Source of the DNA: Candidatus Vogelbacteria bacterium CG10_big_fil_rev_8_21_14_0_10_51_16
Lineage (GTDB): Bacteria > Patescibacteriota > Minisyncoccia > Phycocordibacterales > JACRKE01
Length of the DNA: 46,489 bases
Direction: 5' to 3'
NCBI GenBank assembly: GCA_002774795.1
Contig: PCYI01000001.1
Coordinates: 12,116 to 58,604 of the forward strand
A program made the translations under genes and the position numbers. How positions within the stretch are numbered: position 1 is the first letter of the stretch; every line of letters starts with the position of its first letter. Below are positions 1-46,489 of the stretch, one piece after another. Under the pieces are notes generated by a model. That model saw only the letters and a list, made by a program, of their open reading frames with translations. It searched no databases and was not told where the DNA came from.

Positions 1-30
1 GAGGTAGTGGTTGAGCCACGTATCACCAAT

Positions 31-86
31 CTACCCCCTCCCAGCCTCCCCCTGGCCAGGGGGAGGGGCAATTTCGTAATTCACAG
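31..86. mobile_element. Partial copy of GC-palindrome MITE family A (core CCTCCCCCTGGCCAGGGGGAGGGG plus right terminal repeat AATTTCGTAATTCACAG)
   Basis: Nearly identical to the right half of the full-length copy at 43933-44106. The left end may lie beyond the window edge. Confidence 0.6.
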
Positions 87-115
87 TCTTATTACGCACG
101 AGTTGGGAGTCTCGC

Positions 116-1504
116 CTAAGGCACAAGACTGCCTGGAATATTTGGTGCTACCTTCGGGACCGTTTCGAGCTCTATTACCGACGCCCCCACATCCGCATCA
201 TTTTGCGGTTTATCTTTTGTGTCAGACGAACTATCTGTATTATTTGCTTCTGGCATTATTCCAAAGTTTGCAGACTGAATTGGTGTGGCTTGCGCGTTTG
301 TCGTAGTGGCTGCTGGGACGGCATTCACAATAGTAGTCCCCGTGGGAGAAGTCGCATCCCGCGGTGCCTCACCTATAACAGAGGCAGAGGGAGCGCTTGT
401 GCCCGTGGCCACACCCTCATTAAGACGCGCGCCGACTGACACAGTTACGAGATCGTGCGTGGCAATGTGTGGACGACGACTAGCTTCTTCGGAAAACAAG
501 AGTACTTCAGTGGCAATACGCTTGGCATTCTGGGCGAGTCCGAATGCTTCTCTCGAAGAGTCTGCCTCTAGCTTCAGATTGGCCTCGCGCATAAGCTCTT
601 TTGCAACAGCTAGGTACGCGCTCGACTCCTCACGCGCCGTATCGGCAACCAAGAGAGAGCGCCTAGCAGTCTCTTCAGCACGTGTTATTAGAGTATCGAG
701 ATTGCGAATCTTTGCAACCACTATCTTGTCAACGACCTGGTCGGGTTGAACCACCACCAGATCCTCGGCTTTCATACGCTCTTTGGCAACCGCTTCGCGT
801 TGCTCTCGCACCGCCACAAGCGCCACCAGAATATCTCCTTGCGCCACACTATTATCATCATTGCCGGCGGATACTAAGGCGAGGACTTTCTCGCGCACCT
901 GAAGCGAGATTTCTAGATCAGAGTTAAACTCCGCTGCAAAAAAAGCCTTCTCCCCTGCTTTTTGTCCCTGAACAACACTACTAACGCTCGCATTTACTTT
1001 TTCCATGTGTCCGAGAAAATCGGCCTCAAGCGCGCTTCGATTGGCCACAGTTAAACTACCGCGTTCCGCAAGAGTGGCCAACTCTTCTAGTCGAAGTAAA
1101 GCAAGCTCGGCCTCGAGTTTCGCCCGAGACTCCTTACTTACAGCAAGAGCTCTACGAAAAGGTTCGTTGATGTCCTTTTTAATCACATAAAGTGCTTCTC
1201 CAGGCAAGGCATCGGCCGCCGCGAGAGAAACGCTTGATCCAAGAATAACAAATGCCGCCACAAGAAAGGCCACAACGCGCCGACGCGCCAGCATTTGATA
1301 GCCCAAAAAGACGCTCCACTGTTGATACTGTTGAGCACTCACCGCGCTCAAAGTGGGAACTACGTCGCTATTTGCATTACCGGCAGACATGCTTGACACG
1401 ATTCTTATGCGCGCATTTCTCTTTGCGCGCTCACCCAGAGTAATGTGCTGTCTCACCTTAGTAAGAAGATCTTGCATGTTTAATTGATTGTTGTTTATAT
1501 TCAT
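116..1504 (-). CDS. Putative anti-sigma factor / DUF5667-like single-pass membrane protein
   Basis: ORF 116-1567, probable ATG at 1504 (MNINNNQ). One hydrophobic helix (VVAFLVAAFVILGSSVSLAAA) is followed by a long Ala/Glu-rich helical region. It lies immediately downstream of, and overlaps, the ECF sigma gene, the usual sigma/anti-sigma layout. Confidence 0.5.
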   Translation of the reverse strand: MNINNNQLNMQDLLTKVRQHITLGERAKRNARIRIVSSMSAGNANSDVVPTLSAVSAQQYQQWSVFLGYQMLARRRVVAFLVAAFVILGSSVSLAAADALPGEALYVIKKDINEPFRRALAVSKESRAKLEAELALLRLEELATLAERGSLTVANRSALEADFLGHMEKVNASVSSVVQGQKAGEKAFFAAEFNSDLEISLQVREKVLALVSAGNDDNSVAQGDILVALVAVREQREAVAKERMKAEDLVVVQPDQVVDKIVVAKIRNLDTLITRAEETARRSLLVADTAREESSAYLAVAKELMREANLKLEADSSREAFGLAQNAKRIATEVLLFSEEASRRPHIATHDLVTVSVGARLNEGVATGTSAPSASVIGEAPRDATSPTGTTIVNAVPAATTTNAQATPIQSANFGIMPEANNTDSSSDTKDKPQNDADVGASVIELETVPKVAPNIPGSLVP

Positions 1505-2051
1505 CTTGTTCTCTTTTCGCTTCAAGTAAGGCACCCTCCCTGACTCTCGCCGACTCCAGAAGTTCACGCGCTCTCTTTAGGCCACGATGCAAGCGCACAG
1601 AAACGGCATTTTCTGTCTGGCCCAATATTTCAGAAATTTCCCGCGGAGAAAGTTCGTCTATGTAGCGCATGGTCATAACATCACGAAACTGTGGCTCAAG
1701 CTCATCAAGAACACGAAGGGCTCTCGCCACGTCAAGACGTACCTCTTCCGAGGGAAGCGAGTCGTCTACCGGATCAAAACCTTCCTCTTGCATTCGGTCT
1801 AGCGAACTAGAACGTTTCTTGCGAAAACCATCGACTACCAAATTATTAGCCACGCGGTATAAAAATGCCTTAATGTTATCTATTTTTCCCCCTCGCTCTA
1901 AATACTGCCAGACACGAAGAAATGTCTCTTGAGCCAAATCTTCTGCGTGCTCTCGATTAGACGTCCGAAAGAAACAGTGCCTGAAGATGGCGTCTGCATA
2001 TAGGTCATAGGCATTCAGAAATTCCTGTTGAGTTACATCTGGCACTTCCAT
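1458..2051 (-). CDS. ECF-type RNA polymerase sigma-70 family factor
   Basis: Region 2 (DLAQETFLRVWQYL, FLYRVANNLVVD) and region 4 (RDVMTMRYIDELSPREISEILGQTENAVSVRLHRGLKRA) are readable. Start taken at MEVPD (2051) rather than the ORF-track start 2096. Confidence 0.85.
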   Translation of the reverse strand: MEVPDVTQQEFLNAYDLYADAIFRHCFFRTSNREHAEDLAQETFLRVWQYLERGGKIDNIKAFLYRVANNLVVDGFRKKRSSSLDRMQEEGFDPVDDSLPSEEVRLDVARALRVLDELEPQFRDVMTMRYIDELSPREISEILGQTENAVSVRLHRGLKRARELLESARVREGALLEAKREQDEYKQQSIKHARSSY

Positions 2052-2279
2052 ACAATACGACGTAGTCTTTAAGCTATTCTTTCCGACAGATCTCAAGGCA
2101 AAGCAGACATTCTACTGTACGCCACAATACGCATACTGTCCAGGCCCACGGACCACTTCTTGGGACTGGTGGCTAGTGGCTGGTTTAGCCGGTCCAAAGG
2201 AGTCCCTTGTTGTTTATACACACCTTGATATTGAATCGCAGTGATATACTTTGAGATAATAATTAATCAAACTACAATT

Positions 2280-2492
2280 ATGCACGTCACTCTTCGTTCA
2301 TACGCTTTTCTCTCTGGCATCCTATTTGCCATGATTGCACTTGTCCATGCCGTAAGACTTTATTATGGCTGGGAAGCCATAATCAATGGCTGGGTGATCC
2401 CAATGTGGGTAAGCTGGACTGTCGTCATTATTGGTGTTCTCATTGCTTGGGAGGCGGTGAAGTTAAGCGGATACAAGGGTCGGAACTCTTAG
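2280..2492 (+). CDS. Small hypothetical membrane protein (two predicted TM helices)
   Basis: ORF 2241-2492, ATG at 2280. Hydrophobic segments FLSGILFAMIALVHAV and WVSWTVVIIGVLIAW. No family recognised. Confidence 0.4.
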   Translation: MHVTLRSYAFLSGILFAMIALVHAVRLYYGWEAIINGWVIPMWVSWTVVIIGVLIAWEAVKLSGYKGRNS

Positions 2493-2559
2493 ATTCAGAG
2501 ATTCATAGATGCTTAGGTGCTCGTTTGACGACGCAACAAGAGTCGCGTATTGTTTTGTT

Positions 2560-3372
2560 ATGTCCATACAGTCACTACCTTCCGGTTCAGAACGAAAATC
2601 ATCAAAGGCTAGACAATCACCGCAAAGTACCTCATGGGGTGGGGTGGCTTCGTGGTACGAAGAGAGTGTAGAAAACCGTGAGTCATACCAAATGAAGGTG
2701 ATTCTCCCGCACTTACTTCGCCTTATGGCTCTGCAACCTCGTGAACAAGTACTAGACCTTGCTTGTGGCTCCGGTTTTTTCGCACATCGCTTCGCGGAAA
2801 CGGGCGCTAGTGTCACTGGCATTGATATAGCCCCGGAACTTATCGCTCTGGCTAAGCGCAAAGCCATTCATGGAGAAGAGTTTTTAGTGGCTCCCTCTGA
2901 CAGGCTCCCTTCCACCGACCAACGCTTTGCCAAAGTGGCAATAGTGCTCGCCCTCCAGAATATTCGCAATCTTGAAGCCACCCTCTTTGAGTGCCAGCGA
3001 GTACTGCAACCGATGGGTTCTCTATACTTAGTTCTAAACCACCCTGCCTTTCGTATCCCCAAAGAGAGCCGCTGGGGTTTTGATGTGGGGAGCAGTACTC
3101 AATATAGACGTCTGGATAGCTATCTTTCTGAATCACACACAGAGATCGCCATGGCCCCCAGCAAAGGAAAACTTTCGGAAACGACCATAAGCTTCCACCG
3201 CCCTCTGCAGGTGTACGTAAAAGCTCTGCGCAAATGTGGCTTCGCTGTCACCGGCCTCGAGGAGTGGATTTCGCACAAAAAGAGCGCGCTCGGACCACAC
3301 GCCAAGGCGGAGGACACCGCGAGAAAAGAGTTTCCGCTGTTTTTATACTTAGAAGCTATCAAGTTGCCTTAG
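2560..3372 (+). CDS. Class I SAM-dependent methyltransferase
   Basis: Motif I VLDLACGSGFF, then the acidic loop GIDIAPELI. Start taken at MSIQ (2560). Confidence 0.75.
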   Translation: MSIQSLPSGSERKSSKARQSPQSTSWGGVASWYEESVENRESYQMKVILPHLLRLMALQPREQVLDLACGSGFFAHRFAETGASVTGIDIAPELIALAKRKAIHGEEFLVAPSDRLPSTDQRFAKVAIVLALQNIRNLEATLFECQRVLQPMGSLYLVLNHPAFRIPKESRWGFDVGSSTQYRRLDSYLSESHTEIAMAPSKGKLSETTISFHRPLQVYVKALRKCGFAVTGLEEWISHKKSALGPHAKAEDTARKEFPLFLYLEAIKLP

Positions 3373-3410
3373 TTATCCACACATAAACATTAAGTGTTTA
3401 TGTGTGGATA
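3373..3410. repeat. Perfect 16-bp-stem palindrome whose outer arms are the DnaA-box consensus (TTATCCACA / TGTGGATA)
   Basis: TTATCCACACATAAACA-ttaag-TGTTTATGTGTGGATA starts directly after the methyltransferase TAG. Same architecture as 5766-5806. Confidence 0.8.
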
Positions 3411-3454
3411 GAAAACAAGAACCCGCCGCGAGGACGAGTCCTGCCTCGGGCGGG
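3411..3454 (-). terminator. Intrinsic terminator-like hairpin for the 3470-3916 gene
   Basis: On the minus strand ACCCGCCGAGGCAGG...CCTCGCGGCGGGT is followed by TCTTGTTTTC. Confidence 0.5.
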
Positions 3455-3469
3455 TACGGGGTTTGCTGT

Positions 3470-3916
3470 CTATGTTGACCTGACAGGTCCGGAAAAGGCC
3501 TCGCTTACGTCTTCAATCAGTCGCTCGAAGTTCTGCCTCATGAAGCGCCCCCAGAGCAAAGCAGTTCGGCCCGACCCTCGAAAAATGTGCACCTCGTCCG
3601 GAAGGGCGCGGATACTAATATTGCCGCCCTGAAGCTTCAGTGGGGTCCGCCGGTACTTCGCTCTTTCAAAAGCAAGAGCCAGGTCCAAAAGAATAACACG
3701 AAAAACCTCCCCCTCCAAGCCTTCTTGAAGCTCCACCAATCCATATGAACACCAGACGAATCCCTTCCGGCATCCGTCATGGCGACCTGCAAACCAGACG
3801 ACAAAACGGCGGAAGTCGACGTCGAGGGTTTGCACGCTAGCCCGTCCTCCTCGCTGAGTCAGCGAGCTACCTATTCTGTTCGACACTCGTGGGGTCTTTT
3901 TTCTTCTCTTGACCAT
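3470..3916 (-). CDS. Hypothetical protein (about 148 aa), family not recognised
   Basis: ATG at 3916 is preceded by the purine-rich SD-like run AGGAGAGGAGAGGA. It has its own downstream hairpin with a T-run. No motif I can name. Confidence 0.45.
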   Translation of the reverse strand: MVKRRKKTPRVSNRIGSSLTQRGGRASVQTLDVDFRRFVVWFAGRHDGCRKGFVWCSYGLVELQEGLEGEVFRVILLDLALAFERAKYRRTPLKLQGGNISIRALPDEVHIFRGSGRTALLWGRFMRQNFERLIEDVSEAFSGPVRST

Positions 3917-3987
3917 CAATCCTCTCCTCTCCTTTCCTTTGTCCTCTCTGTCCTCAATTTACTAGAAGCGTGCTAGGATTGTCAATC

Positions 3988-5424
3988 ATGGAGTTTTCGA
4001 TAGATAAAAAAGCACAAGGCGCTCTTGCTCGAGCCGGTATCTTGACCACTGGCCACGGGGTCATCAATACGCCCGCTTTTGTAACAGTCGGCACCAAGGC
4101 GACCGTGAAAGCCCTCACCCCAGAAGAGGTGGCCTCTCTGGGCGGAGAGGTGGTGCTCGCAAACACCTACCACCTATACCTCCAACCGGGCGACGAGCTT
4201 ATCTGCAAGTCGGGTGGTCTACATAAATTCATGAACTGGTATGGTCCCACCATGACCGACTCCGGCGGGTTCCAGGTATTCTCCCTTGGCGTAGCGCTTG
4301 GATCGGGAATCTCCAAACTCTCCAAGCCCTACGCCACGCAGATTACCGCAAATGTAGAGCGGATAGGCGCGGATAGAACCCCTCCACGCAATACCCTAAA
4401 AATATTCACAAATGAGCCCGCATCCAGTCCGCGTCAGTCGGCGTCTAGTCCGCAAATGTCCGTGGCGCACGATGGGCCAAAGTCCCTAGTGCGCATCGAT
4501 GAGGATGGCGTGACCTTTCGGTCTCACCTCGACGGCTCGAAGCATCTCTTTACGCCGGAGCGCTCGATGGAGATCCAGCACAATATCGGCGCCGATATCA
4601 TCTTTGCGTTCGACGAATGCACCTCCCCCACAGCATCCTATGACTACCAACGCGAAGCGATGGCCCGCACCCACCGTTGGGCAGAGCGCTCGCTCGCTCG
4701 CCACCGCGAGCTTGAAACAAGCGACCCCCTTCCATACACGCAAGCGTTATTCGGCATCGTACAAGGTGGCCGACACCGAGATTTGCGTGAAGAGAGCGCC
4801 CGTTTCATTGGCTCTCTTGCCTTTGACGGCTTCGGCATCGGTGGCTCTTTTGATAAGGCAGACATGGGAGACGCTGTCTCGTGGGTAAACAGACTCTTGC
4901 CTGAAGAAAAACCGAGACACCTTTTAGGTATCGGCGACCCGTGTGACCTTTTTTTGGCAGTCGAGAACGGTTGCGACCTCTTTGACTGTGTGGCCCCCAC
5001 CCGCCAAGCGCGCAATGGCTCTCTCTACACAGCACAAGGCCGCATCAATATCACGAACGCCCGCTATCGCACCGACCTTTCCCCTATCGACCCCACCTGC
5101 ACCTGTAGTGTTTGTACGGGTGGTATGCCCCATCCCCCGGCCGGGGGAGGGCTGGGGTGGGGTAGATCTTATGGTCCTAACCCATACCTTCCTTCGCAAA
5201 CTGCTTCACCAATCGGCATTAGCAAGATGTCCTACACCCGCGCCTACCTCGCCCACCTTTTTCGGGCCGAAGAGCTCCTCGCCTACCGCTTAGCCTCCAT
5301 CCACAACCTCCACTTTATTGTCAATCTGGTGAAAAAAATGCGCGCCTCACTTCTCAATGACACCTTCTTTAAGCTTAAAGAAGAGTTTCTGCAAACATAC
5401 GGCAATTCAACCACAAACCGATAG
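3988..5424 (+). CDS. tgt: Queuine tRNA-ribosyltransferase (tRNA-guanine transglycosylase) carrying two in-frame insertions
   Basis: MEFSIDKK...ARAGILTTGHGVINTPAFVTVGT, TDSGGFQVFSL, FAFDECTS, zinc motif CTCSVC...H, C-terminal IHNLHF. See findings for the insertions. Confidence 0.9.
   Translation: MEFSIDKKAQGALARAGILTTGHGVINTPAFVTVGTKATVKALTPEEVASLGGEVVLANTYHLYLQPGDELICKSGGLHKFMNWYGPTMTDSGGFQVFSLGVALGSGISKLSKPYATQITANVERIGADRTPPRNTLKIFTNEPASSPRQSASSPQMSVAHDGPKSLVRIDEDGVTFRSHLDGSKHLFTPERSMEIQHNIGADIIFAFDECTSPTASYDYQREAMARTHRWAERSLARHRELETSDPLPYTQALFGIVQGGRHRDLREESARFIGSLAFDGFGIGGSFDKADMGDAVSWVNRLLPEEKPRHLLGIGDPCDLFLAVENGCDLFDCVAPTRQARNGSLYTAQGRINITNARYRTDLSPIDPTCTCSVCTGGMPHPPAGGGLGWGRSYGPNPYLPSQTASPIGISKMSYTRAYLAHLFRAEELLAYRLASIHNLHFIVNLVKKMRASLLNDTFFKLKEEFLQTYGNSTTNR
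4404..4464 (+). repeat. Family D element (ATTCACAA head plus four GTCCGNN units spaced 10/11/10 bp) inside the tgt ORF, in frame
   Basis: Units start at 4427, 4437, 4448 and 4458. Alignable to the intergenic copy at 22478-22542; the four-unit array also matches 7346-7384. Confidence 0.65.
5128..5165. repeat. Family A palindrome core (reverse orientation) inside the tgt ORF, in frame
   Basis: CCCCATCCCCCGGCCGGGGGAGGGCTGGGGTGGGGTAG versus the reverse complement of the intergenic core, CCCCTCCCCCTGGCCAGGGGGAGGTTGGGAGGGGGTAG. Confidence 0.7.
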
Positions 5425-5437
5425 CATATACTCCACT

Positions 5438-5462
5438 CATTTAGTAGCAAGGCTACTAAATG
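5438..5462 (+). terminator. Conserved hairpin CATTTAGTAGC-aag-GCTACTAAATG just after the tgt stop (family G)
   Basis: 11-bp stem. The same stem sequence recurs at the rnhB stop (32935-32959). There is no clear T-run, so the terminator role is inferred. Confidence 0.4.
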
Positions 5463-5492
5463 GTAAATAAGCCATAGGCCAACTTAATAGCC

Positions 5493-5759
5493 ATGAAATC
5501 TTTTCGAGAACGCGTGCTTGTGGTCGTCAGCAGTATCCCGAAAGGCCACACCGCGACGTACGCGCAGGTGGCCGCCAAGGCGGGCAACCCCAAAGCGGCG
5601 CGGGCCATCGGGACCATTATGCGGAAGAACTTCAACCCCTTGATCCCCTGCCACCGTGTAGTCCGGAGTGACGGCACCGTGGGCGAATACAACCGCGGCG
5701 GCCCCGGCGCAAAAACGAAGCTCCTGCACACAGAAAGCGCAACCTTGAGACATTCTTGA
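5493..5759 (+). CDS. ogt: Methylated-DNA-protein-cysteine methyltransferase, C-terminal (DNA-binding/active-site) domain only
   Basis: IPKGHTATYAQVA...NPLIPCHRVV contains the PCHR active-site motif. 88 aa. Confidence 0.8.
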   Translation: MKSFRERVLVVVSSIPKGHTATYAQVAAKAGNPKAARAIGTIMRKNFNPLIPCHRVVRSDGTVGEYNRGGPGAKTKLLHTESATLRHS

Positions 5760-5765
5760 CCGAGG

Positions 5766-5806
5766 TTTATCCACATACAGAGGGGAACCCTCTGTATGTG
5801 GATAAA
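5766..5806. repeat. Perfect 19-bp-stem palindrome with DnaA-box consensus arms
   Basis: TTTATCCACATACAGAGGG-gaa-CCCTCTGTATGTGGATAAA lies 7 nt after the ogt stop. Confidence 0.8.
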
Positions 5807-6033
5807 GAGGCGTTCTCCTGAATTACAAAATCCCGCACACCAGAGGTGTCGGGATTGTGGGGGACGGAGCTAATCTCAACATCCTAAAATCCAATGGGAT
5901 ACCCCCGAGCCACCTCATACTACGGGGTGGCCCGGGGGCGGTACTACACTCGCCCGCGCGTGGCGAGTTTGGGGACGCCGTGTCGTAAGCACGTCCCCCA
6001 CGAAACTATATCGAGCTATCCGCGGCTAGCGAA

Positions 6034-6804
6034 TCAGCTCGAGAAAAGCCCGTGGGCGGTCTGGCGAGAAGTGTCCACGATGGCGGTCGGCTTGGGCGTC
6101 GCCGCCCAGAGTTCGAAGTGGCCGACGATGGCGATCACGTTGGTCGGCGACAAGTGAGAGCAGGAGGTCGCAGGGGTGTGTGTCGTCCTGTCCGCCGCCC
6201 CGAAGCAGATGTCGTCGGCGAAGTTGCTTGCCGTGTAGCCGTAGCTGCCGCCGAGGCCCTCGGTGGCGAACTGGACGGGCGTACCGAGGAGCCGCGCGAG
6301 GAGGGGCGGACCGGTGTCGGTGAACCCTTCCTCATCGGTCTGGCCGACAGGGACCGGCCCGATGCCGTCTCCCGCCACCGCCAACATTTCGTGGTGGTCG
6401 ACGATGGTAGGGGAGGTGTCCGTGAAGCCATGCCAAGTCCCCTGCGAGGGGGAGTGGCAAACCGCGTGCATGTTCGCGACCATGTTGGTGGCCATCGCCT
6501 TCTTGGCAAAAGCCTTCTCGTTGGTCGCGGCGGTTCCGACGGGCCCGGTGTCCGTGGGTTCACCCAGGGCCGACATCTGCGACTGGTGCGTGGTCCCGGG
6601 GGTCATGGCGGGCTCGATGGTCTGCTCCTGGCCGATGACCGGCTGGGTCGTGGCGAGAGCGATATGTCCGTTGGCGGCGAAGGTCGGGGTGGTGGCGACC
6701 ATGAGGCCGAACATGGCCATGGCCACCAACAGGAATCCGGTGACGAGCGTCGCGGGAAGCAACGTGCCGGGGCTCAAGCCCGCGGCGGCGTGGAATCTCC
6801 TCAT
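6034..6804 (-). CDS. Hypothetical secreted/membrane-anchored protein on a high-GC island (Met/His-rich)
   Basis: N-terminal MRRFHAAAGL plus a hydrophobic helix. Third codon positions are strongly G/C. AAAGGAG lies about 9 nt upstream of the ATG. The opposite-strand ORFs look like antisense artefacts. Confidence 0.55.
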   Translation of the reverse strand: MRRFHAAAGLSPGTLLPATLVTGFLLVAMAMFGLMVATTPTFAANGHIALATTQPVIGQEQTIEPAMTPGTTHQSQMSALGEPTDTGPVGTAATNEKAFAKKAMATNMVANMHAVCHSPSQGTWHGFTDTSPTIVDHHEMLAVAGDGIGPVPVGQTDEEGFTDTGPPLLARLLGTPVQFATEGLGGSYGYTASNFADDICFGAADRTTHTPATSCSHLSPTNVIAIVGHFELWAATPKPTAIVDTSRQTAHGLFSS

Positions 6805-7225
6805 GGGAATCGTTTCTCCTTTCGGGGCGGGGCTTTTTCGGGGGGGTCTCCCTCAGCGTGCCCCGCCGTTCTTTCTCCGAAATTAGCCAACTCCTCCGTG
6901 CGTTTCTCTGACTCTCTATCCTTCCGACCGTTCGGCCGGTTTTTCTTCTCGCGAAATCCTCCTTTCGAAAAGTGGCGAGAAAGAAAACTAAGGGTTAGAG
7001 AAGACAGAAAACGCTTTGTTGTAGTACTTTTGTGAAAGAGCTATGTGGGCATTGGCCCACATAGCTCATTAGGAGCGAAGTGGGAATGTTTGCCTATCTG
7101 CTATAAACTTACACCTCTGCCATAAATGACGCAAGTCCCTTGCCCGTCTCTGTGGAAAAAATGTGGAAAACGAGTTGACAAACTCATGTAAATCTCCACG
7201 ACCGCACCACACGACCAGTGGTAAT

Positions 7226-7260
7226 CTACCCCCTCCAACTCCCCCTGGCCAGGGGGAGGG
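7226..7260. repeat. Family A palindrome core only (no terminal repeats)
   Basis: CTACCCCCTCCAACTCCCCCTGGCCAGGGGGAGGG. Confidence 0.7.
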
Positions 7261-7263
7261 CCT

Positions 7264-7302
7264 GAACAACAAAGAGCGGCCAAAAGCCGCTCTTTGTTGT
7301 TC
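7264..7302 (-). terminator. Hairpin GAACAACAAAGAGCGGC-caaaa-GCCGCTCTTTGTTGTTC (family F)
   Basis: 17-bp stem downstream of the YtxH-like gene. A near-identical hairpin lies at 8171-8205. Confidence 0.55.
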
Positions 7303-7345
7303 TTCCGCGTATAACTGCATAAAATCTACGCCGATCTGCAATTTC

Positions 7346-7384
7346 GTCCGCGTCCTGTCCGCGCTAATCCGCGTCTTGTCCGCG
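7346..7384 (+). repeat. Family D phased array: GTCCGCG x4 at 11/10/11-bp spacing
   Basis: Units start at 7346, 7357, 7367 (ATCCGCG) and 7378. The array abuts the stop codon of the 7386-7757 gene. Confidence 0.75.
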
Positions 7385-7385
7385 T

Positions 7386-7757
7386 CTACTTCTCCATACT
7401 CTTCCGGATGGCGGCCCAGTGCTTTTTCATATCGCGCACCATGGCTCGCACTTCATCTTTATCTACGTTTTTGAGATTCTCATACTTCTCACCCACCTTT
7501 TCCACGATGGCATCAAAGGTCTCTTTGTTCATCTCCTTCGCCTGCGCAAGACGCTCCATGACCTCCGCCTTAGCTTTCAGACCCCAGCTTCTGATTTTAT
7601 TTTTAGTCTTTGTATCTTGGCGCCCATAAACAAAAAGCGCTCCGGCCACCGCGGCCGCCGTAGCGGCCAAGGCAATAGCTCCCTTTTGTACTCCGCTTAG
7701 TTTTTTACTTGTCGACTTGCTGGCTGTCGTGACTTTTTTTGAGATTGATTTAGACAT
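7386..7757 (-). CDS. YtxH-like protein (N-terminal TM helix plus coiled coil)
   Basis: GAIALAATAAAVAGALFVYG helix, then a charged helical tail. Adjacent to a DUF948-like gene, as in Firmicutes (from memory). Confidence 0.55.
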   Translation of the reverse strand: MSKSISKKVTTASKSTSKKLSGVQKGAIALAATAAAVAGALFVYGRQDTKTKNKIRSWGLKAKAEVMERLAQAKEMNKETFDAIVEKVGEKYENLKNVDKDEVRAMVRDMKKHWAAIRKSMEK

Positions 7758-7767
7758 GGTGATGCAA

Positions 7768-7803
7768 GTTTTTAGTTTTTAGTTTGTAGTTTGTAGTTTG
7801 TAG
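7768..7803. repeat. Heptamer tandem repeat (AGTTTKT x5) immediately upstream of the YtxH-like start
   Basis: agtttttagtttttagtttgtagtttgtagtttgtag. In the gene orientation it reads (CTACAAA)3(CTAAAAA)2 and ends about 10 nt before the ATG. Confidence 0.8.
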
Positions 7804-7817
7804 TAAAACAGAGGTGG

Positions 7818-8123
7818 TTATTCAGGCTCCTCCTTCTTTGTGGAACGCTTTCTCTTGCGCTCCCGTCTTCTTTTGATAAAGGAGTTAAACAAAGTGGAAA
7901 GTATGCGTAACTCAAAACCTCGCTCGCGCACATTCATGCGGGCATCTGTTATATCTTGACGGATGAGCTCCCCTTCTTCTTTCACGAGGTCGGAAAGAGA
8001 TTTTATGTTACGTAGAATTCCCGCCAAGTAAATGAGAACTGCGAGCACGCAGGCTGTCACCAAAATAACCGAGATGGTGGTCACGAAAAAAAATACGTCA
8101 GAGCGGGCTATTGCTTCCTCCAT
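7818..8123 (-). CDS. DUF948-like small membrane protein
   Basis: Start at MEEAIARS (8123). One TM helix (FFFVTTISVILVTACVLAVLIYLAGIL), a coiled segment, and a basic tail. Confidence 0.45.
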   Translation of the reverse strand: MEEAIARSDVFFFVTTISVILVTACVLAVLIYLAGILRNIKSLSDLVKEEGELIRQDITDARMNVRERGFELRILSTLFNSFIKRRRERKRKRSTKKEEPE

Positions 8124-8170
8124 TACCGCAGTATAACAGTATTCAAAAGACAATCTAGTGGAGAACCCCA

Positions 8171-8205
8171 AACAACAAAAAGCGGCCGAAGCCGCTCTTT
8201 ATTGT
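8171..8205 (-). terminator. Intrinsic terminator (family F hairpin) after the transglycosylase-like gene
   Basis: On the minus strand ACAATAAAGAGCGGC-ttcg-GCCGCTTTTTGTTGTTTGG gives a stem followed by a T-rich run. Confidence 0.6.
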
Positions 8206-8248
8206 GGGTGCAGTCGCCCGATATCTGAAAACTGATATCTGGCAACTT

Positions 8249-8710
8249 TTACTTCATAGCCACCTTACGGTAGCAGGTCCAATGATGCTCTTTGTCATTG
8301 GCAAGCGCCCAGATGGCTAACTTGATACTGTCTTCGTTGTCGTAATAGTCGAGCTCTTCGCCAAACTTCTTTGCAAACTCATCGAAGGTTGGTCGATGAA
8401 ACTGAAAGGTGCCGAAGGCGCGCCCATTGTCTCCATATACGTTTGCCCGCAAACTAGATTCGCACATGGCGATATCGAGGGCAAGCTTCTTTGGAACTTC
8501 AAACTCATGCGCGTATGTCTCGATAAGAGCCGTCACACACTCTTTTGAATGTTTTTCAGCCTCGTCAGCACACGCCTTTCGCTTCTTTTCCTCAAGTGCT
8601 CTCACTTCCTGACTTTTTGTCTCCTTGTCTGGAATGACTACTGCGGCAATATCCGCATGGGTAAGTGTGGGCGTGGTTGTACCTACGCTAAACAACATAA
8701 GTGCGCTCAC
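8249..8710 (-). CDS. Secreted lytic transglycosylase (SLT)-like domain protein
   Basis: Signal-like N-terminus. ALDIAMCESSLRANVYGDNGRAFGTFQF resembles the catalytic E-S plus G-x-x-Q region of SLT domains. Confidence 0.5.
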   Translation of the reverse strand: MSALMLFSVGTTTPTLTHADIAAVVIPDKETKSQEVRALEEKKRKACADEAEKHSKECVTALIETYAHEFEVPKKLALDIAMCESSLRANVYGDNGRAFGTFQFHRPTFDEFAKKFGEELDYYDNEDSIKLAIWALANDKEHHWTCYRKVAMK

Positions 8711-9205
8711 GACCGACTTCTGGATTAAACTGTATAAAATACGAGGTGCTTTAGGTCATGCATCCAGGGATGGCCACAGGACAATAATGTCACCATGTCA
8801 AACCCTCACTCTTGCACCATTTTGGGGCGACGAACACCAAAATGGGCATAGCCTTTACTTTCACCCCCGCCGAGCGCTTCAAACGATCTTTGGGAGCTCC
8901 TTCTCTTAGGATAAAACCCTAGAAAAGTAAGCGCACCACTACAGGTGCGTGATGTAAAGGATATCAGATTGTAGTCAAAAAGTCAACCACTGCTCACGAT
9001 TTTAGACTGATTTCCGAATGTCTTATATGGTGTAATGATGGCTACGTAGGGCCGTATACTGTGACTTTTAAGTCTCTTATAACAGTGATACTGTATAACT
9101 ATCTAGTCAACTGTCTGGGGTTGGGTTTTGGGTCCCCAAATGAAGGTTTGTCTTTCCACTCTCCTGGATGTATACTTGACAGATAATCACAAAACTAATC
9201 ACTCC

Positions 9206-9799
9206 ATGCAACCACAATACACTGAGAAAACATTCTCTTTGGGTGCTATGAACGGCCTTTCCGAAAAGCAGATCACGGAGCACCTGAAGCTCTACACAGG
9301 GTATGTAAAAAATGTAAACAGTCTACTTGAGAAGACAGGAGATCTTAAGAAAAGCGAGGCGGAAAATGCCTATGTTCTAGCCGAACTGCGTCGTCGCCTG
9401 GGTTTTGAGTTTAACGGTATGCGTCTACACGAGTACTACTTTGATGGGCTCGGAGGCGATGGCTCACTCAACACCAAAGGCAGTCTCGGCGTGGCCCTCA
9501 CCGAGCGATATGGCTCTCTCGAAGCATGGCGAGAGCACGTGACCACTCTCGGCAAAATGAGGGGTATCGGCTGGGTAATCACCTATTACGACCCTGTCAT
9601 CAAAACATTTCACACAGCTTGGGTTGGTGACCACGATATCGGCCACCTGGGTGGCTTACCTATCATCTCCGCGCTAGATGTCTGGGAGCACGCATTTCTG
9701 TTAGACTACCTTCCTTCGGAGCGTGGTCAGTATATTGAGGCGTACTTCAACAATCTTCGCTGGTCTGCCTTGGAAGAACGATTTGCTTCTGCGCAATAA
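9206..9799 (+). CDS. Fe/Mn superoxide dismutase family protein
   Basis: FNGMRLHEYYF and DVWEHAFLLDY (the D-x-W-E-H motif). Start taken at MQPQYTEK (9206). Confidence 0.75.
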   Translation: MQPQYTEKTFSLGAMNGLSEKQITEHLKLYTGYVKNVNSLLEKTGDLKKSEAENAYVLAELRRRLGFEFNGMRLHEYYFDGLGGDGSLNTKGSLGVALTERYGSLEAWREHVTTLGKMRGIGWVITYYDPVIKTFHTAWVGDHDIGHLGGLPIISALDVWEHAFLLDYLPSERGQYIEAYFNNLRWSALEERFASAQ

Positions 9800-9802
9800 A
9801 AC

Positions 9803-10585
9803 ATGGAGGAAAACAACATTAAACCTATTGATACAAGCTCAGCCCTGAACATACCGACAGCTATTGTTATCGCCGGACTTTTAATAGGAGCGGCCGTGCT
9901 ATATGTCGGTCGCGACGCAAAGCCAGACGTGACAAAAGCGGAAGGAGTGTCTATAATCACCGAGGCCACGCAATATAAAGAAACTCTAGAGAAAGTACAG
10001 CCGGTATCGCCAGACGACTACATCTTTGGCGACCCTGAGGCTCCGGTAAAGCTAATTGAGTACTCGGACATTGAGTGCCCGTTTTGTAAGCGTTTTCATT
10101 TTGATACGATGGCCAAGGTGATGGATGAATATGGCACGGATGGCCGGGTGGCTTGGGTGTATCGACACGCCCCCCTAGACTCCCTGCACGCAAACGCGCG
10201 CGCGGAATCGGAGGCGACGGAGTGCGCGACCGTAAGTGGCTCTCCAGAAGACCGTAGGAGCAAAAACGACCTTTTCTGGACATACCTGAACACTCTCCTG
10301 GAACGCACCCCGTCGAATGACGGCCTCGACCTCACTGAGCTCGACAAAATTGCCGAAGAGATGAACCTTGATATGGTGGCCTTTGCGACATGCCGCGAAT
10401 CAGGCCAATTCACAGAGAAAGTGCAGTCCCAACTTCAAGACGCCATAGAGTCTGGTCTCGGCACCATCCCCAATACTGGCACTCCTTACTCTATTATCAT
10501 CGGCCGAGACGGCACTCACTACCTCGTCTCCGGCGCCCAGCCATACGAACAAGTAAAGCCACTCATTGAAAAGGCGTTGAAGTAG
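9803..10585 (+). CDS. DsbA-family thiol:disulfide oxidoreductase, membrane anchored
   Basis: N-terminal TM helix. Thioredoxin-fold active site YSDIECPFCKRFH. Confidence 0.75.
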   Translation: MEENNIKPIDTSSALNIPTAIVIAGLLIGAAVLYVGRDAKPDVTKAEGVSIITEATQYKETLEKVQPVSPDDYIFGDPEAPVKLIEYSDIECPFCKRFHFDTMAKVMDEYGTDGRVAWVYRHAPLDSLHANARAESEATECATVSGSPEDRRSKNDLFWTYLNTLLERTPSNDGLDLTELDKIAEEMNLDMVAFATCRESGQFTEKVQSQLQDAIESGLGTIPNTGTPYSIIIGRDGTHYLVSGAQPYEQVKPLIEKALK

Positions 10586-10623
10586 ACAGGCCACATGGCA
10601 TAAGGCGTAGGCAACCGTACTGA

Positions 10624-10676
10624 GCACTTTCAAGTGATACCCGGTACTTTTATGTAAAGTGCCTGGTACATTTTTC
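10624..10676. terminator. Family E conserved hairpin/terminator in the convergent DsbA-like / rpoD spacer
   Basis: GGTACTTT-tatgt-AAAGTGCC is followed by TGGTACATTTTTCTTTC. A roughly 40-nt core is shared, in reverse orientation, with 37416-37463. Confidence 0.5.
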
Positions 10677-10744
10677 TTTCAGTCAACGCCATCCGCACAT
10701 CTGTTAATTGTCAATTGTTAGTGGTCAATTGTGCGTTTGCTCGA

Positions 10745-12232
10745 TCAGTAATTGAGCAAACGCTTAGCCTTTTCATGGAAGCGAATCTTTTCGTGCGCTT
10801 TGGCTTCGATTTGGCGAATACGCTCGCGGGTGACACCAAACTCCTTGCCCACCTCCTCTAAAGTACGCATTACCCCGTCGTCGAGACCATGCCGCATCTC
10901 TAATATCTTTCGCTCTTTGGGTGAGAGGTCGTTTAAAATCTCGCGAATCTGGTCACGTAAAATGCGCCGAGACGACTCATTGTCTGGCGACAAAATCTTT
11001 TCATCGGCGATAAAGTCCCCGAGCATAGATTTATCTTCTGACGAATCCCCGACGGGGGACTCTAGTGAAATAGTGCTTTGGTCTATCTTCTCAATCTGGT
11101 GGACCTTATCCACCTCGAGTCCCATTTCAATAGCAATCTCCTCTGGTAATGGTTCGCGACCAAGATCCTGAGAAAGACGCCTCACCACCTGCTTGTATTT
11201 GGCGATAGTCTCTACCATGTGAACCGGAATACGGATGGTGCGTGATTGATCGGCAAGAGCGCGAGTAATAGCTTGGCGAATCCACCAAGTAGCGTAAGTT
11301 GAGAACTTGTACCCTTTTGACCAGTCAAATTTTTCAACAGCCTTAAACAGACCCATGTTTCCTTCTTGGATAAGGTCGAGAAGGGTCAGATCACTCGAAC
11401 GGCCGATATACTTCTTGGCGATAGAGACCACAAGGCGCAGGTTTGCCTTTACCAATAGATCACTAGCCTCTTTTTCTCCGAGAGCGATGCGCTTAGAGAG
11501 GTCTCTTTCGTCTGCCGCCGTAATGAGCTTATATTTGCCAATCTCACGCAGATACATCTGTACGGAATCAAGCCCTCCGTCACGCGATCGGCCAGATGAT
11601 TTGCCCTTGTACACAACCTCTTCTTCGGCAGAGGTGTCTAGTAGACCACCGCCCTCTAAAACATCAATGCCTGACTCATCAAACTTTTCATATAACTCAT
11701 CTAGAAAGATAACGTCATTCTCTATGTTTGGAAACTCCTTTAAAATTTCATGGTAGGTGATAAATCCTTTGGTGCGCCCTCTATCTATAAGCTGATTTAT
11801 CTTTTGCCCACGCACCCCTTTTTCACCGGACATTTTTGCTATGGCGGTATTGCGCCCCGGTCGTCCCCCGATTGCGATTCTGCCACCACTCCTAGCCTCT
11901 CTGGTTGTTCTGCTCGTGGAAACAGAGGGGATACGACGTGAATCCACCACAGCACTTCCTAAACCAGAAGACGAGCGCGTGGCACCCCCAGATCGCGCTC
12001 CCTTAACCGCGTGAGGTAGTACCGACCTTAAAGAAGCTCGTGATTTTTTAGCGGTCTTCTTGTTAGCTGGAGCGGGCTTAGACTTACTACGAAACAGTCT
12101 GGTAACAGTCCCCGCAGGCTTTCTCTTTGTCGACCCTCCGGAACGCACGTCGGCACCCTTGTGCCTACCTACTCTCGCCGGAGTGGCCAAGGTGCGAATT
12201 GAAACTTTTTGTTTGTTTGATGCTTTTTTCAT
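10745..12232 (-). CDS. rpoD: Primary sigma factor RpoD with a long basic N-terminal extension
   Basis: [54 protein letters not shown], and region 4 at the C-terminus. ATG at 12232. The internal Met at 11833 is an alternative start. Confidence 0.9.
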
Positions 12233-12311
12233 ATAAAATTCTCCCCACACTCCCCCTTTGTAGCTTTTCTCAAATGGTCTTGGAAACAGTTCCTGACTTC
12301 TTGCCCGACAA

Positions 12312-14054
12312 TCAAGTTGTCTTTGAACGCAAACCTTGTAAGCGCTTACTCAAATCACCACAGCGTGCGACCATCTTTTCTATGTCATCAGCATTATGTC
12401 TCTTTTCCGCCTCGCGCAGACTCGCCAATGCCTCAACCAGCTCTTCTTTTAGAAGAGTCTCCTCGAGCGTGTCTAAAAGCTCGTTGATTTCTTTGATAAT
12501 ATCGGTATGGCCTTCGTAGGCAAGCTCCGCCTCAAATGTTTCGGCTTCTGAAACTGCGCCCAAAACAAGAGCGCCTCGTTCGGGACCGAGAAGATCATCG
12601 AACCTCTTCCGAGCTTCACCAACAAAACTCGAATCGGACGCGACTCCACCCTGCCACGCAAGGACTGAGTGTATCCTCTCTGCCACAAGTCGCCATTGTG
12701 GCTTTACCTCACCCTGCTCTTCAATTATAGTAGGGGCTTTCCCTAAAGTAACTTGAGAGGCATCTCGAGCCAGTGTGGAGATGTATTTTGTCACTGATGC
12801 ACCCACTGCCTCAACAGGCAGATGCAAAAACTCAGCAACAACATTTAGGTAGTGCGCCTTATCAAGCGCACTTTCTAGTCGTGCGATATACGGAATAACT
12901 TCATGCTCAACCACCCGGCGTTTTTCACTCTCTGAGAGTTCGCGCGTGGACACATGAGCCAAAACCGCATCGATAACGGGCTCTGCATTCGTGACCGCCT
13001 CCTGCCACTGCCTGGGATTATCTCGAATGAGATCCGCGGGGTCCTTTGCGTGTGGAAGTATTGCGATACGAATATCAAACCCATCTATAAGTGCCATTTC
13101 GATACCGCGACGTGCTGCGTTGAAACCAGCCACGTCCTGATCGAAGGCCATAACCAAAGTATGACACAATCGACCGACTAAACGCAAGTGGGTGGGCGTA
13201 AGAGCTGTCCCAGAGACAGCCACGGCGTTAGTCACACCAGCTTGATGTGAAAGCACGAGATCCATTTGTCCTTCCACAAGAATCGCCTTATCGCTTTTAC
13301 GAATCGGTACCTTAGCGTGATTGTATCCGTATAGGATAGCCGACTTACTGTAGACCGGTGTCTCTGGGGAGTTGATATACTTGGCCGGTTCTTGGGCGCT
13401 TGTCTTTGAGTCTCCAGGCAAGAGTCTACCGGAAAATGCCACGACCCGTCCTTGGGCGTCCTCGATTGGAAACATGATGCGGTTACGAAACCTGTCGTAC
13501 CAACCTCGCTCCGAACGCACCAGAAGTCCCGCCTCTTCTGCCAGCTCCTCCTTACAACCGCGACCTTTTAAGTAGTCGGCCAACTGTCTCCATCCATCCG
13601 GCGCATAACCTATTCTAAACTTCTTTGCTGTCTCTTCTGTAATCCCGCGGCCACGCACATATTCGGCAACCTTCGGATACCTCCCTCTTTCCTTCTCGTA
13701 GAAAGCGGCCGCAAGTTCCAGGATGGAACGAAGTTGAGACTGAAGGTCACGTTCCTGCTTTGACTCTCGAAACTCCTCTACATCTAAACCAGTTCTTGTG
13801 GCTAGAGTGCGCAGGGCATCCTTGAAATCAACCCCTTCAATCTCCTGTATAAAGGTGAAGATGTCTCCGCCTTTATTGCATCCAAAACAGTAAAAACTGC
13901 CCCTAGCCGGAGAAATGAAAAAGGATGCCGTTCTCTCTATATGAAAAGGACACCGCGCCTTTAGCGTGGTCCCCCTTTTTTCAACAGGGATGTAAGACTC
14001 GACAACCTCAAGGATGCCGACGCGAGATTTAATTTGTTCGACTAGAGAAGACAC
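12312..14054 (-). CDS. dnaG: DNA primase
   Basis: Zinc finger [30 protein letters not shown] and [17 protein letters not shown] prefer GTG 14054 (VSSLVEQIK). The ORF-track ATG 14105 would translate the heptamer array. Confidence 0.9.
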
Positions 14055-14062
14055 GGCGCAAT

Positions 14063-14153
<91 letters not shown>

Positions 14154-14154
14154 G

Positions 14155-17100
14155 TTATGATATTTCTTCGTGCGTGCTCACAATGAGTGGCTTATAGCCG
14201 GTACCCGCAGGAATCAACCGACCGATGATGACATTTTCTTTGAGACCGACAAGTCTGTCTACCCCACCCTTAATAGCCGTATCAATAAGAACGCGTGAAG
14301 TATTTTGGAATGAAGCGGCCGAAAGGAAGCTTTGAGTGGTAAGGGCGACTTCGGTGATACCCTTGATCATGCGGGCAGACTTAGAAGCCACACCTCCGGC
14401 TAACTCGGCACGACTGTTTTCCTGATGCAATCGAGAGGTACTCACCACCTCCCCCGGGACGAGTCTGGTGTCTCCGGGCTCAAGTACGCTGTAGCGAGAA
14501 AACATCTGGCGAACAATCACCTCAACGTGTTTACGCGACACCTGCGCCCCTTGAAGAGAGTAAACTTTGTGAATCTCATTTAAGATATAGTCCTCGGCAA
14601 TCTCCTTACTACCATAAGCGAAAAGTTCTGTCAGGTTCGCGGAGCCATCCGAAAGTAAGTCACCCTTATGCACGCGATCCCCGGGTTTTACGAGCACAGT
14701 ACGAATGTTTGGCACAGTATATGTGACACTTGCCTGCTTTGCGTCTTTTGTTGTTTCCACATCAGACAATACGGTAATAATCCGTTCATGCGCATCTTCG
14801 CGGACCTCAAGGACCTCGCCGCTTGACTGGCTTACAATAGCGGGGCTCTTTGGTGGACGCTTTTCGAAAATCTCTTCTACTCGTGGCAAGCCCATGGTAA
14901 TGTCACCAGCCTCTTGAGAGATACCTCCTTGGTGAAATGTGCGCATTGTGAGTTGCGTTCCTGGTTCCCCAATAGACTGCGCGGCAATAATCCCTACCGC
15001 CTCGCCCAGATTTACCAGACGATTGCGACCAAGATCAAGGCCGTAGCAAGAACGACAAATGCCACGGATTGAGGTGCACGTTAACGGTGACCGGACGCTC
15101 ACTTCCGAAACCCCACTCTCCTCAATGCTCTTTACCTCCGCCTTCATGAGCAAGGTGCCCTTAATAACCACGGCTTTGCCGGCTGTATCTTTTACATCTC
15201 GTGCGAGAATTCTACCTAGAATAGCATTCCCGAGAGTGGCACCGATGCCAACAAGACTGCTTTTTTTCATTACACGACCGACAGTCTCGCCGCAATCTTC
15301 TTCGACGATAATGCAGTCTTGAGAAACGTCAACCAAACGTCGCGTCAAGTAGCCGGACTTTGCGGTGTTAAGAGCGGTGTCGGCAAGACCTTTGCGCGAA
15401 CCGTGAGTAATGATGAAATACTCCAGAGGCGAGAGCCCTTCCTTATAAGAAGGAATGATGGGAAAGTCTAAGGTCCGACCGCGCGTGTTCACAATAAGAC
15501 CAATCATGCCGGCCATCTGCGAGACCTGCGCCCAGCTACCGCGCGCTCCAGAAAGAATCATGTCTTGAATACTACCGTTTGCGAGAAGTGTTTTCGGAAG
15601 GCTCTTTTCAATAGCATCTTTGACGCCACGCCAAATCTCAATAGACATGCGATAACGCTCATTTTCAGAGATAAGTCCTTCGGCAAAGTTATCTTCAACA
15701 CGGAGTGCTTCTTCGCGGGCAACCGCCACGAGCGCGGCTTTTTCGGGTGGCGAACGAAGATCGTCGAGACCCCATGTAATGCCGGATTTGGTAACATATT
15801 TGTAGCCAAACGACTTTATCTTATCAAGCACAGCAGGAGTACCTTCGATACCATAACGACTTATAAGATCCTGGATCATGGTCGATAGTTCCCCACCCGC
15901 CACCTCATGGTTGATGTAAGGAAAATCGTTCGGGAGAATACTGTTGAAAAGCAAGCGACCAACCGTGGTTTCAAAGACCTTGCCCTCGAATGTATCGTAC
16001 TTAGCATGACTACCGGGTAAGACCTTGATCTTGGATCTAAATCCCACCGCTCCGAAATCGTAGGCGGTGATTGCCTGGTTAATCGAGGGGAATATCTTAC
16101 CTTCTCCAAGCTCGCCATCAATAGCCTTAGTCATCCAATAGCAACCCAGAACAATATCAAGCTTAGGCGTCACGATGGGATCACCGCTACCCGGACGAAG
16201 TAAGTTGTTATTTGCGGCCATTAGGTCACGTGCCTCCCCCTGAGCCTCAACCCCCAAGGGTACGTGGACAGCCATCTGGTCGCCATCAAAGTCGGCATTA
16301 AAAGCAGAGCAAACCAAAGGGTGAATACGGATAGCGTTTCCCTCTATTAAAACAGGTTGGAAGGCCTGAATACCCAAGCGGTGCAAAGTAGGAGCACGGT
16401 TTAAAAGCACATACTTATTCTTGATGACCTCTTCGAGGATAGCCCATACTTCCGCCGCCCCCTCTTCAATGAGTTTACCGGCTCCCCGGATGTTAAAGGC
16501 AAGCTCACGTTCTAATATCTTTGCAATGACAAATGGTCGGAAAAGCTCGAGCGCCATGTGTTTTGGTAGCCCGCACTGATGCAGTTTCAAGTCTGGCCCG
16601 ACCACAATTACAGACCTACCCGAGTAATCGACGCGCTTTCCGAGAAGATTCTGCCGGAAGCGACCCTGCTTGCCCTTGAGCATGTCCGCCAAGGACTTTA
16701 GTGGCCTTCGCTGAGCCTGCGCGAGCGCGCCCCCCGAAGACCCGTGACGAATAGAGTTGTCTATGAGGGCGTCAACCGCTTCTTGTAATATGCGTTTCTC
16801 GTTTCTTTGAATTACATCGGGTGCGTTAATCTCAATCAAGCGCCGCAATCGGTTGTTTCTATTTATAACACGTCGATAAAGATCGTTTACGTCAGAGGTG
16901 GCGTGGCGACCACCATCAAGAGCAACCATGGGACGAATCGCCGGAGGAGTCACGGGGATAACCGTTAAAAACATCCACTCGGGACGAATGCCGGAACGAC
17001 GCATGGCCTGAACAAGCTGAAGACGCTTCAAGAGCTTAGGCCGCGCCCCGGCGCTCGCTTCCTCGAGAGATTTCCGGATGGTCCCCTCTTCTTTGTCGAG

Positions 17101-17829
17101 ATCCATGCTTTTGAATATCTTATAAACCGCCTCCGCTCCAATAGAAGCCTCAAAAATGAGGCCGTACTTGAGGGAGAACTTGTGATACTGCACCTCATCA
17201 AGGACCATGCCTTCGCGAATAGAATCAATCTCCCGACGCACATCCACTAAAGATTGTTTGATCGCCTCTTTGGCTTCGTCACTCGTGGTCGACTTCATTT
17301 TGGACTTAAACTCTTGGTCAAGCTCTCGCAAAAGTTTCTTTTTGTCGTCCTCTTGCACCTTCACCACAATATAACCGGCAAAGTAGATTACCTTTTCTAT
17401 ATCAGCCATAGACAGGTCTAAGAGAAGACCTATCTTTGAGGACGGCACACCTCGCAAAAACCAAATATGTGCCACGGGAGAAGATAGCTCTATGTGGCCC
17501 ATCCTTTCGCGTCGAACAATTGAGCGCGTCACTTCCACGCCACACTTCTCACAGACGATATCCTTATAACGAATCCGTCTGTACTTGCCACAATAACATT
17601 CATAATCTTTCTCGGGACCAAAAATCTTCTCACAAAAAAGCCCGTTTCTTTCACTGCGCTGGGTACGGTAGTTAATAGTCTCCGGTTTTGTAACCTCCCC
17701 GTGTGACCACTCGCGGATACGATCAGGAGAGGCGAGCTTGAGCGAGATTGCGTTGAAGTTAGAGACAGGGGTGCCGGTCGCATCCCACGTCGTCTCACGC
17801 ATTCGATTGTTATAAGTTTGGGTTTCCAT
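14155..17829 (-). CDS. rpoC: DNA-directed RNA polymerase subunit beta-prime
   Basis: 1224 aa. Catalytic [13 protein letters not shown] and N-terminal zinc motif CYCGKY...CEKCGVEV. Confidence 0.97.
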
Positions 17830-17872
17830 AAAAATAGTATTTATAAAGTAGGGATTCCTCTGGGGTAATCAA

Positions 17873-20800
17873 TTAAGCGGAGAGCGTCTCGTCTTCTGGT
17901 AAATTTTCCAAGCGCACATCAAGCGCAAGTCCCTTTAGTTCACTTAACAGTACATTAAAGGAAGCGGGAATATTTGGCTGACGAATTACTTCCCCTTTTA
18001 CAATCGCGTCGAAAGTGGCGGCTCGACCCTGAATATCATCCGATTTAATTGTGAGCATTTCCCGCAATGTGTGAGAGGCACCATACCCTTCTAGCGCCCA
18101 AACCTCCATTTCTCCAAAACGCTGTCCGCCTCTTTGAGCTTTTCCTCCAAGTGGCTGTTGGGTAATAAGCGAATAGGGGCCGACCGAACGCATGTGAATC
18201 TTGTCTTCCACCATGTGCGATAGCTTAAGCATATACATGTATCCAATGGCGATCCCTTGCTCATACGCTTCACCGGTTTGTCCATCAAAAAGCTTTGTTT
18301 TCCCGGATTCTGAAAAACCGGCACGCGCAAGCTCCTCTTTTATCTCACTCTCCTGAGGACCGAGGAAAGAAGGAGCGATGGCCTGATAACCAAGAGTGTG
18401 CGCCGCGAGCCCTAGGTGCATTTCCAAAATCTGTCCCAAGTTCATGCGCGAAGGCACACCAAGAGGTGTCAAAATAACGTCCACCGGCGTGCCATCGGCC
18501 ATGTATGGCATATCTTCTTCTGGTAAAATGCGAGACACGATACCCTTGTTTCCGTGTCGGCCGGCCATTTTGTCGCCTACCGAAAGGTTCCGCAACTGAG
18601 CCACCTCAATGAATATCTTCTTAATGATGCCGTGTTCCAACTTGTCACCCCGATCGCGTGAAAACACTTTAACGCCGATAACTCTGCCTCGTTTGCCATG
18701 GCCCATGCGAAGAGAACTATCCTTAACATCGCGAGATTTTTCTCCAAAAATAGCCCGCAAAAGCCGCTCTTCCGGCGTTAGTTCGGTCTCTCCTTTGGGG
18801 GTAATCTTGCCCACTAAAATGTCATTGGGGCCAACTTCGGCACCGATGCGAACAACTCCATCTTCGTCTAAATCCTTCAACTTTCCTTCGCCAACATTTG
18901 GAATGTCGTGAGTGGTAATTTCAGGACCAAGCTTGGTATCGCGCACAGCTAGCGAAAACTCCTCAATATGAATAGAGGTAAACTTACTCTGTTTAACTAC
19001 GCGCTCAGAGATAATGATAGCGTCCTCATAATTGGCGCCGCCCCACGACATGAAGGCCACAAACATGTTCTGACCCAGCGCGATTTGACCATGTGCGGTA
19101 GTGGAGGTATCGGCAAGAATGTCACCTTTTTTGACCGCATCGCCAAGATTCACCAATGGCCGATGGTGTGCGGCAGTAAAATCATTTGTACGCGCGAAGC
19201 TTATGAGCGCGTGCTCTTCCCTTGCTCCATCTTTTCCTTTCAGCACAATAGAGCGAGCGTCTACTTTTTCTACAAGGCCATCTAAGCCGGCAATCGGGAG
19301 GCGGCCCGTCGCCGTGGCCACGCGCCCTTCCATACCGGTAGCGACCAGAGGTACCTCCGGGCGAATACAAGGAGTGGCCTGTTTTTGCATATTTGACCCC
19401 ATCAGCGCGCGCGAAGCATTGTTATGCTCTATAAAAGGAATCATGGAAGTGGCGATGGAGTAGGCCTGGTTTGTGGCCACGTCTATGTAGTTAACCTCGT
19501 CTCGCGCCACCATACCGGGCTCACCGGCAACGCGAGCCTCCACTTCGGCTACTTCAATAGTACCGTCAGCCGAAAGCGGGATACCGGCGTGGGCAATGTT
19601 AAAATTCTCTTCGGCAAGAGCATTTATGTACTCAATCTCTTTGGTGACTTTGCCATTCTTTACTTTTGCATACGGAGTTTCTATTATTCCGAAATCATTG
19701 ATGCGGGCATAGGATGACAGAGTGAGAATAAGGCCGATGTTTGGACCCTCCGGAGTCTGAATTGGGCAAACTCTTCCATAGTGTGAGGTGTGCACGTCGC
19801 GCACTTCAAATCCAGCTCGCTCACGAGTAAGACCCCCCGCCCCGAGTGCGGATAGTCGGCGCAAATGTTCTAATTCGGAAAGAACATTTTCTTGGCGCAT
19901 AAACTGAGAAAGCTGGTTGGTTGTAAAAAACTCCTTAATGCGCGCCTGGAGCGCCCGCGGGTTCACTATTTGAACCGGAAGAGTGGTGGACGTGTCAATC
20001 GTAGACATACGGTCCTGAATATGGCGCTTCATTTGTGAAAGTCCTTGGCGCAATTTCAACTGAAGCATCTCCCCCACCAATCGCACTCGGCGCAACCCAA
20101 GATGGTCGATATCGTCCGCCTCTGCCTCCGGAGTGGTGTTTAGTGTGATGACATGACGCACAATGGAAACAAGGTCATCAAAATTAAGTGTCTTCTGGGC
20201 AAGAGCCTGCGCGTCCATTGGCTTTTCAAATCGTTTATTAAAGTGGAAGCGTCCCACCGGAGAGAGGTCGTACCTCTCGGGTGCGAACATGGCTGTAATA
20301 AACTCGCGCGCGGACGCCGGAGTGGCGAGATCGTTGTCGCGTAAACGGCGATATATCTCCACATGAGCATCGTCAGCATTCTTGGCGTGGTCCTTGGCAA
20401 AAGAGTTCTCGATATAGGGCACATCACTCGCAAGGTCGACAAAGGCCGCCTTAATATCGGCATCTGTCTTTCCTTGTCCAAGAACACGAAGAAGCGAAGA
20501 GATGGGGAATTTTCGTCGACGATCGATGCGTACGTAGATGACACCGTCTGCCTCTGTTTCAATCTCTATCCACGCGCCACGCACCGGTACGACTTTCGCG
20601 CCAAAATATCGACGACCCCTAACATCCTCCGCGTTAAAAAATACACCATAACTACGAGCAAGCTGGGGCACCACTACGCGCTCCACACCGTTTACAATAA
20701 ATGTGCCATGCGAGGTCATCAGCGGAAAGTCAGAAAGAAATATCTCCTGCTCCTTCTCCTCGTTCATCACTTTGTTTACAAGCTTCAAGGTGGCCCGCAT

Positions 20801-21061
20801 CGGCGTTTCGTAGGTGAGTTTTTGCGCTTTCGCGTGAAGCTCATCAAAGCTTGGCGGGTCAAGACGAAAACCGACAAACTTAAGCTCAAATTTCTTGCCT
20901 GAGTAGTCTTTAATATTCGCAAACTCTTCAAATACTTCTGTCACTCCTTTTTCCAAGAGTTGCTTATACGAAGCTAACTGCATCTCGATTGGAGGAGGTG
21001 TCTCTACCAACGGTTCACGATATTCAGCAAACCGTTTCTGTACAAGCTTGGGTGTAGACAT
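17873..21061 (-). CDS. rpoB: DNA-directed RNA polymerase subunit beta
   Basis: 1062 aa. [33 protein letters not shown]. Directly upstream of rpoC. Confidence 0.97.
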   Translation of the reverse strand: [1062 protein letters not shown]

Positions 21062-21121
21062 ATAAATAGGAATTAGGAAAGGAATTAGGCTCTAAAATAA
21101 TTACAAACAATCCTCAGACGC

Positions 21122-21149
21122 AAAAAAACGGAGTCAGCCAATTCTCCGT
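21122..21149 (-). terminator. Intrinsic terminator between the trmD region and rpoB
   Basis: The minus strand reads ACGGAG-aattggctga-CTCCGT followed by TTTTTTT. Confidence 0.65.
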
Positions 21150-21448
21150 CTCACGTTTTTCGTGATGCTGTTTAATAAAAGAAAGAGTGCACGAAATACT
21201 CTTTGGTTTAAGAGGCTCTCCACAAGAAGCTTTTGCTGCTTGAATGAAGACCCCTATAGTGGCCACCTTCAGACCACTACTATTATCAGACCACTACTAT
21301 TAAGTGGAACGATTGCAAAACAGCCAAAACTCAATCGTGCAATGTTGATAACCAGTATAGTAAAATAGAGAAAGCTTGTCAACCACTTTTCCACTTGCAA
21401 TTCTAGAGAGCCAGCCTACTGGCTCCAGTCCCATTTTGGAAAAATGGA

Positions 21449-21610
21449 GTCTGTCGCCGAATAGACTTTCAAGCTAGTTTTCCCAAAGTGAGTGCGAGAC
21501 GAAGGTGAAAAAACGGAATAGTAGCTTAGCTACCATGAGTATTTTTCACCGAGTCGCAGCCGCACTTTGGGGAAAATAGTCGGAATGGATATTTGGTGAC
21601 AGGCCCAAAT
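21449..21610. repeat. Family C 162-bp rod-like structured repeat, copy 1 (just downstream of the trmD stop)
   Basis: Almost identical to 22929-23090. Nested inverted repeats run along the whole length. Confidence 0.85.
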
Positions 21611-21625
21611 GGGTCCGAGGATGAG

Positions 21626-22363
21626 TTATCGTCTCCTGCTTATCTTCCACTCCTCAATCTTTTTGGCATGTCCACTCAAGAGCACTTTTGGGACCTGGTA
21701 TTTCCTGCCTTGTTTACCCTGACCCGATGGTGGCCATTCAAACAGTTCCGGGCGAGTGTACACCTCGCTCGTTGACACTCTTCTCTCCTCCACCGACGCA
21801 TCTTTTCCAAGCACGCCAGAAATCTGTCGGGCAACTGCGTCAAGCATAATCATTGACGGCAACTCTCCCCCGGTGAGCACGTAGGGACCGACAGAGATCT
21901 CCTTTGCCCGCAAAACCTTTTTCACCCGCGCGTCAATCCCCTCGTAACGGCCACATATCAAAATAATGTCGGTCTGTTTTTTGGCCATTTTTCGCGCCAT
22001 TGTGTTTGTAAACTGCTCCCCCGCAGGAGCAAGTATGAAGGTTTGGAGTTTTGTGTTTTTGTGATTTGTGTTTTGTTTGGTTTTTGCCTGCCCGACTCGA
22101 ATGACCGAGTCGTTCGGGCGGGTGTTTTGAGCTTTGTGTTTTGCCACTTCTACGGCTCGCAAAAGTGGCTCTGCCAACATCACCATTCCCGGCCCGCCAC
22201 CGTACGGCCTCCCGTCTGTCTTGTGCCATTTATCCTTGGCAAAGTCGCGCGGATTATAGAACAGCACTGCTATCTTCCTTGCCTTAATGGCCCGCGCCAA
22301 AATCGAGTCGCCCAAATAGGACGTAAACAGCTTCGGAAAGGTGGTGATGATGTGGAAAGTCAT
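21626..22363 (-). CDS. trmD: tRNA (guanine37-N1)-methyltransferase with an in-frame repeat-derived insertion
   Basis: RPYGGGPGMVM, ICGRYEGIDARV, LTGGELPSMIMLDAV. Confidence 0.92.
   Translation of the reverse strand: MTFHIITTFPKLFTSYLGDSILARAIKARKIAVLFYNPRDFAKDKWHKTDGRPYGGGPGMVMLAEPLLRAVEVAKHKAQNTRPNDSVIRVGQAKTKQNTNHKNTKLQTFILAPAGEQFTNTMARKMAKKQTDIILICGRYEGIDARVKKVLRAKEISVGPYVLTGGELPSMIMLDAVARQISGVLGKDASVEERRVSTSEVYTRPELFEWPPSGQGKQGRKYQVPKVLLSGHAKKIEEWKISRRR
22042..22143. mobile_element. Family B element (CACAAA-rich arms plus CCCGAACGACTCGGTC hairpin) inside the trmD ORF, in frame
   Basis: The core cccgaacgactcggtcattcgagtcgggc (minus strand) matches 33932-33960. The ACTCCAAA / CACAAA motifs match intergenic copies. 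Confidence 0.7.
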
Positions 22364-22440
22364 GCGGGTAGGCTTCGGGCGCTAAGCTCTAGACATTAGC
22401 AGATACAGAATATCATAAGATTGAGGAAAAACGAGCCCCA

Positions 22441-22466
22441 AGAAAGCCGCCCGAGGGCGGCTTTCT
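22441..22466. terminator. Hairpin AGAAAGCCGCC-cgag-GGCGGCTTTCT between the KH gene and trmD
   Basis: 11-bp perfect stem with A/T-rich flanks on both strands. Confidence 0.5.
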
Positions 22467-22504
22467 TTCAGTCATTATTACAATTCACAATATGGGCTGT
22501 ATTC

Positions 22505-22542
22505 GTCCGCGAGAGTCCGTTCCCTGTCCGCGTTAGTCGGTG
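22505..22542 (+). repeat. Family D phased array (GTCCGCG-type x4, spacing 10/11/10)
   Basis: Units start at 22505, 22515, 22526 and 22536, preceded by the same AATTCACAAT head as the tgt copy. Confidence 0.75.
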
Positions 22543-22561
22543 GCAGTTGTAGCCTCCCGGG

Positions 22562-22897
22562 CTACAACTGCAAATCCGCCATTGCCTCATCCACCGTCTT
22601 CATGGTAGGCACTGAGGCCCCTCCTTCTGCCGGAGCCAAGCGACCACCATCGGGCTCTTCTATCTTCAAGTTCACTCTCGCGTTGTACTTCATGCCAACG
22701 ACGCGCAAAAGAGTACGGACAGCCTTGGCGGTGTTGCCACTGCGACCGATAACCTTGCCCATGTCCTCTCGATGCACCTTGAGCGTAAGGAGAACGCCCA
22801 TTTCGTCTACCGAGCGATTGACGACCACTTCCTCTGAATGGTCCACGATGGCCTTAATAACATACTCTAAAAACTCCTGGTCCTTTTCTGCTGACAT
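22562..22897 (-). CDS. KH-domain RNA-binding protein (UPF0109/YlqC-like) with a C-terminal extension
   Basis: LEYVIKAIVDH...MGKVIGRSGNTAKAVRTLL. Start at MSAEK (22897). The longer ORF-track version reads through repeat family C. Confidence 0.85.
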   Translation of the reverse strand: MSAEKDQEFLEYVIKAIVDHSEEVVVNRSVDEMGVLLTLKVHREDMGKVIGRSGNTAKAVRTLLRVVGMKYNARVNLKIEEPDGGRLAPAEGGASVPTMKTVDEAMADLQL

Positions 22898-22928
22898 ACG
22901 GATTACTTTCTTATCTGCTACGAATAGG

Positions 22929-23090
22929 GTCTGTCGCCGAATAGACTTTCGAGCTAGTTTCCCCAAAGTGCGAGCGAGACGAAGGTGAAAAAACGGAATA
23001 GTAGCATAGCTACCATGAGTATTTTTCACCGAGTCGCAGTAGCACTTTGGGGAAAATAGTCGGAATGGATATTTGGTGACAGGCCCAAAT
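22929..23090. repeat. Family C 162-bp rod-like structured repeat, copy 2 (rpsP-KH spacer)
   Basis: See 21449-21610. Confidence 0.85.
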
Positions 23091-23137
23091 AGTAATGGCT
23101 TGCAGCCGAGCAGTTATACTGCAAGTTTATTATAACT

Positions 23138-23176
23138 ACAAAAAACACAAAACACAAATATCACAAAACTCCAAAG
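23138..23176. repeat. Family B fragment (CACAAA repeats plus ACTCCAAAG)
   Basis: acaaaaaacacaaaacacaaatatcacaaaactccaaag. Confidence 0.6.
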
Positions 23177-23256
23177 AGCCTAGACATCAGATTCCGGAAC
23201 TTCAGGGAAATTAGGCTGGAGTTTCGCGCTTAAGTCTGACCTCTATCGACCGGCAG

Positions 23257-23682
23257 TTAATCTTTCTTCTCTTCTGGGACCTCTTCTGGCAACACCAACT
23301 CTGTAGGTATTGTTTCCGGCTCTGTCGTTGTCTCTTCCTCTCTTTCCGTCGAAACCTCTTCTGTAGGTTTCTCCTCTTTCTGCTCCACCACCGGAGCAAC
23401 TTCTACAATCTTCTGAGGCTTATTGGCGAAGGTGGTCTTATCCCCCTCCATGAGCTTGTGACTAATTAAAATATTCTTGGCAGTGTCTGATGGCTGAGCA
23501 CCGTGAGTAAGCCAGTGTTTGATGCGTTCGCTCTTAAGCTCGGCTTTGCCAAAACGCGCATTGTAGGAGCCGAGCACCTCCAAGAACTTCCCGCTTTGTG
23601 GGCCGTTTTGTTTATCGGTGACAACAAGACGAAATGAGGGATCGTTCGTCCGGCCGACACGCTGAAGTCTGATCATGAGCAT
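23257..23682 (-). CDS. rpsP: 30S ribosomal protein S16 with an acidic C-terminal extension
   Basis: MLMIRLQRVGRTNDPSFRLVV. Start at 23682. A TATAGT box lies 9 nt upstream of the ATG, suggesting a short or absent leader. Confidence 0.9.
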   Translation of the reverse strand: MLMIRLQRVGRTNDPSFRLVVTDKQNGPQSGKFLEVLGSYNARFGKAELKSERIKHWLTHGAQPSDTAKNILISHKLMEGDKTTFANKPQKIVEVAPVVEQKEEKPTEEVSTEREEETTTEPETIPTELVLPEEVPEEKKD

Positions 23683-23774
23683 AGGTGTATTACTATAGCA
23701 AAGACCCCGCCGGTTGTCTATAAAAGCGAATAGTGGTAGTCTATCACTTGGCTTGGACACTCTAACCTCACCAC

Positions 23775-24125
23775 GTGGAGGTGGTTGTGAAAAAGAATGG
23801 GGAAAATAACCGACGCCACAATCATGGCATCAAAGAGCATGAAGATGGGGCGACCACCGAGACAATTGGTAATCAGATGCTTCTTCGCCTACCTACAAAG
23901 GGGCAACCATCAGAACGAAAGATTGACCTCGGCGCACGGGGGGTTTCGTTGCTGTCAGTTCCTTTCGGGCTGGTATTCCATCTATCCGATGGGACTACCT
24001 GGATACGAAAGAAGGGGGTCAATCTCAACGAGCTGGACAAGAAGCTCTCAGACCTGCGCGACAAGCGGGTGGCTGTCTCCGGTATCTCCCAGACACTAGT
24101 GGTGCGCATGCCCCTCGAGAAGTAG
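23775..24125 (+). CDS. Small hypothetical protein
   Basis: The frame gives a plausible globular sequence (FGLVFHLSDGTTWIRKKGVNLNELDKKL...). GGAGG lies 5 nt before an in-frame GTG at 23787. It is followed by a terminator hairpin. Confidence 0.45.
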   Translation: MEVVVKKNGENNRRHNHGIKEHEDGATTETIGNQMLLRLPTKGQPSERKIDLGARGVSLLSVPFGLVFHLSDGTTWIRKKGVNLNELDKKLSDLRDKRVAVSGISQTLVVRMPLEK

Positions 24126-24149
24126 CGCCACCACTTCTCTTCCCCTTAC

Positions 24150-24180
24150 CGGCCGCTCCCACGAGCGGCCGCTTGCTTTG
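24150..24180 (+). terminator. Intrinsic terminator-like hairpin
   Basis: CGGCCGCTC-ccac-GAGCGGCCG followed by CTTGCTTTG. Confidence 0.5.
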
Positions 24181-24203
24181 AGAAAAAAGAGTTTTCTGCT
24201 TTA

Positions 24204-26159
24204 ATGACTTATCATATGACTACTCACGAAAAAGCACCGCGACCAGAACTTATCGGCACCATTTCCATAAACTCTAAGGGGGTTGGCTACGTGACCATTC
24301 CGGAGCGCCCCGATAATGACATCATCGTCCCGCCCGAGCGACTGGGCAACGCCCTCCACGGCGACACAGTAGCTGTCCGCCTCGGCCCCAAGGACTTCCG
24401 CGACCGTGACCAAGGCCAAGTGGTAAGAGTGGAGACTCGGGCTCGTGAGGAGTTTGTTGGCACCCTACAGGTAGAGGGAGAGATCTGGTACCTCGCCCCC
24501 GATCTACGGCGCATCCACGTTCGTTTTCATGTGCCGACAGATAAACTAGCTGGCGGAAAAGCCCACGACAAAGTACTCGTGCGCCTGCTTCACTGGCTCC
24601 CTTCCGATAACATGCCTGAGGGCGAAGTGATAGAGGTACTCGGTCCTGCCGGCGACAACAACGTCGAGATGAAGGCCATTCTGCGTTCGCAGGGCCTGGC
24701 TGACCACTTCCCACCAGAAGTAGAGGCCGAGGCGGCGGCCCTCCCGGATGAGATAAGTGTGGAGGAAATAGCTCGCCGTCGCGACTTTCGCGAGATTCTC
24801 ACCTTCACCATCGACCCAGACACCGCCCAAGATTTCGATGATGCCCTCTCCTTTATGCGTCTACCGAACGGCAACGTGGAGATTGGCATCCATATCGCCG
24901 ACGTGTCCCACTTTGTGCGCGAAGGCACGGCCCTAGACCGCGAAGCACAGAAACGAGCCACCTCGATTTATCTCGTCGACCGGGTCATTCCCATGCTCCC
25001 CGAACGCCTCTCGAACTCGCTCGCCTCACTCGAGGCAGACAAAGACCGCCTCACCTTCTCATGCGTGGTCACACTCACCCCAGAGGCCGAGACTGTAGAC
25101 TACTGGCTTGGCCGAGGGGTTATCCACTCCAACAAGCGTTTTACCTACGAGGAGGCCCAAGAGGTGCTAGACCGCAAGGAGGGCCTCTACTACGAGGAGC
25201 TCAACTACATGAATGAGCTCGCCAAAAAGCTTTCAGCCAAAAAGTTCGCGGCCGGGGCCATCGCCTTTGAATCCGACGAAATTAAGTTTAAGCTTGACGA
25301 TCAAGGCCGACCACTCTTTGTCTACAAAAAAGAACGTGGCGACACCCACAAAATGATTGAGGACTACATGTTGCTCGCTAACCGCGTTGTGGCCGAGCAC
25401 GTCTTCAATTACAAAGAGAACGGAGAGGATAATGTGTTCGTCTACCGCATCCATGACTATCCAAAGATAGAGAAGATGACGGCTCTCCAAGGCCTAGTGC
25501 GTCAGTTTGGCTACAAGCTAGACCTAAAAGATGGACAGGTGGAGTCCACTCAGCTCTCACGTCTCCTCGAACGCATTGAAAACACTCGGGAAGAACAGCT
25601 TATCGAGACCACCGTCATGCGTTCCATGGCCAAAGCTATTTACTCCACTAAAAACATCGGCCACTACGGCCTCGCTTTTGAATACTACACCCATTTCACC
25701 TCCCCTATCCGCCGCTATCCGGATGTCATGGTGCATCGCCTTTTAAGTACATACCTGGATGGTAAGGTGCCCGTTGGTGACAAGGTGCGCGAACGCTTAG
25801 AGAGCCTATGTACCCACTGCTCAGGCATGGAACGTCGCGCCATGGAGGCCGAATGGGACTCCATAAAACTAAAACAGGTGGAGTACATGACGGAGCGGAT
25901 TGGCAAGGTGTTCTCTGGTAAGATTTCCGGAGTAACCGCCTATGGTCTATATTTGCAAGAAGAGGAGTCGGCCGCTGAAGGCATGTTGCGGGTGCGCGAC
26001 ATGGTAGACGACTACTATGAGTACGATGAAAAAAACCTGCGGTTTGTGGGCAAAAAAGGTAAAGTGTACCAACTCGGCGACAAAGTCCAACTTCGCGTCA
26101 AAACGGCCGACCTAGAAACTCGCACCATCTCCTACGAGATCGTGGACAAAGAAGCGTAA
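24204..26159 (+). CDS. rnr: Ribonuclease R (RNB family 3-prime to 5-prime exoribonuclease)
   Basis: RNB motifs DPDTAQDFDDALS, IHIADVSHFV, YLVDRVIPMLPERLSN, HYGLAFEYYTHFTSPIRRYPD. C-terminal S1 domain. Confidence 0.92.
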   Translation: MTYHMTTHEKAPRPELIGTISINSKGVGYVTIPERPDNDIIVPPERLGNALHGDTVAVRLGPKDFRDRDQGQVVRVETRAREEFVGTLQVEGEIWYLAPDLRRIHVRFHVPTDKLAGGKAHDKVLVRLLHWLPSDNMPEGEVIEVLGPAGDNNVEMKAILRSQGLADHFPPEVEAEAAALPDEISVEEIARRRDFREILTFTIDPDTAQDFDDALSFMRLPNGNVEIGIHIADVSHFVREGTALDREAQKRATSIYLVDRVIPMLPERLSNSLASLEADKDRLTFSCVVTLTPEAETVDYWLGRGVIHSNKRFTYEEAQEVLDRKEGLYYEELNYMNELAKKLSAKKFAAGAIAFESDEIKFKLDDQGRPLFVYKKERGDTHKMIEDYMLLANRVVAEHVFNYKENGEDNVFVYRIHDYPKIEKMTALQGLVRQFGYKLDLKDGQVESTQLSRLLERIENTREEQLIETTVMRSMAKAIYSTKNIGHYGLAFEYYTHFTSPIRRYPDVMVHRLLSTYLDGKVPVGDKVRERLESLCTHCSGMERRAMEAEWDSIKLKQVEYMTERIGKVFSGKISGVTAYGLYLQEEESAAEGMLRVRDMVDDYYEYDEKNLRFVGKKGKVYQLGDKVQLRVKTADLETRTISYEIVDKEA

Positions 26160-26186
26160 TCAGCCTCACTGCCATCTGCGTTGTAT

Positions 26187-26225
26187 CCTCCCTCTCCTGG
26201 CCAGGAGAGGGTAGGGTGAGGTGGG
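26187..26225. repeat. Family A second palindrome module (CCTCTCCTGGCCAGGAGAGGG plus TAGGGTGAGGTGGG)
   Basis: The same module recurs at 29647-29685 and, diverged, inside 43933-44106. Confidence 0.7.
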
Positions 26226-26256
26226 TCGTAAACCTACACCACCATACTTTCATTAG

Positions 26257-26321
26257 CTTTGAGTTACGAAATGCGCGTTTTTCCCTCCCCTGGCCAGGGG
26301 GAGGGGCTTCGTAATTCACAG
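26257..26321. mobile_element. Short (65 bp) family A MITE flanked by a perfect 7-bp target-site duplication TCATTAG
   Basis: TCATTAG at 26250-26256 and at 26322-26328. Terminal inverted repeats are CTTTGAGTTACGAAAT and CTTCGTAATTCACAG. Confidence 0.8.
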
Positions 26322-26365
26322 TCATTAGACCAAGAGGAGGACATCTCGTAACACACAGCCATTAG

Positions 26366-28537
26366 CTACCGGGCCGCTATCGCCTCCGCCTCTTCAAATT
26401 TAATCGAAAGAACACGCGAAGTGGCTTCCTTGCCGAGAGTAATACCATAGAGGACTCCCGCATGCGACATGGTCTCACGATTGTGAGTGATGATGATAAG
26501 CTGGGAGCGTTCGGATAGCTTTTTGAGCATCTCGCCGTACTTCTTTGAATTGGCCTCGTCGAGAGCGGCATCGGTCTCGTCAAGCACCAAGAAGGGCGGT
26601 GGATTGACCTGCGAGACGGCGAAAAGGAGGGCGAGGGAGGCGAGCGTACGCTCGCCTCCCGAGAGCATCTGCAGACCGCGCAACTTCTTGCGTGGTAGGG
26701 CAATGTTTATCTCAATCCCCTCCTCCGTCTTTGCGTCCTCTTCATCTCCACTGTCGGTCTCAACCACGCCTCTTCGGCGCACCGGCGCGCGCACCACTTC
26801 GAGCGAGGCAGTACCGCCACCGAAAAGCAGAGCGAAATATTCGCGGAAATGCCGATTGATGGCTTCCACGCCTTCGTGAAAACGTGTCTTCAGCTGGGCA
26901 CCGAGGTCGTCCATGAGCTTCTCGAGGGAGCGAGCGCTCGCCGTGAGGTCCTCCACTTCTTTGGTGAGAAACTGGTCGCGGGCGGTAAGCTCCTCATACT
27001 CTTTAAGCACATCACTCCCCCCGCCGCCAACCTCTTCGATACGAATCTTTAAACGCTCGATATCACGCCGCGCCTTTTCCTGTGCCGCCCGGTCGGCCTC
27101 TGGCTCGACTTCGGTGCGTCCCTCACGATATCGCAACGCTTCGCGCCCCAAAAGAGCTGCCGCCTCACCACACTCCCGCTTAAAATCCGCCTCTTCGATG
27201 GCCAACTTTTCCTCACGAAGGCGTAGTAGCGAGAGGGCCGACTTCAACTCCTGGATATGACTACCGGCCGCAAAAAGCCGACGGTCGGCTTCGCGTACAG
27301 TCTCTGCGTACGAATCTAGAGAAGTCCGGGCTTCTTCGACACGAGCCACAAGCGCCCGCTCCTGGTCTATCGCTTCATGTAATAGTCTAGAGGCATTACG
27401 CTCTTGTCCCTCAAGCTCATGCAGGCGCCTCTCTTTTTGCGAGCGAATCTCGTCTAGATGCGCGGTCGAGTTCTGTGGTAACACCTCTTGACCGCAGGTC
27501 GGACAACGGTGACCAGCCTGGGGCAGTGTGTCCGTCTGGGCCAGAGCGGCACGGCTGGCCTGCGCCATCCCTTCGAGCCGCCCGAGTGTGCGGGCCACTT
27601 CATCTTTCGTATCGCGCACGTGCGCGAGAGTGCTCTCCGCTTCGGCACGCTGAGCGAGGAGCTGTTTGCGTGAAGCGTTGCCCGGAGCGGCCATTTCGGA
27701 AAGTTCGGACTGTTCCTTTTCCGCGACTTGAAGCTCCTCACCCTTTAATTTTCTCTCATGTTCATGCTCACCGCGAGCCCTCGCTAAATATCGTTCTTCA
27801 CTGAAGAAGTATTGCCGATACTGCTCGCAGAGGTCGGCCCTCATCGCCTCCGCTCGCTCTAGCTCACTCACCTGCTTTTTAAGGTACTTGAGGTGCGGAG
27901 CAATCTCGCGACGAAGAGAGTCCACCTGTCTCAGGGTCTCCTCCGTCTTCTCGAGCTTCTTCCTTGCCTCCTTGCGCTTGTATTCAAAAACAGCAAGGCC
28001 GAGCGCGTCCTCCACTAGCTTAAGTCGCTCGTTTGCATTTACCGCGAGCATGCGGTCGGCCTCACCTTGAGAGATTATAAAGTGGCTCGACACCCCCAAC
28101 CCCACTGAACTCATCAGCTCCAGCACATCCTTAAGGCGTACTTTGCTTTGATTTAAATAGTAGTCGTTAGTGCCATCGCGATAAACGTGACGAGCAAGCA
28201 CCACCTCATCGAAAGTAAACGGAAAAGGCCGCCCATCCTCACTGGTGGCCTCGGTTCCCACACTAAGTGTCCCCGGACGGTTATCGAAAGTGATGACTAC
28301 CGATGCTCGGTTGAGGCGGGCCGATTCGTGTGAACCGTTAAAGATGAAATCCTCACCGCGCTTCCCGCGCAAGGTCGAGAGCGCCTGCTCGCCCAACACC
28401 CAGCGAAAGGCCTCGGCCACATTGCTTTTACCAGAGCCATTCGGCCCCACAATTGCGGTAATGGGTGCCGTAAAAGGCAATGCCGTCTTGTGGGCAAAAG
28501 ACTTAAAGCCGGTAAGCTCTATGCGTTTTAGGTACAT
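26366..28537 (-). CDS. smc: SMC-like ATPase, short (723 aa), no recognisable hinge, central CxxC motif
   Basis: SMC-type head: FKSFAHKT, GPNGSGKSNVAEAFRWVLGEQ. C-terminal LSGGERTLASLALLFA, FLVLDETDAALD, IIITHN. CPTC is encoded at 27494-27505. Confidence 0.8.
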   Translation of the reverse strand: MYLKRIELTGFKSFAHKTALPFTAPITAIVGPNGSGKSNVAEAFRWVLGEQALSTLRGKRGEDFIFNGSHESARLNRASVVITFDNRPGTLSVGTEATSEDGRPFPFTFDEVVLARHVYRDGTNDYYLNQSKVRLKDVLELMSSVGLGVSSHFIISQGEADRMLAVNANERLKLVEDALGLAVFEYKRKEARKKLEKTEETLRQVDSLRREIAPHLKYLKKQVSELERAEAMRADLCEQYRQYFFSEERYLARARGEHEHERKLKGEELQVAEKEQSELSEMAAPGNASRKQLLAQRAEAESTLAHVRDTKDEVARTLGRLEGMAQASRAALAQTDTLPQAGHRCPTCGQEVLPQNSTAHLDEIRSQKERRLHELEGQERNASRLLHEAIDQERALVARVEEARTSLDSYAETVREADRRLFAAGSHIQELKSALSLLRLREEKLAIEEADFKRECGEAAALLGREALRYREGRTEVEPEADRAAQEKARRDIERLKIRIEEVGGGGSDVLKEYEELTARDQFLTKEVEDLTASARSLEKLMDDLGAQLKTRFHEGVEAINRHFREYFALLFGGGTASLEVVRAPVRRRGVVETDSGDEEDAKTEEGIEINIALPRKKLRGLQMLSGGERTLASLALLFAVSQVNPPPFLVLDETDAALDEANSKKYGEMLKKLSERSQLIIITHNRETMSHAGVLYGITLGKEATSRVLSIKFEEAEAIAAR

Positions 28538-28542
28538 GGAAA

Positions 28543-28561
28543 GGCAGTAGGCAGTAGGCAG
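28543..28561. repeat. Heptamer array (GGCAGTA x2.5) ending 5 nt from the smc start codon
   Basis: In the gene orientation it reads TGCCTACTGCCTACTGCC-tttcc-ATG. Confidence 0.75.
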
Positions 28562-28646
28562 CCCAGACGCTTTGGTTGGGGTAAGCGGTAGAGAAGCCAG
28601 CCATTACATACAAGTATATCATTTAGAACGGGGAAAGATTTGTGTA

Positions 28647-28676
28647 TAAAAAAATGCGGCATTTGTATTCCGCATT
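28647..28676 (-). terminator. Intrinsic terminator downstream of rnc and of the MITE
   Basis: The minus strand reads AATGCGG-aatacaaatg-CCGCATT followed by TTTTTT. Confidence 0.6.
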
Positions 28677-28682
28677 CTCCTA

Positions 28683-28824
28683 CTGTGAGTTACGAAATTG
28701 CCCCTCCCCCTGGCCAGGGGGAGGTTGGGAGGGGGTAGGATGCAGAAATACGGCCCAAAATCTACCCCACCCTAGCCCTCCCCTGGCCAAGGGAGGGAAT
28801 AGGTCCGAATTTCGTAATTCAAAG
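28683..28824. mobile_element. Family A MITE (142 bp) with a 6/7 matching flanking 7-mer (TCTCCTA / TGTCCTA)
   Basis: Terminal repeats are CTGTGAGTTACGAAATT and AATTTCGTAATTCAAAG. There are two internal GC palindromes. Confidence 0.8.
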
Positions 28825-28827
28825 TGT

Positions 28828-28857
28828 CCTACTGCCTACTCACTACTCACTACTGCC
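28828..28857. repeat. Heptamer arm (CCTACTG-type), inverted relative to 28543-28561
   Basis: cctactgcctactcactactcactactgcc abuts the rnc stop region. Confidence 0.7.
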
Positions 28858-28862
28858 TGAGC

Positions 28863-29564
28863 CTACCTCCCCCATCCTCTGGCGGTGAGGCCCCGCTCGG
28901 CGGCATCCTGCTCCGCCTCCTGCTTGGAGTGACCGTTGCCTTCGGCCACTTTTTTGTTACCAATAAAAAGACCGACCGTGAACTGTTTTTCGTGGTCAGG
29001 CCCTGTCTCTGAGAGCAACTGGTATGAGGGAGTAATGCCATCAAACTCCTGCGCCTTCTCCTGAAAAAAACTTTTTGAGTCTCGCCAGAGCTGTTTTTTG
29101 ACGATACCTTCGAGCTTGGGAACAAGCTGGGCCAAAATAAACTCTTTTGCGGACTGATATCCTTGGTCGAGGTAAATAGCCCCTATCACAGACTCAAAGG
29201 TGTTCGCAAGGATAGACTGCCTGGCCCGACCGGTATCTTTTGCTTCTCCTCTTGAAAGCAAAAGAAAGTTGTCCATATGAAGCTCGCGAGCGGCCTCGCT
29301 GATGCTTATCGTATTTACAAGGGCGGCTCGGTATGAAGTAAGCTCGCCCTCTTGCTTGTGGGGATACTCGCTATAAAGATACTCGGTAATGACAAGCTCT
29401 AAGACCGCGTCGCCCAGGAACTCCAGGCGCTCGTTGTGGCCAAGGCCAAATGATTGGTTTTCGTTTAAATACGAACGGTGCGTAAAAGCCTGTACAAGGA
29501 GGTCTTTGTTCTTAAACGAAGCATTGATGAGGCGCGCAAACTGCGCAAAGTCTGGAAGTTCCAT
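28863..29564 (-). CDS. rnc: Ribonuclease III
   Basis: Signature ERLEFLGDAVLELV. C-terminal dsRBD (GPDHEKQFTV...GNGHSKQEAEQDAA). Confidence 0.93.
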   Translation of the reverse strand: MELPDFAQFARLINASFKNKDLLVQAFTHRSYLNENQSFGLGHNERLEFLGDAVLELVITEYLYSEYPHKQEGELTSYRAALVNTISISEAARELHMDNFLLLSRGEAKDTGRARQSILANTFESVIGAIYLDQGYQSAKEFILAQLVPKLEGIVKKQLWRDSKSFFQEKAQEFDGITPSYQLLSETGPDHEKQFTVGLFIGNKKVAEGNGHSKQEAEQDAAERGLTARGWGR

Positions 29565-29646
29565 ACTGTGTGAGCAGTGGACAGGTGGCAGATAGCATGA
29601 ATAATGCTCGCTACCAGCTACTAACTGCGAATGTTAGGATTTTAGT

Positions 29647-29732
29647 CCCCTCTCCTGGCCAGGAGAGGGTTAGGGTGAGGTGGGTTGCGGGAAGCCTACC
29701 CCCTCCCAACCTCCCCCTGGCTAGGGGGAGGA
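29647..29732. repeat. Family A palindrome modules (both cores, no terminal repeats)
   Basis: CCCCTCTCCTGGCCAGGAGAGGGTTAGGGTGAGGTGGG ... CTACCCCCTCCCAACCTCCCCCTGGCTAGGGGGAGG. Confidence 0.7.
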
Positions 29733-29751
29733 GCACTCACGGCAAACCAAT

Positions 29752-30693
29752 TTATGACTGCTGATAAATAAACGTAATCGCTTTAGTGATAATAGGCAAA
29801 ACGTCGTCGTAAATCTTGAGCGACTCCACCTCGTCAAGTTCGAACCAGCGAGCGTCGTCGAGGCCGGATGAGTCGACGTGGAGCTCGTTCTTCACCTTGG
29901 CTTTAAGGAGAAAGTACATCACCTGTCGACGTACCTTGCCAACCTTTGGGTCGTTCGCGATGTACTCGTTCGTGCCTAAAGTTATGCCGTCCGACTCCAC
30001 CGCAAGCCCCATTTCCTCCTTTGCCTTGCGTACGGCGGCCCCCTCAGGCTCCTCCCCCTCCTGCACGTGACCTTTAGAAAGAGTCCAATAGCCAAAGATG
30101 TCGTGAACGAAAGCAAGAGAGACACTCTCCCCTTCTCGCGCGTACACCACTCCACCGGCCACTTTTTCAATAAGCATCTCCTTAAGCTCATTCTCGCTGA
30201 AGTCGGACGGCTTATTCTGGCCGGGTTTCTTTTTTTTCTTGGCCACCCTATCCTCCTCTGGCTCTGCCTCCGGTCCGCCCATCTCGCGGTAGACTGTGCC
30301 GAGAACACCATTTACAAAGCGCCCCGACGACTCCCCGCCGAACGTCTTGGCGAGCTCAATCGCTTCATTGATTGCCACCCGAGACGGCACCTCTTTTTTA
30401 CTTGTAAACAAGAGCTCATAAAGACCGATGCGCAAAATGTTGCGATCTACAATGGAAATCTTATCAATAGGCCACTCCGGAGCGGCCTTCATGATAACAT
30501 CATCAAGTACCGACTGTTTTTCAAGGATTGTTTGAGTGAGTGTTTCTACAAAACTGCGGTCGTTCAATCCCGGGGCAAACTCTGCTATGTTGCGGTCTAT
30601 AATCTTACCCATCTCGGTCGCGGGTATGTCATTAAAATCGCGCTCAAAAAGAGACTGCATCACGATACTTCTGGAAAGGTGGCGATTGGCCAT
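29752..30693 (-). CDS. nusB: NusB (N-terminal) fused to a Nudix hydrolase domain (C-terminal)
   Basis: NusB-like: RSIVMQSLFERDF...VAINEAIELAKTFGGESSGRFVNGVLG. A Lys-rich linker follows. Nudix box: GHVQEGEEPEGAAVRKAKEEMGL. Confidence 0.8.
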   Translation of the reverse strand: MANRHLSRSIVMQSLFERDFNDIPATEMGKIIDRNIAEFAPGLNDRSFVETLTQTILEKQSVLDDVIMKAAPEWPIDKISIVDRNILRIGLYELLFTSKKEVPSRVAINEAIELAKTFGGESSGRFVNGVLGTVYREMGGPEAEPEEDRVAKKKKKPGQNKPSDFSENELKEMLIEKVAGGVVYAREGESVSLAFVHDIFGYWTLSKGHVQEGEEPEGAAVRKAKEEMGLAVESDGITLGTNEYIANDPKVGKVRRQVMYFLLKAKVKNELHVDSSGLDDARWFELDEVESLKIYDDVLPIITKAITFIYQQS

Positions 30694-30799
30694 ATATTAT
30701 AAAGAGCAATTATGGTTTACGAAGTGCAACTTAAGAAGAATAGTACGAATACGCTTTCGCGTCTATTCGTCGTAAGCCATAAGTCGTAAGTCGTCCATC

Positions 30800-31033
30800 C
30801 TATTTTCCCCTCTTCTCCTCCTCTAAGCGCTTGCGCTTCGCCTCCTTCTTTTCCACTTTCTTGAGCACGTTTATCAGCTCGCGGCCATTATAAGTACCGC
30901 AAGTAATACAAAGCGTATGGGAACGAATGGGCGTCTTGCATTTCGGACACGCCCCAAGTCCAATAGCCTTGAGCGCGTGATGCGAACGCCTGTTTGCGGT
31001 GTGACCCCGCGTATGTCGCATGTGGACTACCAT
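30800..31033 (-). CDS. rpmF: 50S ribosomal protein L32
   Basis: [18 protein letters not shown] plus zinc ribbon CPKC...CITCG. The start is at 31033 or 31021. Confidence 0.85.
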
Positions 31034-31116
31034 AGTGAATACAGGATACCTCAAATGTAAATAATGAGCAAGTACATAGAGCAAGAGTACCTGATTAACA
31101 GACTGACCTACCCTAA

Positions 31117-31148
31117 AGCACAGAACACAGAACACAAAACTCCAAAAA
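31117..31148. repeat. Family B fragment ((CACAGAA)n ... ACTCCAAAA) upstream of rpmF
   Basis: agcacagaacacagaacacaaaactccaaaaa. Confidence 0.55.
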
Positions 31149-31153
31149 TAATC

Positions 31154-31196
31154 GAAAAAAAAGAAAAGGCCCGGGATGCTTGCGCGACCCCAGGCC
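31154..31196 (-). terminator. Strong intrinsic terminator of the high-GC island gene
   Basis: The minus strand reads GGCCTGGGG...CATCCCGGGCC followed by TTTTCTTTTTTTT. Confidence 0.7.
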
Positions 31197-31240
31197 CGAG
31201 AGGCGCCGCCACATGGCGAGCGCCTCGGAACGTATCTGAA

Positions 31241-32557
31241 TCAGGTTGTAACCATGGCCGACCGCAGCCTCTTGTAGAGGCCGTTGCCGGCCGCCCAGCC
31301 CCGCCGCCCCATCTTCCATACTCCGAAGAGCAGGAGGAAGGGAGTCGGGAAAAGGACGGCCGTGCCGAGACCGAGGATGGCCCAGCCAAGCACGCGCACG
31401 AGCATGCGTGGCCGGCCGAGCCAATCGGCAAGGAAGTCGAGCGCCGTGTTCACAACACTCGCCACCGTGCCGAGAGTCTCCCGGGGCCAGTTCCAGATGG
31501 CGATCGCGCCGACGACGAACAAAAACTTCTTGTTCGTTGCCAGCTTGAAGGCCTTCCGGGGTAGCCATGTGGCACCGCGGAGCACGGCGTGTTTCCAGCC
31601 GTGCTTCATGGTACCTCGAGCCACGGCCTTGCGGGCGCCGTAGCCGGCCTTCGCCAGCTTGCCAGCCCCCGCGACGATGCCACCGATCATAGCGGCCTCT
31701 AGGACCGCCCCAGCTACCGTCATCGGCTCAACCGAGTGGCCGAGCTTATACTCCCGCTCCAGCTCCTGGATGGAGCCGAAGAAGAAGTCTTCGGTCGCGG
31801 CTACGAGCTCCGTGGAGCGGATGCGGATGACCCCACCGTTGTCCGGCAGCTCGAACCGCCGGAGGTAATGGTGGCCATCCTCGTCGATGCGAATGAGGGT
31901 GAGGATGGCTCGCTCCCGAGACGTGTAGGGCCTCGTGAGCCACTCGGAGGCGGGAACGGCGGGCGTCGCGTCCGACGAAGCCGCGAGAGCGGCAACGTCG
32001 ACAACGACCGTCGTTACCCGCGAGAAACCACGTCCGCCTGCCGCGAGGAGCCTGCTCGGCCACGAAGCGACCGTGGCCATCGGGTCCGACTCGAGACTGC
32101 TGGCCTCTCGCGAGAACCAGCGTTCAGTCTTTTCCGGCCACTTCTGGACCTTGCCCGCGAGGGTCTGTAGCGCGTGCGCCAGTTGGCGCTTGCACTCTTC
32201 CCACGCGAGAGGATGATCAAGAAAGTGGGCAGGGACCCGCAGCGTGCGGTGGGTATGTCGCTCCGACACCGTCTCGAGCTGCGGCATCTCGCCGAGCTCG
32301 TCGTAGAGGCGTCCGATCTCCGGCCACTTCCTTGCCGCTTCGAGTGCGGCTGGGCCGTGGCAGTCGAGGAGGAGCAGGTCCTCCGCCGACGCCGTTGTCA
32401 CCGTACTGTACGGCACGCCATCGGCCAAGGCCGAAGCGCGCAGGAGCACGGCCGGGGTGGTGATCTGCTCGGCATTCGGGCCGAGCATGAACACCAATGC
32501 CCCGAGAACGAGTCCGAGTTGAAACAACTTCCAGACAATGAAGCGCTCTTTAGTCAT
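31241..32557 (-). CDS. Hypothetical multi-pass membrane protein on a high-GC island
   Basis: N-terminal TM (LFQLGLVLGALVFML) and C-terminal hydrophobic helices. Third codon positions are strongly G/C. GGGAGGTGA lies 5-7 nt before ATG 32557. It has its own terminator. Confidence 0.55.
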   Translation of the reverse strand: MTKERFIVWKLFQLGLVLGALVFMLGPNAEQITTPAVLLRASALADGVPYSTVTTASAEDLLLLDCHGPAALEAARKWPEIGRLYDELGEMPQLETVSERHTHRTLRVPAHFLDHPLAWEECKRQLAHALQTLAGKVQKWPEKTERWFSREASSLESDPMATVASWPSRLLAAGGRGFSRVTTVVVDVAALAASSDATPAVPASEWLTRPYTSRERAILTLIRIDEDGHHYLRRFELPDNGGVIRIRSTELVAATEDFFFGSIQELEREYKLGHSVEPMTVAGAVLEAAMIGGIVAGAGKLAKAGYGARKAVARGTMKHGWKHAVLRGATWLPRKAFKLATNKKFLFVVGAIAIWNWPRETLGTVASVVNTALDFLADWLGRPRMLVRVLGWAILGLGTAVLFPTPFLLLFGVWKMGRRGWAAGNGLYKRLRSAMVTT

Positions 32558-32934
32558 GCGCCTCACCTCCCTTCAGTCCATCAGTTTCAAGCCGACAGAC
32601 TATTTTGGATAGGTAGGATAGTTAAAACCTGATTTCAGTTGTAGGGTCCAGTTGATTAGATACGTTCCGAGGCCTTGCCTCGTCTCTCTTGGCTGGCTGC
32701 CAAAAGAGGTCTAACCTACGCTAATGTCAATGGTATCATATTATATGGTTCTTGTCAAATATGAAAACAGCTCTGCCTTTTCCTTATTTCCGTCCTCGAT
32801 GAGCTGTTTTTATCCACAGTATCAGACCACACACTCACCGAACCATGGCTCGTAAAAGCACAAAACACGGAGCACCTGCCCGCAATGCTACGCATAAGCG
32901 TTGCAGGCGGGCAAAAACCAAAGGCGCCAAGTCC

Positions 32935-32959
32935 TGTTTAGTAGCCTTGCTACTAAACA
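32935..32959 (-). terminator. Family G hairpin TGTTTAGTAGC-ctt-GCTACTAAACA overlapping the rnhB stop
   Basis: Same stem as 5438-5462. Confidence 0.4.
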
Positions 32960-33546
32960 ATGGCACGTAGAAAGGTACGGCGGTGGTGCGGGCACGGTCC
33001 GTGCTTACGCAAGGCCTCATAATGCGCACTGGTGCCATACCCTTTGTGTCGCTCAAAACCATAGTGAGGAAACTTACGCGCGAGACGCACCATGTGGCGG
33101 TCGCGCGTTACCTTGGCGGCGATTGAGGCGAGAGAGATGACTGGATCAAGAGCGTCACCACCAATAATCGTCTGCTGAAAACAATAGACGGCCGGGGCCC
33201 GCAGGAGACCGTCGAGTCGCACCTCGCACTTATCGGGGTCGAGCGCGAGCCCCGCAAGCGCCCGAGCGACCCCCCGCCGCACGGCAGAAGTGATGCCGAT
33301 GCGGTCTATCACCCGCGCCGACACCATGCTCACTCTTGAGCGGACAACCGCTAATTCTGTTATGGTCATGAAGGTGTGCTCCCGTTCGCGCTCCGTCATC
33401 CACTTCGAGTCGGCAACTCGACATTCGCCAAACAGAGACGAAACTGTTCTATCGGTTACAATAGGAATAGCAACCACGCCAACCGCCACTGGCCCGGCAA
33501 TAGGACCGCGCCCCGCCTCATCTACTCCAACTAGCCATTTCTTCAT
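32953..33546 (-). CDS. rnhB: Ribonuclease HII
   Basis: VGVDEAGRGPIAGPVAVGVV and the C-terminal HYGFERHKGYGT motif. Confidence 0.9.
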   Translation of the reverse strand: MKKWLVGVDEAGRGPIAGPVAVGVVAIPIVTDRTVSSLFGECRVADSKWMTEREREHTFMTITELAVVRSRVSMVSARVIDRIGITSAVRRGVARALAGLALDPDKCEVRLDGLLRAPAVYCFQQTIIGGDALDPVISLASIAAKVTRDRHMVRLARKFPHYGFERHKGYGTSAHYEALRKHGPCPHHRRTFLRAIV

Positions 33547-33601
33547 TTTTTAAGTATACTTCATCTGGAAAATCACAGACACAGAAGGAAAAGGAGACGC
33601 C

Positions 33602-33811
33602 GTGGAAAACAAGACCCCAGCCTCAAGTCAGTTGCGCGCGATATACACCCGAAACAGAGCGCTTCTCTATGAGGCGCTCAGGGATCAACGAGCACCAGCC
33701 AGCAACATAGTGGCCTATGGCCACATTGTTCGCGAAATGGAGAAGAGGTACTCGAACCTTCCTCACGAGCAGGAGCCTCCAACCAAGACAGCACGGCCTC
33801 GTCTCCGTTGA
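33602..33811 (+). CDS. Small hypothetical protein (69 aa)
   Basis: GTG start preceded by AAGGAG at the correct spacing. No family recognised. Confidence 0.35.
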   Translation: MENKTPASSQLRAIYTRNRALLYEALRDQRAPASNIVAYGHIVREMEKRYSNLPHEQEPPTKTARPRLR

Positions 33812-33924
33812 ATGAGTGGCTATAACCGCCACCTCTGCCCGGTCCCCGCGACCGGGCTTTCTCTTGCCCGAAAACAGTTATCCCCAGAGACAAAATTGGT
33901 CTGCTATAATGGCGACTACGCAGA

Positions 33925-34068
33925 GCACCAGCCCGAACGACTCGGTCGTTCATGTCGGGCGGACAGAACCCCAAGTACGGTCGCAAAGCACAAAGTCCCA
34001 AAGCACAAGACTCCAAAGAATACAGATGCATTTTTTGAAGTTTTGTGTCATTTGTGCTTTGTGTTTTC
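33925..34068. mobile_element. Family B element (hairpin CCCGAACGACTCGGTCGTTCATGTCGGGC plus inverted CACAAAG-rich arms) in the dnaE 5-prime region
   Basis: The core matches the trmD-internal copy. The arms aaagcacaaagtcccaaagcacaagactccaaag and gaagttttgtgtcatttgtgctttgtgtttt are inverted. Confidence 0.7.
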
Positions 34069-34074
34069 TAAAAT

Positions 34075-37000
34075 ATGTCCTTCGTCCACCTCCACACCCA
34101 CTCCCACTACTCGCTCCTCGACGGCCTCTCCAAAGTGGACAAGCTCGTCCGCCAAGCTAAGGAGTTTGAAATGCCGGCCCTCGCCATCACCGACCACGGC
34201 AACATGTACGGGGCGATCGAGTTTTACATGACAGCCAAAAAAGAGGGGGTGAAGCCAATCCTTGGCCTCGAGGGTTATGTGGCCAATCGCACCCGCTTTG
34301 ACAAAGTGCCCGGGGTAGACAACAAGCGCTACCACATTACGTTGCTTGCCAAAAACTACACCGGCTACCAAAACCTGCTCGCCCTCGTCACCAAGTCCCA
34401 CCTCGAGGGCTTTTACTACAAGCCTCGCGTGGACAAAGACCTCCTGCGCGAGCACGCCGAGGGGCTAATCTGCCTATCCGGCTGTCTCGCTAGCGAGCTT
34501 GGCCGAGCCGTCAAAGCCCAAGACCGCGAGGAGGCCCTGCGCACCATTGATGAGTACCGCAACATCTTTGGCGACGATAACTACTTTCTCGAAGTCATGC
34601 ACCACGATAAAAACGAGGGGGTGATGGCCCAGAGGCGGGAGGTGATAGAGCTCGCCCGCAAGCTCTCGCTCCCGCTCGTGGCCACCCAAGACTCCCACTA
34701 CCTCTGTGCCGACGACCAAAAGGCCCACGACACACTCCTCTCTATCCAGACCGACGCCACCTCGGCCGATGCCAACAAGTTTAACTTCGGCGACGACGAC
34801 TACTCATTTATAGACACCGCGAAGGCATCCGAACACTTTGGGGATGTCCCCGAGGCGATTGCTAACACCCAGCGCATCGCCGATATGTGCGATGTGGAAA
34901 TTGAAATCGGCAAATTCATTTTCCCGGAATACCAGATCGAATCCGGCCGCTCTGCCGACGAAGAGTTGGGTGCTCTTGCCATGGCGGGCATTGAAAAGCG
35001 CGGCCTCACCGGTCGGGCCGACGTTCTCGAGCGCCTCGACTACGAGCTCGACATCATCAAGGGCAAACAGTACGCCGCCTACTTCCTTGTCGTGGAAGAC
35101 CTAATCCGCTACGCCGACGAGCATGGCATATACACGAACATCCGCGGTTCAGTGGCCGGAAGCATCACCACCTACCTCCTCGGTATCACCAAAGTGGACC
35201 CCATTGCGTATAAGATTCCTTTCGAACGCTTTTTAAACCCGGAGCGCCCCTCCGCGCCGGACATAGACATGGACTTCGCTGACAACCGACGCGAAGAGAT
35301 GCTCGACTACGCGAAGATCAAGTACGGCGCGGACAAGGTGGCCCAGATCGGTACCTTTGGTACCATGCTGGCTCGCGGCTCGGTGCGCGATGTCGCTCGC
35401 GCCCTCGGCTACCCTTACGGCGTGGGCGACCGCATCTCAAAGCTCATCCCCCTTGGTTCCCAGGGCTTCCCCATGACCATTGAGCGCGCCCTCGAGATGG
35501 AGCCGGAGTTGAAAAAAATTTACGACACAGAAAAGGACGCCAAGGAGATTCTCGACCTGGCCCGCAAGCTCGAAGGGTGTGTACGCCACGTCTCCGTGCA
35601 TGCCGCCGGGGTGGTCATCTCGCCTAAGCCGCTCGTCGAGTACACTCCCCTGCAGTACGACCCCAAGGGTGGCAAGATTATCACCCAGTACGACATGTAC
35701 ACCGTGGGCGAAGAGGGCATCGGTCTCACCAAGTTTGACTTTCTCGGCATTCGCAACCTCACTATCCTCGCCACAGCGGTGGCCCTCGTGCAAGAGCATC
35801 GCGACATCGCCCTTGATATCGAGGCCATCCCCATTGATGATGCCAAGACCTTTGCTATGCTCGCGCGAGGCGAGACCATGGGGCTCTTCCAACTAAATGG
35901 AGACGGTATGACTAAGTGGTTGACGGAGCTCAAGCCCTCAACCATTCATGACATTAACGCCATGGTGGCTCTTTACCGCCCGGGGCCGATGCAGTTTATC
36001 CCCGACTACATCAAACGCAAGCATCACCCTGAGCTCATCACTTATATGGATCCGGCTCTTGAGCCAATTTTGAGAGCGAGCTACGGCATCCTTGTTTACC
36101 AAGACGACCTGCTTATCATGGCCCACGACCTGGCCGGCTACTCATGGGGCGAGGTAGACAAGTTTAGAAAAGCGGTAGGCAAGAAAATCCCGGCCCTCAT
36201 GGCGGCCGAAAGAGAGAAGTTCATCAAAGGATGTGTTGCTCATTCGAAATGGCCACAACAAAAAGCAGAGGAGGTGTGGAACTGGCTGGAGCCCTTCGCC
36301 GCTTACGGCTTCAATAAAGCGCACTCGGCCTCTTATGGCCTCGTGGCCTATCAAACGAGCTACCTGAAAGCGAACTATCCGGCCGAATATATGACAGCTG
36401 TACTCACGGCGGAATCGGGCGACGTAGAGGAGGTGGCCCGCGTCATCGAAGAGTGCAAGAGAATGAAAATCCCCGTCCTCGCCCCCGATATCAACAAAAG
36501 CTTCGGCGACTTCACCGTCCTCAAGGCTAGTATAAAAACTGATAAGCGCGAAGCGCGGGATGAAATCAGCACGCGCGAAGCGCGGAAAGGAGGCTCGGAA
36601 ACGAATGCGGTTCTAAGCACAAGTATAGAAAAAACTGATACGCACGAAGTGCGAGATGAAATACGCTTCGGCCTCTACACCATCAAAAACCTCGGCAAGG
36701 AGATCGCCGACGCCATCATCGCTGAACGCACCGCAAACGGGCGCTTTGTCTCGTATGCGGACTTCCTAGACCGCGTGCATCATAAAAACTTAAACAAAAA
36801 ATCCCTTGAATCGCTTATTAAAGCGGGAGCGCTGGACGAGCTTGGCGAACGCGGAGAACTGCTTTTCAATCTGGACGATGCCCTTGATTACCATCGTGAG
36901 GGCATGAAGGAGACCAACCAGTCTTCGCTCTTCGGGCTCATGGAAGACACAAAGAGCGTCCCCACCCTTTCCCTGAAGCCTTGTGAGCCGGCCAAGATGA

Positions 37001-37413
37001 TGGAGCGCCTCGCCTGGGAAAAAGAGCTTCTGGGTCTCTATGTTTCCGGTCACCCTCTCGAGCGCTTTCGCCATAAGTTTACCCGAGCGGAAAAAGATGT
37101 CTCCGCCGTCAAAACCGGGACGGAAGGTTCGGTTGTAGTTGTAGGAGGCATGATAGAAAGCGTAAAAGCAATCATCACCAAAAAGAATGACCACATGGCC
37201 TTTCTGAAGTTGGCCGACTTCAGTGACTCCATTGAGGTGGTGGTCTTCCCCAAAACGCTCTCCGACTACAAGGAGCTAGTGGTAGCCGAACAGTGTGTGG
37301 CCCTGCGCGGCCGACTCTCTTTCCGCAACGGTGAGCCGAGTATCGTGGCCGAGGCGTTCAAATCTCTCGAGGCTGATGTTCGCGGAGAGGAAAAGCGCAC
37401 TGACGCGGACTAG
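34075..37413 (+). CDS. dnaE: DNA polymerase III alpha subunit with an in-frame repeat insertion
   Basis: PHP domain MSFVHLHTHSHYSLLDG, plus GLTKFDFLGIRNLT and AAYGFNKAHSASY. 1112 aa. Confidence 0.95.
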   Translation: MSFVHLHTHSHYSLLDGLSKVDKLVRQAKEFEMPALAITDHGNMYGAIEFYMTAKKEGVKPILGLEGYVANRTRFDKVPGVDNKRYHITLLAKNYTGYQNLLALVTKSHLEGFYYKPRVDKDLLREHAEGLICLSGCLASELGRAVKAQDREEALRTIDEYRNIFGDDNYFLEVMHHDKNEGVMAQRREVIELARKLSLPLVATQDSHYLCADDQKAHDTLLSIQTDATSADANKFNFGDDDYSFIDTAKASEHFGDVPEAIANTQRIADMCDVEIEIGKFIFPEYQIESGRSADEELGALAMAGIEKRGLTGRADVLERLDYELDIIKGKQYAAYFLVVEDLIRYADEHGIYTNIRGSVAGSITTYLLGITKVDPIAYKIPFERFLNPERPSAPDIDMDFADNRREEMLDYAKIKYGADKVAQIGTFGTMLARGSVRDVARALGYPYGVGDRISKLIPLGSQGFPMTIERALEMEPELKKIYDTEKDAKEILDLARKLEGCVRHVSVHAAGVVISPKPLVEYTPLQYDPKGGKIITQYDMYTVGEEGIGLTKFDFLGIRNLTILATAVALVQEHRDIALDIEAIPIDDAKTFAMLARGETMGLFQLNGDGMTKWLTELKPSTIHDINAMVALYRPGPMQFIPDYIKRKHHPELITYMDPALEPILRASYGILVYQDDLLIMAHDLAGYSWGEVDKFRKAVGKKIPALMAAEREKFIKGCVAHSKWPQQKAEEVWNWLEPFAAYGFNKAHSASYGLVAYQTSYLKANYPAEYMTAVLTAESGDVEEVARVIEECKRMKIPVLAPDINKSFGDFTVLKASIKTDKREARDEISTREARKGGSETNAVLSTSIEKTDTHEVRDEIRFGLYTIKNLGKEIADAIIAERTANGRFVSYADFLDRVHHKNLNKKSLESLIKAGALDELGERGELLFNLDDALDYHREGMKETNQSSLFGLMEDTKSVPTLSLKPCEPAKMMERLAWEKELLGLYVSGHPLERFRHKFTRAEKDVSAVKTGTEGSVVVVGGMIESVKAIITKKNDHMAFLKLADFSDSIEVVVFPKTLSDYKELVVAEQCVALRGRLSFRNGEPSIVAEAFKSLEADVRGEEKRTDAD
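36529..36665 (+). repeat. About 1.5 copies of a 93-bp (31-codon) tandem repeat inside dnaE, containing GCGCGAAGCGCG mini-hairpins
   Basis: agtataaaaactgataagcgcgaagcgcgggatgaaat at 36529 versus agtatagaaaaaactgatacgcacgaagtgcgagatgaaat at 36622. Confidence 0.75.
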
Positions 37414-37415
37414 TT

Positions 37416-37482
37416 CAGAAAATGTACCAGTGCTTTAAATAAAAGTACCTGGTACATTTTCTGAGCACTTGACGGGCTTTTT
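37416..37482 (+). terminator. dnaE terminator: family E 15-bp perfect stem plus downstream T-run
   Basis: CAGAAAATGTACCAG...CTGGTACATTTTCTG, then GGGCTTTTTT. Confidence 0.7.
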
Positions 37483-37613
37483 TAAGGAGCTATACTCACC
37501 ATATGGACCTGTTCAAAAAAACAACCGCGACAACAACGACCACCGCGACTACTTAGCGGGAGTTCTTGTTGTGCGCCACAGGAGCTCCCGCGAGGGGCTT
37601 TTCTTTTGCAACG

Positions 37614-37660
37614 TTTGGAGTTTTGTGTTTTGTGCTTTGTGCTTTGTGCTTTGTGTTTTA
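37614..37660. repeat. Family B fragment (TTTGGAGTTTTGTG plus (CTTTGTG)n) upstream of thrS
   Basis: tttggagttttgtgttttgtgctttgtgctttgtgctttgtgtttt. Confidence 0.6.
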
Positions 37661-37703
37661 ATACCCTATCGTGCTTTACTACTCATCATACAAAAGCATT
37701 ATT

Positions 37704-39473
37704 ATGAAAAAAGAAGACTCTGACCATCTAGACCATATCCGCCACACTCTCGCCCACCTCTTGGCTTGGGCAGTGCAAGAACGCGACCCGTCGGTCGAGC
37801 TCGCCATCGGGCCCACCGTCGAGCATGGCTTCTACTACGACATGCTTCTCTCGACTCCCCTTTCGGCCGACGACCTGCCCGCCCTCGAAAAGCGCGTGCG
37901 TGCGCTAGCGAAGGAAGGCCACACCATGACAGGCCGAGAAGTGTCCTACGAGGAGGCCAGGGAGCTTTTCAAAAGCTCCCCTTTCAAGCTCGAGATGATT
38001 GATGAGCTGCATGAAAAGGGCGAGAAGCTGACCGCCTACACTCTGGGAGACCCCACAAGCGCGCACCACTTCACAGACCTCTGCCGTGGCGGACACGTGG
38101 AAAACACCAAGGAGATTCCCGCCGATGCTTTTAAGCTCGACAAGCTGGCCGGGGCCTACTGGCGCGGGAGCGAGAAGAACCCCATGCTTACTCGCGTCTA
38201 CGGGCTCGCCTTCGCCACCAAAGTGGAGCTCGACGAACACCTAGCAATGCTCGAAGAGGCCCAGAAGCGCGACCACCGCAAAATCGGCCGTGAGCAGGAC
38301 CTCTTTGTGTTTTCAGACTTAGTCGGCTCCGGTATGCCCCTCTTTACGCCACGCGGGGCCACCGTACGTGGCGAGATTGTGCGCTACTCGCGCGAAATGA
38401 ACGACCGTCTCGGCTTTGGCGAAGTGCACACACCCAACATAAACAAGGGTGAGCTATTCAAAATCTCCGGCCACTACGACAAGTACAAAGACGACATGCT
38501 CGCGGTCTCCTCCCAGTATGTGGGCGACGAGATGTTTTTAAAGCCGATGAACTGCCCCCAGCACACCCAGATTTACGACTCTCAACCGCGTAGCTACCGC
38601 GACCTCCCGATTCGTTACGCCGACTTTGCCAACCTTTACCGCGACGAACGCCCAGGTGAGCTCTCCGGCCTCGCTCGCCTGCGCTGTTTTGTCCAAGACG
38701 ACGGCCACATCTTCTGCCGAGAAGACCAGATCGAGGGGGAAATCGGCAACGTCCTCGCGGTCATCAAGGAGGTGCTCGCCACCTACAAAATCGGCTACTG
38801 GATGCGCCTCTCTCTCCGTGACCCAGAGCAAAAAGAAAAGTACCTTGGTGGTGACGAAGTGTGGGAACGCTCGGAGCCTATTTTGCGAAAGCTCCTCACC
38901 GAGCAGGAAATCGAATTCACGGAAGCCGTCGGCGAGGCCGCCTTCTACGGCCCGAAGATTGACATCATGGCGGTGGACGCCCTCAAACGTGAGTGGCAGG
39001 TGTCTACCATCCAGCTCGACTTCAACATGCCCGGGCGCTTCGGCCTTGAGTACACAGACGCGGACGGGGCGAAGAAAACCCCCGTGATGATTCACCGCGC
39101 TCTGGTGGGTTCGCCCGAGCGCTTCCTTGGTATTTTAATCGAACACTACGCCGGCGCCTTCCCTACTTGGCTCGCGCCGGTGCAGGTCGCTATATTGCCC
39201 ATATCCGAGAAGCATCTTGAATACGCCAAGCAGGTGGCGCATTCGCTCAAATCTGCCGACATCCGCGTTGAACTCGACGCCGCTAATGAGTCCCTCGGCA
39301 AAAAAATCCGCAATGCCAAGATGCAAAAAATCCCCTACTTCCTCGTCCTCGGCGACAAAGAGATGGGGGCGAATGCGGTCGGCGTGGAATCGCGAGACAA
39401 GGGCCAGCTGGGGGCGATGAAATTAGAGCAGTTTGTCGACCAACTCGCGGACGAGATTAGAAATAGAAAATAG
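37704..39473 (+). CDS. thrS: Threonine--tRNA ligase (no N-terminal TGS domain)
   Basis: Editing-domain HxxxH (IRHTLAHLLA), RDHRKIGREQDLF, and class II motif 3 region HRALVGSPERF. ATG at 37704. Confidence 0.93.
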   Translation: MKKEDSDHLDHIRHTLAHLLAWAVQERDPSVELAIGPTVEHGFYYDMLLSTPLSADDLPALEKRVRALAKEGHTMTGREVSYEEARELFKSSPFKLEMIDELHEKGEKLTAYTLGDPTSAHHFTDLCRGGHVENTKEIPADAFKLDKLAGAYWRGSEKNPMLTRVYGLAFATKVELDEHLAMLEEAQKRDHRKIGREQDLFVFSDLVGSGMPLFTPRGATVRGEIVRYSREMNDRLGFGEVHTPNINKGELFKISGHYDKYKDDMLAVSSQYVGDEMFLKPMNCPQHTQIYDSQPRSYRDLPIRYADFANLYRDERPGELSGLARLRCFVQDDGHIFCREDQIEGEIGNVLAVIKEVLATYKIGYWMRLSLRDPEQKEKYLGGDEVWERSEPILRKLLTEQEIEFTEAVGEAAFYGPKIDIMAVDALKREWQVSTIQLDFNMPGRFGLEYTDADGAKKTPVMIHRALVGSPERFLGILIEHYAGAFPTWLAPVQVAILPISEKHLEYAKQVAHSLKSADIRVELDAANESLGKKIRNAKMQKIPYFLVLGDKEMGANAVGVESRDKGQLGAMKLEQFVDQLADEIRNRK

Positions 39474-39483
39474 CACTAAAAAA

Positions 39484-40203
39484 ATGAACCCACCCAAACA
39501 AGGTTCTGTGAATATCTTGATCTCCGTCGTAATTGTCCTACTGCTTATTGGTACTGGTCTCTATTACAAGAACAGCAAAGGAAAGTACCTCCCTGAACAA
39601 ATTATCGCGACAGAGAACGCGCAAACATACAGAGAGTTGAGTGGAGAACAGGAAAACAACACCGTCCAACCTAAAATAGAAAAAAACATGGATGCCCGTA
39701 CTCCGGTTTCTGATGAAAAAATCGAGTTAGCTCTTAGAGAATACACGCGCGCGCATCAAGTAGACGTATACTCGACGTGTTATGAAGGTGAATTTGGCCG
39801 CAAAGATACGTCGGGTGCCATAATGAATGAGGATTGGAAACCTGTTTATTTTAGCTCTACTTATTTTGACTTCGATAAAGATGGTGTTGATGAAATTATC
39901 GTCTCAGGTGAGGCGTGTACCTCTGGTACTGACATTAATCATGTTGATGCTGTGTTCAAGCTGGACAATGACGGTTCTCTCGTAAGCATACCCTTCGAAA
40001 CAAATCAGGTTGACGAAGCAAATCTCCGAGCGCTAAGCCCAGAATATGTAGGGCAAAGATTGGGAGATATAGGCAATAGTATCATCCATACCTATAGTTA
40101 CCACAAGCCAGGCGACGTGGGTGATGATGGCACAGGGCGTGTCAGGATTAGCTATGTGTATGGAAATGGGAAGTTTGTATCTCAAGCGGTAATGCAAAAT
40201 TAA
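39484..40203 (+). CDS. Hypothetical membrane-anchored protein
   Basis: ATG 39484 (MNPPKQ). One TM helix (VNILISVVIVLLLIGTGLYY). Extracytoplasmic domain with FDFDKDGVDEIIVSG. Confidence 0.5.
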   Translation: MNPPKQGSVNILISVVIVLLLIGTGLYYKNSKGKYLPEQIIATENAQTYRELSGEQENNTVQPKIEKNMDARTPVSDEKIELALREYTRAHQVDVYSTCYEGEFGRKDTSGAIMNEDWKPVYFSSTYFDFDKDGVDEIIVSGEACTSGTDINHVDAVFKLDNDGSLVSIPFETNQVDEANLRALSPEYVGQRLGDIGNSIIHTYSYHKPGDVGDDGTGRVRISYVYGNGKFVSQAVMQN

Positions 40204-40226
40204 TACTCCTGCCTGGGCATACCTCC

Positions 40227-40346
40227 ATGAGTTCCGAAGACTTCTACAAATCCCTCCCCGCCCTCGAAAACTTCGGTGACGTGGCGGACTTTTCGCGGTA
40301 TGTGCCGGCGCCGAACGAGGTAGTTAAATGTATCTGGCACCCTTAA
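40227..40346 (+). pseudogene. Relic 5-prime fragment of a DUF3095-type gene (39 codons, then stop)
   Basis: 40227-40312 aligns with 41075-41160, about 75 of 86 positions identical by eye. Translation MSSEDFYKSLPALENFGDVADFSRYVPAP then diverges. Confidence 0.7.
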
Positions 40347-40366
40347 CCTATAGGAGTCGCACACTG

Positions 40367-40395
40367 TTGCATTTAATTTGTACAAAATGTACACT
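40367..40395 (+). promoter_or_regulatory. Putative TA promoter TTGCAT-17-TACACT overlapped by two TGTACA palindromes (operator-like)
   Basis: The -10 box ends 3-6 nt before the ATGATG start, suggesting a leaderless or near-leaderless mRNA. TGTACA sits at 40379-40384 and 40388-40393. Confidence 0.4.
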
Positions 40396-40398
40396 ACT

Positions 40399-40650
40399 AT
40401 GATGAAAACCATCTCTACCACAGAGGCGCGTAAAAACTTGAGTGAACTTGTTTACGAGGTACAACGTACCGGCTCCACGGTGGGTATTATGCGTCACGGA
40501 AAATTGGAGGCCTACCTGTCCCCGGCCCCGACGTGGAACGAGGAGCTTTCAGATACCACTAATATGGTAACCATGGGAGGCGCTTTTGATTTTCTCCACG
40601 AGGAACCGGACAGATACACAGACGCGGACCTTATCGAACGCTATGCATAA
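40399..40650 (+). CDS. Type II antitoxin, Phd/YefM family
   Basis: MKTISTTEARKNLSELVYEVQRTGSTVGIMRHGK. The stop overlaps the toxin start (ATGCATAA). Confidence 0.8.
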   Translation: MMKTISTTEARKNLSELVYEVQRTGSTVGIMRHGKLEAYLSPAPTWNEELSDTTNMVTMGGAFDFLHEEPDRYTDADLIERYA

Positions 40651-40987
40651 GCAACCGCCCATGGGCACTGTAGTCTTGCTCCGTTTCCCTTTCACCGACC
40701 TGTCGGGAGCCAAGAGGCGACCGGCAGTGGTTGTCGGCCATGCCCACGGAGGAGACCTGGTGGTCGCGTGCGTGAGTTCTAAATATGAAACATGCGGTCC
40801 CTATGATGTTATAACAAAACAAGAAGAAAGCTCCTTTGCTCAAACCGGCCTTCACGCTACTTCTGTAATATGTGTCGATAAATTAGCCACTCTGCAACCT
40901 ACGATTGCCACCGGTAAACTTGGGGTTGTTTCCAGTAAACACTTTATAGAGATAAAGAAAAAGCTAAAAATGTTGTTCCGACTTTAG
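40643..40987 (+). CDS. Type II toxin, PemK/MazF-like
   Basis: GTVVLLRFPFTDLSGAKRRPAVVV...SVICVDKLATL. 114 aa. Confidence 0.75.
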   Translation: MHKQPPMGTVVLLRFPFTDLSGAKRRPAVVVGHAHGGDLVVACVSSKYETCGPYDVITKQEESSFAQTGLHATSVICVDKLATLQPTIATGKLGVVSSKHFIEIKKKLKMLFRL

Positions 40988-40990
40988 ACA

Positions 40991-41015
40991 AGAAAATGTA
41001 CAGTGTACTTTTTCT
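40991..41015 (+). terminator. Hairpin AGAAAATGTAC-agt-GTACTTTTTCT after the toxin gene
   Basis: 11-bp stem with one mismatch and a T-rich 3-prime arm. Shares the AAAATGTAC motif with family E. Confidence 0.4.
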
Positions 41016-41045
41016 AAAAATACCTGATATACTTTCTCTGCATAA

Positions 41046-41074
41046 CTACTGCCCACTGCCTACTCCATACTGCC
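41046..41074 (+). repeat. Four CTACTGC-type heptamers abutting the DUF3095 start codon
   Basis: ctactgc ccactgc ctactcc atactgc c ATG. Confidence 0.7.
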
Positions 41075-42262
41075 ATGAATCCCGAAGACTTCTACAAATC
41101 CATCCCCGCTCTTGAAAAGTTCGCTGATGTAGCGGATTTTTCGAGGTATGTGCCGGCGCCAGACGACTGGTATGTGGTGGTGACCGATATTAAGGGCTCT
41201 ACTAAAGCGGTGGAGGCGGGAAAGTATAAAGAGGTGAACGCCGTGGGAGCGGCCTCCATCATCGCTGTCTTAAACGTGGCCAAGGAGGTGGACATCCCTT
41301 TTGTTTTCGGCGGAGACGGCGCCACCATGCTCATCCCGCCTACCCTTGTCGAAGCCACCAAAGGGGCGCTCGCCGCCGCCCGCGAACTCTCCCTCGACTA
41401 CTTCGAGCTTGAGCTACGAGTAGGGCTTGTGCCACTTACAAAGATTCCCCCCGAAAGTAAAATCCGCGTAGCCAAGTTTCGGGCTTCGCCCCACTACCAT
41501 CAAGCCATGTTTGCCGGAAACGGCGTGGTGATAGCCGAGAAACTCATTAAAGACCCGGCTACAAACACCCTGTACGAGGTGCCGGCCGACCACCCAAGCA
41601 GTGGGCAGTTTAGAGGTTTTGAGTGCCGTTGGAATGATATCGCCTCCCCGCACGGCGAGACGGTGGCGCTTTTGGTAAAAGTGGTTGCCGGCGACATCAA
41701 AGAGCGGGCCGCGCGTTACTGCGATATCCTCGCCGAGATCGAGCGTATCTACGGCAGTGAAGCCGACTACCACCCCATTACCGTCAAACATCTCACCCTT
41801 GTTACCCAACCGCCAAAACTAAACACTGAGACCTACATCCGCGCTGGGCGCAAAAGTGGCCGCAAAGGAGATCTTGAGCGCTTTTGGTATCGCACTAAAA
41901 TTTGGCTCACCGACCTTTATGTCAATCTCGCCATGCGCACTCCTTTCAGTAAAAACGACTTTAATTTGTCCGTTTACAAAAATCTGCTTGTGGCCACCTG
42001 CGACTTCCGTAAGTACGACGATGCCCTGCGCATGATTCTTGCCGGTACCCCCGCGCAACGCCGCGAGCTCGAAGAGTATCTAGAAGAGCTCCACCGTGAT
42101 GGCACGCTCGCTTACGGCACCTTCGCTACCGACCGGGCCCTCATGACCTGTCTCGTCTTCGAGCGCTATGGTAAACAGGTGCACTTCATAGACGGCGCCG
42201 ATGGTGGCTACACGCGAGCTTCAAAGCCATTTAAGGAAAGACTAAAAAAGCTGTCGGCATAA
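41075..42262 (+). CDS. DUF3095-family protein (N-terminal nucleotidyl-cyclase-like region)
   Basis: WYVVVTDIKGSTKAVEAGKYKEVNAVGAASIIAVLN...FVFGGDGATMLIP. The family assignment is from memory, not from a search. Confidence 0.5.
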   Translation: MNPEDFYKSIPALEKFADVADFSRYVPAPDDWYVVVTDIKGSTKAVEAGKYKEVNAVGAASIIAVLNVAKEVDIPFVFGGDGATMLIPPTLVEATKGALAAARELSLDYFELELRVGLVPLTKIPPESKIRVAKFRASPHYHQAMFAGNGVVIAEKLIKDPATNTLYEVPADHPSSGQFRGFECRWNDIASPHGETVALLVKVVAGDIKERAARYCDILAEIERIYGSEADYHPITVKHLTLVTQPPKLNTETYIRAGRKSGRKGDLERFWYRTKIWLTDLYVNLAMRTPFSKNDFNLSVYKNLLVATCDFRKYDDALRMILAGTPAQRRELEEYLEELHRDGTLAYGTFATDRALMTCLVFERYGKQVHFIDGADGGYTRASKPFKERLKKLSA

Positions 42263-42263
42263 T

Positions 42264-42779
42264 CTATTTTTGAGGATGCAGTTCCACGGGCAAAAGTTTC
42301 GGCCAGCGAACCTCAATCAGACCGTCCAACTGTCTAATGAGGGCGGGAATGTCTGAGAGATTCCACACCTGCTGAAAAGGGACACCGGCCCTTTTCGTTT
42401 TTTTCCAGAAAACCGCGGCCTCGCCTTTTCTTTTTAAAATGTCTGTAACTCGGTCTCCCCTGTCTACCATCAAGGCCACTCGCTCCCCCTCCGGCTTTGG
42501 GTGGATATAGACATACATCTTATCAACCCCGTCTGCAACCTCTTCAAAGCGCTTAATGCCGTCGGGGACTAGAATAATAATCCAAAGTTTTTTAGAGCCA
42601 AAGGCCAGTTTCAATTCCGAATGCCGGCTCGCGTACTCATTCCCTCCGAACGATTCTCGCCAGGCCAAGTCGCCCTCTTTCTGCCAGTGATTTATCTCTC
42701 GCACCGAAACATTGTGACGATAGTAGGTCGTCTTGGGATTTTCATTTGGCCTAATCGCTCTAGTAGTGTTGCTTGGCAC
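42264..42779 (-). CDS. gmk: Guanylate-kinase-like P-loop protein. The coordinates give the minimal ORF. The frame stays open to 42875 and encodes the P-loop upstream of this start.
   Basis: In-frame upstream GPSGSGKDT (42845-42819), then NTTRAIRPNE and GGNEYA, resembling Gmk motifs. There is no ATG/GTG/TTG between the upstream TAG and the P-loop. Confidence 0.5.
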   Translation of the reverse strand: MPSNTTRAIRPNENPKTTYYRHNVSVREINHWQKEGDLAWRESFGGNEYASRHSELKLAFGSKKLWIIILVPDGIKRFEEVADGVDKMYVYIHPKPEGERVALMVDRGDRVTDILKRKGEAAVFWKKTKRAGVPFQQVWNLSDIPALIRQLDGLIEVRWPKLLPVELHPQK

Positions 42780-42875
42780 GGCTTTAACACCATACCTTCT
42801 GCGGTAGTACTCCGTGATAGTATCTTTTCCTGACCCGGAAGGGCCGATTAAGACAAGGACTGCCGTGACGCATTT

Positions 42876-43625
42876 CTACCACTTGCCCGTCAGCAAGACT
42901 ACCCGCTTACGTGAGAGAAATCTTGCAAACAAAAGCATGACCTTATTCTTCCAATTAGCGACCACGGTCGGCTTTGCCCGTCGCTCTATGGCAGTAAGGG
43001 CCTCATCCACCACCTCCTCCGCTGACTGAGTGAGCCACGCTGACGGTTGCTCATGGGGCGCGCCGCCGGCCGCGACATGGAAGTTTGACGCGGTTACACC
43101 CGGACAAAGAGCCTGCACATACACCCCACGTCCCTTTTGCTCATACCAAAGCGCCTCAGAAAAGGAAAGAACGAAGGCCTTGCTGGCCGCGTATACAGCC
43201 CCCGTCGGATACGGTAGCAGGCCAAGAATCGACGCGACGTTTAAAAGGGCGTCTCCCCTTTCGGCATGTCTAAGGAAAGCATGTGAAAGAGCCACAACAG
43301 AGCTTATGTTTAAACTGACAACATTTTCTGCTCTAGTGATCTCCGCCTCGGCAAATGGCTCATACCATCCGGCCCCAGCATTATTGACAAGGAGCGTATA
43401 ATGCTCGCTTGCGAAGAGAGTGGCAATGCGTTCCACGTCTTCTCCCTTGGTAAGGTCGGCTACTTCGTGACGATGCCCTTCCCCCACCAGAGAAGCGGTA
43501 AGCGCTTGGAGTTTCTCCTCGCTCCGCGCGACGGCTGTCACCGTGTAGCCGTCGCGCGCGAGGGCTCGCGCGAACGCCTCCCCGATTCCTCCGCTAGCCC
43601 CTGTCACCAAAGCCTTTTTCTTCAT
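42876..43625 (-). CDS. Short-chain dehydrogenase/reductase (SDR)
   Basis: TGASGGIG cofactor motif, NNAG, and catalytic YAASKAF. Start at MKKKALVTG (43625). Confidence 0.88.
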   Translation of the reverse strand: MKKKALVTGASGGIGEAFARALARDGYTVTAVARSEEKLQALTASLVGEGHRHEVADLTKGEDVERIATLFASEHYTLLVNNAGAGWYEPFAEAEITRAENVVSLNISSVVALSHAFLRHAERGDALLNVASILGLLPYPTGAVYAASKAFVLSFSEALWYEQKGRGVYVQALCPGVTASNFHVAAGGAPHEQPSAWLTQSAEEVVDEALTAIERRAKPTVVANWKNKVMLLFARFLSRKRVVLLTGKW

Positions 43626-43715
43626 TTTGCTAGTATACCCCGACACCAAAATAGATTCAAACACACAACCACGACCCTCTGTCTTCACACAAGAAATCTA
43701 AACTCCTTAATTGTT

Positions 43716-43867
43716 TAGGACTTACGTAGAATGGCGTCTTTGCGAGGTACTCCGAAGCCTGCCTGCGGTAGGCAGGCAATCCAAAATTTGTGAGGCCTGA
43801 TAATAATCCTGGATTGCTTCGTGTGGGGCGCTCGCGATGACGAAACTGGTTTTTTACATAAGTCCTA
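43716..43867. repeat. About 150-bp branched palindromic element (outer stem TAGGACTTACGTA / TACATAAGTCCTA)
   Basis: Nested pairs CGTCTTTGCGAG / CTCGCGATGACG, plus internal hairpins CCTGCCT-gcggt-AGGCAGG and CAATCCA...TGGATTG. Single copy in the window. Confidence 0.6.
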
Positions 43868-43932
43868 TTGTTAATAGATTTGGTGTGGGGGTATAACGAG
43901 CAAAACTAAAGAGAGCAAACGTCTCTCTAAAT

Positions 43933-44106
43933 CTTTGAGTTACGAAATGTGAGTTTTTCCCTCCCCTGGTCAGGGAAGGAGTTCCTCCCTCTCCTGCCCG
44001 AGGAGAGGGTTGGGGTGGGGTGGGAGGGGTGGGGTAGCTTTAGAGCCATACTACCCCCTCCCAACCTCCCCCTGGCCAGGGGGAGGGGCAATTTCGAAAT
44101 TCACAG
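43933..44106. mobile_element. Full-length (174 bp) family A MITE flanked by a perfect 7-bp target-site duplication TCTAAAT
   Basis: TCTAAAT at 43926-43932 and at 44107-44113. Terminal repeats are CTTTGAGTTACGAAAT and AATTTCGAAATTCACAG. There are three internal GC palindromes. Confidence 0.85.
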
Positions 44107-44107
44107 T

Positions 44108-44824
44108 CTAAATAGAACCTGCGGAAATTATCCGCTCGGCGTAGACTGCCACTCTTTTGCCATATGTCTTTTCGTCTCTAATCCAATCGCCACCACAGGT
44201 GATGAGCACCAGTTCTTCTTTTCCTTCTGTGCGGAAGATGCGAGCGAGAGGGACGGCATCGTGAGAATAGTGAGCGACTTCGCGAACGACGTAAGAAAAA
44301 TCCTCGCCGGCGTAGTTCGTAATTATAATAAAGTCACCAATGGCAAGATCGTCCAGATGGTAAAATACAGCCGGTAATGCAAGACTATTGTCTAAATGGC
44401 CCGCAAATACTACCGTGCCCGGTTCGCCCGGGGCCGCTCCCCCCTTGTACCAAGCGACATCACGATAAATCCGGCGACCGGAGGGCGTGCCCATATCCCC
44501 AGATGCCGTCAGCCCCACTCTTTGCACATTGGTCTCTATTTTCAGAGCTGGAATAGCTAGTCGGACCGGTGTCTCGTCTGCCGGTGGAGGAGGCGGAGGA
44601 GTAGGTGGCGCAGGAATCTTTTTCTCAGCTCGGCTCGCCACATCCTCTCCGCCAGCAATCGCCTCTCGTAAAGTAGCGACGAAACCGGTCCGCGGGAGAG
44701 TGTATGTAGCTGTCTCTGTGATTACGGCCACCGCCCCTGGGTTCGCGTTTAAAACAGAGCGTCCGAAAGCCGCCAATGAAATACCGACAATGAGGAAACC
44801 TGTGGCGAGGAGTATCTTTTTCAT
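44108..44824 (-). CDS. Sortase (class F-like)
   Basis: N-terminal TM. VVFAGHLD (His), LVLITCGG (Cys), RVAVYAERI (Arg). Confidence 0.8.
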   Translation of the reverse strand: MKKILLATGFLIVGISLAAFGRSVLNANPGAVAVITETATYTLPRTGFVATLREAIAGGEDVASRAEKKIPAPPTPPPPPPADETPVRLAIPALKIETNVQRVGLTASGDMGTPSGRRIYRDVAWYKGGAAPGEPGTVVFAGHLDNSLALPAVFYHLDDLAIGDFIIITNYAGEDFSYVVREVAHYSHDAVPLARIFRTEGKEELVLITCGGDWIRDEKTYGKRVAVYAERIISAGSI

Positions 44825-44883
44825 GTTAGCAAAGTAAGCTATGTAAAAACTTAGAGGAAAATGCGTGAGACAGTTCTTCCCAC

Positions 44884-44909
44884 GAAACCCCGCTCAGTGG
44901 CGGGGTTTC
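44884..44909 (-). terminator. Hairpin GAAACCCCGC-nnnnnn-GCGGGGTTTC between the surface-protein gene and the sortase gene
   Basis: 10-bp perfect stem with no T-run. It may attenuate rather than terminate. Confidence 0.35.
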
Positions 44910-44930
44910 ATTAGGTCGCGTTAGTCATCT

Positions 44931-46100
44931 TTATGCAGTACGACGAATCGTCCAAAGGTACGAGCCACCCAAGATTCCCGCAAGCAAGGCTAGCAAAATC
45001 AAGGGTAACATTTCACGCACCCCTCCGCCGGCTCCCGTATTTGGGATACCGGGCAAATCATCTCCGGTTCCCGCCGCGGCGAGTACGGTTACAGCACATG
45101 AGTCACTCTGCCCGGCACTCGTAACTGTTACCAAACTCACCGTCGGTGTCCCGTAGGTCACCGTAAACTGCGCGCCATTCGGGTCGGTGATGATTAAGTC
45201 CGCCGAAGACCAGGTGTAGGTTCCATTTCCTCCGGAACCAGTGAGTGTCACCGGTTGGCCAACCAAAGTTGTGATAGCTTTCGGGCTACAAGCAACAGGA
45301 ACGAAGGCCCCCGGAGCCGGCTCGAAGTCATAAGTGGTAAGCGCGGTCGTGGTTGCTCCTGAAGAGAAGACAGCCTGACCCAGAGTTATATTGTCGACAT
45401 TGCCGACAAAGTTTGCCCAAGGCGCACCACAACCGGACGCAAGCCTAAGAGCTCCAGTACTGTTTTGACCGTTGTTTATAATCCTAGAGTTTGGCTGAGC
45501 CGAAAGATAGGCTCCGATAGATTTTACTCCAACCCCCGCAGTAGCACCCGCTATGCCGTTTGCCGACCACCAACCTCCAGTACGAGCGTTCCACTCCTGC
45601 CAGATTCCAGACATCACGCTACCTTGCATGGGCAAACCGGTAAGCGAGCTATTCTGGAAGGCCGGCTCGAAGACAAGCTGGTCGTCCACGATGCCATCGT
45701 TGTTGTGGTCAATGTTCAGGATCACGTATGGCGCTTGACTACCCTGTCCCGGAGTCTCAATAAAGGTCGCATACCGAAGGTCGGTAATATTTTCCAGGCG
45801 CACTCCATTCCAATTCATCTGACCAAGAGCTTGACGCGAGTTGCCATTTAAGCCAACTCTCTGCTCCAAACTTCCAACACCGAGGGGTGTCGTTCCCGGA
45901 CCCACTTCAAACGCCTGTGCCCCGGTGAGAGAGGTGGCGCTACAGGCATCGGCCTGGAATAGCCATCCCTGTTGTCCGCCGCTGTTCACGTTGACGGTGG
46001 CCGCCTGTGCCGGTAGAGCCGCCGTGAGCGAGAGCAAGCCGCCGACCACAAACGTCGCCACTAGGCCACTCAACCACTGTTTTTGTTTCTGTGTGTTCAT
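44931..46100 (-). CDS. Secreted surface protein with a C-terminal sortase sorting signal (IPNTG plus TM plus RRTA)
   Basis: Signal peptide ...LTAALPAQA. The C-terminus is LPGIPNTGAGGG-hydrophobic helix-RRTA. An Ig-like segment precedes the sorting signal. Confidence 0.75.
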   Translation of the reverse strand: MNTQKQKQWLSGLVATFVVGGLLSLTAALPAQAATVNVNSGGQQGWLFQADACSATSLTGAQAFEVGPGTTPLGVGSLEQRVGLNGNSRQALGQMNWNGVRLENITDLRYATFIETPGQGSQAPYVILNIDHNNDGIVDDQLVFEPAFQNSSLTGLPMQGSVMSGIWQEWNARTGGWWSANGIAGATAGVGVKSIGAYLSAQPNSRIINNGQNSTGALRLASGCGAPWANFVGNVDNITLGQAVFSSGATTTALTTYDFEPAPGAFVPVACSPKAITTLVGQPVTLTGSGGNGTYTWSSADLIITDPNGAQFTVTYGTPTVSLVTVTSAGQSDSCAVTVLAAAGTGDDLPGIPNTGAGGGVREMLPLILLALLAGILGGSYLWTIRRTA

Positions 46101-46489
46101 AATTCACTATAGTATTTAACTGATAAACTGGTATTATCATCGACCTCAAACTCGGCGCCGTGATACAGTCGAGCTTGCGTAATACTTGTACATGATGACG
46201 AAGCGCAACAGGCATACTTACCGTCACTCACACAGCGAACACATACTCCAGAATGGTCAAAGAAAACATCTCGGCCAACAGATGACACAGTAAAGACCGG
46301 TTTTAATGCCGGTTTATTGAAGAAAACAAAAAAAGTCCGAGATAAGACTGTAGAAAAAGTAAGCACCCTACAGGGCGAGTCCTCTATTTGAAAGACAAAC
46401 AAGGAGACGTGTCGTAAAAACGTCACACAAGCACGAAATCATAAAGCTGGACTCTTCGGAGTTTCTTGGGGTATTAAGTGTGGTTGCTC

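Follow-up and report, generated by a model that had tools for sequence, protein, structure and literature searches.

The stretch of DNA analysed here (46,489 nt, hereafter the window) belongs to a genome bin of Candidatus Vogelbacteria and carries a tgt gene, encoding a queuine/preQ1 tRNA-ribosyltransferase, with two in-frame insertions. The ORF starts with an ATG at 3988 and ends with a stop at 5424, and its product of 478 aa is 100% identical to NCBI PIR45275.1 of Cand. Vogelbacteria. The features of the gene that are needed first are the following.

3988–5424, + strand: tgt, 478 aa, two in-frame insertions; assigned by PF01702 and a PDB Tgt match.
4291–4482, + strand: insert 1, 64 extra residues (aa 102–165) relative to Z. 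mobilis Tgt; the alignment breaks at query 101/166, corresponding to chain 111/112.
5098–5115, + strand: codons of the zinc ligands C371, C373, and C376 (C-x-C-x2-C), aligned to Z. mobilis C318/C320/C323 and invariant in 120 homologues.
5119–5232, + strand: insert 2, which places 37–38 additional residues after the last Cys ligand and ahead of the YTRAY (αE) helix, located by the clean break in the Z. mobilis alignment.
5302–5304, + strand: codon of the fourth zinc ligand, His439, an invariant column within SIHNL.

The product matches PF01702 in 3 stretches (Pfam search, E=9e-134) and PDB Tgt with E=4e-93. Residues D91, D209, D333, C371, C373, C376, H439, Y420, and H423 are invariant among 120 homologues, and the SIHNL histidine (His439) is the counterpart of Z. 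mobilis H349. In the AF2 model, the core has a pLDDT >90 and superimposes on Z. mobilis Tgt (1q2r_A) with a TM of 0.94 and an rmsd of 1.8 Å. The window Tgt shares with Z. mobilis Tgt (PDB 1q2r and 1enu) the fold, the catalytic Asp, the Cys3His zinc site, and the Tyr/His cluster of the dimer interface, and differs from it by an extra 64-aa loop after the position of residue 111 and an extra 37-aa loop between C323 and W326. Alignment and model together suggest that the TIM barrel, the catalytic Asp, the four zinc ligands, and the dimer-interface aromatics (Y416, Y420, and H423) stay in place. Judged by its domain, its catalytic Asp, and its Cys3His site, in the alignment and in the predicted model, the host gene encodes a genuine Tgt, which is probably still functional with the insert. 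The description of an otherwise intact enzyme in the first-pass annotation is borne out by the PF01702 match and by the invariance of the catalytic and zinc residues.

Insert 1, which that annotation did not mention in describing tgt, occupies a loop whose length varies in all CPR Tgt proteins of the homologue alignment, and its predicted confidence is low (pLDDT about 33, AF2). It holds a 10-nt tandem repeat, CAGTCCGCGT x2.8, at 4425–4453, which is related to an intergenic repeat, GTCCGCGTCTT x3.9, at 7346–7387 (E=0.017).

Insert 2 falls in the segment that links the third Cys ligand to the His ligand of the zinc site. The peptide reads C371-T-C373-S-V-C376, then TGGMPHPPAGGGLGWGRSYGPNPYLPSQTASPIGISKM, then SYTRAYLAHL. 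The alignment with Z. mobilis Tgt breaks after query residue 377 (chain 323) and restarts at query residue 416 (chain 325), so that the extra stretch comprises residues 378–415, nt 5119–5232. Counted against CPR orthologues in which the C-xx-YTRAY spacing is canonical, the net gain is 37 aa (111 nt). The ORF and the peptide are as first described, with about 37 residues between CTCSVC and SYTRAYLAHL and an open frame. In the AF2 model, insert 2 has a pLDDT of about 47–49 and zero secondary structure, and it is probably a disordered, Pro/Gly-rich loop. It is the sole case of its kind in the window, with no Pro/Gly-rich insert in the other genes. The RNA fold of the insert is of ordinary stability (z=-0.38), retaining only a small core hairpin. 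The predicted tryptic peptide SYGPNPYLPSQTASPIGISK lies wholly inside the insert. Since a zinc ligand and the dimer-interface helix are its immediate neighbours (10.1101/2020.09.01.277731), the insert may affect Tgt activity.

Repeats can mislead assemblers, and CPR bacteria are known for introns in their rRNA genes; the insert could on these grounds be an assembly chimera, or a segment missing from the mature protein because it is lost as an intron or intein or skipped by translational bypass. We regard this as highly improbable. The 1437-nt tgt sequence shows 0 differences among six assemblies from different samples and different assemblers (JGI, ENA with MEGAHIT and SPAdes contig names, and Logan). 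The six assemblies being independent, their identity indicates that the insert is not an assembly artefact, a possibility that had been raised for 5120–5230. No Rfam family, introns included, was found in the window. For an intein, 37 aa is far too short (an intein is expected to span about 130 aa or more, to start with Cys/Ser, and to finish with His-Asn), and the insert ends in SKM followed by Ser, with the terminal His-Asn missing.

Part of insert 2 resembles a repeat, family A, found elsewhere in the window. Family A is a dispersed, non-autonomous, REP/REPIN-like palindromic repeat that is abundant in the intergenic regions of this Vogelbacteria genome. Its half-unit of about 45 nt combines a 10–11-bp GC stem, with GGCC at its centre, and a G-rich tail that terminates in GGGGTAG. 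The stem-loop CCCTCCCCCTGGCCAGGGGGAGGG, with its 10–11-bp stem, occurs in all copies; GGGGTAG is kept in most of them, including the tgt copy, while a few have GTGG or GTTG. The GTAG is separated from the stem by the 10–14-nt G-rich tail. Most copies are head-to-head doublets of 93–126 nt, each of which is itself a long inverted repeat, and the GTAG ends face each other in all 25 non-redundant doublets. The window contains 10 near-full half-units, and all 9 that lie outside tgt are intergenic; 60 further half-units were found in loci of one sample. The copies in the window, including the one in tgt, are as follows.

27–72, − strand: half-element, intergenic, 44 nt downstream of the stop of a DUF5667 gene (nhmmer E=1.1e-13).
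5126–5169, + strand: half-element in tgt (hairpin and G-rich tail ending in GGGGTAG), read as MPHPPAGGGLGWGRS; detected by nhmmer, blastn, and inverted-repeat pair I7.
5134–5147, + strand: perfect 14-nt palindrome CCCCCGGCCGGGGG, the core hairpin, read from the sequence and retained in the RNA fold of the insert.
5170–5232, + strand: rest of insert 2, perhaps a decayed spacer and second doublet half, the insert length being within the doublet range.
7223–7262, − strand: half-element, intergenic, with no Pfam-supported gene over it (nhmmer E=2.5e-10).
26186–26306, + strand: half-element (26186–26228) and tail-less hairpin (26279–26306) between convergent RNase R and SMC-like genes (nhmmer E=8e-11 and 1.5e-5).
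28697–28801: head-to-head doublet, intergenic, made of 28697–28743 (+) and 28758–28801 (−) (nhmmer E=5e-14 and 2.6e-12).
29643–29735: head-to-head doublet between RNase III and NusB-NUDIX genes (nhmmer E=2e-12 and 1.3e-12).
43957–44092: hairpin and head-to-head doublet with an expanded GGGGT tail, between SDR and sortase genes (nhmmer E=5.2e-10 and 1.5e-13); TRF reports GGGGT x6 at 44007–44035.

As single-stranded DNA, the doublet at 28697–28801 folds into a long hairpin (z=-2.97), and its second half is the copy nearest to the one in tgt. Spurious ORFs built of family A occur nearby, for example at 28642–28860 of the window. No family A copy was detected at E<=1e-3 in the Tgt neighbourhoods of 84 other CPR genomes, the family A pattern had no match in viral contigs, and no Rfam family was found at the repeat, at insert 2, or elsewhere in the window.

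A profile built from nine intergenic family A copies, with the tgt copy left out, matches 5126–5169 over model positions 3–46 of 47 (nhmmer, 26.6 bits, E=1.8e-7 for the whole window), and this is the only full-length match in the window beyond the training set. In blastn, the tgt copy shows 83–86% identity to four intergenic copies over 42–49 nt (E 1e-7 to 6e-5), and in inverted-repeat pair I7 a 41-nt arm in tgt is 85% complementary to 28757–28797. The profile match and the complementary arm confirm the relationship noticed at first inspection, in which 5128–5165 was read as a relative of intergenic family A in reverse orientation. The family A origin of the insert holds for its first 44–52 nt or so and does not extend to 5170–5232, which matches neither family A nor any other part of the window significantly. 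A doublet HMM aligns 5125–5187, and the stretch up to 5187 is weak, with low posterior (CCTAACCCATAC against CCTACCCCCTCC). In total, 44–62 of the 111 inserted nt, about 40%, are traceable to family A. We also considered 5170–5235 as a decayed inverted half-unit; its alignments to five intergenic copies on both strands did not rise above shuffles (p=0.06–0.99). The 3′ part of the insert has either decayed past recognition or was never family A.

The insertion site was compared among 108 close homologues. One hundred of them, including the syntenic relative P0003, have a 2-residue spacing and no insert here, and the insert of the window is found in no close relative. Loops homologous to it across all orthologues, as had been considered initially, are therefore absent, and the distribution argues that the insertion in the window is derived. 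The remaining 8 homologues carry inserts at exactly this position, of 6–51 aa, with no common sequence, length, or predicted structure. Among them is the most similar homologue, P0002, with a 34-aa insert, and the insert of the window could accordingly be read as homologous to it, an old lineage-specific Tgt loop whose likeness to family A would be coincidental or convergent. The strings GGGGAGGGC and CCTAACCCA occur in both inserts, as do a few residues (PH, PNP, and ASP), but this similarity is not significant against shuffles (p=0.14), and the P0002 insert has no match to the family A model, whereas the window insert matches it over its full length. Moreover, the proteins group by core identity as (window,(P0002,P0003)), with values of 0.71, 0.70, and 0.75; with P0003 lacking an insert, a shared origin would require a precise loss. 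An old shared loop is thus a very improbable explanation.

The site is permissive: five other kinds of hairpin-bearing insert, with palindromes unrelated to family A, occupy the same Tgt position in other CPR lineages (L081, L083/L084, L137, and L025), and the palindrome of L084 has an 88% identical copy immediately downstream of its gene. These cases would fit the wider proposal that at least 4–5 unrelated hairpin elements have independently entered the loop just after the third zinc Cys, making it a true hot spot, and that palindromic repeats are a general source of protein insertions in CPR/Patescibacteria. We consider this proposal unlikely. The cause would be either a local DNA or replication feature that draws hairpin elements or some advantage to these organisms of having a flexible loop at the dimer/tRNA interface of Tgt, and in the latter case some Tgt loops would be functional and not passengers.

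Family A also occurs in frame within other Pfam domains, namely those of a cysteine desulfurase (two copies), NDH-2 (two copies), a SAM methyltransferase, and DinB. In the cysteine desulfurase, both copies lie in clean inserts relative to PDB homologues, and the insert is polymorphic in length, with a 14-aa in-frame indel between proteins that are otherwise identical. Three of the family A-bearing proteins have NCBI accessions from the same Vogelbacteria submission as Tgt, and the cysteine desulfurase, NDH-2, and methyltransferase copies appear to belong to the same genome as tgt; the DinB copy is on a contig from the same sample. At least three reading frames and both orientations are represented among the intragenic copies, which make up only about 10% of the copies seen.

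These copies bear on whether the Tgt loop is kept for a use, such as tuning of the homodimer interface, tRNA binding, or interaction with a partner. Exaptation of this kind, perhaps CPR-wide, is compatible with the identity of the tgt sequence in six assemblies and with the location of the site beside the aromatic dimer-interface cluster and the zinc subdomain that organises the dimer (10.1101/2020.09.01.277731). If it held in CPR generally, it would explain why inserts of differing sequence recur at exactly this site in several lineages. However, most of the homologues manage without an insert, and those inserts that exist have nothing in common in sequence, length, or predicted structure. 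The scattering of family A through unrelated enzymes, in several frames and both orientations, fits tolerated passengers, and the variable length of the cysteine desulfurase insert likewise argues against a selected loop. We consider exaptation improbable.

The same set of enzymes is relevant to the opposite reading, in which tgt would be a young pseudogene or a non-catalytic remnant with a frame that is open by chance. The gene does contain two large insertions, one of them beside a zinc ligand, and the queuosine pathway is often incomplete in CPR genomes. An open frame through a G/C-rich repeat is also a weak sign of selection, because 5 of the 6 frames of the half-unit are free of stops. 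On the other hand, every invariant residue of the catalytic, zinc, and interface sites is retained, both before the insert and in the 63 codons that follow it; the lengths of the two inserts are divisible by three, and the 1437 nt contain no stop or frameshift. The predicted core is of high confidence and close to the Z. mobilis structure, and other essential-looking enzymes, apparently of the same genome, carry family A likewise; it is unlikely that all of them are dead. A crippled Tgt is quite unlikely on this evidence.

How family A moves was addressed from the gene content and the repeat ends. Pfam scans of 36 ORFs found no transposase in the window. One Y1_Tnp ORF (motif scan, E=7e-9) is present on the family A-rich contig Ga0210057_1000141. 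Its visible flank carries a different palindrome, GTAAAGTTCAACTTTAC, and its other flank lies beyond the locus; no RAYT with family A flanks was found. Searches for a target-site duplication, a cognate or DDE transposase, and a parent IS with the same ends gave no result, and no presence/absence (empty-site) polymorphism of family A was seen among redundant contigs and loci. The sole indels among redundant contigs are in an unrelated GIY-YIG gene.

The explanation we favour, and consider likely, is that one copy of the dispersed REP/REPIN-like family A inserted in tgt and is carried there as a tolerated in-frame loop. Family A may be mobilised in trans, perhaps by a transposase of Y1/RAYT type, although this step is conjecture. 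The copy landed one to four codons past Cys376, just before the αE helix, in an orientation and frame that are free of stops. The insertion added 111 nt, and this being a multiple of three, the downstream frame was kept. On average, only about 1.5 of the 6 frames of a full doublet lack stops, which suggests that either a single half-unit and other DNA were inserted, or stops were purged later. The inserted DNA would be transcribed and then translated as a 37-aa Pro/Gly-rich loop, and it presumably persists because the loop tolerates extra residues, not through usefulness.

On this explanation, an event of the Rickettsia type, in which selfish palindromic DNA becomes peptide loops in core enzymes, would also have taken place in a streamlined, uncultivated CPR bacterium. 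It would give a specific source for some of the unusual insertions by which CPR proteins depart from their textbook homologues, and it indicates that a Tgt position next to a zinc ligand and the dimer-interface helix tolerates 6–51 extra residues. For annotation and structure prediction, it is a warning that what looks like a Pro/Gly-rich "loop" in a protein of a metagenome bin may be repeat DNA.

The situation had initially been likened to that of Rickettsia palindromic elements (RPE; Ogata et al. 2000, as reviewed in PMC10969869). The likeness stands as far as an in-frame repeat in tgt and other enzymes is concerned, and does not extend to membership of an RPE family. Both are dispersed palindromic repeats of about 100–150 bp that occur between genes and in frame in unrelated housekeeping genes of a small-genome bacterium; in both cases the ORF remains open and the fold of the protein apparently accommodates the insert. 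However, the two appear to have no sequence relationship, and the host of family A belongs to Patescibacteria/CPR. Family A is also set apart by the CGTC tag described for RPE: RPE end in CGTC (PMC3733652), whereas family A ends in GTAG, is very G+C-rich, and forms a nested hairpin. An RPE family encodes one conserved peptide in a fixed frame, whereas the peptides of family A differ by frame (PPAGGGLGWG, SPWPGGGWEGVG, SPLPSPVQERG, and others); read in several frames and both orientations, family A has no single conserved peptide. Its encoded loops are Pro/Gly-rich and predicted to be disordered, unlike those of RPE, and the intragenic share of the copies seen contrasts with nearly half in some RPE families.

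Small, non-autonomous, inverted-repeat-based elements of the MITE kind (ERIC, pneumococcal BOX, and cyanobacterial elements; PMC10969869, PMC3184786) are similar to family A in that they contain open frames, and the host ORFs that they lengthen or interrupt can stay active. They differ in the features that were looked for and not found for family A, namely a target-site duplication, a parent IS with the same ends, and a DDE transposase. With GTAG REP/REPIN/BIME sequences, family A shares a short GC-rich stem-loop, a high copy number, a position mostly just downstream of genes or between convergent genes, and an arrangement mainly as inverted dimers that are able to fold as a larger hairpin. 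Like family A, REPs have occasional copies in known genes, and different REPs are reported from about the same site of orthologous genes (recB of Xanthomonas; PMC3733652). In family A, however, the GTAG, kept in most copies, is not adjacent to the stem and lies at the end of the G-rich tail, 10–14 nt away, the half-unit of about 45 nt exceeds the 20–40 bp of typical REPs, and the phyla given for GTAG REPs exclude CPR (PMC3733652). By analogy with these systems, family A is best described as REP-like in build and as working like an RPE while standing outside the RPE families, and its insertion in tgt would represent an event of a known kind in a new lineage rather than a new kind of system.

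The window carries a core gene set typical of a candidate-phyla-radiation (CPR) bacterium (RpoD, DnaG, RpoB/C, TrmD, S16, RNase R, RNase III, NusB-NUDIX, L32, RNase HII, DnaE, and ThrRS). Its Tgt shares 100% identity with PIR45275.1, an NCBI entry that belongs to a Candidatus Vogelbacteria metagenome bin. Pfam TGT matches the protein with E=9e-134, split into three stretches, and the alignment to Zymomonas mobilis Tgt is interrupted by two clean breaks:

3988 (ATG) to 5424 (stop): tgt, 478 aa
4291-4482: insert 1, query residues 102-165, between Z. mobilis chain residues 111 and 112
5119-5232: insert 2, query residues 378-415, between Z. mobilis chain residues 323 and 325

For insert 2, the first-pass annotation gave both the peptide and the DNA correctly. 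The likeness of this DNA to an intergenic repeat, here called family A, is also real, as the complementary arm, the nhmmer profile, and blastn agree. In a repeat search of the window, 5130-5170 pairs with 28757-28797 (41 nt, 85% complementary). Nine intergenic half-units of the window were aligned into an nhmmer profile, with the tgt copy left out of training, and the window was searched. The tgt copy was the sole full-length match outside the training set (5126-5169, 26.6 bits, E=1.8e-7, model positions 3-46 of 47), and blastn against four family A copies gave 83-86% identity. The tgt gene contains an in-frame family A unit. The last 63 nt of insert 2 (5170-5232) showed no match to family A or elsewhere in the window.

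Family A is a dispersed repeat. Each half-unit of ~45 nt consists of a 10-11-bp GC stem with GGCC at its centre (CCCTCCCCCTGGCCAGGGGGAGGG) and a G-rich tail ending in GGGGTAG. The window contains 10 near-full half-units, and all 9 outside tgt are intergenic, most of them situated shortly after a stop codon or where two genes converge. Scanning metagenome contigs for the pattern gave 44 loci, the majority from the JGI sample that also contains the tgt contig, with 93 near-full half-units (60 in that sample); these are minimum figures, since the JGI tgt contig Ga0210057_1008682 contains the pattern but was missing from the result, and the scanned collection thus seems to lack the window's own contigs. 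In all 25 non-redundant doublets (93-126 nt) the GTAG ends point towards each other, separated by 4-37 nt, and one intergenic doublet folds into a long single-strand hairpin (z=-2.97). Searches for family A in 84 Tgt loci of other CPR genomes and in viral contigs gave no match. Two window ORFs of 72 and 90 aa, 28642-28860 (+) and 7069-7341 (-), are largely family A DNA and probably spurious; ORFs derived from family A could end up annotated as hypothetical proteins.

All 111 nt of the insertion may have come from one doublet whose second half decayed, because the size falls within the doublet range and a doublet HMM extends weakly to 5187. Two points speak against such an origin: one half would be well preserved but the other unrecognisable, and a full doublet has only ~1.5 of its 6 frames open.

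Of the 108 closest scorable homologues, 100 have exactly two residues separating the last Cys from the (Y/F)TRAY helix. The two nearest relatives, P0002 and P0003, share the gene order of the window (sigma factor, DUF5667, methyltransferase, tgt, MGMT-like gene). P0003 has no insert at the insert 2 site; P0002 has one of 34 aa, which neither resembles insert 2 significantly (p=0.14) nor matches the family A model. Core identity is 0.75 between P0002 and P0003, and 0.71 and 0.70 from the window to P0002 and P0003, respectively. Given the dissimilar inserts and the closer relationship of P0002 and P0003 to each other, independent gain in the window and P0002 is the simpler reading of these sequences. 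The first-pass annotation had raised the possibility of an assembly artefact. This is ruled out, since six contigs that differ in sample and assembler carry the same tgt sequence, with 0 differences over 1437 nt, and the insertion is genuine.

The host enzyme is otherwise intact, as had been claimed. Residues D91, D209, and D333 are the counterparts of the Z. mobilis catalytic D102, D156, and D280, and the zinc ligands (C371, C373, C376, H439) and interface residues (Y420, H423) are present; all nine positions are invariant across 120 aligned homologues. The AlphaFold2 model made from this alignment has pLDDT >90 for 320 residues and superposes on 1q2r_A with a TM of 0.94 and an rmsd of 1.8 Å. 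Neither insert 1 (pLDDT ~33) nor insert 2 (pLDDT ~47-49) has predicted secondary structure. The insertion point of insert 2 is structurally delicate because it lies between the equivalents of Z. mobilis C323 and W326, at the dimer-interface helix. W326 begins helix αE and forms with Y330 and H333 an aromatic cluster of the functional homodimer, whose interface is organised by the zinc subdomain itself (10.1101/2020.09.01.277731). Translation of the insert 2 DNA would give a Pro/Gly-rich loop without fixed structure, the enzyme would still be active, and the insert may persist since it is tolerated.

Insert 1, 64 aa relative to Z. mobilis and predicted to be disordered, occupies a loop of variable length across all CPR Tgt. 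It holds a 10-nt tandem repeat, CAGTCCGCGT x2.8 (4425-4453), whose period is not a multiple of three and which resembles the intergenic 11-nt repeat GTCCGCGTCTT x3.9 (blastn 81% over 36 nt, E=0.017); the places for comparison are 7346-7387 and 22515-22538.

The insert 2 site is occupied recurrently. Between 7 and 51 extra residues stand at this position in 8 of the 108 homologues, and every insert examined at the DNA level in other CPR Tgt has its own palindrome:

L081: GGCGTCCGGACGCC
L083 (2336-2494) and L084: GGGGACTGnCCCT...AGGGTCTGTCCCC; in L084 at 2310-2356, 2735-2827 and 3040-3080
L137 (4021-4077): AAGGTCGGACCTT...AAGGTCCGACCTT
L025 (4072-4095): insert of 18 nt, including CCCCGCCAAGGCGGGG

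The L084 palindrome has an 88% identical copy just downstream of tgt and another in-frame copy at a second site inside it. The recurrent use by unrelated elements is most simply explained by a permissive loop that filters insertions; a mutational hot spot may be an alternative. In P0041 and P0100, Tgt carries additional inserts close to the helix that follows the RWA motif, e.g., NSKFQISNKFQIPNFKF.

Family A copies also lie in other long ORFs with strong Pfam support:

cysteine desulfurase, two copies
NDH-2 type oxidoreductase, two copies
SAM-dependent methyltransferase, one copy
DinB, one copy

Three of the proteins are PIR44463, PIR44740, and PIR45078, deposited in the Candidatus Vogelbacteria submission that also contains Tgt, two of them with COV10_ locus tags; from accession names and numbers, we infer that they belong to the same genome. 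The contig that encodes the DinB comes from the same sample. Of the 70 half-units seen, at least 7 lie within genes and in frame, a minimum from a biased sample, and they are read in several frames and both orientations. A half-unit is stop-free in 5 of 6 frames, the sixth being closed by the TAG of GTAG. In the desulfurase (L112:6392-7858 (+), proteins P0121 and P0122, attributed to the same Vogelbacteria bin), both in-frame copies lie within clean inserts relative to solved homologues. A variant, otherwise 100% identical, has a 14-aa in-frame deletion (GGVGEVGWERWDGR) within the G-rich tail. The deletion reflects a polymorphism in length or a collapse during assembly, and suggests that loops encoded by family A can vary in length.

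The window contains other repeats and segments. Many short intergenic heptamer tandem repeats (TAGGCAG, AGTTTGT, TTTGTGC, ACACAAA, and complements) recur beside gene ends throughout:

heptamer tandem repeats: 14063-14093, 28542-28561, 28828-28858, 41047-41076; 7767-7804; 37622-37659; 22048-22143; 23138-23169; 31119-31140; 34042-34064

A 168-nt direct repeat (21443-21610 and 22923-23090, 95% identical), with inverted arms at 22919-22980 and 23033-23094, flanks the trmD/KH-domain gene region, and metagenome locus L130 (12874-13038) has an 89-91% identical copy. A 101-nt direct repeat (40218-40318 and 41066-41166, 85% identical) brackets a MazF/PemK-like toxin gene (40586-40987). In DnaE, the helix-hairpin-helix region takes up 128 residues versus 85 profile positions; its charged extra segment (~36532-36672, residues ~820-866), with the internal repeat REARDEI ... 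HEVRDEI, may be another lineage-specific insertion. One ORF at 29752-30693 (-) joins a NusB domain (residues 7-136) to a NUDIX hydrolase domain (residues 179-293).

The comparison with Rickettsia palindromic elements (RPE) drawn in the first-pass annotation is apt in behaviour, as RPE are likewise palindromic repeats carried in frame inside protein genes (PMC10969869). Family A is not an RPE: its tag is GTAG rather than CGTC, it has no fixed encoded peptide, its sequence is unrelated, and its host is different. The closest anatomy is that of GTAG-tagged REPs and their inverted dimers (PMC3733652), from which family A differs in that its GTAG stands 10-14 nt from the stem and no REP-associated Y1 transposase (RAYT) flanked by family A was found. 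Pfam scans of the window ORFs detected no transposase. The one Y1_Tnp gene on a family A-rich contig is neighboured by a different palindrome:

L109:12759-13406 (-): IS200-like Y1 transposase ORF on contig Ga0210057_1000141 (PF01797, E=7e-9; motifs NHFHFL and YIHCNP), running off the locus end

The inverted repeat GTAAAGTTCAACTTTAC/GTAAAGTTGAACTTTAC lies directly past its stop. Family A fits the GTAG-REP/REPIN description in most features, the RAYT link being putative. Our limited literature search found no earlier report of such an element for CPR. Intragenic REPs have been reported, in some cases with different REPs lying at roughly the same position in orthologous genes (PMC3733652), as seen here for family A and the other repeats at the common site in tgt. 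New here are the occurrence in a CPR host, an insertion point adjoining a zinc ligand and the dimer helix, and the repeated occupation of this point.

Follow-up and report, generated by a model that had tools for sequence, protein, structure and literature searches.

Why does an ultra-small bacterium carry sets of four G/C-rich hexamers, phased along the DNA helix, both behind genes and inside them? This question arises from a stretch of 46,489 nucleotides of the Candidatus Vogelbacteria genome CG10_big_fil_rev_8_21_14_0_10_51_16, which we call G000 here. The whole stretch, referred to as the window in the following, corresponds to C21:12116-58604 of the 958-kb, 30-contig assembly.

Phased arrays in the window

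The window holds five arrays (Table 1), each composed of four TC(C/T)GCG units at a spacing of 10/11/10 or 11/10/11 bp. Three of them had been listed in the original prediction as arrays of the unit GTCCGCG, all in plus-strand orientation. When we re-read the sequence, the unit starts and spacings given for the three loci were all correct. The placements were correct as well: two arrays follow directly after the stop codons of a YtxH-like and a KH gene, and the third lies inside tgt. The list of loci had to be extended by two arrays, one at 7304-7340 on the plus strand and one at 4337-4374 inside tgt; the latter runs on the minus strand, and the common orientation therefore holds for the three listed arrays only. 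The heptamer itself describes half of the listed units, since GTCCGCG is exact in six of twelve (three, two and one per array) and the remaining six (TCCGCG, GTCCGTT, GTCGGTG, GTCGGCG, GTCCGCA and GTCCGTG) are off by one or two bases. Hence the real core is the hexamer TC(C/T)GCG, written TCYGCG below.

In number, the GTCCGCG heptamer is barely unusual in the window (14 occurrences vs 7.5 ± 2.7 expected, with 4 of 100 shuffles reaching 14). The degenerate four-unit pattern was found three times at 10/11/10 and twice at 11/10/11, vs 0.00-0.01 in 100 dinucleotide-preserving shuffles. There are no tRNA genes in the window, and neither the window nor ten array loci from other phyla gave a family match in Rfam.

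Table 1. Arrays and associated features. Positions without a contig number are those of the window; lower-case letters mark deviations from the core unit.
Feature	Position	Strand	Details
Host gene tgt	3970-5424	+	PF01702, match in three stretches
Left junction hairpin, tgt	4287-4336		arms 4287-4302 / 4321-4336; one mismatch in 16 bp
Left arm in tgt, inverted partner of array 3	4337-4374	-	aTCCGCG, aTCCGCt, aTttGCG, aTCTGCG; spacing 10/11/10
Spacer between the two tgt arms	4375-4415	+	ATTCACAA head, common to copy at 22478-22504
Array 3, right arm in tgt	4416-4464	+	degenerate lead unit at 4416, then GTCCGCG, GTCgGCG, GTCCGCa, GTCCGtG; starts 4427/4437/4448/4458; spacing 10/11/10
Right junction hairpin, tgt	4465-4494		distal GTGCGC, proximal GCGCAC abutting array
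Degenerate array, in tandem with and just upstream of array 1	7304-7340	+	TCCGCG, aCtGCa, TCtaCG, TCTGCa; spacing 10/11/10
Array 1	7346-7384	+	GTCCGCG, GTCCGCG, aTCCGCG, GTCCGCG; starts 7346/7357/7367/7378; spacing 11/10/11
Array 2	22505-22542	+	GTCCGCG, GTCCGtt, GTCCGCG, GTCgGtG; starts 22505/22515/22526/22536; spacing 10/11/10
KH junction hairpin	22543-22571		12-bp perfect stem
In-frame array in LepA, G000	C20:24250-24470
In-frame array in TsaD, G000	C20:14911-14948
In-frame array in GatB, G000	C30:7735-7772
Further in-frame arrays in housekeeping proteins, G000	C24:11363-11400; C13:10247-10297; C4:26019-26056; C18:37028-37802; C18:43686-43723
Second inverted '-+' doublet, G000	C19:329-366 / C19:399-436	- / +
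Nine RAYT-like Y1 (PF01797) genes, G000	C2:19789-20550; C2:37758-38447; C2:2790-3461; C9:7102-7779; C24:6786-7484; C8:15295-15984; C10:11877-12584; C19:10933-11646; C6 about 4110-4340
109-bp element, G178, three identical copies	C1:111246-111354; C4:30123-30231; C6:29677-29785

Arrays across the genome of G000

The genome-wide mapping that had been suggested gave about 21-24 arrays in G000 (16-24 by stringency in a core-based scan) and none in shuffles. Four units are the mode, and the dominant spacing of 10/11/10 is almost exclusive to the TCYGCG core. When we searched without bias for four-fold repeats of any 6-mer, 13-17 loci appeared at 10/11/10, 16 of 17 belonging to the TCYGCG family, and other spacings that are not multiples of 7 yielded 0-7 loci. 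The proposed helical phasing was borne out by these stereotyped arrays of a recognition-like core, with four units as the mode and 10/11/10 as the rule; the variable unit number and spacing of a simple minisatellite, named beforehand as the result that would speak against it, were not seen. The arrays of G000 also fall into sub-families that have position-specific variants in common, for example the first letters T,T,G,G together with a last unit GTCTGCG, which shows that the copies have a common descent and did not arise by slippage at each locus.

Inside predicted coding sequences we found 10 of the 21 well-defined arrays, in frame and in either orientation. As coding DNA makes up ~81% of the genome, coding copies are depleted (p = 6e-4) yet common. 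Their hosts include Tgt, LepA, TsaD, GatB and class-I aminoacyl-tRNA synthetases, and in TsaD the same loop is hit in the genomes G216 and G158 as in G000. We saw no promoter or positional bias of the G000 arrays, and the prevalence of single intergenic copies that are antisense to the flanking genes (6 of 8; 6 vs 2) was not significant (p = 0.29).

G000 is rich in other repeats as well. Tandem repeats of 7 bases dominate, with 167 loci of at least four units vs 0-13 for other periods, and this main 7-bp period is a repeat class different from the arrays. A second array family has a period of 11 bp and the unit AAGCACGAAAC / GTTTCGTGCTT (C2:17123, C9:39394, C9:93595, C14:14995, C18:22878, C18:76668, C18:83274, C29:21401-21516 and C4:31692), and might represent the arms of another type of the cassette described below. 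At C25:43705-43810, TTATCCAC-type boxes phased 11/11/10 lie beside a 10-bp GTGGTAT repeat, possibly marking a replication origin. The palindromes that accompany the RAYT-like genes of G000 (Table 1) are REPtron-like, and two of them have TTATCCACA (DnaA-box-like) outer arms.

Insertion sites and junction hairpins

Have the arrays been inserted into their present sites? All three window sites (tgt, KH and YtxH-like) are without an array in the nearest relatives. Array 1, a single arm, directly abuts the stop of the YtxH-like gene (7386-7757, minus strand), and the stop codon TAG sits in the last spacer of the array. Given this position of its stop codon, the protein seems to have been cut short by the insertion; its relatives, which lack the array, extend further by 10-15 aa of a basic C-terminal tail. 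Array 2, likewise a single arm, is located between the stop of the KH gene and a conserved terminator (22441-22468). In G001, G002 and G008 the array is absent and the KH gene, ending with ...ADLKL* in G001 and G002 and with ...EDLKI* in G008, runs straight into the terminator. The hairpin beside array 2 is made of a distal arm (22560-22571) that contains the last two codons and the stop of the KH gene, and an array-side arm (22543-22554) that is its inverted copy.

Inside tgt, the minus-strand array and array 3 form a gene-less inverted doublet, with array 3 translated in frame as EPASSPRQSASSPQMSV. The host arm of the left hairpin (TGGCGTAGCGCTTGGA) corresponds to the codons of the conserved SLGVALG, and the other arm (TCCAAGCCCTACGCCA) abuts the minus-strand array; on the right side the distal arm corresponds to the conserved Tgt codons L-V-R of LVRIDEDG. 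Compared with 80 metagenomic relatives, the Tgt loop that follows GGFQVFSLG is ~40 residues longer in G000. Three of these 80 relatives carry an array of the same family, but in a different Tgt loop, and no relative above 61% Tgt identity was found in metagenomes.

Such hairpins are a frequent companion of the arrays. Among 74 distinct arrays, 61% have a hairpin of -10 kcal/mol or stronger directly 3' of the array on the TCYGCG strand; 5' of the array the share is 13.5%, and in shuffles it is 9%. Each site has its own hairpin sequence. In all cases with a recognisable host, conserved coding sequence of the host makes up the distal arm, and the array-side arm is the reverse complement of it. 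Stems measure 12 bp at the KH stop region, 6+4 bp (right) and 16 bp (left) in Tgt and 16 bp in GatB; in LepA the left and right stems are 12/22 bp in G000, 11/12 in G150, 14/15 in G126, 17/18 in G158 and 12/19 in G132, and in RecG they have 9 bp in G169 and 11 bp in G141. The shared LepA site was compared across six genomes for co-varying junction copies. Host codons vary synonymously between genomes, the inverted copy follows, and the position of the loop shifts too. Because G063 and array 1 of the window are without such stems, the junction hairpin has to be regarded as frequent, not universal. Many junction loops are GNA triloops closed by C:G, which corresponds to d(GCGNAGC), a very stable mini-hairpin. 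No direct target duplication was seen; instead the junctions bear inverted copies of the host flank.

Arrays in other genomes

With up to two mismatches allowed, the degenerate four-unit pattern was present in 27 of 201 genomes of the class (26 of 159 genera), and the reversed pattern, used as a control, gave no hit in the 201 genomes. None of 40 relatives from the same family and order had an exact three-unit array. In most array-positive genomes we found '-+' inverted doublets with 0-19 bp between the arms. The two arms have cores and phasing in common but differ in their spacers, and hence the doublets are not simple palindromes. Three-unit (10/10) versions, mainly as '-+' pairs, occur in Acidobacteriota, Planctomycetota, Chloroflexota and Gemmatimonadota. 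Distant loci have position-specific variants and spacers in common, and this extends to genomes of different families. In G169 a recurrent palindrome, TTCCGCGGAGNCTCCGCGGAA, matches the array pattern by accident (C18:21871, C22:50294, C22:52017, C23:131906 and C11:9361).

One genome, G178, has 16 arrays, some of them in an unusual setting: a 109-bp element, present in three identical copies (Table 1), has 28-bp terminal inverted repeats (ACTAGTAC...) and a TCTGCG array inside. A copy with 94% identity is carried by G132, which belongs to a different family. Our search for an autonomous partner of the element gave only an array-less sibling with the same terminal repeats (G178:C1:84257-84381). 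As the array thus lies inside an element that also exists without it, arrays can spread as passengers. Terminal repeats of this kind were not found around the copies in G000.

GxxExxY nuclease genes between inverted arrays

In full-length copies, two inverted arrays bracket a gene of the GxxExxY family, PF13366 (PDDEXK_3) / TIGR04256 (E 1e-27 to 1e-37). A search for recurrent neighbour genes of arrays in other phyla had given the first pointer to this family, with two Chloroflexi loci being the only ones that had a gene in common. At these two loci the cassette layout surrounds a free-standing gene. In G158 an in-frame insert of LepA consists of a CGCAGA array, a domain of ~115 residues and a TCTGCG array, and G149 has the same layout inside another gene.

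We then looked at the nucleases themselves by sampling 30 PF13366 genes from the 201 class genomes. In most cases the gene lies between two mutually inverted arrays, each with 3-5 short repeats in phase; two of the 30 are without arrays. The flanking cores are of the TCYGCG type in ten cases, ATTCGTA-like in about eleven and ATCAGTG-like in three, the rest being other; the ATTCGTA-type arrays are the same design with another core. TCYGCG arms flank PF13366 genes in G063, G169, G150, G126, G056, G158, G052, G132, G141 and G149, and show the 2+2 layout of the window (10 bp within a pair, 11-12 bp between pairs).

On the nuclease tree, genes with the same core type group together (9 changes vs 15.9 in shuffles, none of 200 shuffles being as low). 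PF13366 is present in 14 of 27 array-positive genomes, compared with 34 of 174 array-negative ones (odds ratio 4.4, p = 0.001). As related genomes are not independent, the association is weaker than the Fisher test and the grouping on the tree suggest, and relatedness alone can produce the grouping. Support for the ATTCGTA clade is 99/98. Of the array-positive genomes, 13 of 27 are without PF13366, among them G178, and several others have only a nuclease of another core type. G000 itself has no PF13366 gene according to a family search, tblastn and a custom HMM. A weak tblastn match at C5 27771-27971 was rejected, not being a nuclease relic. As to the co-occurring DNA-binding protein that the original prediction had called for, the GxxExxY gene is a candidate in other genomes, where arrays bracket it and the core tracks its lineage, but G000 encodes none.

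GxxExxY/PDDEXK_3 is a very large family with at least 8,000 relatives in one search, and a 2012 survey of the PD-(D/E)XK superfamily lists the function of PDDEXK_3 as 'unknown'. Sequence comparison of the nuclease with the PDB returned only non-significant matches to T7 endonuclease I (E 0.1-0.6), and a profile search for the fold returned nothing relevant. The AlphaFold model was mediocre (pLDDT 63) and had no Foldseek match with E <= 0.001. Among 8.4 million papers we found no published description of phased arrays around GxxExxY genes, nor of TCCGCG direct-repeat arrays.

One shared site is the LepA loop before LNLIDTPGH. Five genomes (G063, G150, G126, G158 and G132) carry the cassette there in frame, and in G000 the same loop contains a much-reduced remnant without the gene, in which the junction hairpins of either side (12 and 22 bp) are present. 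This remnant, together with the lack of a GxxExxY gene in G000, marks its arrays as probable orphan arms. The LepA-resident nucleases of G150, G126, G158 and G132, which come from four host families, are 76-82% identical and form a 100/99 clade, compared with only 45-60% identity between the same genomes over the 250 LepA residues after the insert. Such a difference between insert and host speaks for horizontal spread and would be expected from repeated homing to one site; alternatively, it might reflect very strong constraint on the insert. The same LepA gene of G158 has a second, gene-less doublet downstream (L239, G158:C20, 1981-2060), which is translated as ...QGQRNSASSLRESAANA... In tgt of G000, the ATTCACAA head of the spacer might derive from the 3' end of a nuclease gene that has been lost (KIFTNE vs IVYDTAR), a resemblance that is only suggestive.

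Origin of the arrays

In our view the arrays of the window are probably orphan, gene-less arms of small GxxExxY cassettes. They are classed as orphan arms and not as a complete cassette because G000 is without a PF13366 gene, and their link to the cassette rests on the identity of design with other genomes and not on a local partner. A full-length cassette reads as a CGCRGA-unit array, a GxxExxY gene (PF13366/TIGR04256, PD-(D/E)XK-type) and an inverted TCYGCG-unit array. Each arm is built from two hexamer pairs, 10 bp apart within and 11-12 bp between pairs, which places four cores on one face of the helix. These cores are putative docking sites for the cassette's own nuclease, probably as two dimers per arm; such docking would fit the bracketing of a nuclease gene by the same design elsewhere, and the clustering of core labels on the protein tree may count as indirect support. 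Cassettes occupy intergenic DNA or, in frame, surface loops of conserved proteins such as LepA, RecG, TsaD, GatB and Tgt. On insertion, the junction hairpins might arise from fold-back (self-primed) synthesis on the 3' ends of host DNA, and where the gene was later lost, an inverted doublet would remain, tgt being an example, or else one arm alone, for which the KH and YtxH-like sites are examples. A more far-reaching proposal, which we regard as tentative and rather doubtful in its full extent, would see in GxxExxY cassettes widespread, undescribed homing-type selfish elements. Their nuclease would dock on four phased hexamers per arm, the elements would settle in frame and unspliced at conserved positions within essential genes, and insertion would copy the host flank by fold-back synthesis, with the arrays of the window as fossils.

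Could the arrays instead serve the genes beside which they lie? Iteron- or operator-type cooperative arrays, bound by a host DNA-binding protein that regulates or organises adjacent genes, would account for the helical phasing and the fixed number of four units, and the antisense position of six of eight single intergenic copies points the same way without reaching significance. Such a role, which the original prediction had in mind, is nevertheless very unlikely. The nearest relatives have no array at any of the three sites, so position is not conserved, about half of the copies (10 of 21) are translated inside genes, and a promoter bias is absent. The intergenic copies of the window are situated in 3' untranslated regions, from stop codon to terminator, and not at promoters, and not one exact three-unit array was found in the 40 relatives of the same family and order. 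Just as improbable, in our opinion, is that the arrays are REP/REPIN-type repeats mobilised by the RAYT (Y1 HUH) transposases of G000. With nine PF01797 proteins in 958 kb this had to be taken seriously, doublets do occur, and hairpins with GNA triloops suggest single-stranded DNA. However, what flanks each of the nine RAYT genes is a long palindrome of its own and in no case a TCYGCG array, and six array-positive genomes are without a PF01797 match. The association is weak (PF01797 in 21 of 27 array-positive vs 104 of 174 array-negative genomes), and the doublet arms, sharing cores and not spacers, would not form a REPIN hairpin.

Two further explanations concern the way in which the arrays came about. 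They might have been carried along by unrelated miniature inverted-repeat elements, or have been captured as filler when breaks were repaired, the link to GxxExxY genes then being secondary. The three 109-bp copies in G178, with an array-less sibling and no PF13366 gene in that genome, agree with the former, and the junction fold-backs resemble break repair. We consider this unlikely, as the copies of G000 have no terminal repeats of that kind, and as both the inverted bracketing of PF13366 genes and the tracking of the nuclease clade by the core would be left unexplained. A classical MITE was rejected, there being no direct target-site duplication and a terminal-repeat element with an array in G178 only. 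The chance that replication slippage made a minisatellite in place is close to negligible: although the units are short and in tandem and 7-bp tandem repeats abound in G000, the arrays have a fixed number of units, the spacing alternates between 10 and 11 bp without a uniform period, variants and spacers are common to distant loci and families, and three copies are identical over exactly 109 bp. Returning to the orphan-arm origin of the arrays, the ~21-24 copies of G000 are most likely inert, since no GxxExxY protein is encoded. Most likely they are functionless relics whose presence in 3' untranslated regions and protein loops is tolerated, without a regulatory role for the adjacent genes.

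Comparison with known systems

As far as their logic is concerned, the nearest published parallels of the cassettes would be NTS/Ssn, which seems closest, and REP/RAYT. In the NTS (dRS3)/Ssn system the hairpin repeat on both sides of a GIY-YIG nuclease gene is the one that the enzyme cuts, and hundreds of orphan copies exist (Chenal et al. 2025, PMC11893778). The cassettes likewise have a small nuclease gene with its cognate short repeat on both sides and many orphan copies elsewhere, the repeat variant tracks the nuclease lineage, and gene and repeat co-occur across phyla. They differ in that the nuclease is of the GxxExxY PD-(D/E)XK type and not GIY-YIG, that the repeat consists of 3-5 phased direct hexamers and not of a single hairpin, and that copies lie in frame in essential genes, with junction hairpins derived from the host. 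As in REP/REPIN-RAYT, the short repeats are dispersed and specific to the species, inverted doublets occur, the repeat flanks a single partner gene, and orphans far outnumber genes. Here, however, the partner is not a Y1 HUH protein and the doublet arms are complementary in their cores only.

The in-frame copies recall the Rickettsia palindromic elements (RPEs), small in-frame repeats in housekeeping genes of a reduced genome that are translated as surface loops. The cassette arrays, too, lie in frame in housekeeping genes of a reduced genome and are translated as loops, but RPEs are not known to have phased hexamer arrays, an inverted copy of the host flank or an associated nuclease gene. As with homing endonuclease genes and inteins, the same site of an essential gene is filled in distant lineages (LepA before LNLIDTPGH, RecG after DEQHRFGV), and the insert is more similar between genomes than the host gene. 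Unlike inteins, the cassette is without a splicing domain and thus remains part of the protein; unlike both, it has repeat-array arms and its gene-less derivatives persist. Several direct repeats phased by one or two helical turns and inverted between the ends are also a feature of the ends of Mu, Tn7 and IS21 and of parC of plasmid R1. The phased direct repeats of each cassette end and the mutual inversion of the ends resemble these transposon ends and iteron or ParR-type arrays, but the cassette has no DDE transposase, no partition or replication gene and no direct target duplication, and its units are much shorter.

In conclusion, the link between the arrays and the arms of GxxExxY cassettes would explain several phased arrays in ultra-small bacteria as well as the in-frame insertions in Tgt, LepA, TsaD, GatB and RecG. 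For annotation this means that such arrays should be masked as repeat remnants and not be taken for operators, iterons or origins. If the nuclease indeed recognises a short core on one face of the helix, TCYGCG, ATTCGTA, ATCAGTG and the further core variants would constitute a natural panel of sequence-specific DNA-recognition modules. The host-derived hairpins at the junctions, finally, point to a route of insertion or repair that has not been described for bacterial elements.

Follow-up and report, generated by a model that had tools for sequence, protein, structure and literature searches.

The ends of Tn3-family transposons have a conserved 5'-GGGGT box and the family inserts with a 5-bp stagger; long ends are also known, as in TnXax1, where ends of 92 bp start with GAGGG. 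Tn3-derived miniature inverted-repeat elements (MITEs), called TIMEs, have 5-6-bp duplications and long RNA hairpins (PMC4133298). The Correia elements (CREE) of Neisseria are co-transcribed with neighboring genes and their hairpin can be bound or cut by RNase III, and Correia ends can create promoters (PMC2649163). SPRITE elements of the pneumococcus carry terminator-like sequences (PMC10969869, PMC3049150), and ERIC of enterobacteria is said, in a paper that cites the claim, to alter mRNA stability.

The stretch of DNA analyzed here (the window, 46,489 nucleotides) comes from a groundwater bacterium with a tiny genome, a Candidatus Vogelbacteria-like member of the Patescibacteria/Parcubacteria, and contains two near-identical units close to trmD. 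Both very probably belong to a family of 160-nt MITEs, DNA transposons that do not encode their own means of movement; the family is treated here as previously uncatalogued. This reading is based on the constant length of 160 nt, the inverted ends, the AT-rich duplications of 5 bp, and the absence of the element in syntenic relatives. A MITE is an ordinary kind of unit; the family itself is without earlier description.

Like TIMEs and the Tn3 mobile insertion cassettes, the element is non-coding and intergenic, with inverted ends (PMC4133298, PMC4337579). Its 5-bp duplication is comparable to the 5-6 bp of TIMEs (for example, AACAT and AAGGA), and it likewise forms a long hairpin, the RNA hairpins predicted for TIMEs having -70 to -115 kcal/mol (PMC4133298). 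The element is shorter, however (160 nt versus 262 nt for the TIME), its host belongs to the Patescibacteria rather than to Pseudomonas, and no Tn3-family transposase was seen in the sampled contigs. Most TIMEs occur as a single copy, a trait ascribed to target immunity (PMC4133298), whereas the element has at least nine copies, two of them 1.3 kb apart, and so many copies would not be expected from classic Tn3 behavior.

Correia elements resemble the element as dispersed intergenic MITEs of approximately 100-160 nt with inverted ends and a conserved core (PMC2649163). One copy, at locus L022, has an outward promoter-like match (GCGACA-18-TATAGT), which is similar to the Correia trait of promoters at the ends. 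Correia elements duplicate TA, while the duplication here is 5 bp, and there is no sequence similarity, so the element lacks both marks of a Correia element; no IHF-type site was recognized either. ERIC/IRU and RUP/SPRITE are, like the element, imperfect palindromes (approximately 100-130 nt) that are intergenic and transcribed (PMC10969869, PMC3049150), but their sequences are unrelated to it and their duplication lengths and hosts differ.

The repeated unit, its fold, and its surroundings

A repeat search of the window returned a two-copy direct repeat (21443-21610 and 22923-23090) with 95% identity, and pairwise alignment of the copies showed that this identity drops sharply at either edge. 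Searching the window with the unit by blastn gave these two copies only, together with self-complementary matches, because the unit is a palindrome. The initial annotation had described two near-identical, self-folding units of 162 bp. The copies are indeed alike, with eight differences (unit positions 2, 25, 35, 45, 47, 80, 114, and 115), and each folds as a single rod; the real unit, however, is 160 nt, the last 4 nt of the 162-bp interval being part of a target-site duplication of 5 bp. Coordinates of the features are given in Table 1. All nine full copies (two in the window and seven elsewhere) are exactly 160 nt and align without gaps. The ends in all copies are GGGTCTGTCGCC...GGCGACAGGCCC, inverted, with the terminal 12 nt almost unchanging across the family, and the terminal inverted repeat GGGTCTGTCGCCGAATA pairs with TATTCGGCGACAGGCCC. 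At 160 nt, the unit cannot encode a transposase. It has only one open frame (53 codons, no known family), and when the peptide read from the open minus-strand frame was searched for gene calls across the other copies, there were no candidates.

Table 1. Positions of the element copies, their parts, and neighboring genes in the window
Feature	Coordinates	Strand	Remarks
Probable MITE, copy 1, 160 nt	21447-21606	+	14 nt past trmD stop; 59 nt ahead of rpoB promoter-like -35
Left target-site duplication, copy 1, AAATG	21442-21446		Identical 5-mer on opposite side
Right target-site duplication, copy 1, AAATG	21607-21611		Equals left 5-mer
Left terminal inverted repeat/outer helix, copy 1, GAGTCTGTCGCCGAATA	21447-21463	+	Pairs with 21590-21606
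Right terminal inverted repeat, copy 1, TATTTGGTGACAGGCCC	21590-21606	+	Two window-specific C-to-T changes give G:T pairs
Near-invariant 64-nt core, copy 1 (element positions 50-113)	21496-21559	+	A6/T5-flanked apical hairpin 21518-21536
Probable MITE, copy 2, 160 nt	22927-23086	+	rpsP-KH spacer, 24 nt upstream of KH start codon
Left target-site duplication, copy 2, GAATA	22922-22926		4/5 positions match right side
Right target-site duplication, copy 2, AAATA	23087-23091		4/5 versus left
Left terminal inverted repeat, copy 2, GGGTCTGTCGCCGAATA	22927-22943	+	From fold and family alignment
Right terminal inverted repeat, copy 2	23070-23086	+	From fold and family alignment
Near-invariant 64-nt core, copy 2	22976-23039	+	Apical hairpin 22998-23016
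rpoB promoter-like site, TTGACA-17-TATACT	21354-21382	-	Kept in relatives
trmD	21626-22363	-	Pfam tRNA_m1G_MT, E=1e-35; homologues named TrmD
KhpA-type KH-domain gene	22562-22897	-	Pfam KH_KhpA-B
rpsP	23257-23760	-	Pfam Ribosomal_S16
RNase III gene	28863-29564		From annotation

When folded, each window copy forms one long hairpin, in which the stems named in the initial annotation and its three outer-stem G:T pairs are present. The plus strands of copies 1 and 2 fold at -81.4 and -89.4 kcal/mol (z=-10.4 and -13.5 against dinucleotide shuffles) and the minus strands at -59.2 and -70.6 kcal/mol (z=-6.4 and -9.9). Over all folds computed, the plus strand ranges from -77 to -81 kcal/mol in copy 1 and from -88 to -89 kcal/mol in copy 2, with about -58 and -69 to -71 kcal/mol, respectively, for the minus strand. 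The annotation had also argued from G:U pairing that the plus strand is the RNA. In keeping with this argument, the plus strand fold is better than the minus strand fold by 8-22 kcal/mol in all nine copies, and mismatch events, by the author's own event count, number approximately 12 for G.T versus 3 for A.C (binomial p=0.035). However, of the outer-stem G:T pairs in the window copies (4/157, 10/151, and 13/148), two are C-to-T changes found only in those two copies and are not family-wide.

Variable columns are much rarer in the core (4/64) than in the arms (35/96; Fisher p=9e-6). A simple MITE in which only the ends matter would be predicted to show the opposite pattern, rather than arms that vary around an invariant core. 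Double compensatory changes occur at seven stem pairs, a number reached in 0/500 shuffles; all of these pairs are within the arms (helix 1) and most are contributed by a single diverged copy, L020. The variant at L032 reflects either arm-to-arm copying or an assembler artifact that mimics such copying. Read in the mRNA sense, both window copies have a hairpin followed by 4 nt and then TTTTTT, and the same motif is present in other copies; in copy 1 this terminator-like hairpin and T-run are in the core, on the minus strand. The apical tip hairpin has 7-8 pairs, three of which are G-C, with a gap of 4 nt to the U-run, which on the minus strand is near 21512 in copy 1 and near 22992 in copy 2. 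When the whole rod forms, an A-run pairs with this U-run. The core helices comprise pairs 52-54/107-109, 58-68/93-104, and 72-79/83-90. No promoter-like site was found inside the unit and none is consistently beside it.

The two copies were initially said to bracket trmD. They do flank this gene, but the KH gene is also inside the pair, since copy 2 follows the stop codon of rpsP and precedes the start of KH. The sequence at 21122-21149, which had been called the first strong terminator, is downstream of the rpoB promoter-like site and is not the operon terminator because it is within the conserved rpoB leader. The rpoB promoter-like site, conserved in relatives, shows that one transcription unit ends before copy 1 and another begins after it. 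Both 111-aa and 155-aa calls exist for the KH gene; the 155-aa call starts at 23029, inside the element, and is a spurious N-terminal extension into it. A tRNA/tmRNA scan of the window returned none.

Dispersed copies, target sites, and relatives

The metagenome collection was scanned with a degenerate end pattern, requiring an exact 22-nt degenerate match. The scan returned eight true loci and four chance matches, and the true loci gave seven new full copies and two partial copies at contig ends. The family therefore occupies at least nine distinct sites, counted on contigs of one genome or population, and all insertions are intergenic. With respect to neighboring genes, about five copies are antisense, two are sense, and two are in divergent regions. 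The contigs with other copies come from the same samples as the window, and the tetranucleotide signature of the other loci correlates with that of the window at r=0.86-0.92, compared with 0.89 between the halves of the window and 0.75-0.77 for relatives. The arrangement in the window is identical in independent JGI, ENA, and Logan assemblies. Short assemblies break within the element, as is expected for a dispersed repeat.

When the two 5-mers beside each copy are compared, 39 of 45 positions agree (permutation p<1e-5), and non-cognate pairs of 5-mers match on average at 1.5 of 5. Target-site duplications are perfect for five of the nine copies and match at 4/5 positions for three, while one copy (L017a) has none. 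The duplicated 5-mers are 80% A+T and the genome is 52% G+C. An nhmmer profile of the nine copies found no further diverged copies in the DNA collected in the analysis. In the genome collection, the exact 22-mer of the window variant had no matches and the degenerate end pattern had one chance match only, in a Prolixibacteraceae genome; the core and end patterns had no matches in viral contigs. The true matches of the end pattern in the metagenome collection were MITEs only. BLAST of the consensus against 72,556 plasmids, and also against phages, gave only chance matches of 24-28 nt, and no transposon end was among the plasmid matches.

Syntenic relatives at the family level, with TrmD 68-69% identical, have the order rpsP-KH-trmD-rpoB and lack the element at both sites. 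The spacer between trmD and the rpoB promoter is 52 nt in one of these (L024) versus approximately 243 nt in the window; at this level of TrmD identity the empty site is not readable to the base. Y1_Tnp genes adjoin the locus in relatives. To seek an allele without the element, contigs encoding exactly the same TrmD or KH protein, or the same MreB as adjoins another copy, were collected; no presence/absence polymorphism was seen, as every contig of the strain carries copies. The MITE alternative offered in the initial annotation is thus supported by the seven copies at unrelated intergenic sites, the cognate duplications, and the absence in syntenic relatives. The features seen correspond to those used to recognize MITEs: a length of less than about 500 bp, no coding capacity, terminal inverted repeats, copy-specific duplications, and several unrelated sites.

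Candidate transposase and competing readings

A DDE-type transposase acting in trans, with cuts staggered by 5 bp, would move the element. A Tn3-family-like enzyme is tentatively proposed as the likeliest mover, because the duplication is 5 bp, the targets are AT-rich, and the tip is GGGTCTG.CGC. The first 11 nt of the element (tip GGGTCTGTCGC) match positions 2-12 of the 38-bp end of Tn3 at 10 of 11 positions, with the Tn3 end taken from sequence verified as adjoining blaTEM. Both tips are G-rich (GGGTCTG.CGC in the element versus GGGGTCTGACGC in Tn3), although the element starts with GGG rather than GGGG and, by hand alignment, its inner 25 nt have no Tn3 match. Tn3 favors AT-rich targets, and we know of few other families in which a G-rich tip goes together with a duplication of 5 bp.

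Pfam searches of the larger window ORFs found no transposase, and there was no Tn3-type or matching-end transposase among the larger ORFs of L013-L023 (20 ORFs of other loci), and there is none in the existing annotation of L001/L029. Neither the window nor the sampled contigs, which total approximately 150 kb, contained an autonomous element with matching ends, and an exact 22-nt degenerate pattern found none in the genome, metagenome, and viral collections. The sole transposase seen belongs to an IS30-family IS (L017:2486-3515). This IS was rejected as the partner, since its 27-nt ends are unrelated and the IS30 family makes duplications of 2-3 bp. A composite transposon formed by the two L017 copies was also rejected, as the outer flanks do not match.

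Within the family, the two window copies appear to be sisters, having six derived substitutions in common, and would have inserted separately 1.3 kb apart. Both would be carried passively in minus-sense transcripts of the operon, copy 2 in the rpsP-KH spacer RNA and copy 1 in the 3' end of trmD. Each transcript would thereby gain a hairpin (-58 to -71 kcal/mol) whose tip weakly resembles a terminator, having a small hairpin, 4 nt, and U6. By analogy with Correia, ERIC, and SPRITE elements, such a hairpin could serve as a signal for processing, stability, or termination.

Several features of the fold might instead point to a structured non-coding RNA as the primary nature of the unit, transcribed from the plus strand antisense to the operon, with dispersal being secondary. 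The greater stability of the plus strand in every copy, the excess of G.T over A.C mismatches, the invariant core, and the seven double-compensated stem pairs all favor this reading, which is nevertheless very unlikely. Rfam has nothing on the element (the window and six other loci at the gathering score, and 21100-23300 at E<=10), there is no internal or consistently adjoining promoter-like site, and the orientation of the copies is mixed; these results go against the non-coding RNA alternative of the initial annotation. The exact length of 160 nt, the inverted ends, and the cognate 5-bp duplications are signatures of transposition. Many copies at random positions without covariation had been named as an outcome that would refute a non-coding RNA; the dispersed copies were found, but some covariation exists. 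This covariation comes mostly from L020, and covariation confined to the arms is also expected from matched transposase ends or from hairpin-templated correction. A related reading is that the hairpin is kept by selection on one strand, either as a structured plus-strand RNA or as a single-stranded transposition intermediate that still makes 5-bp duplications. It is suggested by the plus strand always being more stable, by G.T outnumbering A.C approximately fourfold, and by the arms being compensatory while the core is frozen, but it is distinctly unlikely, and we know of no described bacterial transposon that combines a single-stranded hairpin intermediate with 5-bp duplications. If it were true, the plus-strand RNA might be an antisense or processing signal adopted by a reduced genome.

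That the hairpin differs in stability between strands would also fit a single-strand mechanism such as that of a REP/BIME or IS200/IS605-derived palindrome moved by a Y1 enzyme (RAYT/TnpA) through single-stranded hairpins, and the Y1_Tnp genes beside the locus in relatives point the same way. REP/BIME and IS200/IS605-derived elements have subterminal hairpins but are not known to make target-site duplications or to have terminal inverted repeats, whereas the element has both of the latter. With no Y1_Tnp gene in the window or in other contigs sampled from the organism, and with a separate G+C-rich palindromic repeat family in the window that fits REP better, movement by Y1 is very improbable. 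Two copies in the same orientation 1.3 kb apart could arise by segmental duplication at the locus or as an assembly artifact of a single contig, but this is refuted by the identical arrangement in independent assemblies from JGI, ENA, and Logan and by the seven copies elsewhere; the duplicated 5-mers of the two window copies also differ from each other. The last reading would add to the MITE interpretation rather than replace it: the element may have been co-opted, with the hairpin acting as a terminator or attenuator of the operon or else as a signal for RNase III or for RNA stability. Copy 1 would then end the rpsP-KH-trmD transcript and copy 2 would damp read-through into KH-trmD. The hairpin, 4 nt, and TTTTTT in the mRNA sense in both window copies and others, the position of copy 1 exactly at the expected end of the operon and upstream of the rpoB promoter-like site, the RNase III gene within the window, and the nearly invariant 64-nt core that includes the hairpin are all consistent with co-option, as are the conserved core and the RNase III binding of Correia elements (PMC2649163) and the terminator-like sequences of SPRITE. 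However, the tip hairpin is weak, with a 4-nt gap and a U-run sequestered by the A-run in the rod, the 5:2 orientation relative to the upstream gene is not significant, and relatives do without the element. Co-option is conceivable but doubtful.

Mobile DNA in a very small genome

The genomes of Patescibacteria are very small and their mobile DNA has been little described. A search of full-text literature for miniature inverted-repeat together with Patescibacteria or candidate phyla radiation returned passing mentions and no work on MITEs in these organisms. For the practical analysis of such genomes, the element matters in that it breaks short-read assemblies and makes the KH protein appear longer at its N terminus than it is (155 aa versus 111 aa). 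A MITE family that is young and already has nine or more copies would mean that a small genome still tolerates bursts of transposition, with insertions reaching a core operon for ribosomal and tRNA-modification functions and the flank of the rpoB promoter. If the hairpin is a terminator or an RNase III site, then this family would be a compact case of a mobile element serving as operon punctuation.

Copies and insertion sites of the element

The near-identical, rod-like repeat pair described in the initial annotation was borne out. A repeat search of the window reported a single such two-copy direct repeat (21443-21610 and 22923-23090, 95% identity), pairwise alignment showed abrupt loss of similarity at both edges, and a sensitive blastn search with the unit as query, covering all 46 kb of the window, returned only the two copies and their self-complementary images. 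Each copy folds as a single long rod, at -81.4 and -89.4 kcal/mol on the + strand (z = -10.4 and -13.5 from dinucleotide shuffles) and -59.2 and -70.6 kcal/mol on the - strand (z = -6.4 and -9.9), so the repeat and the hairpin are both genuine and well past chance.

The window's own 22-mer had no match in the genome collection, and a degenerate pattern fitting both ends of both window copies (GYCTGTCRCCRAATAKMCWTTC) had a single one there, by chance. The same pattern found 12 stretches in the metagenome collection: four were chance matches with no wider similarity and eight contained the element. These eight gave seven full copies beyond the window pair, plus two partials at contig ends that repeat two of the seven. 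An nhmmer profile yielded no additional diverged copies in the DNA searched, and short assemblies recurrently break within the element. The new loci and the window organism come from a common sample series, and tetranucleotide correlation of these loci with the window is 0.86-0.92, compared with 0.89 between the window halves and 0.75-0.77 for family-level relatives; the preferred interpretation is that they belong elsewhere in the window organism's genome or population. One of the other copies lies next to an MreB that exactly matches a protein bearing the name Candidatus Vogelbacteria bacterium CG10_big_fil_rev, and the source names on TrmD and MreB homologues are Patescibacteria/Parcubacteria.

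Each of the nine units measures 160 nt exactly, without indels, and runs from GGGTCTGTCGCC to GGCGACAGGCCC. Cognate flanking 5-mers agree at 39 of 45 positions (non-cognate mean, 1.5 of 5), and none of 100,000 permutations gave a flank-match sum as high as that observed; these 5-mers are 80% A+T, and the window is 52% G+C. The copy without a duplication, L017a, is located in a repeat-rich spacer; in Tn3-derived miniature inverted-repeat transposable elements (TIMEs), missing direct repeats have been ascribed to recombination between copies (PMC4133298). Every insertion is intergenic, often 10-30 nt from a start or stop codon. Exact-length units, 5-bp duplications and intergenic sites are the signature of a miniature inverted-repeat transposable element (MITE), and the element is regarded as a new MITE family with a Patescibacteria host. 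At metagenome locus L023 (13038-13042), the insertion point of the copy coincides with the stop codon that ends an 80-aa gene, and the duplicated 5-mer provides a stop on both sides.

The nearest relatives found (TrmD 68-69% identical) are syntenic over the stretch that starts at RNase R, takes in rpsP, KH, trmD and rpoB and ends at rpoC, and have neither element-related sequence nor a comparable long inverted repeat at either MITE site. From the trmD stop to the conserved rpoB -35 is 52 nt in one relative (L024) versus ~243 nt in the window, with 165 nt of the excess consisting of the MITE and one duplication; in the rpsP/KH spacer, the MITE splits sequence that is alignable with relatives on both sides. 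The relatives are too divergent to define the empty site to the base, and no variation in presence or absence was seen within the strain.

Features of the window and of related loci (L016, L017 and L020-L023, metagenome loci with further MITE copies; L024 and L026, family-level relatives)
Feature	Location	Strand	Left / right 5-mer
MITE copy 1	window 21447-21606	+	AAATG / AAATG
MITE copy 2	window 22927-23086	+	GAATA / AAATA
MITE copy	L021		AACAA / AACAA
MITE copy	L017b		TTTTT / TTTTT
MITE copy	L016		ATACT / ATACT
MITE copy	L020		TTTCT / TTTCT
MITE copy	L022		CATAT / CATAC
MITE copy	L023		TAGAG / TAAAG
MITE copy	L017a		ATAAA / ACAGG
rpsP	window 23257-23760	-	
KhpA-type KH gene	window 22562-22897	-	
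trmD	window 21626-22363	-	
Extra residues within TrmD	window 22040-22135	-	
Promoter-like site TTGACA-17-TATACT, downstream of copy 1, conserved in two relatives	window 21382-21354	-	
rpoB upstream region	window 21061-21382 (-); L024:5720-5979; L026:6260-6679		
IS30-family insertion sequence (~1 kb; 27-nt inverted ends, 81% complementarity)	L017:2486-3515		
GT/CA-rich motif	window 22042-22082, 23134-23175, 31115-31146, 34034-34067, 37610-37659; L024:4236-4318, 5245-5283		
G+C-rich palindromic repeat	window 26-94, 5130-5170, 26257-26299, 28682-28825, 29691-29759, 43933-43975, 44046-44114; L017:5800-6080		
101-nt direct repeat	window 40218-40318, 41066-41166		
70-nt dispersed repeat	window 32854-32922; L022:8865-8933		

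RNA-like features of the element

The proposal that the unit is a structured ncRNA was not supported: an Rfam search gave no matching model, there is no sigma-70-like site within the unit, and the copies are of mixed orientation relative to neighbouring genes. Seven base pairs have changes on both sides, and none of 500 shuffles had as many; all seven are in the arm helix, and six are due to the diverged copy L020 alone. The same compensatory pattern would be expected from matched ends for one transposase, and also from arm-to-arm templated correction. Two contigs carry the same insertion as the L022 copy, and in one of these, from one assembly, 17 nt of the 5' arm is the perfect 3'-arm complement (L032:5112-5270, compared with L029:9708-9867). 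This arm replacement reflects either correction templated by the hairpin, within a subpopulation, or an artefact of the de Bruijn graph at a palindrome.

The + strand folds better than the - strand by 8-22 kcal/mol in every copy, and G.T outnumber A.C mismatches 12 to 3 (p = 0.035, on our count of independent events). The three G:T pairs that had been taken to mark the + strand as the RNA are present, but two of the three result from C-to-T changes that only the window copies have. The G.T excess and strand asymmetry are suggestive and unexplained. The central 64 nt has 4 variable columns, 3 of them in the apical loop, while 35 of the 96 arm columns vary (p = 9e-6 versus the core); L020 and L021 have 21 arm differences and only 2 in the core. 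A conserved core has been described likewise for Correia elements (PMC2649163). The compensatory changes, strand asymmetry and invariant core go beyond a plain MITE.

Candidate transposases

No transposase was found among the larger window ORFs (Pfam) or in the annotated regions of two long contigs, and a BLAST search of plasmids and phages with the consensus returned nothing. Of the larger ORFs at the other loci, 20 were scanned and one encodes a transposase, of the IS30 family (L017:2530-3480, 317 aa); its insertion sequence was rejected as the partner because its own ends show no relation to the MITE.

The Tn3 family, which has a 5-bp insertion stagger and tips with a conserved 5'-GGGGT box, is the strongest lead. 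Some members have long ends and variant tips, as in TnXax1 (GAGGG), whose cassettes are flanked by 5-bp duplications (PMC4337579). TIMEs have 5-6-bp duplications and long predicted hairpins (PMC4133298). The MITE tip has GGG where the Tn3 family has GGGG. For comparison by hand alignment, we used the 38-bp Tn3 end, a sequence that is exact in >5000 plasmids and adjoins blaTEM in NTP16: the MITE tip GGGTCTGTCGC agrees with positions 2-12 at 10 of 11 positions, but the inner part of the MITE end has no match. The MITE has at least nine copies, whereas TIMEs are mostly single-copy, which their authors ascribed to target immunity (PMC4133298), and the two window copies are 1.3 kb apart with six derived substitutions in common; like the GGG tip, these points count against the Tn3 lead. 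Given the tip, the copy number and the close window pair, the element is not filed in the TIME family; that it works like a TIME is the leading mechanism, held tentatively. The MITE was probably moved by a transposase making 5-bp staggered cuts.

Operon context and neighbouring repeats

The - strand order is rpsP, KH, trmD, then rpoB and rpoC. Copy 2 is in the rpsP/KH spacer, 24 nt 5' of the KH start, and copy 1 starts 14 nt past the trmD stop; the pair said to bracket trmD therefore does enclose it, together with KH rather than alone. Gene callers give the KH protein 155 aa instead of 111 aa, with the additional 44 residues running into the MITE. The hairpin and T-run at 21122-21149, initially assigned as the operon terminator, sits within the rpoB leader. 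This leader is conserved in two relatives, as is the promoter-like site before it, and has invariant blocks (GGTTATCAACATTGCACGATTGAG; TCGTGCACTCT) and a terminal hairpin and T-run directly before rpoB. It has no matching Rfam family, and is a candidate for a Parcubacteria rpoB leader or attenuator that has yet to be described.

The window has several other repeats. A loop of TrmD whose length varies among relatives holds ~25 additional residues (KHKAQNTRPNDSVIRVGQAKTKQNTNH), encoded by a GT-rich dispersed motif and then a palindrome (22076-22129) with a second, inverted copy at 33921-33974, in the spacer between RNase HII and dnaE; the arrangement resembles in-frame small-repeat insertion into a coding gene, of the kind known for Rickettsia palindromic elements. 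Spacers of the window and of the family-level relative L024 contain scattered copies of the GT/CA-rich motif (GGAGTTTTGTG...TTTGTGTTTTGTG), a candidate terminator-like or regulatory repeat; in the relative, two inverted copies form a hairpin directly after rpsP. The G+C-rich palindromic family (CCCCTCCC..CCCCTGGCCAGGGGGAGG), also in spacers, may be of REP type, since relatives have Y1_Tnp (RAYT-like) genes near the rpsP-KH-trmD locus. The 101-nt repeat (85% identity, 848 nt apart) lies around the DUF3095 gene start, and the 70-nt repeat is 93% identical between the window and L022.

Copy 1 is placed where the rpsP-KH-trmD transcript should end, and the sequence of relatives that aligns with the copy 2 site is AT-rich and -10-like. 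The operon RNA would carry the weaker - strand rod of both copies (-58 to -71 kcal/mol), with a tip consisting of a 7-8-bp hairpin, 4 nt and then U6. Correia, ERIC and SPRITE elements serve as models for the role of such hairpins (PMC2649163, PMC10969869, PMC3049150), and by analogy the MITE hairpin is a plausible candidate terminator, attenuator or RNase III/stability signal. What value remains in the element lies in its frozen core, its strand asymmetry and its two copies at core-operon boundaries.

Follow-up and report, generated by a model that had tools for sequence, protein, structure and literature searches.

A probable two-repeat composite translated within the TrmD loop of a Vogelbacteria genome

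The trmD locus and the repeats of the window

We analysed a stretch of 46,489 nucleotides from a Candidatus Vogelbacteria genome (hereafter, the window). It carries the gene neighbourhood rpsP-KH-trmD-rpoB-rpoC-dnaG-rpoD, in which trmD contains a stretch of DNA resembling repeats found between other genes of the window. The synteny rpsP-KH-trmD-rpoB is kept in relatives. The product of trmD scores 123 bits with the Pfam profile PF01746 (cutoff 27.3), i.e., it belongs to the TrmD profile family of SPOUT class IV methyltransferases, and it matches solved TrmD structures of the PDB with a best E of 7e-41. It is identical to protein P0001 of Candidatus Vogelbacteria bacterium CG10_big_fil_rev_8_21, which NCBI labels 'hypothetical'. 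In an alignment of 32 orthologs, the motif GGGPGM, the xPxG cover loop, GRYEG, TGGELP and the counterpart of Arg154 are all present and invariant, the latter being R179 of the window protein, which pairs with Arg154 of the reference. In the phmmer alignment, R194 stands opposite the catalytic Asp169; this column is variable across the clade and directly follows an invariant EE, and the mismatch is probably a register shift of one residue. The gene and the parts of its repeat stretch are the following:

21626..22363, minus strand: trmD, encoding tRNA (guanine37-N1)-methyltransferase (245 aa), the host gene of the element (Pfam, PDB and AF2 matches).
22042..22144, minus strand: the whole repeat-like loop stretch (left arm, hairpin and right arm), codons A74 to Q107, identified from its sequence and aligning to 33912-34017.
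22121..22144, minus strand: left arm GCAAAACACAAAGCTCAAAACACC, mostly native heptamer tract that is common to the hairpin-less ortholog L009 (codon-by-codon comparison).
22087..22120, minus strand: GC-rich hairpin CGCCCGAACGACTCGGTCATTCGAGTCGGGCAGG, translated RPNDSVIRVGQ(A) (RNA fold, identity to L130 and to 33926-33960, nhmmer).
22083..22125, minus strand: discrete hairpin unit of 43 nt, CACC...GGGCAGGCAAAA, with a 5-nt CAAAA direct repeat at both ends (its deletion leaves CACAAAGCTCAAAAACCAAA).
22053..22121, minus strand: the 69 nt (23 codons, about R82 to T104) that the closest ortholog without the hairpin does not have (codon alignment with L009).
22042..22086, minus strand: right arm CAAAAACCAAACAAAACACAAATCACAAAAACACAAAACTCCAAA, an expanded heptamer tract whose last ~14 nt are native, the terminal AAAACTCCAAACC being common to L009 (sequence identity).

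The reading frame is preserved through the whole element, as the first-pass annotation of this DNA had stated. In that annotation, the loop was described as ~41 residues long, against ~16 in a textbook TrmD. The loop is indeed much longer than expected: the alignment with the TrmD of Haemophilus influenzae gives 30 residues in the window protein for 6 in the structure (a gap at query 78-109 versus structure 78-85). The baseline of ~16 does not hold for the clade, where the distance between the motifs that bracket the loop spans 56 to 87 residues.

The hairpin has a predicted RNA fold of -20.4 kcal/mol (z = -3.8). Both arms are CACAAA-rich on one strand, i.e., they are direct and not inverted repeats. 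Stop codons are absent from all three sense frames of the element and from one of its three antisense frames. On the antisense (plus) strand, positions 22096-22118 score as terminator-like (a hairpin, then a T-rich tail). A plus-strand open reading frame at 22043..22399, which starts within the element, was rejected as a gene: it lies antisense to a conserved gene and is without support. Scans of the window with Rfam and for tRNAs gave no matches.

Repeats are a classic cause of misassembly, and an assembly chimera of repeat copies, or a trmD pseudogene, might be suspected here, all the more so given the NCBI label 'hypothetical'. Against this, the 738 nt of trmD are identical in six independently assembled contigs, which come from differing samples (several of ENA and JGI) and assemblers, so that the insert cannot be put down to assembly. 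The open reading frame is also intact, the residues that are invariant in the clade are all kept and the synteny rpsP-KH-trmD-rpoB is conserved, which makes artefact or decay a very improbable explanation. The six contigs display no polymorphism in the number of repeats of the trmD tract, such as would mark a contingency locus.

Sequences similar to the arms and to the hairpin are found in intergenic regions of the window. We refer to the arms as family B:

33922..33968, plus strand: the other copy of the hairpin, in the intergenic region before dnaE (repeat search, MAFFT, nhmmer E = 7e-13).
33975..34067, plus strand: full family-B palindrome, with an A-rich arm ending in ACTCCAAA, a 16-nt spacer and an inverted T-rich arm TTTGAAGTTTTGTG... 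(repeat search); it ends 8 nt before the start codon of dnaE.
23138..23175, plus strand: family-B arm in the rpsP-KH spacer, which on the minus strand, that of the genes, reads TTTGGAGTTTTGTG... and precedes a TATAAT box.
31115..31146, plus strand: family-B arm upstream of rpmF.
37605..37661, plus strand: family-B arm directly upstream of thrS, with TTTGGAG followed by (TTTTGTG/CTTTGTG) repeats.

The first-pass annotation had proposed that the extra DNA of trmD is homologous to the intergenic element at ~33925-34017, and several methods bear this out. There are exactly two occurrences of the 16-mer CCCGAACGACTCGGTC in the window, one on the minus strand (22103-22118) and one on the plus strand (33932-33947), and none of 100 shuffled sequences had three or more matches of this core at up to three mismatches. 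The trmD hairpin and the element at 33922-34017 have an exact 17-mer in common and are 89% identical over 38 nt, and a repeat match of 54 nt joins 22076-22129 to 33921-33974 (80%). With MAFFT, ~95 nt can be aligned between trmD and the intergenic copy, from CACC via the hairpin to ACTCCAAA. A profile of the hairpin finds (nhmmer) only the two copies in the window, with E of ~7e-13 each (6e-13 for that of trmD), and blastn-short returns the hairpin with E = 5e-5. The same holds for the arms, which match 37613-37647 and 23142-23175 with blastn-short at E of 1e-5 to 2e-4; the right arm of trmD is 92% identical over 36 nt to the former and 91% over 34 nt to the latter. Nucleotide similarity to the intergenic copies, on which the earlier claim hinged, is thus upheld by proper alignment (~95 nt with MAFFT, blastn-short E down to 1e-5). 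Likewise, fragments of the CACAAA...ACTCCAAA arm had been announced upstream of rpmF, thrS, dnaE and the KH gene, and were located from 31115, 37605, 34034 and 23138, respectively (31115-31146, 37605-37652, 34034-34067 and 23138-23175). In all, 56 kb of this genome contain two hairpins, 11.8 kb apart, and about seven arms. The intergenic copy was also considered as a duplicated piece of trmD; this was rejected, as the similarity ends at the borders of the element and arms are present at several further loci.

The loop in related trmD genes

We compared the loop across relatives, using the alignment of 32 close orthologs, the loops of the 120 best orthologs and the DNA of eight syntenic orthologs. 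Among the 120 best orthologs, the distance from GGPGMV to GRYEG varies from 56 to 87 residues (a spread of 31), and the 82 residues of the window protein are the fourth longest. Around 45% of these orthologs have at least 10 extra residues in the loop, and many have a minimal one. As judged from these sequences, the TrmD loop is hypervariable in this clade.

The nearest ortholog without the hairpin is that of locus L009 (protein P0002). Its loop is encoded by GCAAAGCACAAAGCCAAAAGCACAAAACTCCAAACC, translated KHKAKSTKLQT, and this DNA is itself a family-B arm; one of the arms in the rpsP-KH spacer of L009 is 94% identical to it over 34 nt. In that spacer, two arms in inverted orientation follow immediately on the stop codon of rpsP, and the architecture at L009 9238-9318 matches that of the family-B palindrome at 33975-34067 of the window. 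This comparison changes how the stretch in trmD is to be read. The first-pass annotation regarded its 102 nt as one repeat element and suggested an ortholog alignment as a check. Such an alignment does reveal extra length relative to H. influenzae; the arms, however, are not foreign, since they are present in hairpin-less L009, and only 69 nt were gained.

Other relatives have loops made of repeats of their own. In L131 the loop consists of (AAAACTM) x5, translated KLKTKNSKLKT. In L132 it consists of (ACTCCAA) x3 followed by (AAAGCTN) x4, and the repeat has a match of 16/16 nt just upstream of the trmD of this locus. The loop of L134 contains (AAAACTC) x3 and 31 nt with 90% identity to the rpsP-KH spacer of this locus (9190-9220), and that of L135 contains (GAATATA) repeats together with their inverse. 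Hairpins are also found in some of these loops: L007 combines (ATTTCCA) x3 with a hairpin unlike that of the window, L011 has arms resembling those of L007 with yet another GC hairpin, and L133 has GC palindromes only. The hairpins in the trmD loops of L007 and L011 have no further copies within their 20-kb loci. The 5' half of the hairpin of L007, a syntenic ortholog, is ACCCGTCCGAATG, read in the same frame as in the window (TRPN). Given this half-similar hairpin, the insertion of a hairpin in trmD may be old and have been followed by losses, as an alternative to recent gains.

In seven of nine trmD genes, the top short-period signal of the whole gene, alone or tied, falls in this loop with a period of 7; for the gene of the window, the loop scores 0.74 at period 8 and 0.71 at period 7. 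In motifs of the form KLKx...KLKy, where x and y are 21 nt apart, the two residues are identical in 8 of 10 distinct motifs, a pattern that marks repeated DNA as opposed to a constraint on the protein. The heptamer units (AAAACTC, AAGCACA, ACTCCAA and similar) belong to the same families as those in intergenic spacers of the same genomes. From the aligned DNA of these relatives, we have shown that the loop of this clade of Parcubacteria, which joins the PLxxA helix to the strand preceding the AdoMet cover loop, is at the DNA level a tandem heptanucleotide tract. In the same comparison, the arms in the trmD of the window are largely native, and repeat-encoded loops are the rule among the relatives examined.

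Composition and origin of the gained segment

The codon alignment with L009 has shown the composition of the segment that the tract gained in the lineage of the window: its 69 nt appear as a GC-rich palindromic unit of 43 nt with CAAAA ends plus 26 nt of arm. Without the 43-nt unit, trmD reads CACAAAGCTCAAAAACCAAA, and this 20-mer recurs without mismatch in a paralogous, hairpin-free arm of the genome, located ~2.8 kb past the right end of the window (L136 6835-6854). The CAAAA duplication and the empty site both sit in repetitive sequence, and a deletion between two CAAAA in the arm of L136 would look alike.

The hairpin was also sought outside the window. An intergenic copy without arms was found in another organism (L130), 95% identical over 38 nt. 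Because the hairpin occurs free of arms in L130, we regard it as a discrete REP-like module and the arms as a separate class of repeats. This copy was the single match of a metagenome scan with GCCCGAACGACTCGGN8GTCGGGC, a scan that also did not return the window's own locus. Searching genome contigs with the 17-mer GCCCGAACGACTCGGTC gave at least 118 chance matches, in high-GC genomes, and among the matches listed no locus had both low G+C and richness in CACAAA. At the protein level, a search with the five open translations of the hairpin yielded no candidates, and a phmmer search with the 35-residue loop against 1.84 billion representatives yielded no matches; the queries of both searches are too short.

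One proposal, in line with the first-pass annotation, is that a MITE-like family-B unit of ~100 nt transposed directly into trmD, in frame, where it is translated in the manner of the Rickettsia palindromic elements (RPEs). Several observations would agree with it: the alignment with the intergenic copy extends over ~95 nt and takes in both flanks of the hairpin, the gained segment is surrounded by a short direct repeat (CAAAA or AAAACAC), RAYT-like Y1 transposase genes are found nearby in relatives and in-frame insertions of MITEs are on record (PMC10969869). However, the ortholog without the hairpin already has the outer parts of the element, these show homology to the loop in distant relatives, and the arms are direct instead of inverted. 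The window contains no transposase gene, the Y1 genes of relatives fall short of the RAYT cutoff and adjoin unrelated hairpins, and 56 kb contain only two copies. We therefore consider direct transposition improbable.

The explanation that we favour as a whole, with moderate confidence, is that the stretch is a translated composite of two repeats in a surface loop of a functional TrmD, imported by recombination and neutral. The hairpins of trmD and of the intergenic region have homologous flanks on both sides, from which we infer that both derive from one arm-plus-hairpin composite. A REP-like hairpin module would first have landed in an intergenic arm. The patch of arm plus hairpin would then have moved to trmD in one step, via homologous recombination or gene conversion between the native tract of trmD and an intergenic family-B arm already bearing the hairpin, with GCACAAAGC on the left and CACAAAACTCCAAA on the right as the homology common to the two partners. 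Import in one step is suggested by the fact that trmD is essential and that a gain of just 43 nt would put it out of frame. Selection would keep only products whose length is divisible by three and that are in the A/C-rich coding orientation. The A/C-rich strand is open in all three frames and the opposite one in a single frame, and this would explain why the gene has a half-element with direct arms. The two copies of the hairpin fit a transfer from the intergenic region to trmD, and they may equally fit the reverse. Taken with the loops of the relatives, the site looks like a tolerated hot spot of recombination and not like the scene of a one-off accident.

The protein, its significance and known repeat systems

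To place the insert in the protein, we relied on an AF2 model built on the 32-sequence alignment (mean pLDDT 74.7). The model has a helix at 64-80, a coil at 81-106 (pLDDT <50 at 86-103) and a strand at 107-117, with a confident core, and it matches TrmD structures with Foldseek (E = 2e-20, TM 0.63). In the TrmD of H. influenzae, SPQG 88-91 is the 'cover loop' that closes over AdoMet in the trefoil knot (PMC5372744). Its counterpart in the window protein is A112-P113-A114-G115, and the strand that follows the insert leads there. Because of this, the model places the insert outside the knot, at the far end of the strand leading to the cover loop. The structure prediction that the first-pass annotation had called for thus puts the insert in a loop predicted to be disordered, with one strand between it and the AdoMet cover loop that follows. 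By this model, the 23 extra residues (RPNDSVIRVGQAKTKQNTNHKNT) would form a hydrophilic, disordered and tolerated loop; most likely they are neutral passengers that confer no new function.

One may ask if the insert, or the whole heptamer tract, is instead retained for a function, e.g., as a flexible tRNA-binding arm, as a pause or regulatory hairpin in the mRNA or DNA, or as an antisense terminator. The loop is rich in Lys, Asn and Thr and basic, as expected of a surface that binds RNA, a repeat-encoded loop is kept across lineages with just 55-60% identity in TrmD, and the hairpin is stable, with a terminator-like plus strand. Yet the sequence, the length and the presence of a hairpin all vary freely in close relatives, many orthologs have a minimal loop and AF2 gives the loop no structure. 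The second copy of the hairpin (33922-33968) lacks a T-tail on both strands, and Rfam has no match. Retention for function seems quite unlikely in view of these data.

A broader proposal concerns the tract itself. The heptamer tract in the TrmD loop could be an ancient nucleotide feature, maintained across Parcubacteria, that steadily exchanges with the intergenic tracts specific to each genome, i.e., a permanent landing pad for repeat DNA. We put this forward tentatively, as an unlikely case. Were it so, the rpsP-KH spacer of the same operon and the leaders of genes may be notable partners of exchange, and the tract would possibly be maintained by a function in cis of the DNA or RNA, or by a dedicated process that generates heptamer tracts in these genomes.

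The favoured explanation, recombinational import of a neutral composite, has implications of several kinds. The very small genomes of uncultured Patescibacteria, here from groundwater, let non-coding repeats become protein in an essential and conserved enzyme, and the read-through of repeats as protein recurs at one loop of TrmD. For annotation, the repeat-built loop accounts for the 'hypothetical' label of the window TrmD. For the study of protein evolution, the orthologs offer a natural series of loop insertions, from 0 to 31 residues, beside the AdoMet cover loop of an enzyme that is an antibiotic target. For genome biology, the heptamer tracts appear to be an undescribed and abundant class of repeats in these genomes. 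Searches of the literature on repeats in CPR/Parcubacteria, on RAYTs in CPR and on coding heptanucleotide repeats found nothing relevant.

Known repeat systems have parts of this pattern. The trmD unit, an imperfect GC-rich palindrome of 34-43 nt, resembles the REPs and REPINs mobilised by RAYTs, which are palindromes of 20-40 nt. A 5' tetranucleotide, GTAG/GGAG, is a defining feature of REPs; the trmD unit begins with CACC-CGCCCGAACG and has no such head. No Y1/RAYT gene was found in the window with tblastn. In relatives, RAYT-like Y1 genes occupy a syntenic position between smc and rnr, score 22-41 bits against an NCBIfam cutoff of 80 and are flanked by hairpins unrelated to those of the window. 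REPs are moreover extragenic by definition, whereas the trmD hairpin is translated, and the number of copies seen of this hairpin is low.

Intragenic ERIC, BOX and Correia elements and other MITEs are, like the trmD element, short non-autonomous repeats that can fuse in frame with open reading frames. MITEs have terminal inverted repeats and defined target duplications, whereas the arms in trmD are direct and partly native. Terminal inverted repeats are thus lacking in the trmD arms, and the 5-nt CAAAA repeat that flanks the 43-nt unit, the candidate for a target-site duplication, lies within a repetitive tract. Simple sequence repeats in coding regions are similar in another respect, i.e., a tandem tract of 7 nt within an open reading frame whose length varies between lineages. 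Contingency loci differ in that they are surface or restriction genes, whereas trmD is a housekeeping gene for an essential enzyme, with all of its observed states in frame.

The closest analogue is provided by the RPEs, whose insertions in housekeeping genes keep the reading frame (Ogata et al. 2000, summarised in PMC10969869). Like the trmD element, they are small palindromes present both between genes and, in frame, within conserved housekeeping genes, where they are translated as an extra peptide that seems compatible with the protein fold. Both traits are found here: one repeat is intergenic and also in frame within an open reading frame, and the AF2 prediction has a surface insert with the fold intact. 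No relationship in sequence is claimed, and the host phylum of the trmD element is Patescibacteria. RPEs measure ~100-150 nt and have dozens of copies, whereas the gain in trmD is of 69 nt and two copies of the hairpin were seen in 56 kb. They differ further in that the trmD site is itself a repeat tract, recurrently remodelled across lineages, and in that the likely route of the trmD element is recombination between homologous arms and not transposition. The translation of repeat DNA inside genes is thus a known phenomenon; what is new is its occurrence in Patescibacteria, at a loop that is itself a conserved hot spot of heptamer repeats.

Palindromic elements around trmD and KH

Two copies of a fully palindromic element of about 164 nt, 95% identical to each other, are found in the window:

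21447-21610, copy 1, after trmD, 16 nt from its stop codon
22927-23090, copy 2, upstream of the KH gene

The element, with ends GGGTCTGTCGCC...GGTGACAGGCCC, folds as single-stranded DNA at -44 kcal/mol (z = -8.9) and looks like a genuine MITE. The second copy overlaps the 5' part of the long KH ORF (its first 44 codons), so translation of KH probably starts at M45 (22897).

A GC-rich palindrome family of sequence CCCTCCCCTGGCCAGGGGGAGGG, frequently with GGGTGGGGTAG-like flanks, is also dispersed along the window, where its copy density (at least 11 in 46 kb) is REP-like:

36-67
5130-5152
7229-7260
26190-26212
26283-26305
28703-28725
28776-28798
29648-29670
29701-29732
43959-43981
44056-44087

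Two of these palindromes fill the rnr-smc spacer (26160-26365), and genes for RAYT-like Y1 transposases occupy exactly the same position in three loci of relatives (L007, L009, L011). In L007, a hairpin occurs twice ahead of the Y1 gene, as caccgagatccaatctcggt and accgagattggatctcggtg (5380-5475); it is REP-like and has no relation to the hairpin of the trmD loop.

Arm pairs and heptamer tracts next to genes

The full form of the family-B repeat is an inverted pair of arms, i.e., CACAAA...ACTCCAAA, a spacer of 14-16 nt, and then TTTGGAGTTTTGTG... Complete pairs were found at:

window 33975-34067, ending 8 nt ahead of the dnaE ATG
L009 9238-9318, immediately 3' of the rpsP stop codon

The T-rich arm of the window pair contains a sigma-70-like match, GTGTCA-18-TAAAAT (34045-34074).

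Other heptamers are also tandemly repeated in the window, in tracts of the form (AGGCAGT)n or (CTACTGC)n and (TTTTTAG/TTTGTAG)n:

7765-7807
14058-14097
28542-28561
28827-28855
41046-41074

The start codons of smc, of the gene at 41075 and of dnaG directly abut the ends of such tracts. Relatives have comparable ones (L007 18515-18591), and the tracts seem to be a general trait of leaders in these genomes.

The trmD reading frame and its product

One ORF lies antisense to trmD:

22043-22399, plus strand, 118 codons, with a TTG start at the outer end of the trmD-loop element

Its N-terminus, FCVFVICVLFGFCL, is the hydrophobic translation of the element's T-rich strand, and the ORF is probably spurious.

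In the TrmD protein itself, Arg194 (within residues 190-196, about 21776-21796) aligns with the catalytic Asp169 of the H. influenzae enzyme; this column is variable throughout the Parcubacteria TrmD set and is preceded by an invariant EE. The TrmDs of this set terminate about 36 residues before the end of the H. influenzae enzyme.

Follow-up and report, generated by a model that had tools for sequence, protein, structure and literature searches.

A short, hingeless SMC protein with a putative zinc-hook motif at its apex in Candidatus Vogelbacteria

A protein of only 723 aa, encoded in the genome of Candidatus Vogelbacteria bacterium CG10_big_fil_rev_8_21_14_0_10_51_16, a member of the Parcubacteria group, is probably the Smc orthologue of this organism: a short-armed, chromosome-organising SMC that has lost its hinge and would dimerise at its tips by means of a shared Zn2+ ion. 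Its head keeps all catalytic motifs of an SMC-type ABC ATPase, and a CPTC motif at the apex of the coiled coil apparently provides the two cysteines of a putative zinc hook. A Smc with a hook in place of the hinge apparently represents the natural version of a swap that had previously only been engineered, and a full-text literature search returned no description of a hingeless SMC from Patescibacteria, nor of a natural zinc-hook Smc.

Results

The gene and its product

The gene lies within a stretch of 46,489 nt of contig PCYI01000001.1 (positions 12,116 to 58,604 of the forward strand), which was analysed as a whole and is referred to here as the window. The coordinates of the gene, its sub-regions and its closest neighbors are given in Table 1.

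Table 1. Features of the short smc gene and of its flanking genes, in positions of the window
Feature	Position	Strand	Basis or remark
Short hingeless SMC gene, 723 aa	26366..28537	-	Open reading frame with ATG start; PIR45291.1 / UniRef100_A0A2H0RFF0
N-terminal half of the ATPase head, aa 1-181	27995..28537	-	Aligns with residues 1-210 of the B. subtilis Smc head
Walker A, GPNGSGKS	28424..28447	-	N-terminal head half, together with R57 and Q-loop Q157
N-terminal arm helix, aa 182-334	27536..27994	-	AF2 secondary structure; short break at 284-286
Apex loop, aa 335-356, TDTLPQAGHRCPTCGQEVLPQN	27470..27535	-	Bears the CxxC knuckle; non-helical in AF2
C345-P-T-C348, putative zinc-hook cysteines	27494..27505	-	Translation checked
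C-terminal arm, aa 357-545	26903..27469	-	AF2 model; discontinuities at 464-482 and 504-506
C-terminal head half, aa 546-723, and stop codon	26366..26902	-	Aligns with the C-terminal head of B. subtilis Smc
Signature, LSGGE	26651..26665	-	C-terminal head half
Walker B/D-loop, LVLDETDAALD	26558..26590	-	C-terminal head half, together with H685
rnc (RNase III)	28863..29564	-	Pfam; directly upstream of the short smc gene, same strand
rnr (RNase R)	24204..26159	+	Pfam RNB/S1; convergent downstream neighbor, context only

All SMC-type head motifs quoted in a preliminary description of this DNA were recovered from the 723-aa reading frame. In its N-terminal part these are GFKSF (residues 10-14), GPNGSGKSN (31-39) and RWVLGEQ (45-51), and in its C-terminal part LSGGERTLASLALLFA (625-640) and LVLDETDAALD (650-660). 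The position given there for the CPTC motif agrees with the translation as well, C345 and C348 being contained in the sequence HRCPTCGQEV.

The head is of the SMC type

The Pfam model SMC_N spans residues 2-706 (E 2e-64), and the top sequence matches in the PDB are the heads of B. subtilis and Geobacillus Smc (E 1e-87). Against TIGR02168 (SMC_prok_B) the protein scores 509.1 bits, which is below the curated equivalog cut-off of 567.35, and the match consists of two stretches that comprise the head and the proximal arm only. As they fall below the cut-off of the SMC model, short SMCs are labeled “AAA family ATPase” or “hypothetical” by annotation pipelines. A Foldseek search with the predicted structure retrieved prokaryotic Smc head-plus-joint structures as top matches, the best of them being 5xei, and Rad50 first appeared at rank 19. 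Residues K37, R57, Q157, S626, D653, E654, and H685 are invariant in the short-SMC family; in the alignment with the C-terminal head of B. subtilis Smc, E654 falls on position 1118, a glutamine in the 5xg3 chain and a glutamate in 3zgx.

Short arms and the missing hinge

The AF2 model (pLDDT 81) consists of the head and of two long helices, residues 182-334 and 357-572, which are separated by a non-helical loop. The N-terminal arm helix comprises 153 aa, forms an antiparallel coiled coil of roughly half the canonical length and ends in a conserved R-x-LGRLEG motif. In 124 of the 156 family members, the Q-loop and GRLEG lie 161-163 aa apart, irrespective of the type of apex. Overall, the arms measure about 150-190 residues (~23 nm by estimate), whereas a canonical SMC arm has ~340 residues and a length of ~47-50 nm (PMC5344682). 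A rough mapping yielded a mean head-to-tip linker of ~175 aa, which is near the minor mode of 163 aa described for natural SMC arm lengths (PMC5344682). The two discontinuities that the model shows in the C-terminal arm (Table 1) are read as a predicted SMC “joint.”

The hinge domain of roughly 160 residues is gone from the short SMC, and a loop of 22 residues forms the apex of the AF2 model in its place. No SMC_hinge domain (PF06470) was detected in the 723-aa protein by Pfam at E<=1, and the precomputed annotation of 120 homologues contains no PF06470 match either. Profiles of the apex were also compared with the PDB: the hook-apex profile retrieved no solved SMC hinge, and the apex profile of the hook-less relatives, searched for a hinge remnant, retrieved generic coiled coils only. 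Both the HMM search and the two profiles therefore bear out the earlier observation that a hinge is absent.

The apex carries a conserved CxxC motif

The loop that contains the CxxC motif separates the two helices of the AF2 model, which places the motif at the tip of the coiled coil that these antiparallel helices form. In the monomer, this loop is predicted with low confidence (pLDDT ~50), and residues 344 and 351 are joined by a beta-bridge. Conservation of the motif in close orthologues, on which the preliminary description had made its zinc-hook comparison depend, was indeed observed. Both C345 and C348 are invariant in 58 of 58 hook-type orthologues (~47-66% identity), in which G349 is at least 90% conserved and the mean column identity of the surrounding apex reaches only 34%; invariant cysteines amid so variable an apex argue that the CxxC is not a chance occurrence. 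In 39 of these 58 proteins the CxxC pair constitutes the only two cysteines of the entire sequence. The same invariance holds for all 63 hook-type members, as well as for all close orthologues of at least 49% identity.

The hook-type family consensus is G-E-K-x-C-P-Y-C-G-Q-[VI]-[IVL]. An end-to-end alignment of the hook-apex profile was obtained only with the P. furiosus Rad50 hooks 1l8d (E 0.0022) and 6zff (E 0.0043), against which the control, a profile of the Cys-free apex, reached only E 0.5; the E-values of the hook-apex profile are marginal and are in part due to the composition of coiled coils. Together with the AF2 apex loop, this alignment is consistent with the initial view of a zinc-hook-like CxxC in the middle of the coiled coil. 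With Pfam, Rad50_zn_hook (PF04423) is absent from the 723-aa protein at E<=1 and matches 6 of 25 orthologue apex segments (best E 3e-4), as compared to 10 of 25 for generic zinc ribbons.

The motif could have a different role. The protein might be a Smc orthologue whose CxxC does not form an intermolecular zinc hook but a knuckle onto which the CxxC of another protein docks, a redox-active dithiol of the CPYC type or a lineage-specific ornament, and dimerisation, if it occurs, would then rely on packing of the arm or tip helices, as has to be the case in relatives with a Cys-free tip. The zinc-ribbon matches point in this direction, as do the ~10 non-helical residues that flank the CxxC on either side in the AF2 model and are unlike the tight Rad50 hook. 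In addition, the consensus C-P-Y-C equals the active-site tetrad of glutaredoxin, and most of the family has the same arm length with a Cys-free tip of two helices (see below). However, a thioredoxin fold is absent around the motif in the AF2 model, and the combination of two invariant tip thiols with a glycine after the second cysteine is the pattern of Rad50, SbcC and ASRP. Moreover, some hook-type members read GRCPLCGS or GRCPTCGRE, which is close to the KCPVCGRE of P. furiosus. On balance, a role other than that of a hook appears rather unlikely, albeit the strongest of the alternatives.

Hinge loss is general and the hook is confined to a sub-lineage

Hingeless SMCs of 660-780 aa form a large family in Parcubacteria/Paceibacteria, to which all 150 best clusters at 50% identity belong. 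No CxxC and at most one cysteine were found in 143 of the 150 cluster representatives, and the apex of this majority is a Cys-free tip that AF2 models as two short helices on arms of identical length. Consequently, hinge loss and short arms are the general trait, and the hook is a feature of a sub-lineage. Within the family the hook state clusters strongly, as the nearest neighbor of 61 of the 63 hook sequences in a head-only neighbor-joining tree has the same type of apex. The hook sequences nevertheless split into about five clades, so that this crude head-only tree fits a single as well as a multiple origin of the hook and does not decide between them.

That most members share the arms and lack the CxxC counts against dimerisation through a Zn2+ ion at the tip. 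It may be that the tip chemistry is not decisive, or that the protomers pair by other means.

Genomic context and partner genes

The short smc gene was initially described as lying in the canonical rnc-smc neighborhood, and this holds for the family: with rnc directly upstream in the window, 72 of 80 related genomes also have a homologue of rnc no more than 10 kb away from their short smc gene, and in 52 of the 80 it is located directly upstream on the same strand. One related locus (L001) exhibits the same rnc-smc arrangement in a syntenic neighborhood that includes rnr. The genes surrounding the short smc gene, namely rnc, a nusB-Nudix fusion, rpmF, rnr, and rpsP, have housekeeping functions, and no nuclease, defence or repair partner adjoins it in the window.

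No gene of the ScpA, ScpB, or SbcD/Mre11 type was found within the window, in line with the preliminary description, which had reported none adjacent to the gene. To extend the search for the kleisin and its partner, HMMs were built from seeds that started with B. subtilis ScpA and ScpB sequences and were verified and expanded by comparison with chains in the PDB. In the window and 82 related loci (all stop-to-stop segments, 1.49 Mb) no match better than E 0.17 was obtained, and the same applies to 29 further loci that comprise a contig extension of ~11 kb and ~200 kb of additional DNA; this search covers a partial genome with seeds from Firmicutes, Actinobacteria and Chlorobi, without a positive control from a candidate phylum. 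The ~200 kb consist of JGI metagenome contigs that were fished by means of a repeat element of the source genome itself. This DNA, whose source is probably the same genome or one closely related to it, yielded no second protein with an SMC head.

Alternative assignments of the protein

The context bears on whether the protein could be an accessory SMC-like paralogue, such as a RecN-like cohesion factor in repair or a defence ATPase of a Lamassu (LmuB) or MADS system, with a canonical Smc encoded elsewhere. Short arms and the lack of a hinge do resemble the architecture of RecN or LmuB, and PADLOC models assign 203 bits to mad3 and 101 bits to LmuB. The score of TIGR02168 is far higher, however, and the gene occupies the canonical slot next to rnc among housekeeping genes without an adjoining defence or repair partner. 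Furthermore, the ~200 kb of fished DNA yielded no other SMC-head protein, and the genomes concerned are very small, the short smc gene being found on contigs of 0.5-0.67 Mb. An accessory role is accordingly judged improbable. Assignment to a defence system (Lamassu LmuB, MADS mad3, or Wadjet JetC) was considered separately and rejected, given PADLOC matches weaker than that of the SMC model and the housekeeping context.

Much less probable still is a double-strand-break repair ATPase of the SbcC/Rad50 type that merely resembles an SMC. An apex CxxC, a hook profile that matches Rad50 and the lack of a hinge would suit such a protein, but four Rad50 models of NCBIfam (NF041034, NF002244, NF002572, and NF003034) give 46-61 bits where their cut-offs lie at 700-1087, and the match of Pfam SbcC_Walker_B is sub-threshold (E 0.007). 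The structural neighbors are Smc heads with a joint, and no metallophosphoesterase of the Mre11/SbcD type is present among the scanned window ORFs of at least 120 aa and the annotated syntenic loci. The choice of SMC over SbcC in the preliminary description is thus sustained by the head models and structural neighbors; clustering with sbcD, which would have spoken for the opposite, is absent, and the linkage to rnc is kept across the family.

That the smc gene is truncated, frameshifted or misassembled, a reading for which only the short length speaks, can practically be dismissed, since the identical 723-aa protein is recorded on five contigs, 266 related sequences (retrieved as protein clusters and cluster representatives) share its length and architecture, relatives are encoded by at least 550 matched stretches in a species-representative genome collection, and the AF2 model comprises a complete head and a closed coiled coil.

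Discussion

Relation to known SMC and SMC-like proteins

The short SMC shares its head motifs, joint-like discontinuities, antiparallel arm and location downstream of rnc with bacterial Smc as represented by B. subtilis Smc-ScpAB and TIGR02168, from which it differs by its missing hinge, its shorter arms and its CxxC at the tip. With the zinc hook of Rad50 and SbcC (PF04423; 1L8D, 6ZFF) it has in common an antiparallel coiled coil with a single C-P-x-C-G at its apex, whereas its head is of the SMC type, no Mre11/SbcD partner was found in the loci scanned and the flanks of its knuckle are non-helical.

The closest engineered counterpart is Smc(Zh), a B. subtilis Smc whose hinge was swapped for the P. 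furiosus Rad50 hook and which supported normal growth (Burmann 2017, PMC5344682); the interchange of hook and hinge was also studied in human Rad50 (PMC6969161). In both Smc(Zh) and the short SMC, the head and the arm are those of an SMC and the tip bears a hook, which is putative in the latter. Since the chimera grew normally, this combination is functional in principle. In contrast to Smc(Zh), the short SMC is natural and evolved, and its arms are about half as long.

Among natural proteins, ASRP (ClsN/coalescin, Sph1/2; NF045487) are likewise short members of the SMC superfamily with a zinc-hook motif instead of a hinge. They are, however, archaeal and form a separate clade that exists beside canonical SMC, while the short SMC is bacterial and far closer to bacterial Smc, scoring 71.6 bits with the ASRP model (cut-off 300). 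A natural bacterial lineage with an SMC-type head and a lost hinge was described as an oceanic “hinge-less” SMC clade (Sussfeld et al., 2025, PMC12153180). In contrast to the short SMC, this clade was assigned to Actinomycetes-like marine bacteria and is explicitly without CxxC, and that study makes no mention of Patescibacteria or of a zinc hook (PMC12153180).

RecN is a further short and hingeless ATPase of the SMC superfamily, which has ~550 aa and is not known to carry a CxxC at its apex. The short SMC reaches 50.2 bits with the RecN model TIGR00634, for which the cut-off is 407.85, and the genomic contexts of the two differ.

A model for the function of the short SMC

For the preferred reading of the protein as a Smc orthologue dimerised at its tips, the following mechanism can be envisaged. 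The C-P-x-C-G knuckle at the tip of the coiled coil would allow two protomers to share one tetrahedral Zn2+ ion, as is the case in Rad50 and SbcC; sharing is proposed because each chain offers no conserved ligands beyond its two thiols. The shared ion would result in a constitutive tip-to-tip homodimer, in which ATP would drive engagement and disengagement of the heads. In this way, the complex could organise or segregate a small chromosome similar to Smc-ScpAB, with a kleisin partner that is presumably encoded at an unlinked site.

For the lineage as a whole, it is conceivable, though falling somewhat short of probable, that Parcubacteria/Paceibacteria have replaced the hinge and rely on a “mini-SMC” as their sole condensin, with tuned arms of half length and a tip that is either a Cys-free cap or a zinc hook. 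If this holds, neither the hinge fold nor arms of 50 nm would be needed for SMC function, and the hook-bearing members would constitute a naturally occurring architectural hybrid of SMC and Rad50.

The hinge is regarded as a defining and important part of SMC proteins, as it serves dimerisation and DNA binding and has been proposed to act as a gate. A natural hingeless lineage, one branch of which carries a zinc hook, would therefore, if true, provide independent evolutionary evidence on which features of SMC proteins are essential. With 723 aa and arms of ~23 nm, the protein has a handy size for structural and single-molecule work at full length, and would permit tests of how arm length and the type of tip affect loop extrusion. 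Finally, the short SMC bears on the question of how chromosomes of ~0.6-1 Mb are organised in the very small cells of candidate phyla.

Identity of the SMC-type head

The 723-aa product considered here (short SMC) contains every sequence motif quoted in a preliminary description, which had proposed a hingeless SMC with a zinc-hook-like CxxC, and the knuckle translates as C345-P-T-C348 at the nucleotides indicated there. The identical public entry (PIR45291.1 / UniRef100_A0A2H0RFF0) stems from a Candidatus Vogelbacteria MAG of the CG10_big_fil_rev_8_21 series (Patescibacteria, Parcubacteria group), and annotations so far read only "hypothetical protein" or "RecF/RecN/SMC N-terminal domain-containing protein."

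Among Pfam models, SMC_N spans residues 2–706 (E 2e-64), and neither SMC_hinge nor Rad50_zn_hook matches at E ≤ 1, in line with the claimed lack of a hinge. The NCBIfam model TIGR02168 (SMC_prok_B) aligns in two stretches with 509 bits; as its central part stays unmatched, the score ends slightly short of the 567-bit equivalog cut-off. Other NCBIfam models score far lower (ASRP, 72 bits; Rad50, 46–61; RecN, 50). The top sequence matches among solved structures are the Smc heads of B. subtilis and Geobacillus (E 1e-87), which align over residues 1–224 in the N-terminal and 495–718 in the C-terminal half and pair their catalytic Walker-B position with E654. The catalytic residues of the SMC-type head are intact. 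In a Foldseek search with the AF2 model, prokaryotic Smc head-plus-joint structures (5xei, 5h68, 5xns, 5xg3) rank on top and the first Rad50 appears only at rank 19, in support of the earlier, tentative assignment to SMC rather than SbcC. A defence ATPase was dismissed, as PADLOC mad3 (203 bits) and LmuB (101 bits) remain far under the score of the SMC model. Two lineage-specific head insertions, missing from the B. subtilis Smc alignment, show poor conservation and low pLDDT.

Arm and apex architecture

In the AF2 model (built on 58 orthologs; mean pLDDT 81), the head is split and a non-helical loop separates the two arm helices, so that an antiparallel coiled coil of ~153 residues carries the CxxC at its tip. 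At 1.5 Å per residue the arm is estimated at about 23 nm, roughly half of the B. subtilis Smc arm (344 aa, 47 nm; PMC5344682). Breaks in the modeled C-terminal arm (464–482 and 504–506) sit where the SMC "joint" is located. From the Q-loop to GRLEG, a conserved motif close to where the N-terminal arm ends distally, 124 of the 156 family members measure 161–163 aa, indicating that arm length is under constraint, as described for SMC arms in general by Burmann et al. (PMC5344682). The heads and the part of the arm next to them are highly conserved, the distal arm poorly.

A hingeless family with a hook-bearing branch

All of the best 120 90%-identity clusters comprise 670–771 aa and none carries a precomputed hinge domain; likewise, the best 150 50%-identity cluster representatives, drawn from 1.84 billion proteins, measure 663–782 aa. 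A species-representative genome collection yields at least 550 matched stretches coding for relatives, of which the best 80 are short SMCs without exception, with MAG labels including Vogel-, Nomura-, Campbell-, Yonath-, Adler-, Kaiser-, Lloyd- and Taylorbacteria, Paceibacterota, and Minisyncoccia.

A mid-protein CxxC occurs in 58 of the 120 closest clusters, 39 of which have no further cysteines. Every cluster at ≥49% identity bears it, confirming its retention in close orthologs. The remaining 62 clusters are about 30–40 aa longer and contain 0–1 cysteines in all but one case. More broadly, the motif is found in 7 of the 150 cluster representatives and 8 of the 80 genomes, and a cysteine-free tip is the state of most family members. 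In P0095, a non-hook relative (AF2, pLDDT 80), the N-terminal arm also measures 152 aa and the tip is a pair of short helices (328–346 and 351–374), hence non-hook relatives are hingeless too. The non-hook proteins among P0034–P0120 carry an insert of ~50 aa at the cysteine-free tip (e.g., residues 318–377 of P0095), for which AF2 gives two short helices without likeness to hinge or hook. Hinge loss and short arms are thus family-wide, and the hook marks only a minority branch, to which the Candidatus Vogelbacteria source belongs.

Hook-type members invariably carry C345 and C348, and G349 is conserved to ≥90% (consensus G-[ED]-K-x-C-P-Y-C-G-Q-[VI]-[IVL]; second flavor GRCP[LT]CG[SR]), while mean column identity around the motif is only 34%. 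A profile of 25 hook apex segments, run against all PDB sequences, matched at full length (positions 3–84) the P. furiosus Rad50 zinc hook alone (1l8d, E 0.0022; 6zff, E 0.0043), the remaining matches being limited to the CxxCG knuckle in zinc fingers or ribbons. Against these Rad50 chains, the cysteine-free control profile reached E about 0.5 at best; its other matches were generic coiled coils. Pfam Rad50_zn_hook matches 6 of the 25 segments (best E 3e-4) and the generic Zn_ribbon_3 matches 10; the apex of the short SMC itself yields weak zinc-finger matches only. When only the heads are used for a distance tree, the nearest neighbor of 61 out of 63 hook sequences shares their apex type; by this sequence measure the hook state is phylogenetically coherent, and it nevertheless falls into about five clades. 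These analyses show a short, length-conserved arm, no hinge, and, at the tip, a knuckle of two invariant thiols.

Genomic context

The gene lies in a conserved order (rpmF, nusB-Nudix, rnc, smc, rnr, rpsP, khpA, trmD … rpoBC). An rnc homolog occurs within 10 kb in 72 of 80 genomes, bearing out the rnc-smc neighborhood noted earlier, and in 52 it directly precedes the gene in the same orientation. Such a placement next to rnc is the canonical bacterial one, as in B. subtilis, and argues that the short SMC is the Smc ortholog rather than an accessory paralog.

Genes for scpA, scpB, sbcD/mre11, or a second SMC head were not found in the window (as the preliminary description had stated for scpA/scpB and sbcD), nor in about 11 kb of contig extension, 82 related loci, or about 200 kb of JGI metagenome DNA fetched with the source genome's own repeat element (most loci with a G+C close to that of the window); the search covers part of the source genome. 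Canonical systems usually encode scpAB away from smc.

Several further elements were observed (see table). The rnc-smc spacer (28538–28862) measures 325 nt, whereas L001, a syntenic locus, has a spacer of only 18 nt. It has inverted GGCAGTAG-type repeats at both ends and two of the G/C-rich hairpins inside, and may represent an insertion of the repeat element between rnc and smc. The NusB-NUDIX fusion recurs at the syntenic position in L001, a distant relative, and 70 of 80 genomes have homologs of it in the vicinity of smc. The candidate ORF has no Pfam or NCBIfam match, overlaps several opposite-strand ORFs, and has no called counterpart in L001. The palindromic element (consensus CTACCCCCTCCCAACCTCCCCCTGGCCAGGGGGAGGGGCAATTTCGTAATTCACAGT; 11 matches to its 18-nt core at ≤3 mismatches, 0.04 by chance) resembles REP or MITE sequences and would be a dispersed repeat of the source organism; its 21-nt core occurs on 24 JGI metagenome contig stretches, mostly from one sample series. 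Heptamers (7 matches, 0 expected) lie directly 5' of the smc and DUF3095-gene start codons; in dnaG, a third copy is located at the 5' end of the ORF. A type II toxin-antitoxin pair, in which a PhdYeFM antitoxin gene precedes the toxin gene (same-contig gene calls, L083), lies between thrS and the DUF3095 gene.

Features of the short SMC and its surroundings (window numbering unless marked aa)
Feature	Position	Strand	Remark
Short SMC gene	26366..28537	-	723-aa ORF, ATG start
C345-P-T-C348 knuckle	27494-27505	-	checked by translation
Head insertion, N-terminal half, ~14 aa	about 28229-28279 (aa 87-103)	-	B. subtilis Smc alignment
Head insertion, C-terminal half	26735-26779 (aa 587-601)	-	acidic loop VVETDSGDEEDAKTEEG; B. 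subtilis Smc alignment
N-terminal arm helix	aa 182-283 + 287-334		AF2 model
Apex loop, non-helical, holds CxxC	aa 335-356		AF2, pLDDT about 50, beta-bridge 344/351
C-terminal arm	aa 357-463, 483-503, 507-572		AF2 model
nusB-NUDIX fusion, 313 aa	29752-30693	-	NusB aa 7-136, NUDIX hydrolase aa 179-293
Candidate ORF, 441 aa	31241-32566	-	between rpmF and rnhB
MazF/PemK-type toxin gene	40586-40987	+	
G/C-rich palindromic element, about 57 nt	43-68, 7236-7261, 26289-26306, 28701-28726, 29708-29733, 44063-44088		intergenic spacers
Tandem heptamer (CTGCCTA)n	28543-28561, 14058-14097, 41049-41074	coding strand	

Proposed function and novelty

No other conserved Cys or His lies near the CxxC and one chain offers just two putative zinc ligands; a tetrahedral site would consequently need two chains. 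Two chains would share one zinc, by analogy with Rad50/SbcC and the archaeal ASRP/ClsN proteins, whose site is formed by two chains (PMC9389158). This would yield a constitutive tip-to-tip dimer whose heads would engage on ATP. That an SMC with a hook in place of the hinge can act as condensin is established experimentally by Smc(Zh), an engineered B. subtilis Smc carrying the P. furiosus Rad50 hook, which supports normal growth (PMC5344682), and hook and hinge were reported to be interchangeable in human Rad50 (PMC6969161). The C-terminal strand VLYGITLGKEATSRVLSIKFEE aligns with B. subtilis VLYGVTMQESGVSKVISVKLEE, which, together with the conserved head and proximal arm, is compatible with a retained kleisin interface. 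On balance, we favor a remodeled, chromosome-organizing Smc ortholog that dimerizes through a zinc-hook tip as the full explanation.

A full-text literature search returned no report of a hingeless Patescibacteria SMC, nor of any bacterial Smc that naturally carries a zinc hook. The "hinge-less" SMCs of an oceanic Actinomycetes-like clade are stated to lack the CXXC motif (Sussfeld et al., 2025; PMC12153180), which the short SMC carries at its tip; the zinc hooks of the ASRP family were judged archaea-specific (PMC9389158), whereas the short SMC occurs in Patescibacteria; and the hinge-to-hook swap of Smc(Zh) was engineered (PMC5344682), whereas here it is apparently natural. The short SMC is therefore regarded as a variation on known SMC designs, a true Smc ortholog with hinge-to-hook replacement and halved arms, and it belongs to a large family of hingeless SMC proteins that is at present under-annotated.

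Follow-up and report, generated by a model that had tools for sequence, protein, structure and literature searches.

Hairpin-bearing elements of a Candidatus Vogelbacteria genome are very probably MITEs mobilised in trans by an IS982-like transposase

Short, hairpin-forming elements dispersed through the genome of Candidatus Vogelbacteria bacterium CG10_big_fil_rev_8_21_14_0_10_51_16 are very probably MITEs (non-autonomous DNA transposons) that are moved in trans by an IS982-like DDE transposase. We examined the copies in a window of 46,489 nucleotides (the whole stretch of DNA that was analysed) together with the rest of the host genome, which holds about 50–80 copies in approximately 1 Mb, and with related genomes and metagenomic sequences. 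The preliminary description of the window had already read the elements as non-autonomous MITEs, and this reading is now supported by target duplications across the genome, by a paralogous empty site and by an autonomous element with the same terminal inverted repeats (TIRs). CPR/Patescibacteria genomes are usually called streamlined; here, around 1% of a CPR genome of approximately 1 Mb consists of a single MITE family, with further repeat layers on top.

In the mechanism that we propose, an IS982-like insertion sequence (IS) with the same ends would provide a DDE transposase in trans, which would bind both TIRs and move the element. Integration would proceed through a staggered cut of 7 bp (8 in some cases, 6 in rare ones) in AT-rich targets with the consensus T-N5-A, and repair of the stagger would leave the flanking duplication. 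Still smaller elements have inserted into the hairpin core, which a second MITE family with other ends carries as well.

Insertions in the window and across the genome

The host assembly comprises 958 kb in 30 contigs (97.9% complete, 51.5% GC). Its traits are of the CPR/Parcubacteria type, with an unsplit rpoC (1224 aa), a short rpoB and a class F sortase, and the genomes of its relatives measure 0.5–1.4 Mb. The palindromes resembled cyanobacterial repeats; a cyanobacterial origin is ruled out by the unsplit rpoC, the genome size of around 1 Mb and the presence of HIP1 only 11 times.

The TIR pattern CTKTGARTTWCGAA matches seven times in the window, against 0.08 matches expected from dinucleotide-preserving shuffles. 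The copies and related repeats in the window are listed below.

43926–43932, no strand: left duplication of copy 1 (TCTAAAT), same letters as 44107–44113
43933–44106, + strand: 174-bp element of MITE copy 1; TIRs CTTTGAGTTACGAAAT (left) and CTGTGAATTTCGAAAT (right, as reverse complement)
44107–44113, no strand: right duplication of copy 1 (TCTAAAT), repeat of 43926–43932
26250–26328, + strand: MITE copy 2; TCATTAG, 65-bp element with a single palindrome (26257–26321), TCATTAG
28676–28831, + strand: MITE copy 3; TCTCCTA, 142-bp element (28683–28824), TGTCCTA, with 1 mismatch in the duplication
1–94, + strand: right part of a 209-bp MITE (full element C21:11993–12201); right TIR at 73–86
26187–26358, no strand: older degenerate MITE hosting copy 2; palindrome and G-rich arm at 26187–26225
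29635–29739, + strand: core module (palindrome-arm-loop-arm-palindrome), profile positions 17–130; neither TIR type is recognisable
7221–7260, + strand: half core (C-rich arm and palindrome) without TIR; C21:19336–19375, profile positions 82–123
43736–43846, + strand: type-B hairpin core without TIRs; GTCTTTGCGAGG...CAATCC...GGATTGCTTCG...CTCGCGATGAC
46451–46471, + strand: left terminus of the second MITE family (TIR-2, ACTCTTCGGAGTTTCTTGGGG); C21:58566, running past the window end
5128–5151, + strand: palindrome-like copy CCCCATCCCCCGGCCGGGGGAGGG within the tgt ORF 3970–5424

All three copies carry TIRs of 14–16 bp, and the TIRs and flanking 7-mers given for them in the preliminary description were borne out, the pair of copy 3 with one mismatch. 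The interior of copy 1, which the family profile matches (nhmmer) at C21:56049–56220, consists of three GC palindromes with G-rich and C-rich arms, and its right duplication contains the stop codon (CTA on the + strand, TAG on the − strand) of the class F sortase ORF 44108–44824(−). Copy 2 has a predicted DNA fold of −15.1 kcal/mol (z −3.9). Copy 3 is built as palindrome-arm-loop-arm-palindrome (DNA fold −37.1 kcal/mol, z −5.2) and is 95% identical to a copy at C21:4413.

The same description had listed isolated palindrome modules, most of which turn out to be parts of other MITEs. The segment at 31–86 comes from a 209-bp MITE, complete in the genome, of which the window start leaves only the right end; the seventh TIR match (73–86) is the end of this fourth copy, which has an 8-bp duplication, TCTTATTA, with its right copy at 87–94. 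The segment at 26187–26225 is part of the older degenerate MITE into which copy 2 inserted, a remnant TIR of which (reverse complement CTGTGTGTTACGAG) lies at 26345–26358 and is the minus-strand TIR at C21:38473 with 2 mismatches. The stretches 29635–29739 and 7221–7260 are without TIRs, and the palindrome reported inside tgt is real; the ORF that contains it matches Pfam TGT with 446 bits. Predicted proteins containing PPPNLPLARGRGNF had been taken for translations of the element, and PPPNLPLARGRGNF is indeed the direct translation of CCCCCTCCCAACCTCCCCCTGGCCAGGGGGAGGGGCAATTTC. The elements are small, dispersed and non-coding, and the ORFs that run across them are only palindrome translations. 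Spurious PPPNLPLARGRGNF-type ORFs are one practical result of these repeats.

Across the host genome, the 14-mer TIR pattern has 70 exact matches and the 16-mer CTKTGARTTACGAAAY has 66. Allowing up to 2 mismatches, we found 52 inward-facing TIR pairs, 22–374 bp in length, which add up to 8,676 bp (0.9% of the genome). The length of the flanking duplications is nearly fixed: without any shift of the boundaries, 18 pairs have a perfect 7-bp repeat and 8 a perfect 8-bp repeat. With a shift of one base allowed, an abutting direct repeat of at least 6 bp, mostly 7–8 bp, flanks 31 of the 52 pairs (60%); in a control with the two flanks taken from different elements, the share was 0.6%. The expectation that other genomic copies would also be flanked by repeats thus held, as did the duplication length of 7 bp for many copies; as a strict rule that length fails, because the repeats are of 7 or 8 bp and rarely of 6.

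The duplications are AT-rich, with 30% GC, whereas the genome as a whole has 51.5%. Of the 18 perfect 7-mers, 15 begin with T and 14 have A at position 7, and a stop triplet is present on one strand in 22 of 26 duplications, compared with 31% of random 7-mers. All 25 of the perfect-duplication copies examined are intergenic, overlapping in a few cases only with spurious ORFs whose reading frame continues across a MITE, and in 2 of the 25 the duplication overlaps the stop codon of a neighbouring gene; the repeats mark gene boundaries. A shorter duplication of 5–6 bp, in which the flanking A and T would be part of the element and its ends would be AC...GT as in the IS982 family (PMC7335449), was considered and is disfavoured. 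Seven perfect duplications without T1 or A7 (TCTAAAT, TCATTAG, TTAGTGT, TATCTTT, ACCCATA, AAATAGA and ACGGCGA) still match over all 7 bp, and for this reason we kept the model of 7–8 bp.

Direct evidence of insertion with duplication of the target comes from a paralogous empty site. The 132-bp copy at C14:14208–14339 has TCTCAAGA on both sides and interrupts a dispersed hairpin repeat; five further loci have this repeat uninterrupted, with TCTCAAGA present once (...aacattccaacattctcaagaatgttggaatgtt...). At the three window sites, no insertion polymorphism was found in other samples: contigs of the same strain have identical intergenic lengths, and all three insertions are thus fixed there. 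When empty sites were sought in two genomes of the same family, the DNA of these relatives gave no alignment outside genes.

These repeats also break assemblies. Ten of the 60 contig ends of the host assembly lie in such repeats or at their edge, and many of its scaffold gaps are located inside them.

An autonomous partner in other genomes of the order

Of 401 genomes of the order, 46 contain the 16-mer TIR, and these belong to 33 of 223 genera; the reversed pattern, scanned as a control across the 401 genomes, gave 1 match. Counts are uneven, with 66 in the host, 64 in G101, 35 in G189, 31 in G253 and none in G001, which is of the same family. The same 16-bp ends are common to more than 30 genera of the order, and the transposase is seen in few binned genomes. 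The MITEs offer a way to follow horizontal exchange between uncultivated episymbionts.

Autonomous elements bounded by these TIRs are present in other genera of the order (G161 and G029) and at 74 metagenomic loci, and none was found in the host genome. In G161, a TIR pair 985 bp apart, with CTTTGAATTACGAAAC at both ends and flanked by duplicated TAATAAA, encloses one ORF of 266 aa. Its best Pfam match is DDE_Tnp_1_3 (PF13612; 86.5 bits, cut-off 27), followed by the generic DDE_Tnp_1 (66.8 bits). Homologues of this transposase occur in 12 further genomes of the order. The autonomous elements are 971–995 bp in length, have the same 16-bp TIRs as the MITEs and are flanked by duplications of 6–7 bp; six full-length copies carry the same TIR, some with proteins that are only 41–45% identical. 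The triad D105, D182 and E229, as well as K236, is invariant in six homologues. We infer that a transposase of the G161 type is the mobilising enzyme and that the reaction chemistry is as proposed above; mobilisation in trans, to which the lack of a transposase in the window had first pointed, was the right inference.

In database searches, 2,133 relatives of the transposase were found at E ≤ 1e-10, many of them on contigs of around 1 kb; those with names come from Taylorbacteria, Nomurabacteria and the 'Parcubacteria group'. At 80 metagenomic homologue loci, mainly from groundwater, both TIRs are present 959–995 bp apart in 74. Of the 67 IS copies with enough flanking sequence, 16 (24%) have perfect duplications of 6–7 bp. 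The base outside the left end is A in 64 of these 67 and that outside the right end is T in 57, which, judged from these flanks, appears to be the same T-N5-A target signature as that of the MITEs. Many of these IS copies lie on contigs of around 1 kb, and flanks that fail to match would plausibly stem from the joining of different copies during assembly or from IS–IS recombination. Mean GC content of the metagenomic IS loci is 39%, compared with 51.5% for the host genome.

The family to which this partner belongs affects the label of the MITEs. Elements of the IS982 family are approximately 1 kb in length with one DDE ORF, TIRs and direct repeats that vary in length (Fayad, Kallassy Awad & Mahillon 2020, PMC7335449), and the 985-bp element of G161, with its single DDE_Tnp_1_3 ORF, resembles them in each of these respects. 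The best NCBIfam model for the G161 protein is transpos_IS982, with a score of 103.6 bits that falls below the curated cut-off of 130 for equivalogs, yet leads by 20 orders of magnitude (E-value of 1e-29, against 2e-8 for the IS4 model, with IS5 also far behind). The family is described as having an atypical DDE motif without K or R 6–7 residues after the E (PMC7335449), whereas K236 lies 7 residues past E229 and is invariant in all six homologues. Inverted repeats of the family begin with 5'-AC (PMC7335449); by the logic of the duplications, the ends of the partner would begin with CT. Counting the flanking A (64 of 67 IS copies) would give an AC end whose ninth base is T, as the family logo shows, but seven MITE duplications would place that A in the target. 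The partner, and hence the MITE, could on these grounds form a separate IS4/IS5-like clade outside IS982 proper, in which case the MITE reading would stand and only the label would change; given the lead of the IS982 model, the DDE_Tnp_1_3 domain and the size and organisation of the element, we consider this improbable.

No cognate transposase or remnant of one was found in the 97.9%-complete host assembly with PF01609, PF13612, the partner protein, tblastn or an HMM of six transposases; tblastn with the six homologues reached a best E-value of 0.31. Nor was one found in the other high-copy genomes G101, G189, G002, G385 and G365. Long-range TIR pairs had been candidates for a resident autonomous copy and all proved to be MITEs, and each 'solo' TIR, considered as the end of an autonomous element, is a MITE with a degenerate partner. 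Contig ends that read far enough past a TIR enter the interior of a MITE rather than that of an IS, and the end of C20 stops within the TIR. No host-genome DNA matched the flanks of the 80 metagenomic IS loci. The IS may have been on contigs of around 1 kb that were discarded in binning; the shortest contig of the assembly is 4.2 kb.

Among the 142-bp copies in the host, no two are identical, the closest pair shares 97.9% identity and the median is 84.5%, so current activity is unproven. We infer that activity in this genome has been old or rare, because it contains no transposase and no identical copies and because all surviving copies with perfect duplications are intergenic. It may be that in this host the family is old and no longer moves.

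MITEs derived from IS982-family elements are already known. In the Cardinium endosymbiont of Oedothorax gibbosus, MITECca01 and MITECca02 derive from ISCca4, of the IS982 family (PMC9769881), and they share with the elements described here a short non-coding sequence, IS982-family inverted repeats, many copies in a small, host-dependent genome and presumed mobilisation in trans. Three differences stand out (compare PMC9769881): Cardinium has an intact parental IS in its genome, whereas the Vogelbacteria assembly has none; the Cardinium MITEs keep a short subterminal IS sequence, whereas the interiors in Vogelbacteria are modular hairpins unrelated to the IS; and TIRs of the Vogelbacteria type serve many unrelated MITE families in more than 30 genera. 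The family in our host is ordinary mobile DNA with unusually modular hairpin interiors. Our literature search found no paper on IS982-type MITEs in CPR bacteria.

Interiors, nested repeats and Y1 genes

The conserved functional parts of the elements are the 16–18-bp TIRs (CTKTGARTTACGAAAY) only, and the GC-palindrome interiors are cargo. Such interiors, which the preliminary description gave for the three window copies, are not a property of the family: in the host genome, the same TIRs enclose both type A, with a GC-palindrome core, and type B, with a GTCATTGCGAG...GCAATCCAG hairpin. Among 20 MITEs from 17 other genomes, the TIRs alone are common, the interiors are unrelated long hairpins and most copies have duplications of 6–7 bp. 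Sizes fall into classes, from 22-bp TIR–TIR fusions in the host and a minimal element of 55 bp in G256 to elements of 65–69 bp (one palindrome), 142 bp (palindrome-arm-loop-arm-palindrome) and 230–374 bp. The MITEs fold much more stably than shuffled sequences, with z values of −3.9 to −17.

When TIR-less cores are aligned to the profile of the 142-bp class, the alignment ends at constant positions. Genome-wide, most cores that lack the family-A TIR carry a second TIR, GGTATTCKGRNNTTTCYTGTGG; six pairs of this second type have duplications of around 9 bp (for example, ATAATTTCG and AATCTTAA). Two chimeras, C2:40404–40671 and C13:20353–20429, have one end of each TIR type and no duplication, from which it follows that the core is shared cargo that recombines between the two MITE families. 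The MITEs also offer a way to study the shuffling of hairpin cargo between transposon families, and their modular, nested interiors are the part that deserves further work.

Nine ORFs of the host genome match Y1_Tnp (PF01797), and each has its own hairpin on both sides, with the same hairpin dispersed at 1–8 further loci. Neither REPINs nor IS200/IS605 elements have TIRs or duplicate their target. These Y1 genes, the strong hairpin interiors and the presence of one Y1-associated hairpin type inside the TIR-bearing element C29:9601 are what would be expected if the repeats were REP/REPIN-like hairpins, moved as single strands by HUH transposases (Y1, RAYT-like) and not by a DDE enzyme. Yet 60% of the copies have duplications of 7–8 bp abutting their TIRs, none of the nine Y1 genes lies beside a family-A palindrome or TIR, and identical TIRs bound an autonomous DDE element; REP/REPIN-like movement would be limited to the inner cores and the nested inserts, and as an account of the elements themselves we regard it as very unlikely. 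REPINs and RAYTs (Bertels & Rainey 2011, PMC3116915) do resemble the present repeats, both in that short GC-rich palindromes form inverted doublets and fold into long hairpins and in that the host genome also has Y1/RAYT-like genes between hairpins of their own. REPIN/RAYT systems combine the absence of duplications with a RAYT gene beside the same REP, whereas the elements flagged in the window have TIRs and target duplications and are tied to a DDE element, and the Y1 genes lack family-A palindrome flanks (compare PMC3116915).

That the elements are host-encoded structured RNAs or terminators, repeated by chance and not mobile, is extremely improbable: their strong hairpins and gene-end location, one of them on a stop codon, would suit such a role, but there is no Rfam family at threshold, interiors are unrelated between genomes in which the TIRs are conserved, and the copies have duplications, a paralogous empty site and TIRs in common with a transposase-encoding element. 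The Rfam search gave no match at the gathering threshold in the window, and ten MITE loci gave only sub-threshold look-alikes of miRNA precursors, which are typical of GC hairpins. Some copies may have acquired a secondary use in the host.

Retaining the reading of the TIR-bearing elements as MITEs mobilised in trans by a DDE enzyme, we note that the nested inserts (described at the end of this section) and the Y1 genes fit a REP/RAYT-like or IS200/605-like layer; no direct link of such a layer to the family-A palindrome was found. It is conceivable, if rather unlikely, that the core and inserts are independent hairpin-targeting modules, moved by the nine Y1/HUH transposases or by RNA-like target pairing and riding on two DDE-type MITE families. 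In that case, a CPR genome of approximately 1 Mb would contain parasites on parasites in a hierarchy of three layers, which would be maintained though the DDE transposase is absent.

Abundant, intergenic, hairpin-forming MITE-like repeats, often at gene boundaries, are known from other small genomes, such as the Correia elements of Neisseria and the RUP and BOX elements of Streptococcus. These would differ from the present family in TIRs, duplication lengths and presumed transposases. Elhai et al. reportedly described nested small dispersed repeats of Nostoc in 2008, which would be alike in that smaller repeats lie inside larger ones.

Around 30 inserts of 88–117 bp interrupt the 3' half of the palindrome, all at a single position (CCAGGG^GAGGG), and have neither TIR nor duplication. 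They share TGAGA, a hairpin and then CGCAAGACC; the hairpin sequence varies between types and its pairing is kept. A relative of these inserts is present in G397, and a look-alike adjoins a partial duplicate of tRNA-Phe. A mini-palindrome of 19 bp is nested at around 22 loci; in the window, the type-B core at 43736–43846 holds it as CCTGCCTGCGGTAGGCAGG at 43758–43776.

Inserts nested in the GC palindrome

At around 30 loci in G000, the window's own genome, the GC palindrome contains a nested insert of 88–117 bp, of which there are two types. The insertion point is one and the same position in the 3' half of the palindrome in every case, and the inserts have neither terminal inverted repeats (TIRs) nor flanking target-site duplications. 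They share a layout of TGAGA, a hairpin and CGCAAGACC; the hairpin sequence differs between inserts and the pairing is kept. No Rfam match was found for these inserts, and a relative occurs in another genome (locus L064). The window contains no complete copy.

Examples of nested inserts (G000 contigs)
C30:10828-10922, nested insert
C20:20895-21010, nested insert
C4:38360-38450, nested insert

Of the 60 contig ends in G000, ten are located within or directly at the boundary of a MITE or nested insert; many of the scaffold N-gaps are found inside these elements too. The fragmentation of the assembly is caused by MITEs and their nested inserts.

Other hairpin cores and a second MITE family

The type-B hairpin core (window 43736-43846; GTCATTGCGAG...GCAATCCAG...CTGGATTGC...CTCGCAATGAC) recurs in other genera, within MITEs that have the family-A TIR (loci L057, L058 and L065). 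A mini-palindrome of 19 bp, CCTGCCTGCGGTAGGCAGG, is present at window 43758-43776 and at around 22 loci genome-wide. Its hosts include both type-A palindromes and type-B cores, and it is also nested elsewhere; in the cases compared, it is placed after ...AG. A dispersed hairpin repeat of around 34 bp, AACATTCCAACATTCTCAAGAATGTTGGAATGTT, was used as a paralogous empty site for MITE insertion.

A second MITE family in G000, with the TIR GGTATTCKGRNNTTTCYTGTGG and duplications of around 9 bp, also carries the GC-palindrome core of the family-A MITEs (IS982-like TIR elements), and two chimeras have one end from each family.

Dispersed hairpin repeats and second-family MITEs (G000 contigs unless stated)
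C18:19513-19544, ~34-bp hairpin repeat
C11:4442-4473, ~34-bp hairpin repeat
C9:99986-100017, ~34-bp hairpin repeat
C25:51410-51440, ~34-bp hairpin repeat
C29:37311-37342, ~34-bp hairpin repeat
Window 46451-46471, second-family MITE
C2:29543-29799, second-family MITE
C4:22808-22972, second-family MITE
C8:32256-32422, second-family MITE
C21:10756-10951, second-family MITE
C23:5946-6149, second-family MITE
C27:17321-17500, second-family MITE

Y1 transposase genes and their palindromes

The genome, of around 1 Mb, encodes nine Y1_Tnp ORFs (PF01797, IS200/RAYT-like; 198–253 amino acids), all of them outside the window. Every one is bordered on either side by its own palindrome (9/9), and each of these palindromes is also present at 1–8 further loci. 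Together, the ORFs and palindromes look like several REP/RAYT- or IS200-like systems.

Y1_Tnp ORFs (PF01797; G000 contigs)
C2:19789-20550
C2:37758-38447
C2:2790-3461
C6:3795-4391
C9:7102-7779
C19:10942-11646
C24:6786-7484
C8:15295-15984
C10:11877-12584

tRNA-associated features

A sequence resembling the nested inserts (C20:19584-19834) has the intact tRNA-Phe gene on one side and, on the other, a partial tRNA-Phe copy of 25 nt (TTTGGTAGAGCATTCGCCTGAAGAG). With introns allowed, ARAGORN called three tRNAs with very long 'introns' in the whole genome (tRNA-Thr, 773 nt; tRNA-Ala, 855 nt; and another tRNA-Thr, 210 nt), which may be artefacts or real insertions.
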